A stretch of DNA of 59,592 nt, filler included, from Platydemus manokwari (taxonomy: Eukaryota): assembly GCA_037951405.1 (NCBI GenBank). It is 6 parts of 6 records of this genome, joined end to end, with 100 filler letters (N's around TTAATTAATTAA, not from the genome) between each part and the next. Parts side by side here need not be neighbours in the genome. Positions count along the whole stretch, not along the records: positions 9,334 to 19,454 come from JBBMOY011166435.1; 5 more parts are not named here. One strand, 5' to 3'. The translations under genes and the position numbers were made by a program. Shown here piece after piece: positions 1 through 59,592 of this stretch. The notes under the pieces are model-generated. The model did not search any database, had not been told where the DNA came from, and saw only the letters and a list, made by a program, of their open reading frames with translations. Numbering within the stretch: position 1 is the stretch's first letter; each line of letters opens with the position of its first letter.

Positions 1-177
1 TGTAAAATTCGAATATTGTTCTACCAAATTATTTATATTTATTAAAATATAAAAATGTTTAAATTATAATCCTAAATAATAATGAGGCTGATTTATGCGA
101 TTGAAAATATTACTCTGATATTATAACAATTACTCCATTTTCTGATTAATTAAAAGGCTTTATTTATCAATATATAG

Positions 178-3100
178 GTTATCCTTAATCAAGACAGGCT
201 CATGGAGAAATTGGAAATGTTACAAGAACAAGTAGAAATACATTCGAAAGTTAATTTTAAAAAAATGTATGTTAAACCATTAATCTATTTTGAAGGGTGA
301 TGAACAAGATTCGTTAGCAGTTGAATTAAGACGAGTCTTGGAGCAGCGGTATGGCTTAGAAAGAGAGAGTAAAAATCTGTTAGAAAGGTTAATCCAAGAA
401 AAGGCTGATGTTTTACAACGTGTTGTCGACTTAGAAGTAGTTAATATCACTTTCAATCGTTTATTTATTATTTTTTCCAATAGCATTCCTTAGAAACCAG
501 TGAAGAAGAGTGTTCTCAACTCAGAGCAGCATTTGAAGCACTTCAACAAGAACATGGTAAGATTTCGAGTAAAGTGGTTGCTGGGAAAGATGAAGTCGAT
601 GCTCTTCAAAAGCGATTACAAGAAGCACAAAATGAGTACAGCACCGAAATGAGTCAGTTATCTGCAGATAAAGAGACTTTATTAAATAGATATTCACAAT
701 TGTGTGACGAAGCTGATAATTTACGTGCAAAACTTGAAAGCATGGAACTAGAACTTGCCGAAGGCCATTCAAGTAAAAATATTGATCTTGATTATACTTA
801 AAACATCAAATTGGTCTTCAGGCGCACGAGCAGAGCCAATCAAAACAGGAAAACTTCGAGGTTGGTTATGTTTTATTTTTGTTAATATTCAGCTTCTAAC
901 TTTCATTGGCACTCTGGAGATCGAGACACATAAATTTGTCTTATAATTTAGTAAATTTGTAATGTTAATTAAGGCTACATAAATTAAAGCTAATCTGAAA
1001 TACGTAGATGTTATGATAACAATTTCGCAATGAACATTAATAAAACTATGAATAATGTTAAAAACACGTTATTTATAATGTATTTACAAGGTATTTTATA
1101 ATTTAAGAACATTTTTAATGATTCTTTGATCAAAAATAAGGTAAGACAGTCAAGAAAAATCCATATTTTCTATTTAAATTGCTTAAACAGACAAAACTGA
1201 TTTTCCTAATTTATTCAGTTTTATATAATTTTAAATTTCATAGAAACATATTTGTGAAATACCAATCGAAAATTTTAATGATGTGTCACATCTTGGATTA
1301 TTTATCATTAAAGGTGGACTTTCAACAATTATTGATCATTTTTTTAATCTAGAATATAATATTCAATAATAATTTTGTACTGTATCCTCGTGGGTGTTAA
1401 TTTTTGTAATTATTATTATAAAGTTGTATATTATTCAACATATTTGAATCGCGTATAATTTCGATTATTTCAAGGAATCTTTTAAACATACTTCAAAATT
1501 TGATCATCTTTAAGAGGAAACCAATTCAAAATGTTGATTTATCACTGAAAAAATTTAATCCATAGAATTGGACAGAAATAGACAAGGTTTTTATAAGATG
1601 TGTGAAAAAAAATTGGTGTGAAAAATTTTGGGGTGAAAAATTTTGTTTGATATTATTGTAGGAATCCTTGAATATTTTCTAAAACTATATTATATTATCA
1701 TTTAATTTTAAAATGACTTAAGTGCAATGCTTTGATTGGAATTGTTTAAGACTGGATTGACAAAATTCGAAACTGTCCACAATTTAATTTTTTGAATAAA
1801 ATCATATTAAATGCACTCATCTAGATTTATCATTAAAACTGTTGGTTTGTGAGATAATATATTCTGAGAAATATTTAATAATCGTTTTTAATTTGTATTT
1901 TATATTAAAGCCAGAAAATGGTGAAGCTAGCAGCGAAATGTTAAAATCTCAGAAATTAACAGCGATTAATATTTTCGTATCAATTGTAAATCATATTTAT
2001 TAAAATGACTAATTTTTCATAAATTAAATTTTGTTTGTCATTAAATTATTTGTTTTCTTAATTAAATAGTGAGTGATTTTATCATGTTTCAATCAGAATA
2101 ATCTGAACTATAATATAAAACTTGCCCACATTAGATTTTGTATCTGGTTTAAAATATGTAGAAATAAAAGGAACTCAATCAAAATTGAATAGTAAATATA
2201 TTGTTGATCTCTGGGGTGTCATAAATACATCATATATCACGGGGATTTTAAAGATTTTTACCATGATTAGTTATGGCTCTCATTTCGTTTAGAAGAGCTC
2301 AATTGGACAGAAAGTGAAATTTACAAATATAGAGGTTTGTGTATGTCTGTGAATTATTCTTATGCACTTTCGCTGTACTTCAGCGTCTTAAATTATGTAT
2401 TATATGGCTTCAAGTAGCTGTTTATATCATTTTTCTCTCAATTTTGTTTTCGATTATTCATCTTTCTCAGTTTTATAATTTCTTGATTATCCATATCACA
2501 AAGTCGTCGTATATTGATGTTTTAGAATTGCTTTTCTGATTTATATATCTAGTTGTTATCAACGCTGATGGTTACAATGCCAAATGAACATTATATGAAC
2601 ATGAATAATGTGAGATATTCAACAGACATGATACATAAATTCCTAATTAATAAATTCAATTAATAGTGAAAATCACTTCGTTAAAATTTTAATGTTCTCA
2701 TTTAAAAGAATTTTAAAAAATGTTTTCTAATGATTTTATTCATTGCTTATCTAATAAACTCTCAATCAGGTATACATTTTATGAATTAATTTTATTATAT
2801 CAAAGAGCATGATGAAATTATGGTATAATATTAGATCAGTAACATATGATATTGTTTACTGTTAATTTCTATTGTGGTATTGCAACCATATTAGTTATAA
2901 AATTGTGATTATAATCATATCATTCAATTTGCATGAGCTCAATAGATTGGTATTAATTATTTAATCTTCGGCATTTTTGTAGATATGCTTCAAGAATCAT
3001 CTGACAAGCAGGTTGAGCTAACATCTTCAGTAAATGGTTTACAATCTCAATTAACAAAAGTTCTCATGTCGGAAATCATGAACCTACAAAATTTACATCG

Positions 3101-6060
3101 CTTGGAAGGTAAATTAGTTTTTGTTATAATTTTTAAATAATATAATTAATTCAATGTTTAGATTCTATGGCAGACTCAGAGACTAATCTCGACACATTCC
3201 TTATGGGCACCACATCTGATTTGGCGTTGCATTTCATTCAATCTCATCGTCATATCAGAGATGGAATGGAAATGATTGCCCTTTTGAAAGGTGATAATTA
3301 TTTTGTTATAAACATTCTGAATTTTCGTTTAGATGAAGTTTGTCGATTACAGAAAGCTTTACCTGCCGATGAAACATTAAAAGGTTCCTTGATTGAAATG
3401 GAAGGTTTAATTGGTAAAGTTTGTGATTGTCAAAGCAAAACAAAATCCATGCTGACAGAAATACCAGGTTTCGAAAGATTTATTCAAAAATTAACAAATT
3501 AATGATATTGGATTTATTTATTTTAGAAAAACTCTTATTAACTGTTATGGATCATTCAAGCTCAGATTTAATAGATAAATTTTGCCAAGTGAGTTTCCAT
3601 AACATTGTTTATTATTTGATAAATCATTTGATGAATTTCAAATCCTCTCTTCCAGACCTCATCCATTAGTGCTGAATCTGATGACTTTACTGCTATAACA
3701 GATTTCGATAAGTTGATCCAGATCCATGATGACAAAATCGATAGTAGAGAAATTAATTCAAAGATCAATATACTCACTCAAACTGACACAATTGATTTAG
3801 CTCATTCTGAAGTACAATCGTGTATCGAATTAACAACTCTTTCTACTCAAGTACAAACTGTAACTCCATATCCATTGATGGGACCAGAAGCTATATCTGG
3901 ACTCCAAGCAGAATTACGCCAATGTCTAAGTTTGTACCATATTATCTATCGATATATATTATTATGTGGATATATATATATTTTCTATTTTTAGATAACT
4001 TGGAAACAGAAAGGAAAACTACTGATTCTCTCAAAATAGAAATAATACAATTGCAAAGTAAGATATTTTCCACGATGTTGTGATTGTGTATAAAATGTGT
4101 GATTGTGCGCGTATATATTATATGAATGGGAATAATATCCATTATGAACTCTATTAGCACTTCGACTTTTTGAACAAGTTGCTGTTGAAAATCTCAACTT
4201 GCAAATTGTTATGGCTGAAAGTAACGTTTGGTGATTCTTGATTAGAGTTATAGTTTGTTGATTTATTTTGGCACTGGCTTAAATAACAGATATTTTTGAA
4301 TTCCAATTGTTTCAGATGACAAGCATGATTTACAGAATAAAGTCAAGACTGTCACCAATGATTTTGAACAATTGAAAAGTTAATTATTTAAAATTAGGTG
4401 TTTTTGAATATTTTTGTTGTTGTGAACATTTCTAGAACAATTAGATGAAGCAAAGACTGATCTAGAGTTAAGAAGAGAAACCATGCAGCGTGTCAGCGCT
4501 TCTGAATACGGTCAGCTCTATCAGGAAAGTCAACAATTACGAATTCAAGTACAAGAGATCGAAGAGGAAATGATTTTAAAACGCAAAGAGTACGACTCGT
4601 TATATGAACAGTATGAGGCCCTGTTGAATGATGACAAACTACCTCATTCTAAAGCTGTCAACGACAAAATTCACGATTTAGAAGAACTGTGTTCTCGACA
4701 ACGTGTCGAAATTGAAGAAATGCGAGAAACAATAAATGAACAATATCAGTCAATTCTAGCTAGATCTAGAAGAGTGAGTTATATTTATTTTTTGCTCAAA
4801 ACAGAGATTATATATCAAGATTTATATATGAAACAAAGATTATGTATTAATCCATATTTACAAGGTTTTGGGTTGAGTGTGTGAAAAGATTTATAATTTC
4901 ATATATACAAGGCTCATTTGATTTATACGGATGGAAATATTCTTAGTTTTAGACTTTAACAAGAAATATTTGATAAATTAATTGATCAAATATAATTAAT
5001 AAATATAAACAAATTTTATGTTGTTTACACAATCAACGATTAAATATTTCGAATAACATCTCTATGGTCAAATTATTTTGCATTTTGGGCGTTTAGTTTA
5101 CAATATTAGATAGTTTCGAAAATTTTGTCCCATGATTATTTTGCTCGCGAAACACAACTTGAAGAATTTGACTATTTGAGACGATGATGCGTTGAGTACA
5201 TCTTTTGCTTTATGTAAAGGTTATCTCTATTTTTGAATTTTAAAGCTTTTTCAAGTATTAAAGTATTCATTAGATCTTATCTTTATGTTAAATTGTCCTA
5301 AATGGATAGTTCAGTACTTGTGCAAGTGGAATGAATGATTTTAGTCTTATTTTTATAGCGACTTTACATACATTATAAGTATATTTTAAATTCAAATGAC
5401 ATTTTTATATGCTTTTGTGAAAGTCATCAAATTTTAATTTCTCTCATTGTAAAACTTGAAATCTGAGATTTACAAGATCACAAACGATTCTTTGGTATGA
5501 ATTTTTGAAATTCAGAAAGCTTAGTATTCACTATTTGTATAATTTTATTTCCAAAAAGTGCATTTTATTTGGGATCCATTTTTAGTAATGTTTTTACTTT
5601 ATAATTGGCGTTACATATGGTTTACCTATACGAGGCTTTCTATTTATTAACTCAGGTGAACAAGCACACCGCGCAAGCTAGTACATTTTTGTCGTCGCTG
5701 CGTCGCATACCCGAAACTGAATCGGTTACTTTGAATCATGATGGTTTATTGCATACACCATTGTTGATACGTAGCCTAAGTTGGTCTAGGAGTAAATTGA
5801 CTGAATCATAGTGAACGGTGAGAGATGATAAAATTTATGGGAATAATTTATTGGGTATATGGTTTTGCAAATAATGGTCGACAGTTTATTTTTGGTATCG
5901 GTTTTTATTTGAAAATTTAAATAATATTTGATGATATATATTAATTTTGCTACTAATTTTTCAGATATCTGCTGTTTCTACAGTACCTCTTTGTGTGCTT
6001 ATGGTAGCATTCATTGTATTTATTCTGTCTTTTTTGGCTCGACCTTGGATATCAAATTGA
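178..6060 (+). CDS. SLMAP: Sarcolemmal membrane-associated protein (SLMAP) homologue, multi-exon, 5'-partial (FHA domain upstream of window); coiled coil plus C-terminal tail anchor
   Basis: Phase-consistent GT-AG exons: 178-249, 296-436, 484-772, 822-860, 2983-3108, 3162-3290, 3333-3467, 3527-3588, 3656-3929, 3995-4057, 4158-4220, 4316-4378, 4436-4773, terminal 5965-6060. The spliced N-terminal part (QDRLMEKLEMLQEQVEIHSKGDEQDSLAVEL...SKNLLERLIQEK...EHSLETSEEECSQL) parallels the vertebrate SLMAP coiled coil as I recall it (EDRLLSRLE...CSKNQTEDSLRKEL...AKESLRRVLQEK...ERSLSNTEDECTHL). Last exon ISAVSTVPLCVLMVAFIVFILSFLARPWISN* is a hydrophobic tail anchor. Confidence 0.85.
5656..5811 (+). CDS. 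SLMAP: Candidate alternative terminal exon of SLMAP (hydrophilic, no TM segment)
   Basis: Acceptor tttattaactcag|GTG is phase 0, matching the donor after 4773; reads VNKHTAQASTFLSSLRRIPETESVTLNHDGLLHTPLLIRSLSWSRSKLTES*; more GC-rich than the flanking intron. Confidence 0.5.
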   Translation: MNKHTAQASTFLSSLRRIPETESVTLNHDGLLHTPLLIRSLSWSRSKLTES

Positions 6061-8964
6061 GAACCGCCAATAGTCACTCCGGGTCCTCAAAATTTAACTG
6101 TGCCTTCAAATACACAAGGACACAGAGTAAACATGCGTCCTATTGTCATGTTGCAATTATTTTAATTTTTGATGTTGTTTAGTGTTGATATTGATTAGAC
6201 ACTTGTATTATTGGTTTGCTCAATGACGCTTTATTCGCCGTTTTCAACGCCAAGAAATAGCGTGTGAAGACTTTATATTCTTTTTGTGTCTATTTGAGTA
6301 TATAGATAGAGATGCCTTGACATTATCAGATATTATAATTTATACTATTATTCTGGTTTCATTTCTTTCGTTATTACTGATCCAATAATTAATATTTTCA
6401 AGAATATCAATAAATTCGCCCCACTTGTACATATTCGTATTCTTTAATTTTCTAATTTATCGAGATTGTTTATCTCGTCAATTTCGTTTCGGTGGTTGTA
6501 AACGCTGTATACATTGTTATGATTTGTACTTAATAAGATGGGTAACAATTTTGTTGTTCTGCATTCCAAGATTTTATAATTCAATCAATTATCTTTCAAG
6601 ATTGTATTAGTGATTCTAGATTTATGTACGGTGAATTTCTACCACTCGAAAACCGAAAATATACTGAATTTATAAATTCCATTATTAAAAATGAATTACA
6701 AAACGATGAAAAACAATCCCAGTTAATTCCATTTAATGTGCGTGATTTATTTTTAATCTAAATTTTAGTTTCAAGAAACTTGTTTTTATTCAAATTATTG
6801 TTAAAATTAAAAATTTTATTCAATAGTTATGAAATTGTGGATCAATTTTGAATGTTTTTTTTAAAATTTTTGTGACATTGTCCATGTTTTCGTTAACTTA
6901 TTGATACAGAATTGTTTGATAAATTAGATATAAACATACTTATTTGAATTTTTTGTCTACATTGTTTGAACTGAATCTCTTGATCAAAATCACTTGTTGA
7001 TACATTTTTAGATTTTATTAAGGAATTTAAATGAAAGTAAGAAACAATAGGAGATTGTATTACATGTTTTAAAAAGTCATTCATGACTTCAAAAAACATG
7101 ATTTTATATTGTTTTTTGGATAGTTTCAAAAACCGATATTTCAATTATACTGAAAATCTTATGAATTTTAATGAACATTTAACAAGGACCATCAATATAT
7201 TAGGAATTTCTTGTAAATAATTATTTTGATTTAACTTAAAAATAAATTAATTTTTTTCAAAATAAATTGTAAAACAAATAGAAACAAATTAATCAGACAA
7301 TAGAAATTGATGAGTTCAAAAATAATATATGGGTATGATCAATTTCTCATAGATAAATAAATTTATTAAATAACAGGTTGCATAAAAGTATTGAATCTAA
7401 CAATATATGGTGACATGGTAGTTTGATCATAAATCATTTAGATCAATCTCATTTTCATTATTTTTATTAATGAACTTTATTAAATAAATTCCAATATTTA
7501 TGTTTTATACAGAATATCAAATTCGTTAATTCTAACCTGAATTAAGTAATTATAATTTTTATTTTGAAAATTATTAAAAATCAAAGCAATCATACTGATT
7601 TTATAGATCGTTATGTAACACCTAGTGTTAAATTTTTTATTAATTATGTAATTTCTTTTACATTAATTCTGTAACGATTTATTTAAAAAGGACAAAATAA
7701 TCAAATGTTCAAGCGGATGTATAGCAGATTGCAATATAATGAAGTTACCATGTGTGTTGTATTATTATACCAAGCACCTGCTGGCAATAAAAATTTAAGG
7801 AAGCGGTAGTGAGAATATTCCAGAATAAAGATGAAACCTTATAAAACTAGGTTTGTTCCTGAAAAAAAATAAATTTCGTTTGCATAATGACCGGATTAAA
7901 TTTCAACACTTCGAATAACGACCCGAACAAAGAACTTGAAATAAATTCTGGGTTCTGCTGAACTTGATATAATTTTCAGTAATTCGACTAACAATTGAGC
8001 ACCTCCATCGGCAAAATGGTTCTACAATTCACTTAACAATAAGTCGGTTCTTGTAACGAAATCTTTGGGTAAAGCCACGAACAATCAATATTCTTCGTCT
8101 ACTACTTGTAAAAATATTAACGCTAATGAACAAAAATAAAATATATCTTTTAATTAATTAAAATACGTATTTTATATATAATATAAATAAGCTACTCTTG
8201 GCAACGATAATCATGCCCTCAAAATCAACAATCAAGAGCGGAAAAGACCTCTCAAATAAAAAAGTGCGTGTTGAATTTTATAAGAATTTATAATATTGTT
8301 ACGTTGGGGCCTTATTAAATTGTTTGTTTTACTAAGCTCAATCCTAATTGACACCACTACTGACTTAATCAGACTCTATGAGTTCTTGATTAAGGCCACA
8401 GGTGTAATATACCTTATATTGTTGTTTTTTCACCTCGCACAGCCTTATTCCGTGATAACAATAGATATGGTAGTAGTAATATAATTTATTTAACCTAAAT
8501 ATCAGTCTCAGATTTATCTACTTAAACCGTTAACTATATTTTTACAATAATTTCACGAACCCTATCGATTAATAACGAAAACTTTAATGTTACAAATATT
8601 TATTAAATATGACACCAATACTAATTAACAAACATAAAAACAAATAAAATAAAAGTTTAATGTTAAAATTACACTTTCAAGACTGCTTACAATTTCAGGA
8701 TGATAGCGGCTTATACCTCCTTCTCTTGGATTAAAACCGATTACCAAAGATGTTTGAGCAACAAACTCTATAGTATGAGATACAAGATACATTATATAAT
8801 ATAGATTAGTATTTTACAGGTACAGTCTTACTTTGGGTCTTTCAGCAAATGCCGGGCATATACAGGAAAATTGATCTTCAGCACCTGATGATCTTTTTCA
8901 GTGTGTCGAATGGAAATTTGAATGATGGTTCTTTTTCACTTGATGTAACATCTTCTATGGAATC

Positions 8965-9233
8965 GTGGCAGCAAAAATAATGGCAGCGTAATTGTGTCGA
9001 AAACTTATGTCCGTGAAAATAATGGCAGTGTTGATTGAAATCACTACCTAATATAGGCAGTGAATCACTCGCAGATATTGTCTGCGATTAAATTTAATGC
9101 CAGTGAATATTTATTATTTTATTGATAGAATTTATTCACTGGTGAGAGAAATTCTATCTGAATAAATTTATTAGGCAGAGAAAATATCTCTCGATTAAAT
9201 TTAATCGAGTGATATATTTTATTCTGCTATAGA
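8965..9233. repeat. Palindrome- and short-repeat-rich segment, probable DNA-transposon/foldback subterminal region
   Basis: Repeated (t)ggcag motif; palindrome ctcgattaaatttaatcgag (9190-9209); hairpin tcgcaga-tattg-tctgcga (9069-9087); ccagtgaata...tattcactgg inverted pair; truncated by gap. Confidence 0.5.
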
Positions 9234-9333
9234 NNNNNNNNNNNNNNNNNNNNNNNNNNNNNNNNNNNNNNNNNNNNTTAATTAATTAANNNNNNNNNNN
9301 NNNNNNNNNNNNNNNNNNNNNNNNNNNNNNNNN
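9234..9333. other. Assembly gap spacer (N-TTAATTAATTAA-N, 100 bp)
   Basis: Same 100-bp spacer occurs five times; TTAATTAATTAA gives stops in all six frames. Confidence 0.97.
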
Positions 9334-12312
9334 TTAATCAGTTATACTAATAATTCAACAATAATAATTGGGAAAACGCCTTAATGTATACTAATTAAGA
9401 CCGGGTTAAATATCTTGTCGACCAGTATACATTGAAATTCAGGAAATCATTGGCAGAGGACTGGCCTAACAACTTTACAAACGAAACAGTAGATGAAATG
9501 TTTAACAGAAACTATGAATTCATTCTTTGTGTCTGCACAATTAAATCACCAAGGAACCCATACTTGGGTAGGGCCAATGATGAAAAAAGAAGTGAGACTG
9601 AACTGAAATTAAGGAGACTGCCTTTGAATTAGCCACGTAATGCACAAAGGTTGACTGTCGACCTACTCAAAACGACTTTGAAATACATTTCGAGAAAAAA
9701 CAGAAGCAAAATGCAGACCTTCCTGATTGCGAAGGATCGCGTACGAGAGCATGCAAAAATTATTGTTCACTAAAGAAAGTTACTGAAAGGGGTCAGAACT
9801 ATGACTTCAGCAGAATAGAATCAGAAACAATTTATACAAACCTTTGCAAAAAGGACCGAAGTGCTCCTGGAAAAAACAAAATCATACACTATATTTTCAC
9901 AAAATGTCTAGATAACCAAGAAATACCAGAGGAATGGAAAAAATATACATCATTAATGATACCAAAATCCATGAAAGAAAGTCACCATCCTCAAATAAGC
10001 TCTTGGTGCCCTATTGCTCTGCTCAACTGCAGCTATAAAATTTTCACAACTATTCTGTGCAAACAACTGAAGAATAGGATTGATGAAAACAACTTAATAT
10101 ATCCACTCCAGAACAGACTAGGTTCAAATGACGGATGTGCCAAACAAAACTTTTTACCTCGAGCCATTATAGAAGAACACAGTAAGAAAAATATCAATAA
10201 TGTTCACATTGGATTCTTAGACATCGAAGAAGCCTTTCCTTCATTAGATCTTGAAGCGATGTTCACAATCCTTGCGCATATCGGACTGACTTAAATTGCC
10301 ATCAAAATCATAAGATGTCTCTGCATAACCTGCCAAACTTCTCTTAAATGCGGAGATTATGAAACGAAGCAAATTTAAATTGATAAAGGGGTACAACAGG
10401 GCTGCCCAATCTAGATGCTTTTATTCAACATAGCCATCAATCCAATCTTGGTACAAACGGACAACTGTCTTATTGGAGGCCTGGTAATTGTAAATCATAG
10501 AACTGCATGCTTTGCCTATGCAGATGACATAGCAATTATTGCGAAAAAAATGGATGCCAAATGATGATCAATGAAACATTGGGTTCCAACTTAGTTTCAA
10601 GTTCAAACCCTCCAAATGTGGGCACTTCCATAATCAAAGAGCAAGTATTAACGCGGAGGAACTCCTGATCTACAATGAGAAAATTCCTACAATCAGTATA
10701 GAGAGCCCTATCGCTATCTAAGAGTGAACTTCTCTTTGAAGTTACATAATACAACAAAAGGAAATTTCATTGACATGGAAACTCTGATGAATAAACTGGA
10801 AAAATGCATTTTATTTCCATGACAGAAGCTAAGGGCCTTTGATTTGTTCGTACACACCAAAGTGACATTCTACATGAGAAATTACTGTCACTTATAGTAG
10901 ATTAGTGCAGTTCGATGTGATAATAAGAAAATATCTGAAAAAAATCCTTGGCGTACCAAAATTTTGCTCATCGAATTACCTCTACTAAACAAAATCAAAT
11001 GGTGGTTGTGGACTAAGAAGTATGACAGAGGAGTACATAATACAATCGATCACCCACGCATATTATCTATTAACGAGTAAACATGAAATGATTGGGATGT
11101 CGTCCATACACTTCTTTTAAAAAAGTACTGGATTGAATAATCAAGCTTCGTCAATCGAGGAATTATTAAAATGGGTCAATTCGCATATTCTACCAAATGA
11201 AAGACACAAAACATGTGGGGTAAAATAAGAGAGAGCATTAAAAATGCCGCAGAGAAAACATAAATCACTTTTTCCTTCATTATTATCAACGGTGAGATAA
11301 TGCCTAGAGTTCAATAAAGCTTTACAATCAATGGTTCTCATTACGAAAGGAATGCCGAAGTGAAATCAAAGAAAATCAAACAAAAGTCAAAACTGCTAGG
11401 ACAATGTTTTGTACGATCTTACCAATTAAACTGGACGAATCAAATCAGAAATAAACACCATAGCAGCTATTCAGAAGCTATTAGTCCAATGTGGTCAAAA
11501 GTAGTTGAATTCAGATTTATTTATGACGCATGGACGGACAACCTTTCCACTTTGAATACAAAGTACACGAGAGGAATGGCATGCAGAAAATGTTTATACT
11601 AAGTGGAATCCCAAACACATGTTTTCACCTGGTGCAAACCATATCACTTTTTGTACTCTATTGGCACAACAGAACCATGGATATATTGGCCAAGGAAATT
11701 GTTAACAATATGGATTACAGAGTCTTTGAAGAGAAAGAAGGTCAATTCACGGAATCGAAATTAAGGGTAGATCTTCAACTAATAAATGATCCAAAATCCA
11801 CGATCATCCTAGTCAATATAAAATACCCCATGGACGAATCTGCTTTAATGGTTGAAACAGCTCAAGAGAATACAGAAAAATACGCAGATCTATGAAATGC
11901 GATCAAAAAAGCGGCCGACTAGACTGTGAAACTGTTCACTTTTGTTGTAGGAGTTCTCAGAACTTGGCAAACACAGACGAACGACACGGTCCTAAAGAAA
12001 TTAAGGATGAAAAAACGATAAATAAAATAGCTCTTGTATGCATAAAGTCGAATATAAATACGAGCTATCTGTAATGGAAGTTCCATACTGGAAATAGGAC
12101 AGCAACAAAGACATCCTTAAAAATAATGGAAGATGGTTTCCAAGACAACATCGACTAGATGGCGGAGACATTGAATGAAATGTTGAATTGATTGCATGAT
12201 TGAACTGGCGAACTGTGGCAACATTGGTCGATCGAAAGAAAGAACCATGTACATACCACATTTTAATGTATAGGTATCTCGAATATTAATGTTTATAAAT
12301 AAATATTATTAG
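9334..12312 (+). mobile_element. Decayed non-LTR retrotransposon, R2 superfamily with restriction-like endonuclease (NeSL/R5/Utopia-like)
   Basis: Ordered RT motifs across frameshifts and stops: SAPGKN (~9860), IPEEWKK (~9925), SWCPIALLNCSYKIFT, LDIEEAFPSL, GVQQGCP (10388), AYADDI (10514), ILFP*QKL (LxPWQK-like), GGCGL (~11002). Then CRKC...ESQTH zinc knuckle (~11582), LRVDL...VNIKYPMD...EKYADL endonuclease, 3' UTR and AATAAA (12298-12303). Confidence 0.9.
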
Positions 12313-15300
12313 TATTAAAATTAATGAATTCATTTTATTGAAATACTTATTCACAGATAGACAACACTTACTATAACTTTTGAAGCTTAATTTTTTACAA
12401 ATTTAGTTATTTTCACTTAAATTTAATATTTGTCCTTTCTAAATTATTCTTGGTTTATTTAATTTCATTAATCCATTAGTTAATATCAAATAATATTATC
12501 CAAATATATTTTACCAACATTTATGAGTTGTTTATTTGATAATTGGCTAGGAGACCTATCTCGGTATACCAATGACCCATCTTTATTTCGATGAATATTT
12601 TCATCGTCCTTTAGAAAATGACTATTTGGGATTCCGGATGATTTCTGAAAGATTTAACTGGAAGTTAATCAATTTTATTTTATAAGCATTTTTATTAAAA
12701 TATTTTGTTTATCACTGATCAACTAAAATATAAGCAAATGTTTGTCGACCTGTTGCTTTGAAATCTGACCATATGATCCATCTCTGCTTAAATTATCTCT
12801 ATTGGAACGCAAACTACCATCTTCATTGAATCTTTGATCATGTGAAAGATCATGAATTTTCTAAATTATTAAAATTACTAAATTAATTTCATTGAAATAC
12901 TTATTCACAGACATTATGCTATTTAACAGAAGCCCCTATCGCCTTCGTCAATTAATTTACTATGTTTCAAATCTAATTATTTTTCTATTCAAAACTTTTC
13001 TTAATTTTACTTTTATTCATATTATGACATCTTTTATCAAATATCTTTATCAATAACGGCTCTATATTTCATTCATCTTCATCAATTTAACTTGATCACT
13101 TACATAATAAAATTCATATTTAGATCGATAAAATCGTACACTATACAATGCTAAACCCAACTTCTAATCAGATTGCCAACCTTCCATTGATGCTATTGAA
13201 CACCTTCCTGCGTTAAACAGTTACAATGACAGAAAAATCCAATCTTATCTATATCTTAATAACCATTTTCGGCGAAATACTTTTAATTAATCGATCTTAG
13301 CTACATCTCTTGATCATGATAAGGAAAGATTCAATAAAAATCAATATTTAGTTTTAAAGTCGACTTGAGGAATTTTCTCAATTATGCTGATTTTAAATAA
13401 ATTTTGAATGAATGGTCAAATAAAATGTTATGATTTATTAATTTCAACTTGATATTTTCTTTTTTAACTTTTAATAAAATTAGTTAAAGAAAAAATCATT
13501 AGTTTTATTTTTCCAAAACAAGTGCATGAAGTATTTTAATAATTTTGATAATTAAGATATTTTTCATTTGAAAATATTATTAAAATCGCGGATTTCCATG
13601 GGAATTATTTCAATTCAATTCATTGCGAGATATATATCAGAAAATCAATAAAATCACAGAATTGACTTTATCGAGTCAGTCAAAATAGTATAATTGATTT
13701 TGATTATGAAATATATTAGATATATATCAAACTAACATTCGTCAACTGTTTGTGTGTTATTTGATTTGGAGTTCTTTCTCGGTATACCAATGACCCATCT
13801 TTATTTCGATGAATATTTGCATCTTCCTCCAGAAATTGACTATTTGGAATTCCGGATGATTTCTGAAAGATTTAATTGGAAATTAATCCATTTCATTTTA
13901 TAAGCATTTTTATTAAAATATTTTGTTTATCACTGATCAACTAAAGTATAAGCAAACGTTCGTCGACCTGTTGCTTTGAAATCTGACCATATGATCCATC
14001 TCGGCTTAAATTATCTCTGTTAGAACGCAAACTTCCATCTTCATTGAATCTTTGTTCATTTGAAAGATCATGAATTTTCTAAATTATTAAAATTACTAAA
14101 TTAATTTCATTGAAATACTTATTCACAGATAGACAATACTTATAATCACTTTGGAAATTTACTTTTTTACAAATTTAGTCATTTTCCTTTACATTTAATA
14201 CTTATCCTTTGTAAATCATTCTTGGTTAATTTAATTTCTCTAATCCATTAGTTAATACCAAATAATATTATCCAAATATATTTTACCAACATTTATGAGT
14301 TGTTTATTTGATAATTGGCTAGGAGACCTTTCTCGGTATACCAATGAACCATCTTTATTTCGATGAATATTTGCATCTTCCTCCAGAAATTGACTATTTG
14401 GGATTCCGGATGATTTCTGAAAAATTTAACTGGAAATTAATCCACTTTATTTTATAAGCATTTTTATTTAAATATTTTGTTTATCACTGATCAACTAAAG
14501 TATAAGCATATGTTTGTCGACCTGTTGCTTTGAAATCTGATCATATGATCCATCTCTGCTTAAATTATCTCTATTGGAACGCAAACTACCATCTTCATTG
14601 AATCTTTGATCATTTGAAAGATCATGAATTTTCTAAATTATTAAATTAGTTAAATCAATCTCGATGAAATATTTATTCACAGATATACAACACTTATTAT
14701 ATCTTTGGAAATTTACCTTTTTACAAATTTAGTTATTTTTTACTTTGCATTTAATATTTATCCTTTGTAAATTATTCTTGCTTTATTTAATTCATGTATT
14801 TTAATAACCATCTTCGGCGAAATACTTCTAATTAATCGATCTTAGCCACATCTCTTGATCATGATAAGGAAAGATTCAATAAAATTCACAGACATTATGC
14901 TATTTAACAGAAGCCCCTATCGCCTTCGTCAATTAATTTACTATGTTTCAAATCTAATTATTTTTCTATTCAAAACTTTTCTTAATTTTACTTTTATTCA
15001 TATTATGACATCTTTTATCAAATATCTTTATCAATAACGGCTCTATATTTCATTCATCTTCATCAATTTAACTTGATCACTTACATAATAAAATTCATAT
15101 TTAGATCGATAAAATCGTACACTATACAATGCTAAACCCAACTTCTAATCAGATTGCCAACCTTCCATTGATGCTATTGAACACCTTCCTGCGTTAAACA
15201 GTTACAATGACAGAAAAATCCAATCTTATCTATATCTTAATAACCATTTTCGGCGAAATACTTTTAATTAATCGATCTTAGCTACATCTCTTGATCATGA

Positions 15301-17043
15301 TAAGGAAAGATTCAATAAAAATCAATATTTAGTTTTAAAGTCGACTTGAGGAATTTTCTCAATTATGCTGATTTTAAATAAATTTTGAATGAATGGTCAA
15401 ATAAAATGTTATGATTTATTAATTTCAACTTGATATTTTCTTTTTTAACTTTTAATAAAATTAGTTAAAGAAAAAATCATTAGTTTTATTTTTCCAAAAC
15501 AAGTGCATGAAGTATTTTAATAATTTTGATAATTAAGATATTTTTCATTTGAAAATATTATTAAAATCGCGGATTTCCATGGGAATTATTTCAATTCAAT
15601 TCATTGCGAGATATATATCAGAAAATCAATAAAATCACAGAATTGACTTTATCGAGTCAGTCAAAATAGTATAATTGATTTTGATTATGAAATATATTAG
15701 ATATATATCAAACTAACATTCGTCAACTGTTTGTGTGTTATTTGATTTGGAGTTCTTTCTCGGTATACCAATGACCCATCTTTATTTCGATGAATATTTG
15801 CATCTTCCTCCAGAAATTGACTATTTGGAATTCCGGATGATTTCTGAAAGATTTAATTGGAAATTAATCCATTTCATTTTATAAGCATTTTTATTAAAAT
15901 ATTTTGTTTATCACTGATCAACTAAAGTATAAGCAAACGTTCGTCGACCTGTTGCTTTGAAATCTGACCATATGATCCATCTCGGCTTAAATTATCTCTG
16001 TTAGAACGCAAACTTCCATCTTCATTGAATCTTTGTTCATTTGAAAGATCATGAATTTTCTAAATTATTAAAATTACTAAATTAATTTCATTGAAATACT
16101 TATTCACAGATAGACAATACTTATAATCACTCTGGAAATTTACTTTTTTACAAATTTAGTCATTTTACTTTACATCGAATATTTATCCTTTGTAAATCAT
16201 TCTTGGTTTATTTAATTTCTCTAATCCATTATTTAATATCAAATAATATTATCCAAATATATTTTACCAACATTTATGAGTTGTTTATTTGATATTTGGC
16301 TAGGAGATCTTTCTCGGTATACCAATGACCCATCTTTATTTCGATGAATATTTGCATCTTCCTCTAGAAAATGACTATTTGGGATTCCGGATGATTTCTG
16401 AAAGATTTAACTGGAAGTTAATCCATTTTATTTTATAAGCATTTTTATTAAAATATTTTGTTTATCACTGATCAACTAAAGTATAAGCAAATGTTTGTCG
16501 ACCTGTTGCTTTGAAATCTGACCATATGATCCATCTCGGCTTAAATTATCTCTATTAGAACGCAAACTACTATCTTCATTGAATCTTTGATCATGTGAAA
16601 GATCATGAATTTTCTAAATTATTAAAATTACTAAATTGTAAATCATGCTTGGTTTATTTAATTTCTCTAATCCATTATTTAATACCAAATAATATTATCC
16701 AAATATATTTTACCAACATTTATGAGTTGTTTATTTGATATTTGGCTAGAAGATCTTTCTCGTTTTACCAATGAGCCATATTTGTTGGGATGAATGTTTT
16801 CATCTTCATTAATAAGTTGACTATTTGGAACTTGGTGTGATTTCTGAATATCAAGCTTATGTCAGTTGTTTCGTTTCATACAATTGAGTATTATAATTAC
16901 CAACAGTCTAAACTTACATCTGTAACTTGTTTATTTGATTCTTGGCTTCGGGATCTTTTTGTGCTTAATAAGGAGTCATGTATGTTTAAATGCACGCTTA
17001 TATCATCATTCAAACGCTGATCATTTGATACGCCAGAAAATTG
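12313..17043. repeat. Tandem array, ~554-bp unit with a 1981-bp higher-order period
   Basis: Unit recurs with a 554-bp period (14078 to 14632, 16059 to 16613); ~12904-14151 is near-identical to ~14885-16132. Confidence 0.92.
12519..17043 (-). CDS. Unrecognised repeat protein encoded by 12 tandem symmetric (phase-0) exons; start and stop not identified
   Basis: Exons 5'->3': 17043-16918, 16843-16718, 16613-16503, 16397-16272, 16059-15949, 15843-15718, 14632-14522, 14416-14291, 14078-13968, 13862-13737, 12860-12750, 12644-12519. All are AG|...|GT bounded, 126 or 111 nt and stop-free. Type A: KIHDLSNDQRFNEDGSLRSNRDNLSRDGSYGQISKQQ; type B: KSSGIPNSQFLEEDANIHRNKDGSLVYRERSPSQLSNKQLIN. Several inter-copy differences are synonymous. 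Confidence 0.72.
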
Positions 17044-17113
17044 CTAAATGGTATTGATATTTATGTTAAAGCTATTTATGATCAATATTAAATAAAGAAT
17101 TTTTTTTGAATAT

Positions 17114-17470
17114 TTAACCCCTGTACAATTTATATTATTACCTAAAGTTTAATTGTTGTTAAAAATGGCTTTATAATTTTTCAACATAAACGATTTTGCA
17201 TAAATATTAAAATCTTCACGGCGACTTATGGCTTTTATATAATCAATTTCTTTATCTTTATTTGGAGCTTCCTCTATTATTCGTTTCTTGTTAACATTGC
17301 GAGTTTATATTAAGAGTTTAATAGTCACAAATATGATAGATTACACTTATTTCATTTCTTAAACTCAATTTATGTCAAGCAAAAAATGTGATTTGCTGAT
17401 TTAAATTATATTTGGAAAAATTTTATTTTTAATGAATTTTAAATTAAAATTAATCGGTTAAAGGGGTTAA
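17114..17470. mobile_element. Possible TTAA-flanked piggyBac-like MITE
   Basis: TTAA-CCCCT... at 17114 and ...AGGGG-TTAA ending at 17470; the inverted match is short. Confidence 0.35.
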
Positions 17471-17599
17471 TTTCTCCTTTAACAAAGTATCATGTTTAAT
17501 ATTTTTATTAAAGATTATGATTATTTGAATCGAGTCCACAACGTGAGACTTTGAGCTACTGAGGAGTACATAATCTAACTAAATTCAGTAAAACGTGAA

Positions 17600-19400
17600 A
17601 ATTACTATTAATCAGAAAAATCTAGGTTTAGAAACCGTTTCAACTGCTATTTTCCGCGAAACTAATAAAAATTAAATTTATAATGCTTTGTCAATTGGTC
17701 AATTCGTTAGAACATATTTTGAAGAGTATTCCTACAAGGCTGGCAAACCAAATTATGAACTTAAACCCAGGAGAAACTCCAGCGAGAAGTATTCAAAATC
17801 TACTTTACAAATCACCTGAGAAAAATCTAAACATACTCGACAAAGAACACACCCTGAAAGGTTAGACAATTACGACGAGTATTCAAAAAATGTTGACCAG
17901 CCTCACAATGACCACAATCCAAAGAGAAATGTTAACAGAAGATCACAACCCCCTAGCTTCGAAGCTAGAAGAAATGTTACGCTGAATGGTCGCAAACAAA
18001 TTAATCGGTTGGACAGAGTTTTGGAGAAATTCTTATCGAATTACCTGATTGAAAATACGGATGGATACTCTCACTTAGAGAACAGACAATACCATCTCAA
18101 TGCAAAACTGTCCTATGCATATGTTGTAAAATCTGTAAAATGGAAGGATGGCTATAGTAAAAAAACTCAAGCATACGGAGATCAAGCGATAACAGTTACA
18201 GCATGAATTCAAACAAGGAATCAAATCCAGTTACAATCAACGATAAAGGTTTCAAAACAATAAGGAGGAAAACACATCGCGAATTTTAAATCAGAAAATC
18301 GGAAAACGAACATAAGCTCATCAAGTATTGACTATACAAGAAAAATTGAAGAAAAAATGATTTGAATTCCAAGAACAAACGGAGACCCCTTATTTCTGCT
18401 ACTATTAACTCCGACAACTCATGGTCTCTTAGCATTGACATCGGATCGCTAAAAGTTGAACAGCATCTCAAAACAACTTTAGATAAATTCAGAAAAATCC
18501 TTGGAGAAATGGAAAAAGACAACAGAATGAAGCTAACAAACATGTAAACAAGTGCTAAGGGTACCATCTGTAACCCTAATGATATCCCATCATTAAAGAA
18601 TAACAACGCACTATTGCAATTCAAAAAAATCTTTGTAATTATTGGACATGGTTACCAATAAAATTATGAAAGCTCTAATTAATATATTTCGGCAAACAAA
18701 TAGTCAATAATCAATTATGCATAGGCATAGATGTCATAATCATCAGAAGAAAATGTAAACAAAATATTTCACAATAATCGATTAACCAATTAACAGGGAT
18801 GGGACCGGCAACTGCAGAAAATCAAGGTGGCCTTATGTAAAAAAGAATTTTAATGTCGAAAATGTCTAGTGTTCAGAATTGATGATATTAAAGATATTCT
18901 GGAATTGCTGTTGTTCCATTATTTCAAAAACATGGAAATTATCTTTTGTCCACTTCTGATGAATTCTAAAAGCTGGATTCTAGTGATAATATTTATAACA
19001 AAAAAATAAATTCAATTGCTAGACCCTAAGGGTGATGTTATAAATAATGAAAAAACAAAATTCCTCAATAATTTAAATAGAAATATTTCCATAATGATAT
19101 GGAACAAAGAAGGTCTTAAAGAAAAGGAGTTTACAAAATCCAGAGTGCTACCGTGCAATTTCGGGGAAAGCGGGCCACTAGTATTTGTATTTATGCTGAA
19201 CATCAGCCATAATTTTTAACTGATCAGAACAAATATCAAGACAATAAAGAGAAAACCAAATACGGCGATCTTCGTACATGAATGGAAGGTCAAGAGAGGG
19301 GAACAATTAATGTGCACTCCTGATGATTGCCTTGAAGATATACTGGTCGACAAGATATTTAATCCGATTGTAATTTTATTATAGATTTTTTATTATTCTT
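17600..19400 (+). mobile_element. Degenerate A-rich coding-like relic, possibly a LINE fragment
   Basis: Strong A skew on + and a chain of broken + strand ORFs (17683, 18009, 18362, 19016); no diagnostic motif confidently identified. Confidence 0.3.
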
Positions 19401-19454
19401 TTTTCTATATAAATTTAAGTGAAATCGATTGAAATGTTGTTTATTCTTTAAACT

Positions 19455-19554
19455 NNNNNNNNNNNNNNNNNNNNNNNNNNNNNNNNNNNNNNNNNNNNTT
19501 AATTAATTAANNNNNNNNNNNNNNNNNNNNNNNNNNNNNNNNNNNNNNNNNNNN
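19455..19554. other. Assembly gap spacer
   Basis: N-TTAATTAATTAA-N, 100 bp. Confidence 0.97.
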
Positions 19555-22500
19555 TTCCATAATACACAAATATTTTTTAATTCTTTAACGTGCAAATCCC
19601 TTAATATCTCCAAACAAGAAATATATGACTTTACCACCTTCATAATCAAGGGCAGAATTAATTAAGCACTGTATAAATTTATATGGAAAATAATTTATAA
19701 GGGATTGAAAGTCATGAGGTGTATAATATATGGTTTGTTTTTTCTCTTCTCAATCAGTCAAAATACTGAAAGGCTGTGATTGGATGTTTATACCAGATGG
19801 AGTAGGTATAAATTTTAATTTATTCCTTATATAAAATGATATTATAAAAGAATTCATTAAAAAAGTGTTTTAACCAAAATGCGAATTTGATTCTCAAATG
19901 GAAAATATTCGAAAATCAAAACTCAAGTGTCCATTTAAATCGATGTGATCACGTTTCATTTTAAAAACATTGATTACTACAAAATCATTCTAAAGGCATT
20001 GTCTGCAAAAATACGCCTGATTCCACTACTGGAAATGCTTTATAAATAACTTCAATTAATTTTAATATTATTTTGAGAAGAAAATATTAATTTTTAATTT
20101 CTCTGACATGTGATAAAATTATTTGCAGACAATATTTTTTTAAAAGTTTTTTAGTTCAAATAAAATTTGAAACAATCCTTTAAAGTCATTGAACTGAGAT
20201 TTGTTTTTCAATGATTTATTTATATTTTACTATTAACTGATATAATAATCGTTGGAGGCCAATATGAACTAAAAATACCCATCTATTTTGTTGGGATAGA
20301 TATAAAAATATGAATTAATATTATACATTATATAAAAATTCACTAGTTTAAAAATGGTTTTCTGGAATTCAAAAAAATAAATTTCAAGTAATGCAGGTAA
20401 ACAAAACTTATTAAAAATTTTCGATTGAAAAATTTCAAATACACTGAAATTAAGAAGTCAATAACGGCCGACTACTGCTATAGATATCCAATAAACTATA
20501 ATTTTTGTGTAGTGATCATATGGCATAAAAATGATAAAATTTAGACACCTTCAATTCAGAAATGGACATTGATAAAAATCTGACTGATTGAATGATAAAT
20601 ATTAATTATTGATTTTTAATTGTAAAAGATGGCTAGAAATCGTTCGAGTGAAAAATGAAAACTTAAAGTGAATTGTCAAAAGATCAAATATTTTGATAAA
20701 GATATAATAAAGCAGGGATACTCGATACATTAATTAATCTTGGAAAGCTTTGTCAGAAATTTAAATCGTCAAACACAAAAAGTAAGTTATTTTTATTCGC
20801 AACGATATTATTTACTTAAAATCTATAAAATAAAAATAGAAGTGGTGATAAGTCGACTATTCTAGAATCTATATTTTATTGTTTTTTGTAAAACTAATTA
20901 GGTAGCATTTAAAAGTTGTTCTGTGAAAGTGAATTTCAATTGAATAATGTTGTGTTTTCATCTATTGACAAATAACTGATTCGAATATTGCTTAGAACAC
21001 AGTAGTTGGTGATGTAATAATCATAGTGTGAATAAACATGACCAAAACCCAATATCATTATCATAATGATATCTAGATTTTCTGAAATGGTTTACTGTGA
21101 AGATATTTGATATAAGAATTGTAATGTGTGGTGATTTCTGATTTAACGTCCGACAATTACAAAACATTGTTCACTCATTGACCTGTGCAATGGGCCTTTC
21201 TACTTATAAATAATCTATAATTTGCTCAATCATTGTTTTGAACCCAAGTCCACATGTCCATACGATTTTATTATTTGGTTACATGTATATCAATGTAAAA
21301 CTTAAATATGTATTAAAAATAACAAAAGCAATAGAAATTTATTGTGATTTTAATTTATGCGTCATTAATATTGTTGGGTAAAGTTCTATAATAAATAATA
21401 ATTAACAAAAAAATTATGAATCACTGTGAATTGTATGTTTATAGAATAATAGAACTATAAAATCTAAAAATATGACTTGTTTTTGGGTTGCTTGTTTAAT
21501 TTTATTATCAGTCTCTATATTTTATAATTTATCGTGGATCAATGCCGTCTTGACCAGTCTCTGTGAGCTCTGATCAATCTCTTAAGGTACACTCTATGAA
21601 ACCTTATCTTATAATCTTCTGTCTTCACCTCGCTATCAATATTATATGGAGATAGTACAATAGGCAGCAATGATTCAAATGCTATATTTTACAACTATCC
21701 GTCTCAAACTTAATTGCAATCAGTCTCAATTTTTTAATGTCCTATATCCACATCCTATCTAATCAACAAATAATTGATACAGTAATGTTTATTAATTACG
21801 AAATATACACCAACTATAAAATTAGACACAAATTGTTTGGTTAAAAAAAAATTCTAAGATTTATTAGTCATAAATATTGTTCTTCACGAGGCGGTGGGTA
21901 TATCCCTCACCTCGACTTAAAGTTGTATATAGTAGCTTTCTTTATGGTTTCTTCCTTTTTGAAATACACTATACAATGATAAAATAAACCTAGACAATGA
22001 CACCTACAAGTTCTGGAAAATAAGAACGGTTGCAAACTTCAACTCAAGAAGCCGAAACCTTTACCCGTAAGAGTTTATGGTGAGACAAAGCTCTATAGTT
22101 TGATGATAAAATGATATACGATATATAATATTGATTATCGGTTTACAGTATCAATTTAACTCACTTAATATCCTGGCAAGAACACAATCAATAATATGGC
22201 TTTGACCAAAAATCGATGTGCATATATCGGTAGGCTTCTATGGCAAATATGTATCATTGACTTCACTTATTCTTCTTAATTTTGAATTTGACTTCACGTA
22301 TTCTTCCTAGCGGTTTCTGTAAAATGGGCTAGTTGTGATCTTTTCAACTCCTATTTATGTTTTTTGTCGGCGCTTTTTTAATTTCCCCGAATAAAATATT
22401 TTGGTACAATTTTTAGAAAAATGCTTCATCATTAATTCATGAAGTTTCTTTAATTTTTTCCGACGTTATATTTGCTGTCATTATATAAATCGGTTTATTT

Positions 22501-25500
22501 ATAAAATATATTTTATTTTAAATAAATACCGTAATACATTATTACGTAATATATATATATATATATATAGGGTTTTGAGAATAAGGCATTATTTTGCATG
22601 AAATCTTAAGTGCATAAAAGTAGTCTGTTATTGCTAATTATATTTTTATTTTCTTAATCTTTCTGGAGAAGTATATTAAATGAATTCTTTAATAATATAA
22701 ATAGTATTGTAAATAAATTGAAATTATTAAATATTGGAACCGTTTAATTAACCCAAAATAAAATTAACCCTGGAAATTCTCACATAATAATTAAAAAATA
22801 GCCCTTATAAAAAATACTCTGATACAAAAACAGCCCGTATAAAGTAAGATCGAAAGATGAAAACCACCCGCATTAAAATAAGTTACCCGCATAAATTCGG
22901 CTGACAACAAGAAATAAACCCTGAATAAAATAAATTCCCTATATTAAATAATAAAGGACATCAAATTTCGTACTGACAACCCGCAGTCAAAAGATATTCG
23001 TTCAGATTAAAATGAAAGGAGCCCTCATTTGTCATAAATTGATACACTTTGCTAGATGAAAATCGTTACAAAACTAATTAATTTTATACAAATAAATAAA
23101 AACTATAAATTACTATATTATATACCGAATATTACAATTATACACAAAATATTGTCACCATAATTACACAAATTATTAGTTACATTCTCAGAACCCTAAC
23201 AAATAAAATAAGTTTATAAATAAAAAATATATAGATTAAAAATCTAATTATAGCGATTACGAAAATTAAAAATATATAGACTGAAAATATAACTAAAAAT
23301 ACAAAGCATAATAAATAATCATCTAATATAAAGAAGAATAACAGTGATAAGAAAACACCCTTAAAATTACTCATAATACGACTAATTGATATTTTACTTA
23401 GCTTACTAGAAGTAATCTGGTATATAAATTTACTAGTCGGAATTTATAAAATTGCTAGGAACAATCTGCTACTCAACCTAATTATTTGGAATCTTCTGAA
23501 ATTACTAGAAGCAATCTGACTATTTTTTTCAAGACAATCATCTTATATAAATACTCTAACATAGTGTTACAAGCGGAGAGAAAAAAGCGGTTAAATCGCT
23601 TGCTTTCAATTACTGTGTGTAGTAGTAACCTTAAAAAGAGAAGATTTTACCTGCACAGAATTGCTACCAGATTGTCTATTGAGTGCCACATTATCATTTC
23701 TTGATCACAAATCTTCGTAAGTTGTAATTTATTTTAAAAAAATTTCTAAATTATTATTTGAATTGGTGTATTGTATAGCTATATTGTAACAAAGAACATT
23801 CTAGCCCGAATCCAGTTCTTCTAAAATTTATTTTAATATCTAAAATCTTAAAAGCACAAAACGAATTTATAATAGCGGTTACGGTACCACTAGACCTAAC
23901 CACAGGTAAATTCAACTGAGGATAAGTTGTTATTAAAGTTTATCAGTTCAATAAAATCGCACATTAAAATTGTCCCTAAACATCGAATTACCCATCGTCT
24001 TGGTTATTTGCCTACCTTCTGACTACTTTTTATTTTGTTGTCGAAAATAATCGTTTGAATTTGATTATATTGTATCTTAATTTGAATTTTATTATATTGT
24101 GCCATAATAATTATATCTTCTTAAGATCGATATATTTACTTTATTATTATTTTATAATTTAATCTCTTATCTGTTCATAATTACATATACTTTTTGGATT
24201 CGGGTGTGCTAATTAACGATTATTAATAAAAAGCAATAGAGCTTAATTAATTCATAGGGCTTTAACACTTGTTTAATTTTCAACTTATTTTGATACACGT
24301 CATACAAAATCAATAACATTAGCAAATTCAATAATATCAATTTAAAAATCTTAGGTTTTTCCAAATTGATAGCACGGTCTTTATTTTAAATGCTTTTTCC
24401 AGCCGTTTTGCTTGATATAATAGTTATAAAACAGTTATAAAATTTTTTGTTGTTTGGGGACTATCAGAATTAAAAGACAATAAGTTGAAAAATTTATTAT
24501 GTCTATAACGGCAGGCTATAATTTATATCGATATTTAAAAATCTTTTCATTGCAAATTTTATCTGACAATATTAAATTCAATTAATGTTTAAAAGTTTTA
24601 AATGAATTGTTATTAATGTATAGTGATAAGGAGGAGAGCAATATTTTAAAATATTAACAATTTTTATAAATAACGAATTGCATTTCTGCAAGTTCCAGAG
24701 AAAATATTTCGATATATTAAAAAACTAAACTCATCCAAATAAAACCAAATATTGAAAATAAATTCCTACTAAAACTCTAGTATCAAAAAAATTCCAAAAG
24801 AATTACTAAATTCGCATCTCATAGAAATAATCACGCTGATTTAAAATTTTATTACAAATCCGAGTGTGGCGAAAAAATGGTGCACTTTTAAAATAATGTA
24901 AGGGATTATTTCGTTGCAATGACTCAATATATCACTTACGATAAAATAAAAACAAGCCTATGCAGTGAACCATTATCAGAAAACCACTAGAATAGAAAAT
25001 AAAATTTATTCTACGCATTCGACAGAAGATACCATTATCAGAAATCGATAGAGAATTTCTATGCCTAGTTTATACTGGAAGTTTAGAGATAGTAACAGTT
25101 AATTTTGTTTGTACACGTATTTTGAAATAAATCATATTCACATATTATCAATCCTTGAAAAACAATAGGTCCCAATAAGAGGAAGGTGCAGTCACATTGA
25201 AATTAGTTTTCTGAAATTGCTAAGGAAAAGTCAAGGATTTCCCAGAAGTATTTGCGTACTGTTTTTTTATTTTAGTATTATTGTCTCGTTATAAGTATAT
25301 TTTTAGCTTTCAAGCATGACTTTTATTTACTTGTTGCATTTGTAATGATTGATAAAAGTATTTATATCTTTAACATAGTAATGATAATTCATTATCTTTT
25401 CAGTTTGTATACTGCATTTCATATTCAAGTTTCATCAACACTTAATACTAAAAAACTCTGGTGCTAAGTATATAAACGCAAATATTCGACGAGGCAATAA

Positions 25501-27483
25501 TTAAAATATTTTCAACAGTAACAACTTCTACTATTTCCACAAACTACATTTCGAGTGCAAAGAGAAACAAAAATCATCAGTAGATTTATTTTGCAAATGT
25601 GGGCTGAATAGCATAAAACCTCTTGGGATTAATTAAGACAATAGTAGTATCAATCAACAATATGATTTCGTTGCATAATAAAATAATAAAATTCATAAAG
25701 CCCAATTGAAATAAATTTGTAGTGAATGACATTTTAAGCGAAATAAGTATAAGAAGTAATTTCGAAAAAATACAGAAGAACTTTGAATTTATCAACGAAA
25801 ATCTTTGAAATTGTAAATCACTATATATATATATATATATATATGAAATTTTCTTTTCTTTTTTAATAATGGATTTTTGTATTAGTAATGGATTTTTGTC
25901 AAATTTCCCGATATATTCTTTCAAATTCTTTGGAGTAAAAATGGTCAAATAAATAGTGACTAAGATATTTTTCAAAAAATAAACCAAATGTAAAATTAGC
26001 TACATTAATCAAGGCAAAGCATCACATAATAACAGTACAACAGACAAAATCAAATCTAATTTGCAGAAAATAAATAGAAATAGAAAAAATCTACTCGAAG
26101 AAATTTGTTTTTCAATTTTAGATTGAAAATATCTGACGAACATTTTCTGCCTTACTCATTTTGTCTCACGAACAATGACATTTCATGTTTTGCTTTTCAG
26201 CCTTCATAAATTATAAACTTATACTTAATTCATTAAATCTCTGAACTTAATATATCATGATTAATTTTGATCATCATTCATCTTCAGATACACTGCTTTA
26301 TTTTAAATCCGGTCTTGAAAATTCGGATCCATTTTCTCATTGTACGCCGCTACTATTCAATAAAGCACGAATTGAAAACGAACTGAAAACGACACCAAAT
26401 TATATTAAGTACAATTATTTAAATAAATTAGCATTATTTTTACATAAAATCTGAATAAAATCTTCAAAATTTTAATTCATTTTAAAATTCTCACACTCGT
26501 TTTATAAATATAAATTCTTGTCAAATGAAAATATATTTATTTGGTGCAAGTCACATACAAACATTTCACTTTTACGTTTATACTTGTTTCTCCTTGCGAT
26601 ATTACCCAAATCGAGTAGTTAATATTTTATAATTAGTAAATTTATTAAAAAATTTTATTTCATTACAGTATTTCAGAGTTGTAAAAACTTTTAATTAAAA
26701 TTTTCTTAAAATAGTTATTTTAGAAATTGTTTTATTCGAAAATTATATAGTATCGAAATAATTTTGTAAATTTATGTTTTACAAAATATATATATATCAA
26801 AAATATGTATCAAAAATTTCATTAAATTTGAATCAGGCTTGCCCTTTAATTAAAGAAAATTAATGATCAATAAAATTTAAAAATTCTATAATTATAACAG
26901 AAAAAATTCAAATTATGAATGAATGAATTATACGAAATTTATCATATAAAATATCCTTACTGCAATGATATTGGAATTATTAGTTAAGACTATCTGTGGT
27001 TCGGAAATACAGAAAGTTACCGTTGGGCTTCTAAATTTGAAACATTGAAACAATATTTGGCATATTGCTATCACTGTCGTTTTTCATAATTTTTCAAATA
27101 TTTAGTTTATTTAGAGATTATATGATAATGTTAAATATTTGTGTCCACATAAATTATTATTATTTCCGAGATATGTGTGTTTGCATACGATCAACAGAAT
27201 AGTATGAGTTTTGTGAATGTGTGGAAATAATTTGGAGTTTTAATCCAGTTTCCAAACAAAGAATTGTAATTTCGAAATAAGCAACGATCGGGTTATGAAT
27301 TGATGGATTTAAAACTATACCAATACTGATTAGTAGAAACAAGTACGATATCGATCTATTGGGAAACTACTTGATGAAATATTATCAATGGAATAATATA
27401 AAAACTTAACCATCATATTACCTGCAGTTTTTCATAATGATAGGTGGGTATTTCTAAAATTATTTATTTTCATTAATTCACGT

Positions 27484-27904
27484 AATCACCCAAGTATAAT
27501 GCTCCCATTTTCGTCTCAAATTTCAACATTAAAAATTGGGGAGTATTATACTTGAGTATGTAAGAAGATCAAATTATGTAATGATTATATAATAAGATGA
27601 GTATGTTTATTACCAATTTTTAAACGACAATCATTCTGATCTCCCAACAAGCATGTCTGACACGCCAGAATTTAAAACAAAGAGATCTTGTTATGAAGCT
27701 TCCTTCAAGCTTAAAGTCATAAACTTTGCAGAAGCAAATGGGAACTAGGCTTCTTCCTGAGAATTCACAATTCCACAGACAAATGTCAGGCTGTGGAGAT
27801 TGCAGAAAGAATGTCTTATTGAGTTGCCAAAGTACCCGGACTTGGAAAAAGAGCTCGTGGAGTGGGTAACCGACCAGACATGCAATGGCTACATTGTCAC
27901 GATG
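27484..27904 (+). mobile_element. pogo-family DNA transposon 5' relic (Brinker-type DBD plus start of CENP-B HTH)
   Basis: From ATG 27653: MSDTPEFKTKRSCYEASFKLKVINFAEANGN*ASS*EFTIPQTNVRLWRLQK...KYPDLEKELVEWVTDQ...GYIVT, with two in-frame stops; upstream inverted pair caagtataatgctccc / gggagtattatacttg typical of pogo/Tigger subterminal palindromes. Confidence 0.82.
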
Positions 27905-28287
27905 CTTCTGTTGGAGTTTCGTGTCTTTTACTATTTAGATATTATGTGAGTTCTGTATACTACCGGTTGAAGCGCGATGTCAATCCGGTAGGTGCGTGCT
28001 CCTATATTATTATTATTCAATAAACAAATGATAATTCAAAACAAATAACCAATTATAAAATATATTTGCCCTTATCACAAGTGTTGAAAACGTAACTAAA
28101 TACAAGCAAATTATTTTCTCAAACAACCCAAAAATCAGTTTATTCACCACACAGATTAAAAAATATTCTCAACAAGGGAAGGCTCCGATAACGAACCTCC
28201 TTTGCGCTGATATAGAATTTATAAATATATATATATTTTAATAATATGGGCGGGCCCTGTTATTACTTCCTTTTTATCAATTATTAA

Positions 28288-28380
28288 TTTGACAGCTCTG
28301 TATACCTTTTAATTTCAGTTCGATTCCCTTTTAACAATAAAGAATTTGATAGCTCTATATCGCTTTTAATTTCAGTTCGA
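28288..28380. repeat. Short direct repeat (~35 bp x2)
   Basis: tttgacagctctgtataccttttaatttcagttcga and tttgatagctctatatcgcttttaatttcagttcga. Confidence 0.7.
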
Positions 28381-28476
28381 AGTTCAGTCTATCCGAAAAT
28401 TTTGTGAGTGAAAATAGTGGCTTTGCCACTCCTTATATAGTGTTTTCTAGGACGGATTCTGAATAATCATTTTAAA

Positions 28477-28576
28477 NNNNNNNNNNNNNNNNNNNNNNNN
28501 NNNNNNNNNNNNNNNNNNNNTTAATTAATTAANNNNNNNNNNNNNNNNNNNNNNNNNNNNNNNNNNNNNNNNNNNN
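28477..28576. other. Assembly gap spacer
   Basis: N-TTAATTAATTAA-N, 100 bp. Confidence 0.97.
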
Positions 28577-28586
28577 GAAGTACTAA

Positions 28587-28752
28587 GAATAATAATATTA
28601 ATAATAATAGTTATAAAAATAATAGAAGTTATAATAATAATGATAGAAATAATAATAGGAATAATAATAATAATAATATCATAAATAATAATAACAATAA
28701 TAATAATAATAATAGGAATAATAATGATAATAGAAATAATAATACTAATAAT
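28587..28752. repeat. Degenerate (AAT)n microsatellite
   Basis: Directly visible; explains the poly-Ile ORF 28525-28755. Confidence 0.9.
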
Positions 28753-31389
28753 CATGATCTATTGACTATTTTAATTGGTAGTTTGCAAATAGGTTGATAT
28801 TTGTGCTCGCATCTATTCACAGGTATCGCATAGAACCTATCGTGCTTACCATTTCATAAATTCTTCATCAGTGAATTCTAACACAGAGTCAGTTCCCTCA
28901 ATTTTGCCTGTATCTATTACCGGTCTGTGGGCACCTGTTGTAAATACCTTTTGGTTTCTTAATAATAATGATAACAATTATAACTAATAATAATAATAAT
29001 GATAATGTGAACGATAAATATTTTTACAATTATTCTAACATTACGAAAATATAATTTTTTTTAATAAAATCGATAATTATATTTATTATTTTTATTGTTA
29101 GAATAATTATATATACACGGAATAACGTATGTAGATCTTGAACACACAAACACACACCTAACCCATATTTCAACTAAATAATTATAAGACAATAATATAA
29201 TCTCATTATTTCAATGATAATATTTTCATTTGTTCGCAAACGGTAAAGTATTGAATTATAAAATATTAATTGACATCAGATCAGTTATTAATCATCGAAA
29301 ATTGCCCGTTATCATGAATTTTGTTAAAACTGATTAATGGATTCCCACTTCCGATCATTTGATGATAATGAGAAATTCTATCATCGTGCTTGATAAGTGG
29401 TTTGAAATCTGCATATCAGCATCGACTAAATTTGTATCTCTGTAAACCTGTTCTCGATTATTCTCTTGATTGTTTTTTATTTTATTTTTTTGTGGTATGT
29501 GGTTGCTATCACATTTGAAATTTATTTCAAATCTAATAATAGTAATAAATGTATTTAGAAATGATGGCTGCCAAAACAAATCTTGACTGGATTTCACAAA
29601 CATTCAACAAATTTCAGCATCCAATTTGACCTTCAAAACATTGATATTTATAAATTAACCGCGTGATAAAAGGGTGTTTCGTAAATCTCACATTGAAAAT
29701 GATTTGAATGGATTATATATACTTCACATATTGGAGGCGATAAAATTTAGAAAAAAAAAGAAAATAAAGGGCAAAATGATGAATAATAATAAATAGAAAA
29801 ATTATTTCATTACTCTGCATTACTCCGAGCATTGGAAAGATGGATTTGTCTTTGATTTCATAAATGTCTGAGAAGGAAAAATTCGAAATGAAAAATATGG
29901 AAAAATTGACAATGAGACAAGAAATAATTCAAAACCTCCAGCCATCGATACCAAGTTAATCCACCAAACCGACACAAATAATTATTGGTTTACATATATG
30001 ATTGATTTGTCCGTATATATATACATCTTCTCTGATATAATTAATGAGTCGACACGATCTGGTGCCATCTACCATATACAGAATGGAAGCAGAACATAAA
30101 TTATGACATCAAAAGTTGATGTCAAATGTATAAATAATTATTTCAGTCGACAGTTTTTTTTTCCTGCTCGTATCCAGCAGATATTTATCACCAGACGTTT
30201 CGATTCGCAGAGTTGTGGTAATTGAATTGTATAATGCGAAACAAAACCATTTTTTCAACATGATATAAGTTTTTAATGATAATATTTTTAACGAAAAGTA
30301 TGTCCTATAATTAAATGAGATTTGTTTGTTTGGTTTTTCCCCTCCAATTTCTCGTGATCCAGGCAAATATGTGACAGTGGCACGAATGTCTTGAAAAGAT
30401 AAGAAATATTATTGTGGCTGTAAAATGAAACCATTATATTCTCGAATTACATTTCTAGAAAAATGAAAGAATATGATGCCTAAAATAAAAAATCGATTTT
30501 TGATCCAGTTCTTTAATTCAATATTTTAATCACATAACGTTCCGTTTTGTGTGGATTTTTTTCTGGATATCTTTTTTTATACTACAAAAAGTCACTAAAT
30601 TAAATTAATAAATCACGGAATTTTTTAATTTTTACAAAATCATCGTAGAGAATAAATAGAATTATTTTTTATATTACTTATAAATTAGAAGTAAATAATC
30701 GATAAAAAAGTTAATGAGTTGAAATTTTAGCTGCTTGTGTATTTGTTGAACGACAAATAGAAATTACGCACAAAGGTGTGTGTGTGTATGTCTCTGACGA
30801 GTGTGTCTTAACAATGAACAAAATCGACTCGTTTGTTTGTCATCTGTAAATATTTCTTTTAAATCGGTCAAGTAAGGTTAATGGGTATTAAATATCACCT
30901 GACAACAATAATGATAAATTGTTCAATTATGTCGAATAAAATTCATCTATAATTACATTAAATTACTAGCTTTTTATTTCCTGATTATATCTACCTTGAT
31001 GCATCGGTTATTCTCAAGAGAAATCGATTTTTTTTGCCATTACCTTTAACAATTGCTGTGTGGAGATTTCTCGTTTCAATAATGATTAAATGAGTCTTGT
31101 TAAAATCGATTGTTAATTGATTAATAAAATTAGACGAACAAATATCGGGTTAGGAATCTATTTATGAAATTAGCTTGTTTGAGAGTATTTTAGAAATATA
31201 TTGGGTATGTTTGAGCAATATATTTTATTAGTATGTGAAGAAAATTCTTTGTATAAAATTGCTATTGATTTTCGAATTGGAAATTCTCTGTCAAAAATTT
31301 TTTGGTGAGAAATTAATGATTGAAAATGATATTCAATAATTTTTTTAATAGATAAGATAAATTATTATTTCTTCACAAAAATCCAATGA

Positions 31390-31958
31390 TATAGGATTGA
31401 AATGAAAGTCTTGTCCGATAGAAAATAATATTTATTTAATCAATAAAGAAAATATGTAAATTGAGAAAGATAAACAAAAAATCATTCGTCTGTAAATCTG
31501 AAATGTTGAAAATAGAGTCACCTTTAAGGTTCACACAATTTTGCCAGCGTTCTGGAAGTTGTTTTATGCCGTTTTCATAGAATTTCGCAGATTTTGAAGT
31601 GGACCACTTTTTCAAATCATCGTTAACCTCTTCAGCGGAGTGATACGTTTTCCCACGAAGTGAGTTTTTCGTAGGAGAAAATTTTCAAGTCGCTTCGTCC
31701 CAACTCCATCATATGCCACAAAATAGTATTTTTTTAATGATAGCTATCTTAAACAATTATTTAATTATAAGATAGAAATTAAATATTTAAAAAGGATTTA
31801 ATAATCCATTTAAACTAAATATTTCTTCATAAAACATTGGGATTTTTTAGATTTACAGACGATTGATGTTTTTATTTATATTTCTCAATTTATATATTGT
31901 CTTGATTGGTTACACAATATTATTTTCTATCGGACAAGACATTCGTTCCAATCCTATA
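31390..31958 (-). mobile_element. Internally deleted mariner element with ~43-bp terminal inverted repeats
   Basis: tataggattgaaatgaaagtcttgtccgatagaaaataatatt (31390-31432) is inverted at 31916-31958; minus strand ~31520-31670 gives a mariner C-terminus (KNSLRGKTYHSAEEVNDDL...KFYENGIKQLPERWQNCVNLKGD). Confidence 0.85.
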
Positions 31959-33001
31959 TAATAGTTTTTTTTATAATTTCAATTGTAATGCTATATTAAT
32001 ATCAATATTATGATAACATAATATTACGATAATATAATATTTTTGACGAAAAAAGTTTCCCGAGGTTATTTTTATTATTTTTTAAAATTTTTTAATAATT
32101 TCTTATTCGTGATCCCGGGTGTGATATTTTCAATTGTTGTGTAGATAATCTGATAGAATATTATATCGTGTGTTATCTTTTTATAAGCTTCAATTTCGAT
32201 GATCAATTCAGGAACACTTCCGAAAGCTGGTCAATACCATATCATTAAAAATGATAAAACCAAATATATGTTTCAAAATCGATAGAACAACTTACCTCGA
32301 TTTTTCAATTAAATTCCATAAAAAGACATTACATCATAATACTTTACATGATTTATTTCTATATTGATATATGTTGAGGGGAAAAAGTGAAATTTCTATG
32401 TTCGTTTACCAGTTTCTCTGGATCATATGGTATTATTAATGAAATATAATTTCGTTATTTACTGCTGAATTCAAAATGCTTAATCTATAGAATCATCTTT
32501 TTGTGCATAAAAACCTATCAAGATTTCTGCGACTATCCCTATATATAATGATATATATTATATCTTACAGCCATATTAAATTGTTGAGAACTAAATATGA
32601 AGTCCAAAATATAATGATCTAGAGTATCAAGGTTGCTTAATGTGTTACAATTATTGTATTCGATGTGTTAAGATTATCATCAGAATTTCGTTTCATGAAA
32701 TGTCGATTTGATTCATTTGATACCCTTTTTTGTCGACATCAATATCGATTGAATCTCCATTGTATATCAAAATCTCTGGCGATCAATTTAGCCTTGACGT
32801 TTGATTGGTTTAAGATTCCAATCACTTCCAATCGTTATTTGTGATGACAAATTCGAGATTGACTCATCATCTCGCAAACAGTACACATTGTTTTTGCTTA
32901 TGCTAATTTATTGATATATATATTGATACAAAAATGTAATGATTTCTGATTCTGTTTCTTCACTATTAATATCAATAAATTCTCAATTGTAGAATACATC
33001 A

Positions 33002-33190
33002 ATGCCACGAAACAACACCAATCAAACTCGACGATTTAGCACTCCATCCTTGACCGAACTCACTCCGGGAGGCTCATTTTTGGACCTCATATTCTCTATT
33101 TATCACGCTTTTGACAATCGACCCCCGCGGCACAGGTCTGCAACATATTCATATAACGAGACCGAAGAAGAAGAGTTAGGCAACAATTAG
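33002..33190 (+). CDS. Candidate small protein (62 aa) or terminal coding exon of an unidentified gene
   Basis: Acceptor ctcaattgtag| ends at 32992, in frame 9 nt before the ATG; GC-richer than the flanks; contains RRFS, RHRSATY and an acidic tail; downstream AATAAA at ~33506. Confidence 0.5.
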   Translation: MPRNNTNQTRRFSTPSLTELTPGGSFLDLIFSIYHAFDNRPPRHRSATYSYNETEEEELGNN

Positions 33191-36100
33191 ACAATGATAC
33201 CAAGTTTCAAATGGATATATAAATAGAATATTTGAAATTAAAATATAATCATAACTGTTTCAAATCTATCTGATGAATGTGAGAGAAAAGTGTACAAAAA
33301 ATGAAGAATATAATCAATGATAAAGATGTCGTTTAAGATATGAACATTATCGATTGAGAACTAATTTTATATATTAACGAGGCTTCTGTTTCGCTTTTAT
33401 ATATAGTATTGTTTCTTGCTAATTTTATTATCAGTTTGATACTTTACTCTAAGGGTTTCTACAGTTTTTATACATATACACATTTATTTAAGGTTTTTTT
33501 TTATCAATAAATTTATGTTTCAAATGCTACTCAATACTCGTGTGTGTATGTGTATGAGCGTGCGTGTATGTTTGTGAATATTTGGCTTTGTTTTTTCAAA
33601 TTAATTAGGTAAACAAATGTTTTCAATATTTTTTTTTCTCTCTCTGGCAATGGGTTTTTGAGTTGGGTTTTTTTCTGGAAATCTTTTCGATTTTATCACA
33701 ATGTTGTTCATCAAATCTAAATAATCGATTGCAATTATTTACTAATATCGAATTTTCTAAAACGAACTTAATATTTTTACAATTTCGTGTTATTCCTATT
33801 GAATTTAGGAATCATTATCTCTTTTTTTGTTCAATTTTGTCTGACAGAAACGATTTTTCAATTGATTGTTATGCCCATTGATTATTGATGATGATGATGA
33901 CGATAATAATAATAATGATGTTGATGTAGATGAATTTGGAATCAATCTCGATTCATTTACATATTATAGATATATCAATTAGTGATGTTTTTGTTTTGAT
34001 TTCTTGTCATGATTTCAGTTATACAGTGATTTTTTTTTATCGTAATCGTACGGATTGTTTTTTTGTGTTGATATATTTTTCAATGGAAAAATTATCGATC
34101 TGTGTTAATTAAATGTGTTGTTATTATTATTATTGTTTCTCATCATATTTCTCATGATAACAATAATTTCCAAAATCAACCCATGATTTATAATTCATCG
34201 AAGTTCTCTAACATTGGGTTTCGTCTCGTTAAGAACAGAAAATAATCCATTGAGCAATTTTAACTTTGTTACTTAGAATTGGAATTTCAAGAATATTGAA
34301 CTGAACGAGAATTGGGATATTTGTTTCGAAATTTTATGGAAACAATTGATAGTAACTTTCCGATGTCTACCGTCGCGAGATGAGACTTAAATTTTGTGAG
34401 ATAATTTTACCAGTGAAGTATGTTATTATTGCCAGTATCTTGTTAAATAGAATGTTACAAATAATTGCATAAATAATATATATATACACGAATATGTGCT
34501 GGTTTGATAAATACAACAAGGTATATTGGCCCCCAAAATTGACCACAGGTGACCTAAATAAAATATAATACAATAAATGACTTAATAGTTTTCAAATAAC
34601 AAAAAACTTTCTCGTGAGAAAAGAGATAATAAAATAAATTTATCATTTTTTCAATGCTGATTAATGGATGCTGACGAATTAAGGGTACTGACGAAAATGG
34701 AAAAGGAATGATTAAAACAAAATATGCCTACATATTATCATACATAATATATAAGATTACTGATTTTATAAGTAAAATATTGGTTGTCATTGTGTACATG
34801 AGTTTGGTATGCACAGCGGATCTATACCAAAAATTGATATAAATAATTGAGTAGATTTGTCATTTCAAGAAAGCTAACCAGAGTCGATATGTAAGGCCAT
34901 AAAAGATAAATGTATTATTAAATATATAAAAGTATTGTAATGTATTCTTGATAATAGTTAACAGATATTCTATTAGAAGGGATTTCTAGTAGGCATTTGC
35001 ATGGTATTCGTGCAAGGTTGATTCATCTTTTGACATTAACCTATATTTGATTCTTTGTGTTTGTGAGAACCTTTGCATTCTGTTAGTGTAATATCAATAT
35101 ATTTTGAAACAAAACTTTCACTGTCGAAACCTAGAATCCGAGAACGAGTCAGATCACATGACTAATTTAGTACTTTGTGAGTAACAAACTTAAAAAATTT
35201 ATGATGCTTAAATTTAATTAGTTTACTCATATTTTTTACATTTTCAAATCATTATGAGATCGAATTCCTGTACCATCTGCAGATTTATTTGTTCAATTAT
35301 TATTTCCTATTTAAATTGCTAGTTAATTGTCTCATTGTATTTGCTACCTGGCATCTTAACTGTAATAGCAACGAGTAACTTAGTCATTCGATTAAGAATT
35401 GCCTCATGTGATCAATTATATTGATCACTGATTCTGTTTCATTTGATAAAATGATACGTTAAAATAATAAAACACAATTAAATTATAAATTTATCTGAAA
35501 AATTATCAAATGATATAATTGATATTTTTGGAATCCTGGAAATGAAATAAATGTTGGAGATTATTCCAAAAAAAGTAAAATCAGGAGACCAAAGCTTTAT
35601 TTGTTTAAAGTTTTAATGAAATCAAATCTTAAAATTTTGTTCCTATTTAATGCCTGATTCAAATAAACTTCAGAAATTTTCAGCACTCCAAAAAAATCTA
35701 TCAATTGCTTCTAATCCTGAAAAAATTTATGATTTTCTACGAATTTAGGTTGTTATTTGCACGAATTAAATCTGCTGTCGACCCAGAACTATAAACAACT
35801 TGACTACTTAGATTACTATTAAAAATAGTTAAGTGAATTTTCACTTTTAGTGACATCGGGATATTGACGACAACGTGAACCCTTAGCCGTGGTATCAACT
35901 ATCCCACATATGAACCGGTATTGTTGGAGCTTTTAATCTGTGGAGTCATTGAAAACGTACCAATCTACACATACAGAGCCATTACGCTAAACATAAGTAA
36001 CCCAGTAAAATGATAAAACAACTCAAAACAAATGTGAAAGTGATTTACTAACACGTCACGCATACAAATTCTCAAATGACCACAATAATTTGCAAGTAAC

Positions 36101-37198
36101 AATCGATTGTACGTTTTATTACTTTTTGATTACCCTATTTTATTATTTTTCAAGTTATTATTCATCTCAAGTTATCAACTTTTTGAATGTCTTTAAGTAG
36201 TAGTTTAATTATTTAAGGTCAAAAGTCAAACAAAACTTCATCCAATAATATAATGTGTGGAGGTTTAGAAGTCCTAATTTCAAATAATTCATATCGTAAA
36301 GCATGTTTGGCTCATAATAACAATCTAATAAAAGGTTATGAACATGACCTATTATATTAACTGTAAACAAATTAAACTTCATTAAAACCAAAAATCCAAT
36401 AGAAATTTAAAGTCTTCCTACATGAGCAAACAATATAGTTATGAAATATGGGGTTTGCATTTAAAAAAAAGGTTCTTTGACCTCATTTCAATATAATGAT
36501 TTTTCGTGTATTATTGAATTTCAATATTTATTTATAATGATATTTTTTTTATCACATTTTAACTTAAAATTCCATTTTAGATGAAAAAGAATAAAAACAG
36601 CTAATTCATTCATAATTACAATCACAATGTAGTGTCGATTCAATGTTTTGAACATAAATGACTCGTTTATTCGTATTCATAAAGTATAACCTAAGTTTGG
36701 AAAACACAAATAAGACATCCAATAAAATTCAAAGTGATTCATCCAGTTTCATTCATCATTAATTATATATAAAGTAATACTTTAATTGCTAATTTTTTAT
36801 ATTTATATTGGAATGTTTTCCTCTAGGATTGTCACAACTCGACTTTAAAATAGAATGGTGAGGATATCAAGAAATCATCACATTTTGTATAACAATATTT
36901 TTTTAATATTCGATTTTATTTTTGAGTTTTTTAAATCATTTTGTGAAAATTGATTTATTCATATAATTCAGTGGATATTTCATATTTTATGATGTCGAAT
37001 AGTAACTAAAGAGAATCGATAAACCAAGTTCCTAATCTAATCACAGTCCTTTTATACGATAGTTTGAGCATTTAAATTTAATTTTTTATGATAAATACAC
37101 TTTATAAACTCCTGACACGTTAAAAAATATATAAAATTTCTTATTATTATAAAATAATTGTAAAAATTCAGAGTACCTCTCAATTTTCTTCAATTGCT

Positions 37199-37288
37199 AA
37201 AAAGGGGTCCTCTCTAATTTTCAATAAATTGTAATTTGACCCAATTTGATCCGTTTTTCAAAGAATCAAATTTAAGGAGATTTTAAAA
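37199..37288 (+). repeat. Dispersed repeat copy (inverted partner at 47617-47706)
   Basis: aaggggtcctctctaattttcaa...tttgacccaatttgatccgtttttcaaa...aaggagattttaaaa aligns to the reverse complement of 47617-47706. Confidence 0.75.
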
Positions 37289-37954
37289 CTGTAATCTATT
37301 TAATATTTGACTTCAAACAACTAAAATTCTTCTTAAGTACTTAGATAAAAATTTCAAAATGTGTTTAAAGATATAATTAAAATAAAAATTATTGATTTTT
37401 ACAATACACTCAACCAATTAAAAATTTTATTTTAGGATTCCTTTTATTAAATTTATCCGAAATACATAACAGATAAGATTTTCCATCAATATCTGACATA
37501 TAGGAGAAATTAGTTTGCTTGTTGTGTATAGGTTAATTTTAGATATGAATGTGAAGTTACTGTAAAATCTATTTAAGTAACACTGATAAATGTGAAGTAG
37601 CAATGACAATGTAACTTGTACAAGCATACATGTTTACGTGTCCTGAAGTTTTCTGCAACAATAATACCACTATTAGTAATAAGACTTTTAATAAGGAAAC
37701 ATTTATTTACAACAGTTATGATGTTATACTTATCGTCTTATATCTGATGATGTAAACACATCATGGGAGGTTAAATGATTAGTAGCAACTGACAATTACG
37801 CAATTACTTGTCATTATGTAATTGAACAAATATACATACTTATCATACATACAACATTCACATTTCCATTTACGAATCTTTCTTACAATCACGAACGGTT
37901 CTTATCTACTCAATTTGTGGTCAGAAACATGGTTTTAGAAAAGTTAGAATGCAT

Positions 37955-38535
37955 TCGTTGGATTTCTCATTACTAAAGTACTTTTAAATTGTGAGTTAAG
38001 CCGACCAAGTGACTTTGATGAAGACTGTTTGAACCAATTGATTCATGATGATCCGCGTCAATCGACACGAGCGCTTGGACAAGTTATAAATTGTGAACAC
38101 ATCACTATTTCTCGACATATTAAGAAAATTGGAAAAGTTTAAAAGCTTGGATCATGAGTACCTCACTTTCTCAAAGAAAGTCACAAAAATCAACCTGTTT
38201 CGATTTTTGCATCTTTACTCGTTCGCCACCAATCTGCTGTGCAACAACAAATCGAACCATCTTTCTGGTATCACATTTGAAAACGAAGAAGCAATAACAA
38301 CGTGAATTGAAGAATTTTTCGACCAAAATACACCAAGGTTCTTCAAACGTGGGATTGACAAACTCCAAAAACGGAGGAATGGAGTGATCGATTGTGTTGG
38401 AGAATATCTCATCGATTGCGAGTGAGATGTTTGTTTTTTCTAATGATTTCTCAAATTCATTTTGTTATCTGGAATTTTTCGCATGGTTTTTTATTCTTGA
38501 TCAGTATGCATTTTTCATAATTGTCACCAACCCAA
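37955..38535 (+). mobile_element. Mariner (cecropia/Hsmar1-like) transposase relic with internal deletion
   Basis: RPSDFDEDCLNQLIHDDPRQSTRALG...ISRHIKKIGKV*KLGS*VPHFL (decayed WVPHxL), joined to C-terminal SNHLSGITFENEEAITT*IEEFF...RGIDKLQKRRNGVIDCVGEYLID; ends caccaacccaa|TA (TIR end). Confidence 0.88.
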
Positions 38536-40100
38536 TAATATAATACATTTTCCTTTAATGAATTCTTTATAATAAATGAAACCTATTTTTTGGAGAAAAT
38601 CTTTTGAATATAAGTATAATATACAATAATAAAATAATAAGAGGTTATTATAACCAAAATAGTATAAATAGACAAACAAAATACAACTATTGCCTCGATT
38701 TGAAATCACTAATTAACAGTGCCCTATTCGAAAAGCCTCAAATCCAAGCTGCAGAAGTTCCGTCAAGATGACATTTGTCTTTCAAAGAGTATATGTCCAG
38801 CATATGCACTGGAAAGATCAAAATTGTTGATTACTCGATCAGAGACTGATTATCAAAGAGGCAGAATAAATTAAATAAGTAGGTGAATTTAAAATAGACG
38901 ACAACAATTTCAATCAATCGACAACATTTCAATCACGGGTCAATATGACCATAATATAATGACCGCAAAACGCACTTCTTAATTAATAATTTTGGCTTGA
39001 CAATCTCATCTTGGATAATTTTACAGAGACCCAATGAAGAAGAATTAGCTTATCGTGAAGGCCTTTGCAGATCGTTGTAAGTAAATTAAGTTTCTAATCT
39101 TTCTCTCTCTTCTCCTTGTGTTTACAATATCCTGCACATAAAGCGGTGAGTCAAAAGATCATTTTATTGTAATATTGTATTGCTTTTCCTGTTGCTAATT
39201 TTGTAATGAATTGTAAGCATTTATATTGATTGAAAACTATTTGTTAAACTGTGATAACGTTCATAAAGCACATATAAATTTACGAGTTCGATGAAAAAAT
39301 TCCGCATTATAAAATACTAAAATCATTCGGAAATATTCTCATTCCTATAATCCACAGCGTTCTCGTTTATTAAAATTATCTTACCAAATCAACATTTCGA
39401 CTCGGTCGAATTCATTTAATTTTAATAATCTCATCTATACGATTCTTTATTCCGATATATTTCGTATTACTGCTGTCATTAAATTCCAGATAATCATTTA
39501 TTATTGGTTTTCATGACCCGACGCAAATTGCGGACGTAATTATTATCTCATGTATAATATTTGGTGCTCTTAAAGTCACTTTAATAATTCATAAGACAAC
39601 ATCAGTGAAGGAATAATTCAACACTACCTAATTATCCGTATTATAGTTGAATATAAAAAGTATAAAGTTATCGTAATCGAGTTAAAGCTTCAAATAAATT
39701 ATTAATTCAAATAAAACTAAATATAGAAGCCCGTGGGACTTAGATTTAATAATATTTTGAGGAATTTGCCATTAGTAATTCTAGTATCGAGCTTTGTGCT
39801 ACATTAAAACAAAAATTACTGAAAGTTAGTTCAGTAAAAACAAACAATTAATTAATCGTTACGCTTGCTTGTTATTCAACTGAAATTCTATACAAAATTT
39901 AAGTAAATTTTCCAAAAAATAAGCGTTCCAAAATTCAATATTGGATTGAAAGATTGCAATATTATGCCCACAAAGTTCTTATTAAAACCGTCTTTATTTT
40001 GATTTATTGATTAATATCAGGTGTACCTGTATGAAATGAGCGTTAAGATACAAATATGTTGATAGGGAAGATTTGTTGTGAACAAGCCTTAATTTTTATT

Positions 40101-40200
40101 NNNNNNNNNNNNNNNNNNNNNNNNNNNNNNNNNNNNNNNNNNNNTTAATTAATTAANNNNNNNNNNNNNNNNNNNNNNNNNNNNNNNNNNNNNNNNNNNN
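40101..40200. other. Assembly gap spacer
   Basis: N-TTAATTAATTAA-N, 100 bp. Confidence 0.97.
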
Positions 40201-43200
40201 TAATAATAATAATAATAATAATACAATTTATGAAAACGGGTTAAAAAAGAAACACGTTTAAACAAAAATAAAATAAAATATCTGATCTAATCTGATCGGA
40301 AAAAAAGAAGAACAAACAATATAACAAAAGAAAATAAAAATAGTATGCCGTATAAATACATGTAATAGATTTTTGAACATATAATAAAAAATGGTGCCAT
40401 CATACGAATGGCGCCAAAAATAAAACTATAAAACCCAACGATAGTTTGAGGGGAAAAACACCCACAAAAAATCACTACGACTTATTTGACGAAAGTTCTC
40501 AATTTTCTATGGTGCCGAGATTCTTTTGATGAGATGAATTTCAAGTATAATCGTAGGTTACTTTATTATTTGTACACGCATTGTTTAATTAATAATAGTT
40601 TAACTATTTCATAATTAACTTTTAATTGTTGTCGCTCAATTTCCTCCATTTTCTAGTATCCGGTATTTTGGATATCAGGCAGCAAACTACTTTCTTAATG
40701 CGTTGCACAATTTAACAAAATATTTTTATTGTTTTATTGTTCAGTTGTTTTTTATTTTTCTTAAATAAAATTTTATAACCAACATCGCATTATTAATCAT
40801 TGCCTCAATAATTATTCACTTATTAACTATTAATATATTACTTTGTACGATAGTGCAAAGCAGTTGCTACAACAGGATAGTCAACTCCTTGTTGTAACAC
40901 TCAATATAATTACTATTATAACCTTTAGATAACTTCATAGGAGCTATCGAATAAAAAAATTACAAAACTCACGACCCATACCATTAATATATGCTTCCAT
41001 AATGTTTTGATTTGGTTTAGATCCTTTTATAATCATTTTCAATTATCAGTTTCGGATAGGATCTCAAATGCACCATTTATTGATTTAATTACTAATGGAT
41101 ACTATCCAATGGTTGCTTTTTTCGACTCTATATAGCGCTGGACAGTGTGAATTTGTTGTAACTTCACTTTGACACACCATATCCCGACTAAACCTACATG
41201 TTCGTTTTAATTAGAGGAAATATAAATATAATATTAATCATGTTGCTACTACGAGAGTACAGCAAAAACGTACGTTATGCGCTCTTAAATTCCTCACTAA
41301 TTCACAAAATCCTCTTTATTCCACTTGTTCTATGAGCTTTTGTTGACGAATTTGAGCCAAATTACTCTGTGATTAGTAAATAAACACAAATAAAATAAAT
41401 AGTATGGATCGTAGCTTCTCTTAGTCAAACTAAAGCATTAATATTTATTAACATTTCATTTTCATTATATTATTAAACAATGAATTGATTTTAGCAATCA
41501 TAAATTATTGATTTTAAAATATTTTCAGTTATAACATTAAAATAGTCTCTTAACGATACCGGTTTTACTGTGTTCAATGTCATTTGCTCATTTCAAGATA
41601 TTTCCAGTGATTTATTAAGTGATTAAATCTGTATTATATGATTGTATGTTTGTGATGTGATATTAATCTTATCAAAATAATAACATTTGAAATAATAAAT
41701 AATGAAAAAAGGACTAATGGACTATTATTCTGCAATATTTAATCAAATTCAAAAATCATTTTCTGTATGCTCTGGTAGATATAAAAAAAGTTTCTTTAAA
41801 CATTATTTTTGAATACTAAAATTTAACAACTAACAGTTTCACTGTTTAATGAATTCTAATGGCTTCTTGTTTAGCTCTACCCATATTAAACTTAATTTGA
41901 ATTGCATTTTTGACAATCGAATTGATATTTGACTTGTTCATTTTAATTAAATTGACTCCAATTCTTGTTAAAAGATTAAAAAATCTTTAGAGGAAAAATT
42001 TAATTAATTTTTGAGTTTATATGATAATATTTTTCTTTGTCTAGGAGATTGTCTAGTTTAAAGTTAGTAGAACTTGGTACCGGTTTTTTCTTGCCACATT
42101 GACTTCATTGAGATTAATTATGTATATGTTATGATACTTTGATTTAGTGGGTGTTGATTAATTGGGTTGTTTATATTATTGAGTGAAATGAACAAAAAAT
42201 ATCAACATTTCAATTATTTTACAGCACATTTGCTCCTACGTGTATTGACTTGGTGGTTATGGAAATAAAATAAATCAAAAGAAAATAAATAAATCACACA
42301 ATACAGTCACATGCACATAATGACTCTAATTGTGTCTGTATTCTATCACAAAAGGTAGCGACTTATTGGTAAAATTGTTTAGTCGTGGTTAAAGACAAGA
42401 TATTAAATAAAGCTGCACAAATATGGAGGAAGTAATTAATTTAGGTCTGGTTAAAATATAAAAATGAAAACTAAGTTAAAAAGTAATTTCTTCTTTTCTT
42501 AAATGAAATATCGTCTGTAAGATATTACCTAATATGCAGTGTGATTAGAAGTGTATATAATAATAATGCTCATTGCACATTTCAGTAACATTTTAGTAGA
42601 TAAACGGTTATCCTTACCTACGAGAGTAATTGTACCAAAGATATATAGTCATTGAAAGTAATTAATGGTTGGTAAAGTTGAAGCTAACATTAGGAATAAA
42701 ATTGTTTTGTTGTTAGATATTTACTAACATTGGATATTCCCAATTGTAATTATGATCACAAAGTTACACTTAAAAAAATAAACAACGTTCGCACTTTAAA
42801 TCACCCTCAATGAGTTAAGTCAATTAACAATTAATAAAAGGATCAGTTCTCGAAAAATAAAACAGTGACGGAAATAACATCCATAAAATGATCATACGAA
42901 GAATTTAGACAGATAGAAAGTTGCCGATTATGAAAGACTGGCAGCGGATGGCGAGATTCAGCTTCTTTCATAGACTTGTCGAGTGTGATTTATGGTTTTA
43001 TTTATTTATTCACTAGAACAGTCTGCATATCGGTTAATTAGGAGATTCTCTTCTGATTATGTGCCATTTGCTTAAATTGATGTTTGTTGCATGTTTTTGA
43101 TGTACATCAATTGATGATCGAATTCTATTTATTGACTGATATTTTGGAGGAATATGATTGTTTACATGTACGTACGCTCATTGTGTCTAAGTGTATCGAA

Positions 43201-44002
43201 GCTTTTCATGGTTATTGCAAGGTATCTTGTTAGACACTCAATAGTTTGGTACAGACAATAAGCATAACTAATAAAACCAAAGTAAAAATAACACAAAGTA
43301 AAAATATAATTCATTAAATTCAAAAATATATCACAAATAACGAAAATCCAAAAAGTAGAAACGAGTAATAAAAGATGTGTAAATATTATAATTAAATTAC
43401 CAAAAATAGAAAAACGATCATATAAAGAAAAAAGAAACAGCATATAAAGAAGTGATTATTATAGGTAAACACTCAAAAATCATATGCATAATACAAATTT
43501 CAACAGGCGATTGATTTATTGATTTCGTTTAAAAACGTCATATATTGAAGAAAATTCAAGCAATACCAAATTTGCTTCCATCCAACACACAAACTGGAAA
43601 AATGCAGTTTATTCTGCGGAAATAATTTCTATCAAGAAGAAGAAATATTGTACAATCATTATTGTATTATTTTACAAACGATTGTTGCAAATTCCTCTTG
43701 GACAAGTTTAAAAAGTAAATTATTTAATTTTCCTTATTCATTGTTTTAGAATGTTAAATAGTGCCATAAATGGTAATGTTTCGCTTAATATCTTATTTGT
43801 CTTGGACCCGATTCAACCAAAATTTAACCAATTCTCAAAGTAAATCTAAATTCGGCGGCATTAGGCCCAACCACCTTTAAGCTCCCAGTGGCACATGAAG
43901 TGGCCCACGGCGAAAGTATAAAGAGTCCACCATAAAATTAATTCTAGTTTACTAGAATCTAATTTGAAATATAAACTTCTATTAATTAACTCCTGGTCAT
44001 TT

Positions 44003-44041
44003 AATCTATCCAATCTATCTATCTATCTATCTATCTATCTA
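44003..44041. repeat. (TCTA)n microsatellite
   Basis: Directly visible. Confidence 0.9.
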
Positions 44042-46083
44042 ATAATTGTTAATCATTTGTTTACTGTTTATTGTATTATTATTGTATTTTGTGGAAATTG
44101 TCCTTGAAAATTATATTTTATTATTGGTATTGAGTTATTTCCTAACAGACAATCACACCTATTGAAAGCAAATTATTCATTCATTAATATAGTTGATAAA
44201 TAAGTGTAAGCGTACTTGCAACTTCCATCTTCAATAAAACCTAAAACGTTACAACTACTATTTCTTGAACTCTTAGATTTTTAAATTTGCCCTGAAAATA
44301 TTTAAACCCGCAAAACATAACATCTTGTTAAAAGATATAAGCTGTTGAGCAAAGCAAATAATTCATATGCAGATTAAGAAGTATTCTGGAAAATGGAATG
44401 ATACAAATCGGTCAAATAACAAAGATGAGATTGAGTTTAAAATGCCTTAGAGCTTAATTATGCAATAGGATTTGTATTTTCAACATTGTAAACAAATATT
44501 TCTTCTGTATCAGTGCAAGAGATATAAGTTACAGCGAAATTTAGATTTATAATATTGATTTTTGGATTAGATACTTGAATTTTACTCCATAACGAAGCTT
44601 ATCTCAGTTTCTATTTGATTATAAAATTCTTCTACAGCGTTATTTTTCTGAGGTTTGTATTTAACGAACTTTGTTATCTTGAGACTGTTCAGTTATAACG
44701 ATTTGGCTCCCTTCTAATTTCATTCAAACTCACAGTTTTCATTTATTAAGTCCTTTCTAGAAGATATTCGGATACTCTTCATTGTGCTGCCTTTATAAAT
44801 GTAAAAATATTAATCGAAAAAAATTTCAAGTATAAAATTAAATGAGTGTGATAATTGAAATATACGATTTTCAAAACCTGCAATTACTTTTCTTTTGTTA
44901 TTCTAAGCCGTTGATTAAATGCAGTATTGTGCAATGTATTCAAATTTATTTGAGAATTTTATCATTGATTAGTTAGTTTTTCTTCGCATGTTTGTAGGTG
45001 TCTATTTCCCAAGAAATGATTTTACAACTATTTTAAACTTATTAATTAGAATATTATATTATGGGCAAGACTTTGCATAATATAAGGTTTACTGCAATCT
45101 CGACGATAATTGAAATAATTATTAAAAAACTATTACAATAAATTTAATCAATAAATCGAAAATTACACACTTTTTATTGAATAATCTGAAGGAAATTAAA
45201 TTCACAGAATTGATTATTTATCATATAAATATTCTGATTCACTTGACACAATTTTAGAAATTAATCACCCTCCGTTTATTCAATAAGGTATTATACAGAT
45301 TATTACATTAAATAATATTATTGAAAATTAATGTGATATGAGATAGAATTTTTAATTTTTTTACTCGCTCCCATCAATATTTTCATACCGTTTCTTGATG
45401 AATTGAAATTGTCATAACATAAATACACACCCAAAAGGCACGATATTGTACACATGTTCATACAATTAATTCATGAACTTGATTAATAATTTTTAATATC
45501 GAAACTTAAACAGAACGCGACTCGTTACAATAGCAATATCGGTCGAAAATGTATTTTATTGTCTATCAGCTTTTAAATAGTTGTATAAAACCATCATATG
45601 ATCACTTGGATAATTATTAGATTTGAAGTATGTTTATTAAATTTAGAAAAATTCTTTTCATCAAATAAGTGATAGAACCAAAATAAATTCTTTTAAATCG
45701 ATAATTCCGTGACATAATTAAATACACATTTCTATTAATTAACTTAACAAATAAATTATCCATCAGATTGGTTCATTTTTGTAACTGGAGATATATTTGA
45801 ATTTTTAATACAAGTGTGCAAGAAATGTAATTGTTCCATATTGTGAGTAATGCGCACACATTATTTATGTTATCGACAACAAAACATCCAATAATATCAT
45901 CGGCACATAGATACACAAACTACTTGATATTTGAACAGATTTTACTATCAATATTAACAAATATCTTTTAAACATTTTATACTATTTCAGAACAAACGAT
46001 CACTAATTAATTTATTAAAAACAATTAAAAGTATTTACATTGTAATTAAACGGTTTACAAACACCAAAATAATTTTCCTTCAT

Positions 46084-46721
46084 TTAATCAGTTTTCATAT
46101 ATTTATCCAGATCAGCATCTAATTCTTTTTTCTTTTCTTGTGGAGTTTTCTTTGCTGAACTCACCGGTCTTCGTCCTCCACGTCGCATATTTGTGGTTCC
46201 CCGCCCTCTAAAACTCCCACGAAACGTTGGACTATAAGTAGTATTTGTTGTACTATTTTGCCAAGTTCTTCCACCGCGATTCACACCGAGTCTACTAAAA
46301 TTTATATTTTATCAATTTTAAATAAGCTGGTTAAATAAATTTTACCTTAAGCCTCTTCGATTTGGCAATGTGCCTCTCAAATTAGGGCTTGTTGAATTGT
46401 TACTGTTATTATTATAAGTACTGAGTCTATTTTGATCCATTTGGTTTAATCTTCCTCGTAAATTCCTTAAATTTGGTGTTCGAGGCTTTAATGATTTTGG
46501 AAGCAGTTTAATAATGTCAACTATATATAAAAAATACTTTTTGTATACCTCCTCGTCTTATAGGAGGTGCAAAAGTTTGTGGTTTCTTCTGATTAAGTCT
46601 ACTAAACCTATAATAGAAGTACTGTAAATAAAAATTAAAAAAGGATGTAAAAATTTTACCTTTCATTTAAAGTCATAGACGTACAACTACGTAAATGGAA
46701 ATAATTAGGATTAGGCCTCAT
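46084..46721 (-). CDS. CHTOP: Chromatin target of PRMT1 (CHTOP/Fop) homologue, 4 coding exons, 168 aa
   Basis: Exons 46721-46660, 46607-46549, 46520-46346, 46294-46084 (507 nt, phases consistent). N-terminal LRSCTSMTLNERF (cf. LKSTTKMSLNERF), RG/RGG-rich middle, C-terminal KKELDADLDKYM (FoP/UBM motif); minus-strand AATAAA at 46011-46016; probable 5'-UTR acceptor at 46741-46742. Confidence 0.85.
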
Positions 46722-47616
46722 TTATATATTTTCACAGATTCTAAAATGTTAGGGTAGACTCAAATAATTCAATTAGAAACTATTTATTAGTAAATCTCCA
46801 TTACTATTTAAACACAAACTAATATAAATTAACAAACTTTAACTTTATATATAAATTAAAAATAAAATACTTGACTATTATCAAATTAATTTTTATAGCC
46901 CACTTATTCTCCACAAAACTAGTCGAAATTTATAATACTTAAGAGATATTAAAAGATTTTTAGAGTTTTTTCCGTTTTATCTTAAAATTAATCAAACTAA
47001 AAATAAATATTACAATGTTGCACGATTACAAATTTGTAAAAATTTAAAATTCAATAATTCAATTATTAACATAGCCTATTTATTTGATTTAGTAGTTTTT
47101 CAAGAATTTTTTCCATTTATTAAGAAAATAATGTCGAGTATAAATGAAAGAGGTAAATCTATGATTTCGAGTTACAATATTTAAGCTTGCTTGAATAAAA
47201 TCCATAATTTTATTACGAGAAAAATATATGAAGTTTATTAATTAAAATTTTAAAGCAACAAGATAAATAAGAAGCACATCCAAATTATGTTTAAACTAAG
47301 TTTTTTACAAAAGATATTTAATTATTTAGCAAAACATTTAACTGGTTTCTCAAAGTATTGATATTAAAATACAATTTTACAAATAAATGAATACCCCACT
47401 AAAAAGACAAGCTTATCACTATCGATTATTGTAGAAGACAAGTAGTGATTGGAAAGTTAAAAAATAAGGTCCTAAAATAAAATTTTTAAATTGTGGCGTG
47501 TATTGCAAAAATCTATATAGATTATTTAATTAAATTCTTTAATAACATTTTGAATTTTTTATTTACGTACTTGAGTAAAATTTTAGTTATTTAGAATCAA
47601 ATAATACATGCACAGG

Positions 47617-47706
47617 ATTTTTAAAATCTCCTTGAAATTAATTATTTGAAAAACGGGTCAAAGTAGGTCAAAATGCAATTAATTGAAAATTAGCGAGGAC
47701 CCCTTA
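47617..47706 (-). repeat. Dispersed repeat copy (partner 37199-37288), adjacent to Merlin debris
   Basis: Reverse-complement similarity to 37199-37288. Confidence 0.7.
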
Positions 47707-48164
47707 TTTTAACATTAGAAACAAATGGAATGATATCTAAGATTTTTCGAGTTATTTTTATAAAAAAGTGACTTCAAAATAATTGAGGAGTGCCAGGAAC
47801 AAGGTGTTTGTGTTTTCTCTCAAAATAAATATAATAATATTTATTTAATAGATTGAATACATAGATCCCAAACCTGTCGATGCTGTAATGAAATGAACAT
47901 TTGATCCAAATCAAATAAATCGTACAGGTGAAGATGCCACAAACAGATAAGAAGTTTCGCAATTCAAATAAGGACTTGGTTCAACAATTCAGCTTTATCC
48001 CTTTTCGACATTCTGAATAATGTATTTTTGGTTCACAGGACTCACACAAAAAATTATATTAACAAAATGATATTCATTAGTAAACTAACGATCACCAAAT
48101 GATGACAATTTTTATTAAAATTAAACTAAGAATTTCAAATTGTTTATTACAGTACAAAATTTGT

Positions 48165-48296
48165 AGATTCCTCGCCAATGAAGAAATATCTGGCCATGGA
48201 AATATAATTGTAGGCCTAAATATCGTCGTAGAAATTGACGAGTCATCTTTAGGAAGTGCCAAATATGGTAGCTGGCATCGTAGACATGGTTTTTGA
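48165..48296 (+). mobile_element. Merlin/ISXO2 (IS1016-like) transposase fragment
   Basis: IIVGLNIVVEIDESSLGSAKY matches the Merlin IGGxxxxVEIDESxxGxxKY first-Asp motif. Confidence 0.7.
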
Positions 48297-48502
48297 TTGT
48301 TAGAATTGATTTTTGGTTTTTAATCTAAAATTGAATTTTATGTAAAATTTTTATTAAAATTTGATTACAAATAAATTTTAAAATCAAATTACTTTATAAT
48401 TGGGTCAAAAGACCCTTTTTCTCAACTTAAGTCAAAAATAGATATAGCGAAATAAAAAGAAATATAAAAAGTATTTCAATTTAAATTATTTTAACTTAAA
48501 AA

Positions 48503-48535
48503 TACCGTATTTTCCGGATTATAAGGCGCATCCGA
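48503..48535 (+). mobile_element. Solo Tc2/pogo/Tigger-type terminal inverted repeat
   Basis: TA-CCGTATTTTCCGGATTATAAGGCGCA resembles pogo-family termini; partner TIR not seen. Confidence 0.55.
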
Positions 48536-49663
48536 AAAAACGAACTTTGTGTAAGATATTTTTATAAATAAGGGTCACCCTATCAAATAGTTGACTGATC
48601 AATATATTAAATTAAATTAAAAAGATATAACTTTTACACGAATAATTCTAATGAGTTTCATAATTTCACGAAGTATTTCACGATAAGCCCATATATTCAG
48701 GCAAACCGCTATTATATTCTAAAAATAGAAGTTACTGATACAGAATGAGGCAGAAAATCTAATATTTCCATAGGTTAATATAAGATTTATTATATTTCAT
48801 GTATCAAAACATGAACTTAAACTTTACCATCATCAACTGTCTGATTTTGATAAACGTTGCTTGATAGGAAAAAAAATCTGAAATCATATCCGATCTCAGA
48901 GTAAAGAAATCCGAAATAAAAACCTATTTTCATTCAAAGGATGAAATCTTTGTTAAATAGTGTTATCAGGTGAGAAGAAATCGAAAATATGAAGAGATTT
49001 TAATTTCTTGATTTAAAATGAATAACATAAATTATTTTATCCGCAAGTACTCAATGTCTTTGCTTTCAAGATGGAGAAATAATAGAGAGAAATTTGATAT
49101 TTCTGTGGAGATTAGTACAGGAAATGAAAATTCGGAAAAAATTGAAAAACTTTTTCAAATATCTTTAAACAAAATAAGTCGCAAATGAGAATTAAATCGA
49201 TAGTATACAGGTGATGAATTGTACACAGTAAGAAGTTTATTCAGTTTAACTTTTCAACTATTTTGCATCATATTAATTGAGGAAACTGGTGACATGAGCA
49301 TTTCCGAAAAATGTTCAATCTTCTTCGGAATTGAGATCAAACAAACACAATTCAATTATTAAGTTAGAAAATGCTAATAGTAAAATTTATTTTCACAAAA
49401 GCCTTGGTTTTAATGATTTAATATTTTGTTATGGTAATGGTGAGTAAGGTTTAATTGATTGATTCGTTATGATTCTTTAAATTCCAATAGAATCTCAAAT
49501 GCGAAATTCAAGTTCATTTAATTGAACTTCATACTCACTAATTTTTTGGACATGGATTAATACCACTCCAGGTTTATTTAGGGCAAACTAGCCATCTTTT
49601 TTATCAGCTGGATTCGAACTTATAGCACAGTTAAATGGGGTTAGTTAAATAGGTACTCTCTTC

Positions 49664-49727
49664 CCACGTCAAAGTTACATATCGTCTCACTCCACATGTC
49701 AAAGTTACATATGTTCTCACTCCACAT
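49664..49727. repeat. ~30-bp minisatellite running into gap
   Basis: gtcaaagttacatat(c/g)(g/t)tctcactccacat x2. Confidence 0.75.
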
Positions 49728-49827
49728 NNNNNNNNNNNNNNNNNNNNNNNNNNNNNNNNNNNNNNNNNNNNTTAATTAATTAANNNNNNNNNNNNNNNNN
49801 NNNNNNNNNNNNNNNNNNNNNNNNNNN
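49728..49827. other. Assembly gap spacer
   Basis: N-TTAATTAATTAA-N, 100 bp. Confidence 0.97.
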
Positions 49828-49905
49828 GTTTCCTTGATTTTTTTAAATAATCTTGATATTTTAAATCTCATATTTCTAACTGCTTTTTAATTTTATTAAC
49901 AATAG

Positions 49906-52900
49906 GATCGATTGAGTCATATACGAGTAACATCTGCTGGTAGAGTTGTAGACAAAAGTGCTCAAAGATCATCACGTATTCGAATGCGAGTATCATGTCA
50001 AGCTCCTCTTTTATTGCTACCAGTAAGCGCATACAGTGAACATATTTTGGTTATTGATCTCGGTAAATTTTCGCTTACAAATGAATTCAAATACGCTAAC
50101 AATGATCCATCTCTCTGCTTACTCGATGAAATGCGAATAGACTTGCAAGAAATGGATGTCTATTCTGCAACCAGAATCTCTAATATAAATGATGAACAAG
50201 TTTCAGATATAATATTTCCATATTTGACCATTAGACCAATTCATCCTAAACCATTATCACAAAAATGTAATCTTAATCTTACAGTTAGTCGAAATCTTTA
50301 TTGCAATACTTCCCATTCAAGCCCAGACTGGCAGATTTATGGAAATCTTTCTAGTGTTGTTTTTTCTCCTAATATTGAACAATATCGAACAATTCGCGGT
50401 GTTTTGGCCCATAATTTAGGTGAAAATGTTGATCATCTTAAATCCTACAAATTTCAAGCATTTCAAGTGGATCCTATTCTTTACACAGACTTAACTGGCA
50501 TTGCCTGGCTTGCTATTAAAATGGAACTTTGTTTGAAAGATGTTCAATTAAATCTCGTGTCTCAATTTACTGACAATGAAGACAGTTTTACTTTATGCCG
50601 ATTAAATTTTTTTCAATCTAAACTCTTATATGAAAGTTATTCAGATTCAAGCAAAATTGTGATATTAGATTGTCAGCAAATAACCGTAGAAGATCTTCGC
50701 TACATTTCATATCCTGCTAACAATCGATTGAATGTTTTCCAGACAATTATCAGTCCAGATAAAAGTAGCATTAATAATCAGGTAATCCTTATGAAATCAT
50801 TTGACTCTGTTATTTCAATAGATATGATCAATATTAGTTAAATTGAGTTGTATTTGATGTTATTTGACAAAAATATTTAAAAACTATAATCTATTTGAAA
50901 ATAATTTTGAATGTGTACGTTACTTAGTCGAAGATCTAATCGAGACTTTTAGCATATCATGACCTATTTTGCTTTTATCTCCAGAAATTTCTATCAATGG
51001 CTTAATAATATATTAATTTTATCATGAATTGGGATTCTAAAACAATCTATATATAATATAGAGTAGCTTAATTTCAATTGATAGAAATTTCTGTGAAAAC
51101 TTTAGTACAAGTTTTTAATTTAATTTTTATCATTTTTAATTTTTTTAATATTTTTAAGGACTTTGATAATAATAGCCAATTACATATTTCATTTTCTTCG
51201 AATTGTGAAAAGAACAATTTTCTGATCCAACTCAACAAAATGAAGGCAATAACCATATTTGACTGGTTACATGTCACTAAAAATTGGATATTTACACCAC
51301 CGTATGAAGTCGTATCTTTGGTTAATGATGATGAAGCTCTTTTCGAAAAATACGTCACTTTTTATATTCAATCAAAAACTCAATTACGGCATACTCATTT
51401 TCAACCACGAACTATAAGGAAACATTATCAAGAAATAATTCAAGAGGAATTCAAACCGACTCAGCTGACCTTTGACGTTCAAGAATCGAAATTCTTTATT
51501 TTAGAAGACTATAGTCATCTACATACTCACGCTTTAATATTAATACTAGCTGGAACATGTTCATATCAAACAAGAGAAAACAGACCGGGACCATTTTCGT
51601 TTAGTCTTTCTCAATTTCATTTAGCCTCTTGTGTCATGTCATCTGGCATTTCAAATCTTTTAAGTATTATAAATCCCGTGGAAATTCGAATTAAAAGTGA
51701 AGAGAAATTATTTGTCACTCATGGGAAGCCCAGCCTTGATGACGCTTTACATGATAAGGACAGCACCAAACTTGGAATTAATGTCGCTATTTCTGCATTT
51801 AAGATTCGTTTGTCATTCACCGATATTCAATTATTGGCTAAAATTATGCATTCTTTTCAAAACCAAACAACTCCTCCTGCCAATGTAGCTTATCAAACCG
51901 GACCTTCGCGAAATCGTTGGAATTCACTAAATATGGATGGTTAGTATGGAAGTTCTGAGATTTTTTTAAAAAAGTTTTATTTTGCTAATCCATTTACTTA
52001 ATAGAAAATAACAAAAATTTATAGTTATCGCTTGGTATAGCTTGCATAAATAGTCTAACTATGTTGATGACATTTTCTCCATTCCAGATAAAATGGTGCA
52101 TTAATCGAGTTTACTATAATGATAAAAATAATTTATTTAAATACAAGCAATGAGGTATATATTTACACTGAATAGTAATGATTTAATTCTCTAGTCATAA
52201 TTATGGTTAAGAAGTCGAAACAAAATACGTCTGGTTTTGACATTATTATCTAAGATAAATTTGATAAACAACCAGGTTTCCAAAGGACATTTACTAGCCT
52301 ATACATGCTATCCTTATTTAATTGTCCAGTTGCTTGTATTTTCTTCAAAACCGTAACAATTTTCGATATTTCGACGATTATCTGTTTGTTGCAAATTGTA
52401 CAAGAGGCTTTTTAGTAAATTGGTTTTGAATTTGAATTAAACTAAAAATGTATTCCAATTATTTATTTTGACAATGGGTTTAGTTGAAAGAATTGTGATG
52501 AAATTATTGTTTAATGGTAATTTATTTTTTAGGTCAAGGTTCAATGAAATTAGTTCAACCTTCTCCTTCACCTCTTCAAAGATTATCAAAGTTTGTTGAT
52601 CGAATTTCTATTCGCCATATAAAAGACCATGAATTTGTATCTGTTTGTCTCATTGACGATTGCATTGACGCTGATGTTCCTTTATTTGATATTAAATTGA
52701 ATAATGTTACAATAAATCTAGAATTAAGTATATCTTGTGGAACAATCAATGCATTATTGTCTCTAGACTATTATAATACAAATTCATTTGGTTGGACTCC
52801 TGTAATCGAACCGTGGTCATTAACTCTAAGATGGTTGTGGCAAAACTCATTTCAGTTATTCTTGGAATCACCAGAAACTTTAAATGTAGACATTAGCAGC

Positions 52901-55900
52901 CATCTTCTTCAAATTTCCAAGAGTACTTATAAAAAATGGTCAGCTGAATTGCAAAAGAAAAATTCATTTTCTATTGATTATCGCAAAAGACATCATAATC
53001 TTTTCGTTCCATTTATAATCGTCAATGAATTAGGTTGTCCTATTAAATATAGAAAACTTCCTCTTAACAATCCACCAATGTATGATGAAATATGGAAAAA
53101 TAATATACTTCCAGACCCCAAAGATTGGATAACTGTAATGGATTCAACTCCAGCACACTTATTTTTTGATATGGAGACTACAGCTAGAGATAAAATTCGA
53201 TATGATAGTTTCGGATCTCATTTTAACACGAGTCATCGTATAGAATTAAAAATTGATGGATGGAAAAAATGTCAACCGATTACTGTTGATAAATTAGGAA
53301 TATTTTATCGACACTTACAGAATGACAATGAATGTGGAATGGATCTGATCAGTAATCATATTAGAATTGTCGTAGAAATTGTTCGACAAGGTTCAGTTCA
53401 AAATAAAATAATTATTAGATCATCATTACAATTAAAAAATAATCTCAATATATCTTTGGAGGTCAAAATTAGTGAAAAGGGATCTTTCCAGTGCAATAAT
53501 TTTATTCTCGATGCAAATGCAACAATTCCAATTCCTCTTTTTTCGGTGAAGCATGGCATTCAAATTAGACCTGTTACACCAGCTCGAGATCAACCTTTGT
53601 CTCCAACTAATATCAACTGCCTACTTTATTCACCATTAGATTTTAGTGAAAACCTTTTCAGTTGGTGTACTGTGAAAAAAATTGGTCAGAAAATTGAAGC
53701 CGAAATATGTTGTCAAATATCAAAAAGTAATGATTTTGTGTTGTGATATCCATTTCAAATAATCAAAAAATTAAGCTTTATTCGAAATATATTAATGAAA
53801 TATATAAAATTAATAAAAAATAATTCCTAACTTGAGATTATTTGAGTAGAAAAATAAATTGTTTTTCGTCGAAATATTTCCTTTCATTCATGTGTACAAT
53901 ATGAGAAAGGATATTTATATTTTATATATTGATTCAATTTATTGTTATTTCATTTGTTGCTAACCATTAGACAAATATTTTGCAAATGATACCCAACAAA
54001 ATACGATGTTATATTCATAATAATATTAAATTATAACTTACAATTATTAGGTTGGTGCCTAAATTCGTGCGGTTTTATTTGTTGCAAATAAAACACTCCG
54101 GCTTCTTGTTTTAATTGATTTCAGTTATATTCATTCAGCTGAAATATCTATTTAAATCATTTTAGACTAATTTTCACTTTCATTACCCTCGTTAAAATGG
54201 AGTATCAGGCACATAAAAATGAACATAATTGGTATCTATTCCTTTTCTATTTTAATCAACATTTAAACGCTGCAGAAGCCACCATCGAACCATCTTTCTG
54301 GTCTCATATTTGAAAACGAAGAGGCAATAACAACGTGGATTGAATAATTTTGCAACCAAAAATCACCAAGCTTCTTCTAACTTTGGATTGACAAACTGCC
54401 AGAAGGATTGAAGGAAGTTTGTGACGAAGAATATCTCACCGATTGAGACTGAGATATTTGTTTTTTCTAATGGTTTCATAAATTCATTTTGTGTATGGTT
54501 TTTATTCTCGATCAGTATGCAATTTTCAAAATTGTAAAAAAAACCGCACGAACGTAAATGCATTTTCCTAATAACAATTATAAAATAAGCATTTTTCGGA
54601 TATGAGTTTGATTTTAATTTCAAATTATACCGCATTAAAGGCTTTTAATCAATGTTTAAAATTACTCGTTGAAAATTCTTTGCTTTGATAACACTATATT
54701 AATAGACTATTTGCTATTATTATTAAAATTATTTTAAACAATTAAACAGATTAACTATAATATATAATCAAATTTAGATTTTGCTACAGAAAAGAACAAA
54801 GTTTATCTTATCTGCAGTGTTGAAAGGCTGAATTTTCCATTGAAACCTAAATTATTGCCTGGTCACATCGTTTCAATTAGTGCTCCATTTATTATTGAAA
54901 ACCGATTACCATGTGATTTGAGATTTGCTATGAAAACCCAATCGGGTGATGGTGATTCAATGATTACCAATGAAGGTCTTGTTCGACCGTCTTGTAAATG
55001 TACAGTATTAACGAGTAGTATGCGTCAATCATCGTATTTTTCTGTGTATCTCGACTCATTTCCTCGATGTGATCCTTTGTTAATTCATGGAAATACTAAA
55101 CTTTGCAATGTCGTATTAATTCGTCTCTATGATGATCAGAACCGTTTACTTGAATTAGAGGTTATTTTCATTTTTATTTCATTACCATAGATTTTAATAA
55201 AATATAAAATTCAAAAAGAATTTTAAAAAATCGACTTACGAACATCTATTCTGGAATTCATTGTAATATTTCAGTATTCATTTAAGTTTAATTCATTGCC
55301 TATTGATATTTGTTGATTATTATTATTATTAATATTATTATTTGGTTTATTTATTATCATAAATAATCGTAATACTTTTGTACTTTAATATATCTTCTGG
55401 TAAATTATATTCGATTTATTAAAAATATCATTTGTAGTACTTGAAACCAAATTTTATGTAATGCTACACATACTAGGTTAAGGTGGAATCTCGGCTATGT
55501 GGCCACGTTTCAATTATCATATCAGCTCTTTATTGGATTGTCAATCGTACTTCTTTACCGTTGGTGTATGCCCAATCTAGTGAAATAGAAACATTGGCAG
55601 CAGGACATATATCTGAAAATGAAGAAGCCAGCTCTTCGATGCCTTTCCCGTTTAATTTCCCTAATAAAAACGAAAGTTTCACTTTCCGTGTTCGATTAGG
55701 AAATAATTGCAAATTATCCAATTTGAATTGCCTTAAACCCATTTGGAGTGAAAAGGTATCTTTAGAGAAATTAGGAACGACAACAATTCAATTGCGTGCC
55801 GCATCTCACGATCAGAGTAGACCACAATTACTATTTAATATTGGATTGGAAATCAGACCGGGTAGAGGTAAACATAGTTGTACAAAAATGGTCATTTTAA

Positions 55901-58900
55901 CGGCTCGATACTTACTGGATAACAGAAGCTCATATCCATTATATTTTTTTCAATACCATTGTAATTTTGATCAAAGTAAGTTAATTAAATTATTAATTAA
56001 TTAATTCTAATTAGTTAGCTTTGTATTATTATAGAAAATAAAATTAATTTGTAATTCAAAAATAACTTTTAAATAATTTTTCAAACAAAGATAATCTAGA
56101 GGAAAGTAAATCCGAAATATTGTGGTTAATCGAAAATAAAAAGTTTTAATTTGGTACTTTCCTTGAAATTTATTGATTATTTGAAAATATATTTTATCAT
56201 TGATCAAGTCACAAATATTATAATTATATTTGGCATTAATACCAATCGATTGTGTGATATTTGATAATAAGTGTGTTGAAATTTCTAAATAGAAGGAAAT
56301 TTACAGTTGAGTTATATTATTATCATTATTATTGACACTATAATCTCCAAACATTATCATTGAAAATTAACGAATTTGTAACAACTAATTACTTAACACG
56401 GCACTTTTCAATTCTAATGTCCTAGAAAGAACATAATGAGTTTCTTAGATATTGATCCATTTATATGGTAACATATTCGGATTGAATTATTTTTAATGAT
56501 TTTTGAATCTATTACCAAAATATAACACAATTTGAGATCTTATGGCCCATAAAATTAGCATCATAAGCTATGTTTTAATTATCGATTCATTTCTATTATC
56601 ATTTCAATATTTTACTTTATTAAATGGTTTTATTATTTCACTTTATCTATTTGTATTTATGTTTATGTTATTATTATTATTGTTATTATTACAATACTGT
56701 TGTGAATAAAATGACGGGAACAATAATTAAATCAACTGATATGTTATTGCAATGAGATTCTATAAAATACAAAATGGACATAAATGTTTCCAAAAATATC
56801 TATGGCACTTAAGAGTTTAACTCGACCACCCATATTTTCATTGTTTTTGTAATTGAACTAATTTTCGATTTCATTCTTTTGTTGTATGTGTTATCTTTAT
56901 CAGGCAAACAGTTATTTGAATCATTTGAAAAATATTGATTTATTTGCGATAATAACAAGATTAATTACGTCTCCTAATCTATATAGTTCCATAACAATTG
57001 TATTCAATAGAAATTATTACGTTTGTAAATTTAAAATTTGATAGATTCACCAATTATGGCATTACCTGATTCATTTCTCACATTTCATTGGCCTCGAGAT
57101 GATTTGGATCAACTTTTAGCCGTCCAAAAGCTGGATTTAAACAATCAAGTGATTTCCAAAATTTCAGGAGGCTTTCAGATAGATCAGTGCAATTCTTTTC
57201 ATATATATTTAAGGTATGCTTAAAACATAGTTTTATATAACGTTTTGTTCCATATGGTTTCAGAGGAACTAACAACCACCCACCCAGTCAATTACGTGTC
57301 ACTGTCAGTCTACAAGGCGCTCGTTATAGAGTTGTTTTTACAGATGTAGATGATTTACCGTCTCCTTATAAGCTGGATAACCAAACAAATTTACAAGTAT
57401 TCTTTTATCAGATCGTACATGAATTGAGTTGTCCCAAACATTCCGTTCTCCCTCCAAAAAGTTCACTTAGTTATGCCCTTGATGAACCTACACTCCCATC
57501 AATTATCAATGTTCGCATTGAGGTAATGAATTATTTTGTATGGAAATGATTTAATTCATATTATAGTTTTCAAAAAAATTAATTTTCTCTATAATTTTTT
57601 TACATGAATTGTGTAATATTTTTTCTATAATTAGAATCAACCAATCAGAGTTTAGGAATTATGTCATCTGATTGTAAAACAGTTGTCAAGGTAGTCTGTA
57701 GTGTAGATAGTCAGAATTGGGTGTAATAATATTATCAGTGCGTCATCAAAACTGGTGGTTTATTCATTTAAAGTACATTTGTAGAAAAATAACTGAAAAC
57801 CTTATGTGAAGTCATTAGATTAGATTTTGATATGTATTGTAACTCATCATTCAGAAAAGGTCATACATGTTTCGACACTTCAATGGATTATGATTCACTT
57901 AGATTTAAAATATAAAAAAGTAATGCGATGAATATTTTTCATGATTTAAAGTAATAGAGTATAAATATTTATCAATCCCTACATAATATGTTAATGTTAC
58001 TTCACCATAAAACACATCGTATATGTAGTATCCATTGCGCTTATTCAATGTAATTTCAATAAATTATATTTTTTATTAAATTTTTTACATTTAAATTAGA
58101 ATTTTATAATATGAATAATTTAAATATTTTACTTTCAACTTTTCCTGTCCTAATTGCTATAACAATCTTTTTGTAATATTTTGTGGAGTGTTCCGATAAG
58201 AACGCTGAATATAATAAAATGAATAAATCATTGGTTTTTATTACCTTTAATTGCTTTATAACTCTATGCAACCATACAATCTATCTTGATACCTTAACCC
58301 CTAGCATCATAAGTGTCAGTAGAACCATTGTAAGTATTTTGAATGTTACCCAGAGTCTGAGCGTCGCCTCATTCTAAACATTTTGAATTCTTTAATTTGG
58401 GATATGCAAAGTATATTTATGAAGACAATTCAGGAAGTTGAAAAAGAATATTTGACTTGACAGAATCATAATTGGAATAAAATTGGATAAAATTCATCAC
58501 AAACTTGATAGATTAGTGACTGGGAGAAAAACAGTTCAGGAGATATATACTGGATATAGTTCTATTGTTTGAGTTAGTAAAAACTTGATTTTTGCCGATT
58601 GTCCTAATCCTGATGTTTCATACTTCCAAGGCAACATATATACCTTACGATGATGTGAGACTATTTATTATTTCGAGAAAATCTCTTAGTACGATTTTAT
58701 AGGAAAATAATGAGCAATTTCAATATTAATTCTGAAATAAGTTATTTGTAAAACAAATTTTCTAAATCTAAAGATAATAAAAGAAAATGTCAAAACAAAT
58801 ATAATTTCAATAAATTACCCTATTAAAATTATTACGTTGTGATTTTGCATGAGTATATAATGTCGCGATTTTCACATAGCCTCGTGGAAATGTGATATGG

Positions 58901-59417
58901 TTTACCTTGCTATTTTACTACAGATTTGTAAGCACTGCTTTTATATTATCAAATCTCATTAATTGAATTAATGTAGACTCTTTAATATTAATTATATTTT
59001 AATATTCAGGGTGGTACACAAGCCACTTACGATATCAATACTGTTGGATCCGGACAAAATCTTTATTACGATAATTTTCTCTATATTGTGATTAATAATA
59101 ATTTTGATCTGGAAAACGATGCTCCTTTGGTGTTTGATGTACTTCAAAATAACAAAAAAGTATTCCTCAATAAAAAATGTACAGTTGCAAGATCTCAATT
59201 GTGGTACTATTCTCCAAATGGTGAGTTGTTTCATGAGGGATCCATCGCACCACATGATCCAAAACAAAAGCTTGATCGATCAGCAGAAAATCATTTATTA
59301 CTCGACGTTGATATTTTAGCTCCTTGCCCATCAAGTGAACACAAGCGAATGTATCGTATGATTCTTGCTAAAGCGGATCCCAGACGAGATAAATATCAAA
59401 AGTGGTTTTTTGAGAGG
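49906..59417 (+). CDS. VPS13D: Vacuolar protein sorting 13D (bridge-like lipid transfer protein), internal part, 5'- and 3'-partial
   Basis: Exons 49906-50781, 51159-51939, 52533-53726, 54778-55160, 55477-55975, 57045-57213, 57264-57522, 59010-59417 are phase-consistent. VPS13D-type motifs: APLLLLP...LVIDLG, CLIDDCIDADVPL, GWTPVIEPW, IIIRSSLQLKN, PGHIVSISAP...NRLPCDL, YWIVNRTSLPL, FHWPRDDLDQLL, YALDEPTLP, LYYDNFLYI and ricin-type RSQLWYYSPNGELFHEGS. Confidence 0.93.
54047..54571 (+). mobile_element. Non-autonomous mariner (cecropia/Hsmar1-like) in a VPS13D intron
   Basis: TA-flanked TIRs ttaggttggtgcctaaattcgtgcggtttt and aaaccgcacgaacgtaaatgcattttcctaa; N-terminus MEYQAHKNEH...FNQHLNAAEA (ATG 54197) fused to C-terminus SNHLSGLIFENEEAITTWIE; same family as 37955-38535. 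Confidence 0.88.
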
Positions 59418-59592
59418 GTAAGATATTTTCTTATTTTAATTATTTAATTAACTTTATTTATTTTATGTAATAATTTGGTCAATTATTAATGGGAAAATCT
59501 TTAAATTAATATTAAACCTCTGAAATCAATGTAACATTTATAATTGTTTATGTTATTAAATATCATAATAGTATATTTGCTTTTAAATAACA

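What the first reader, a model, noticed from the sequence alone, without database searches (positions are those of the whole stretch)
12519..17043. A 'satellite' that is really a cassette array of 12 symmetric coding exons for an unrecognised repeat protein
Seen: on the minus strand each 554-bp unit holds a 111-nt exon A (tttag|AAAATT...CAG|gtcgac) and a 126-nt exon B (tttcag|AAATCA...AAT|gttggt or gttagt). A diverged 126-nt exon leads the array (QFSGVSNDQRLNDD...KQVTD|gtaagt). All 12 exons are phase 0, stop-free and constant in length, while the introns carry indels (e.g. the B-to-A intron is 212 nt vs 104 nt). Differences among A copies include GGT/GGA, TCC/TCT, AAT/AAC and AGA/CGA, all synonymous. 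The exon types appear related (KIHDLSNDQRFNED / KSSGIPNSQFLEED / QFSGVSNDQRLNDD). Together they give ~479 aa of hydrophilic S/N/D/R-rich repeats with recurring RxxS-type motifs (RDGS, RERSPS). Inference: any exon can be skipped without frameshift, so the locus could be a modular isoform generator reminiscent of schistosome micro-exon genes but with larger units, or a length-tunable disordered scaffold. Caveats: the A donor (CAG|GTCGAC) is weak on the intron side, and no start or stop exon was found.
Basis: partly seen in the sequence, partly recalled or inferred. Interest (0 to 1): 0.82.

Follow-up and report, generated by a model that had tools for sequence, protein, structure and literature searches.

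The report
Tandem in-frame exon array, orphan repeat protein
A 4.5-kb repeat array on the minus strand is most likely the internal part of an unannotated gene in which each 37-42-residue repeat has its own in-frame exon, a known kind of gene architecture, but no transcript or relative could be found to prove it.

Summary
Each is stop-free, phase 0, 126 or 111 nt long and bordered by AG and GT. Together they encode 479 aa.

Stop-freeness alone is weak here, because open frames of 30-65 codons are common on both strands of the array. Four other lines favour coding:
- L, A and B resemble each other (z 3.4-18.6), while the spacers beside the different block types share nothing (z 1.6 or less).
- Changes among the young copies are 13 synonymous, 17 non-synonymous and 0 stops (null mean 7.3 synonymous, P=0.012). 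They fall 9/4/17 by codon position, and this is the only one of six frames without stops.
- Blocks are 33% GC and spacers 22-23%. GC by codon position is 44/34/21%.
- The A/B length difference is in frame.

Against this:
- Ten of the 12 donors are non-consensus (GTCGAC, GTTGGT or GTTAGT).
- The A-B intron is as conserved as the exons.
- Four of the 12 exons lie in a 100% identical 1.25-kb duplicate.
- A retrotransposon abuts the 3' end.
- No RNA run, homologue, start exon or stop exon was found.

Verdict: probably a real orphan repeat-protein gene fragment (about 0.6). It resembles the SmPoMuc and titin-PEVK exon arrays and is not a micro-exon gene. The isoform-generator idea is untested.

The parts
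16918..17043 (-). Leader exon L, 126 nt. Acceptor tttag|CAA, donor GAT|gtaagt, the only consensus donor in the array. It encodes QFSGVSNDQRLNDD...KQVTD.
   Evidence: It is 62% identical to B at the nucleotide level without gaps (z=14.5).
16718..16843 (-). Exon B0, 126 nt. It is a mosaic. The 5' ~75 nt are an older diverged B, and the 3' part plus the downstream intron are ~99% identical to B1.
   Evidence: Similarity to B1 begins 5 nt before the acceptor (TTCAG).
16503..16613 (-). Exon A, copy 1, 111 nt. Donor CAG|gtcgac.
16272..16397 (-). Exon B, copy 1, 126 nt. Donor AAT|gttggt.
15949..16059 (-). Exon A, copy 2. It is identical to the copy at 13968-14078.
15718..15843 (-). Exon B, variant type (...RERTPNQITHKQLTN, donor gttagt). 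It is identical to the copy at 13737-13862.
   Evidence: The 3' third has diverged in frame. Similarity fades after the donor hexamer and the downstream intron is unrelated (z=0.1).
14633..15717 (-). Long spacer or intron of 1085 nt, with an extra 92-nt repeat (14797-14888).
14522..14632 (-). Exon A, copy 3.
14291..14416 (-). Exon B, copy 3.
13968..14078 (-). Exon A, copy 4, an exact duplicate of copy 2.
13737..13862 (-). Exon B, variant type, an exact duplicate of 15718-15843.
12861..13736 (-). Long spacer or intron of 876 nt.
12750..12860 (-). Exon A, copy 5.
12519..12644 (-). Exon B, copy 5, the last exon in the piece.
12313..12518 (-). Last, partial B-to-A intron. The array stops just where the next A acceptor should be.
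12903..14150 (.). A 1,248-bp segment 100% identical to 14884-16131 (offset 1981). It is either a very recent higher-order duplication or an assembly artefact.
9334..12300 (+). Context: a degenerate non-LTR retrotransposon with a broken reverse-transcriptase frame. It abuts the 3' end of the array and runs to the edge of the piece.
   Evidence: RVT_1 match. Frame breaks and a YADD motif. 53% identity to a reverse-transcriptase fragment from a metagenome.

Best explanation
The array is the internal, repeat-encoding part of a protein-coding gene on the minus strand. Each 37-42-residue repeat has its own phase 0-0 exon.

Proposed history (inferred):
- An ancestral 126-nt exon duplicated long ago into the L, B and A types.
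- A lost 6 nt in frame and now uses a donor 9 nt upstream, also in frame.
- A two-exon A+B module of 554 bp then multiplied by unequal crossing-over, followed by a 1,981-bp higher-order unit.
- Because every exon is symmetric, gain or loss of units keeps the reading frame.

The product would be a very hydrophilic, charge-balanced S/N/D/Q/R-rich chain with no confident fold.

Shown here: the anatomy, the conservation of the exons only between old copies, and coding-type substitution and composition patterns.
Inferred: that splicing occurs at these sites, that the gene is expressed, and what the product is like.
Not in the piece: the first and last exons. A retrotransposon lies where the gene should continue 3'.
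For: Anatomy:
- There are 12 stop-free, length-constant blocks, each bordered by AG and GT.

Conservation:
- The block types are homologous. L/B has z=14.5, L/B0 18.6, L/A 7.6 and A/B 3.4. Peptide identity to L is 36-43%.
- The spacers that flank different block types have no detectable similarity (z from -0.9 to 1.6).
- Similarity of B0 to B1 starts at the acceptor. Similarity of the variant B to B1 fades after the donor.

Substitution pattern among the distinct young copies:
- There are 13 synonymous, 17 non-synonymous and 0 stop-creating changes. The null mean is 7.3 synonymous (P=0.012).
- By codon position the changes fall 9/4/17 (P=0.014).
- Of the six frames this is the only one free of stops. 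Only one antisense frame, which carries stops, matches its synonymous count.

Older copies under a neutral placement of the same changes:
- The chance of staying stop-free is 0.08-0.09 for L, 0.21 for B0 and 0.41 for the variant B.
- Amino-acid identity exceeds the null, with P of 0.09, 0.055 and 0.005-0.016.

Composition and length:
- Exon GC is 33.3% and intron GC 22-23%. GC at codon positions 1/2/3 is 44/34/21%, so the third position matches the introns.
- The A/B length difference is 6+9 nt, both multiples of three.

Other points:
- No decayed or frameshifted copy lies in the piece.
- Summed contig depth over the units is only about 5-11 times that of the unique flank, so this is not a high-copy satellite (a rough measure).
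- SmPoMuc genes have ~1-kb tandem genomic repeats that each carry one 27-bp exon, with introns more than 94% identical (PMC2576457). Conserved introns between units therefore do not argue against coding.
Against: - No transcript evidence exists. The only run that holds the stretch is genomic contigs and shows no spliced joints.
- No relative was found in 1.84 billion representative proteins. The five hits are unrelated repeat proteins. The word search, Pfam, the ESM Atlas and two metagenome pattern scans also found nothing.
- Ten of the 12 donors are non-consensus, with a pyrimidine at +3: GTCGAC, GTTGGT or GTTAGT.
- Among the young copies the exons are hardly more conserved than the A-B intron: 7-10% against 10.5% variable columns.
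- The older comparisons show no third-position bias: L/B1 gives 18/13/17 and B0/B1 gives 9/4/9.
- Open frames of this size are common throughout the array.
- Independent evidence is thin. There are only about 4 distinct A and 6 distinct B/L sequences, and all P values are about 0.01 rather than overwhelming.
- No start exon or stop exon was found, and the array is bounded by a retrotransposon.
Confidence: 0.6

Rival explanations
1. The array is a relic. The blocks were once coding exons of a repeat-protein gene, but the locus is now a truncated, unexpressed pseudogene fragment. Its exon-intron unit keeps being amplified by unequal crossing-over like a local minisatellite.
For: - The array ends exactly at a retrotransposon, where the next A acceptor should be.
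- No start exon or stop exon is present.
- Among young copies the exons diverge about as fast as the A-B intron.
- The A exon lost the ancestral donor and depends on a poor GTCGAC site.
- No expression data exist.
- SmPoMuc group 4 genes with their own exon-2 type are regarded as probable pseudogenes.
Against: - No copy has a stop or frameshift.
- The youngest changes still show an excess of synonymous and third-position changes.
- A retrotransposon inside an intron does not inactivate a gene, and the piece simply ends within it.
Confidence: 0.2
2. The array is a non-coding tandem repeat (a local satellite or TE-associated array). The open frames and the AG/GT borders are chance features, copied along with the unit.
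For: - Open frames of 30-65 codons are frequent in all frames of this AT-rich array.
- The units are non-independent copies, and 1.25 kb is an exact duplicate.
- The donors are weak.
- No homologue or RNA was found.
- The array is flanked by a retrotransposon.
Against: - It does not explain why only the blocks stay alignable between old copies while the spacers are unalignable.
- It does not explain why indels between block types are 6 and 9 nt.
- It does not explain why GC is 33% in blocks and 22% in spacers, with a 44/34/21 gradient by frame position.
- It does not explain why changes favour synonymous positions in the one stop-free frame.
- Contig depth suggests few copies.
Confidence: 0.15
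3. Part of the array is an assembly artefact. The 1,981-bp higher-order repeat may have been written twice, so the true locus has about 8 exons rather than 12.
For: - Positions 12903-14150 and 14884-16131 are 100% identical, while neighbouring units differ by 5-10%.
- Short-read contigs are fragmented here. None spans the array, and several contigs join array positions in other arrangements (tables 5c, 7, 8).
Against: - Very recent unequal crossing-over gives the same picture.
- The two copies have different right-hand junctions, 12861-12902 against 14633-14883. That argues for two real places.
- This rival changes only the copy number, not the nature of the locus.
Confidence: 0.25

Closest known systems
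SmPoMuc polymorphic mucin genes of Schistosoma mansoni (tandemly repeated exon 2; PMC2576457)
   Same: A coding repeat is built from tandem genomic units that each carry a short in-frame exon plus its introns. The introns are nearly as conserved between units as the exons. The number of units changes by recombination. Some family members are pseudogenes.
   Different: SmPoMuc units are ~1 kb with a single 27-bp exon (9 aa) and are separated by GA microsatellites. Here the unit is 554 bp with two related exons of 111 and 126 nt and has no microsatellite. There is no sequence similarity, the composition is not mucin-like (T 1.7%, P 2.5%), and expression is unknown.
Titin PEVK region (PMC6469411)
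   Same: It is a disordered repeat region in which each repeat has its own small symmetric exon. It expands and contracts by exon duplication and loss, and LINE insertions are implicated.
   Different: PEVK is rich in P/E/V/K, whereas this chain is rich in S/N/D/Q/R. PEVK lies in a huge conserved muscle gene with known flanking domains, and none are seen here. No sequence similarity was found.
Schistosome micro-exon genes (MEGs; PMC10526429)
   Same: The internal exons are symmetric (multiples of three), so skipping keeps the frame. The products are orphan and low-complexity, and the genomic setting is AT-rich.
   Different: MEG exons are 3-81 bp with long introns of up to 5 kb. Here the exons are 111-126 nt and most introns are 74-212 nt. 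MEG exons within a gene are not tandem copies of each other. No signal-peptide exon was found here, and there is no sequence similarity.
Ordinary non-coding satellite or minisatellite DNA
   Same: It is a head-to-tail array with a 554-bp period and a higher-order unit, homogenised between copies, AT-rich and next to transposon sequence.
   Different: The array has low copy number. It holds conserved islands with a three-base substitution and composition pattern, an intact frame, and AG/GT borders at conserved positions.

Membership tests
Micro-exon gene (MEG) family | Most of the coding sequence lies in micro-exons of 3-81 bp. | tested here: not met
   All 12 exons are 111 or 126 nt. The range is taken from PMC10526429.
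Micro-exon gene (MEG) family | Symmetric internal exons (length a multiple of three, same phase at both ends). | tested here: met
   All exons are phase 0-0.
Micro-exon gene (MEG) family | Long introns between exons (up to 5 kb). | tested here: not met
   Nine of the 11 introns are 74-212 nt. The other two are 876 and 1085 nt.
Micro-exon gene (MEG) family | Secreted product, with a signal-peptide exon. | not testable with these tools
   No first exon is in the piece. Hydrophobic ATG frames upstream (18567, 19092) lie in T-rich antisense sequence and are expected by composition.
Tandem exon-repeat genes of the SmPoMuc type | Tandem genomic units that each contain in-frame exon(s) and flanking introns. 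| tested here: met
   The 554-bp A+B units and the 1,981-bp higher-order unit.
Tandem exon-repeat genes of the SmPoMuc type | The intronic part of the units is highly conserved between units. | tested here: met
   The A-B intron has 11 of 105 variable columns and no indels.
Tandem exon-repeat genes of the SmPoMuc type | The repeated exons are present in mature transcripts, in variable number. | not testable with these tools
   No RNA run holds the stretch. The only run is genomic contigs.
Tandem exon-repeat genes of the SmPoMuc type | Sequence homology to SmPoMuc, or mucin-like composition. | tested here: not met
   The profile search found no true relative. T is 1.7% and P 2.5% of residues.
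Titin PEVK | P/E/V/K-rich repeats of ~28 residues. | tested here: not met
   P, E, V and K together are 78 of 479 residues. S, N, D, Q and R dominate.
Non-coding satellite DNA | No frame-dependent substitution or composition pattern, and uniform decay over the whole unit. | tested here: not met
   Synonymous excess P=0.012. Changes by codon position 9/4/17. GC by codon position 44/34/21. The blocks are alignable between old copies and the spacers are not.
Non-coding satellite DNA | High copy number in the genome. | tested here: inconclusive
   Summed contig depth over the units is about 5-11 times that of the unique flanks. The tool warns that depth is not a copy number.

The most novel reading that the evidence does not exclude
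The locus encodes a lineage-restricted, intrinsically disordered protein. Its 12 or more interchangeable phase-0 exons would be combinatorially skipped, or vary in number between individuals, giving a family of length and sequence variants from one gene. That would be a larger-exon counterpart of the variation-generating systems of parasites (MEGs, SmPoMucs).
Probability: 0.1. Interest if true: 0.6.

Novelty: new member of a known kind. Interest (0 to 1): 0.35.

Why it matters
If real, the array is an orphan gene that automated annotation would miss, because it looks like a satellite and has no homologue. It would also be a clean example of how a disordered repeat protein grows by duplicating exon-intron modules without breaking the frame. 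The architecture itself is already known from SmPoMuc, titin PEVK and collagen-type exon arrays, so the value lies mainly in annotating this poorly sampled organism. Combinatorial splicing or copy-number variation would raise the interest. Nothing here makes a long-standing question testable.

Tried and rejected
- The RNA evidence search returned one run only. It is genomic contigs, with no spliced joints, only a 62-nt skip inside a long spacer.
- A profile of the 12 exon peptides was searched against 1.84 billion representatives. The five hits (E from 2e-6 to 3e-4) are unrelated bacterial or other repeat proteins that score through many weak stretches, so I rejected them.
- Five further searches found nothing: the word search with the 57-aa B frame, Pfam on five exon peptides at E up to 10, the ESM Atlas, and two back-translated patterns against metagenome contigs.
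- Exact look-ups of two retrotransposon ORFs were not on record.
- I tried to place the organism through the reverse transcriptase. The single 53%-identical hit lies on an unnamed 1.7-kb metagenome contig, so there is no taxonomic information.
- Rfam found nothing in the piece.
- AlphaFold on one exon with the 12-row alignment gave pLDDT 58.5 and pTM 0.16, one low-confidence helix. This fits disorder but is not informative.
- An antisense-strand coding model is rejected. The antisense frame that shares the third positions has stops, and the open antisense frames put the variable sites at their second positions.
- An alternative B donor 4 nt downstream (TTG|GTAAAA) is rejected, because it puts the next A exon into a frame with an immediate stop (read from the sequence).
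Full report
**1. The observation**

- The leader L is 17043-16918 (126 nt).
- Six B blocks of 126 nt start at 16843, 16397, 15843, 14416, 13862 and 12644.
- Five A blocks of 111 nt start at 16613, 16059, 14632, 14078 and 12860.

Every block is stop-free in one phase. Each is directly preceded by AG: tttag for L and A, ttcag or tttcag for B. Each is directly followed by GT: gtaagt for L, gtcgac for A, and gttggt or gttagt for B. The blocks translate to 479 residues in total.

The spacers measure 74, 104, 105, 212, 105, 1085, 105, 212, 105, 876 and 105 nt. A profile made from the 12 peptides finds these 12 and nothing else in 9334-19454, whether intact or decayed.

**2.

- The 554-bp period is interrupted by two long spacers.
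- Positions 12903-14150 are 100% identical to 14884-16131, at an offset of 1981. Two A and two B exons are therefore exact duplicates. The array holds about four distinct A sequences and six distinct B/L sequences.
- The A-to-B intron is always 105 nt. It shows 11 variable columns in 105, against 8 in 111 for exon A. The contrast 'constant exons, indel-ridden introns' therefore holds only for the B-to-A spacer.
- Open frames of 30-65 codons are common on both strands of the array. Being stop-free is not beyond chance on its own.

**3. Is it coding?**

With no outside data, I tested the sequence against itself.

(a) Conserved islands. The block types are clearly homologous. Local alignment against shuffles gives z=14.5 for L/B, 18.6 for L/B0, 7.6 for L/A and 3.4 for A/B. 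Peptide identity to L is 36-43%. The spacers next to different block types share no detectable similarity (z from -0.9 to 1.6). The similarity of B0 to B1 begins 5 nt before the acceptor. The similarity of the variant B to B1 fades after the donor. Over the long term, then, only the blocks were kept.

(b) Substitution pattern. Among the distinct young copies the minimal changes are 13 synonymous, 17 non-synonymous and 0 stop-creating.
- Placing the same base changes at random gives a mean of 7.3 synonymous (P=0.012) and a 0.12 chance of no new stop.
- By codon position the changes fall 9/4/17 (P=0.014), while the A-B intron read in the same way gives 4/6/1.
- Of the six frames, this is the only one without stops. 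Only one antisense frame, which does contain stops, equals its synonymous count.

(c) Older copies. Under neutral placement of their differences, L would stay open with probability 0.08-0.09, B0 with 0.21 and the variant B with 0.41. Amino-acid identity exceeds the null, with P of 0.09, 0.055 and 0.005-0.016.

(d) Composition. Exons are 33.3% GC and introns 22-23%. GC at codon positions 1/2/3 is 44/34/21%, so the third position looks like intron sequence.

(e) Length changes. A differs from B by a 6-nt gap and by a donor that lies 9 nt upstream. Both are multiples of three.

Each test is only moderately significant, and the tests are not fully independent. They all point the same way, and the non-coding reading explains none of them.

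**4. What weakens the model**

- There is no evidence of expression. The only public run that holds the stretch is a genomic one kept as short contigs, and it shows no spliced joints.
- No relative exists in any library I could search.
- Ten of the 12 donors have a pyrimidine at +3. The A donor GTCGAC matches the consensus only at CAG|GT. The alignment with L suggests that A lost the ancestral donor and uses an upstream one.
- The young exons are barely more conserved than the A-B intron. SmPoMuc genes show the same behaviour, with intronic parts of the exon-2 units more than 94% identical (PMC2576457). This is therefore not decisive.
- The L/B and B0/B comparisons show no third-position bias. 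That fits saturation, relaxed constraint or diversifying change.
- L has an acceptor, so it is not a first exon, and no convincing upstream exon was found.
- At the 3' side the array stops at about 12313, exactly where the next A acceptor should be. There it meets a degenerate plus-strand non-LTR retrotransposon that runs to the edge of the piece.

**5. What it most likely is and how it works**

My best reading (about 0.6) is the internal part of an orphan gene for a repeat protein, with one repeat per symmetric exon. Growth would have been in steps: old duplications of a single 126-nt exon gave L, B and A, then the 554-bp A+B module was amplified, and then a 1,981-bp higher-order unit. Unequal crossing-over between the near-identical introns is the likely engine. 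Phase 0-0 symmetry means that each gain or loss keeps the frame.

The chain is strongly hydrophilic (GRAVY -1.1 to -1.7) and roughly charge-balanced. It is rich in S, N, D, Q and R and has no C, M or W. RxxS motifs recur, and each A repeat has one NLS sequon. A single repeat folds only at pLDDT 58.5, which fits disorder. Function is unknown; a flexible, possibly phosphorylated or secreted, length-variable spacer or scaffold is inference only. Exon skipping as an isoform generator is possible but untested.

**6. Rivals**

- A truncated, no longer expressed relic of such a gene (0.2).
- A non-coding local repeat with chance features (0.15).
- Independently of these, the exact 1.25-kb duplicate may be an assembly artefact (0.25). 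That would lower the exon count to about 8 without changing what the locus is.

**7. Comparison with what is known**

It works like the tandem exon-repeat genes. These include SmPoMuc exon 2 (~1-kb units, 27-bp exon, up to about 20 copies) and the PEVK exons of titin. It is not a member of either family, having no sequence similarity and a different composition. It is also not a micro-exon gene, whose exons are 3-81 bp with long introns (PMC10526429). Here the exons are 111-126 nt and most introns are short. If real, it is a new member of a known kind.

**8. Limits**

- The organism could not be identified. The reverse-transcriptase search gave one hit on an unnamed metagenome contig.
- The joined 479-aa product was never sent to any search or folding tool.

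Noticed in passing
window 9334-12300 (+): A degenerate non-LTR retrotransposon. It has a reverse-transcriptase domain (RVT_1) and a YADD motif near 10540, and its frame is broken by many stops and shifts. The best relative is a 215-aa fragment on a 1.7-kb ENA metagenome contig (53% identity). Its 3' end abuts the repeat array.
   Followed up: partly
window 12903-14150 and 14884-16131: A perfect (100%) 1,248-bp duplication at offset 1981, inside an array whose other units differ by 5-10%. It is either a very recent unequal crossover or an assembly duplication. The two copies have different junctions on one side, apparently at a shared CTGTGAAT microhomology.
   Followed up: partly
window 13252-13343, 14797-14888, 15233-15324: A 92-nt sequence occurs three times (95-100% identity) inside the long spacers. 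The extra copy at 14797-14888 accounts for part of the 1085 versus 876 nt length difference. The ~830-nt body of the long spacers has no similarity to the short introns and may be an inserted element.
   Followed up: no
window 17834-19454 (+): This stretch has higher GC (31-37%) and a strong excess of A over T on the plus strand, like the retrotransposon flank. It has no Pfam match and no similarity to 9334-12300. It may be another decayed mobile element, or an unrelated plus-strand gene, bounding the array upstream.
   Followed up: partly
window 12420/16442 and 16246/13680 (run X1 contigs): Short-read contigs join array positions in arrangements not present in the window, with 20-25 other letters between. 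Many loose ends sit at the borders of the long spacers. This suggests further or differently arranged copies of the unit in the sequenced individual(s).
   Followed up: no
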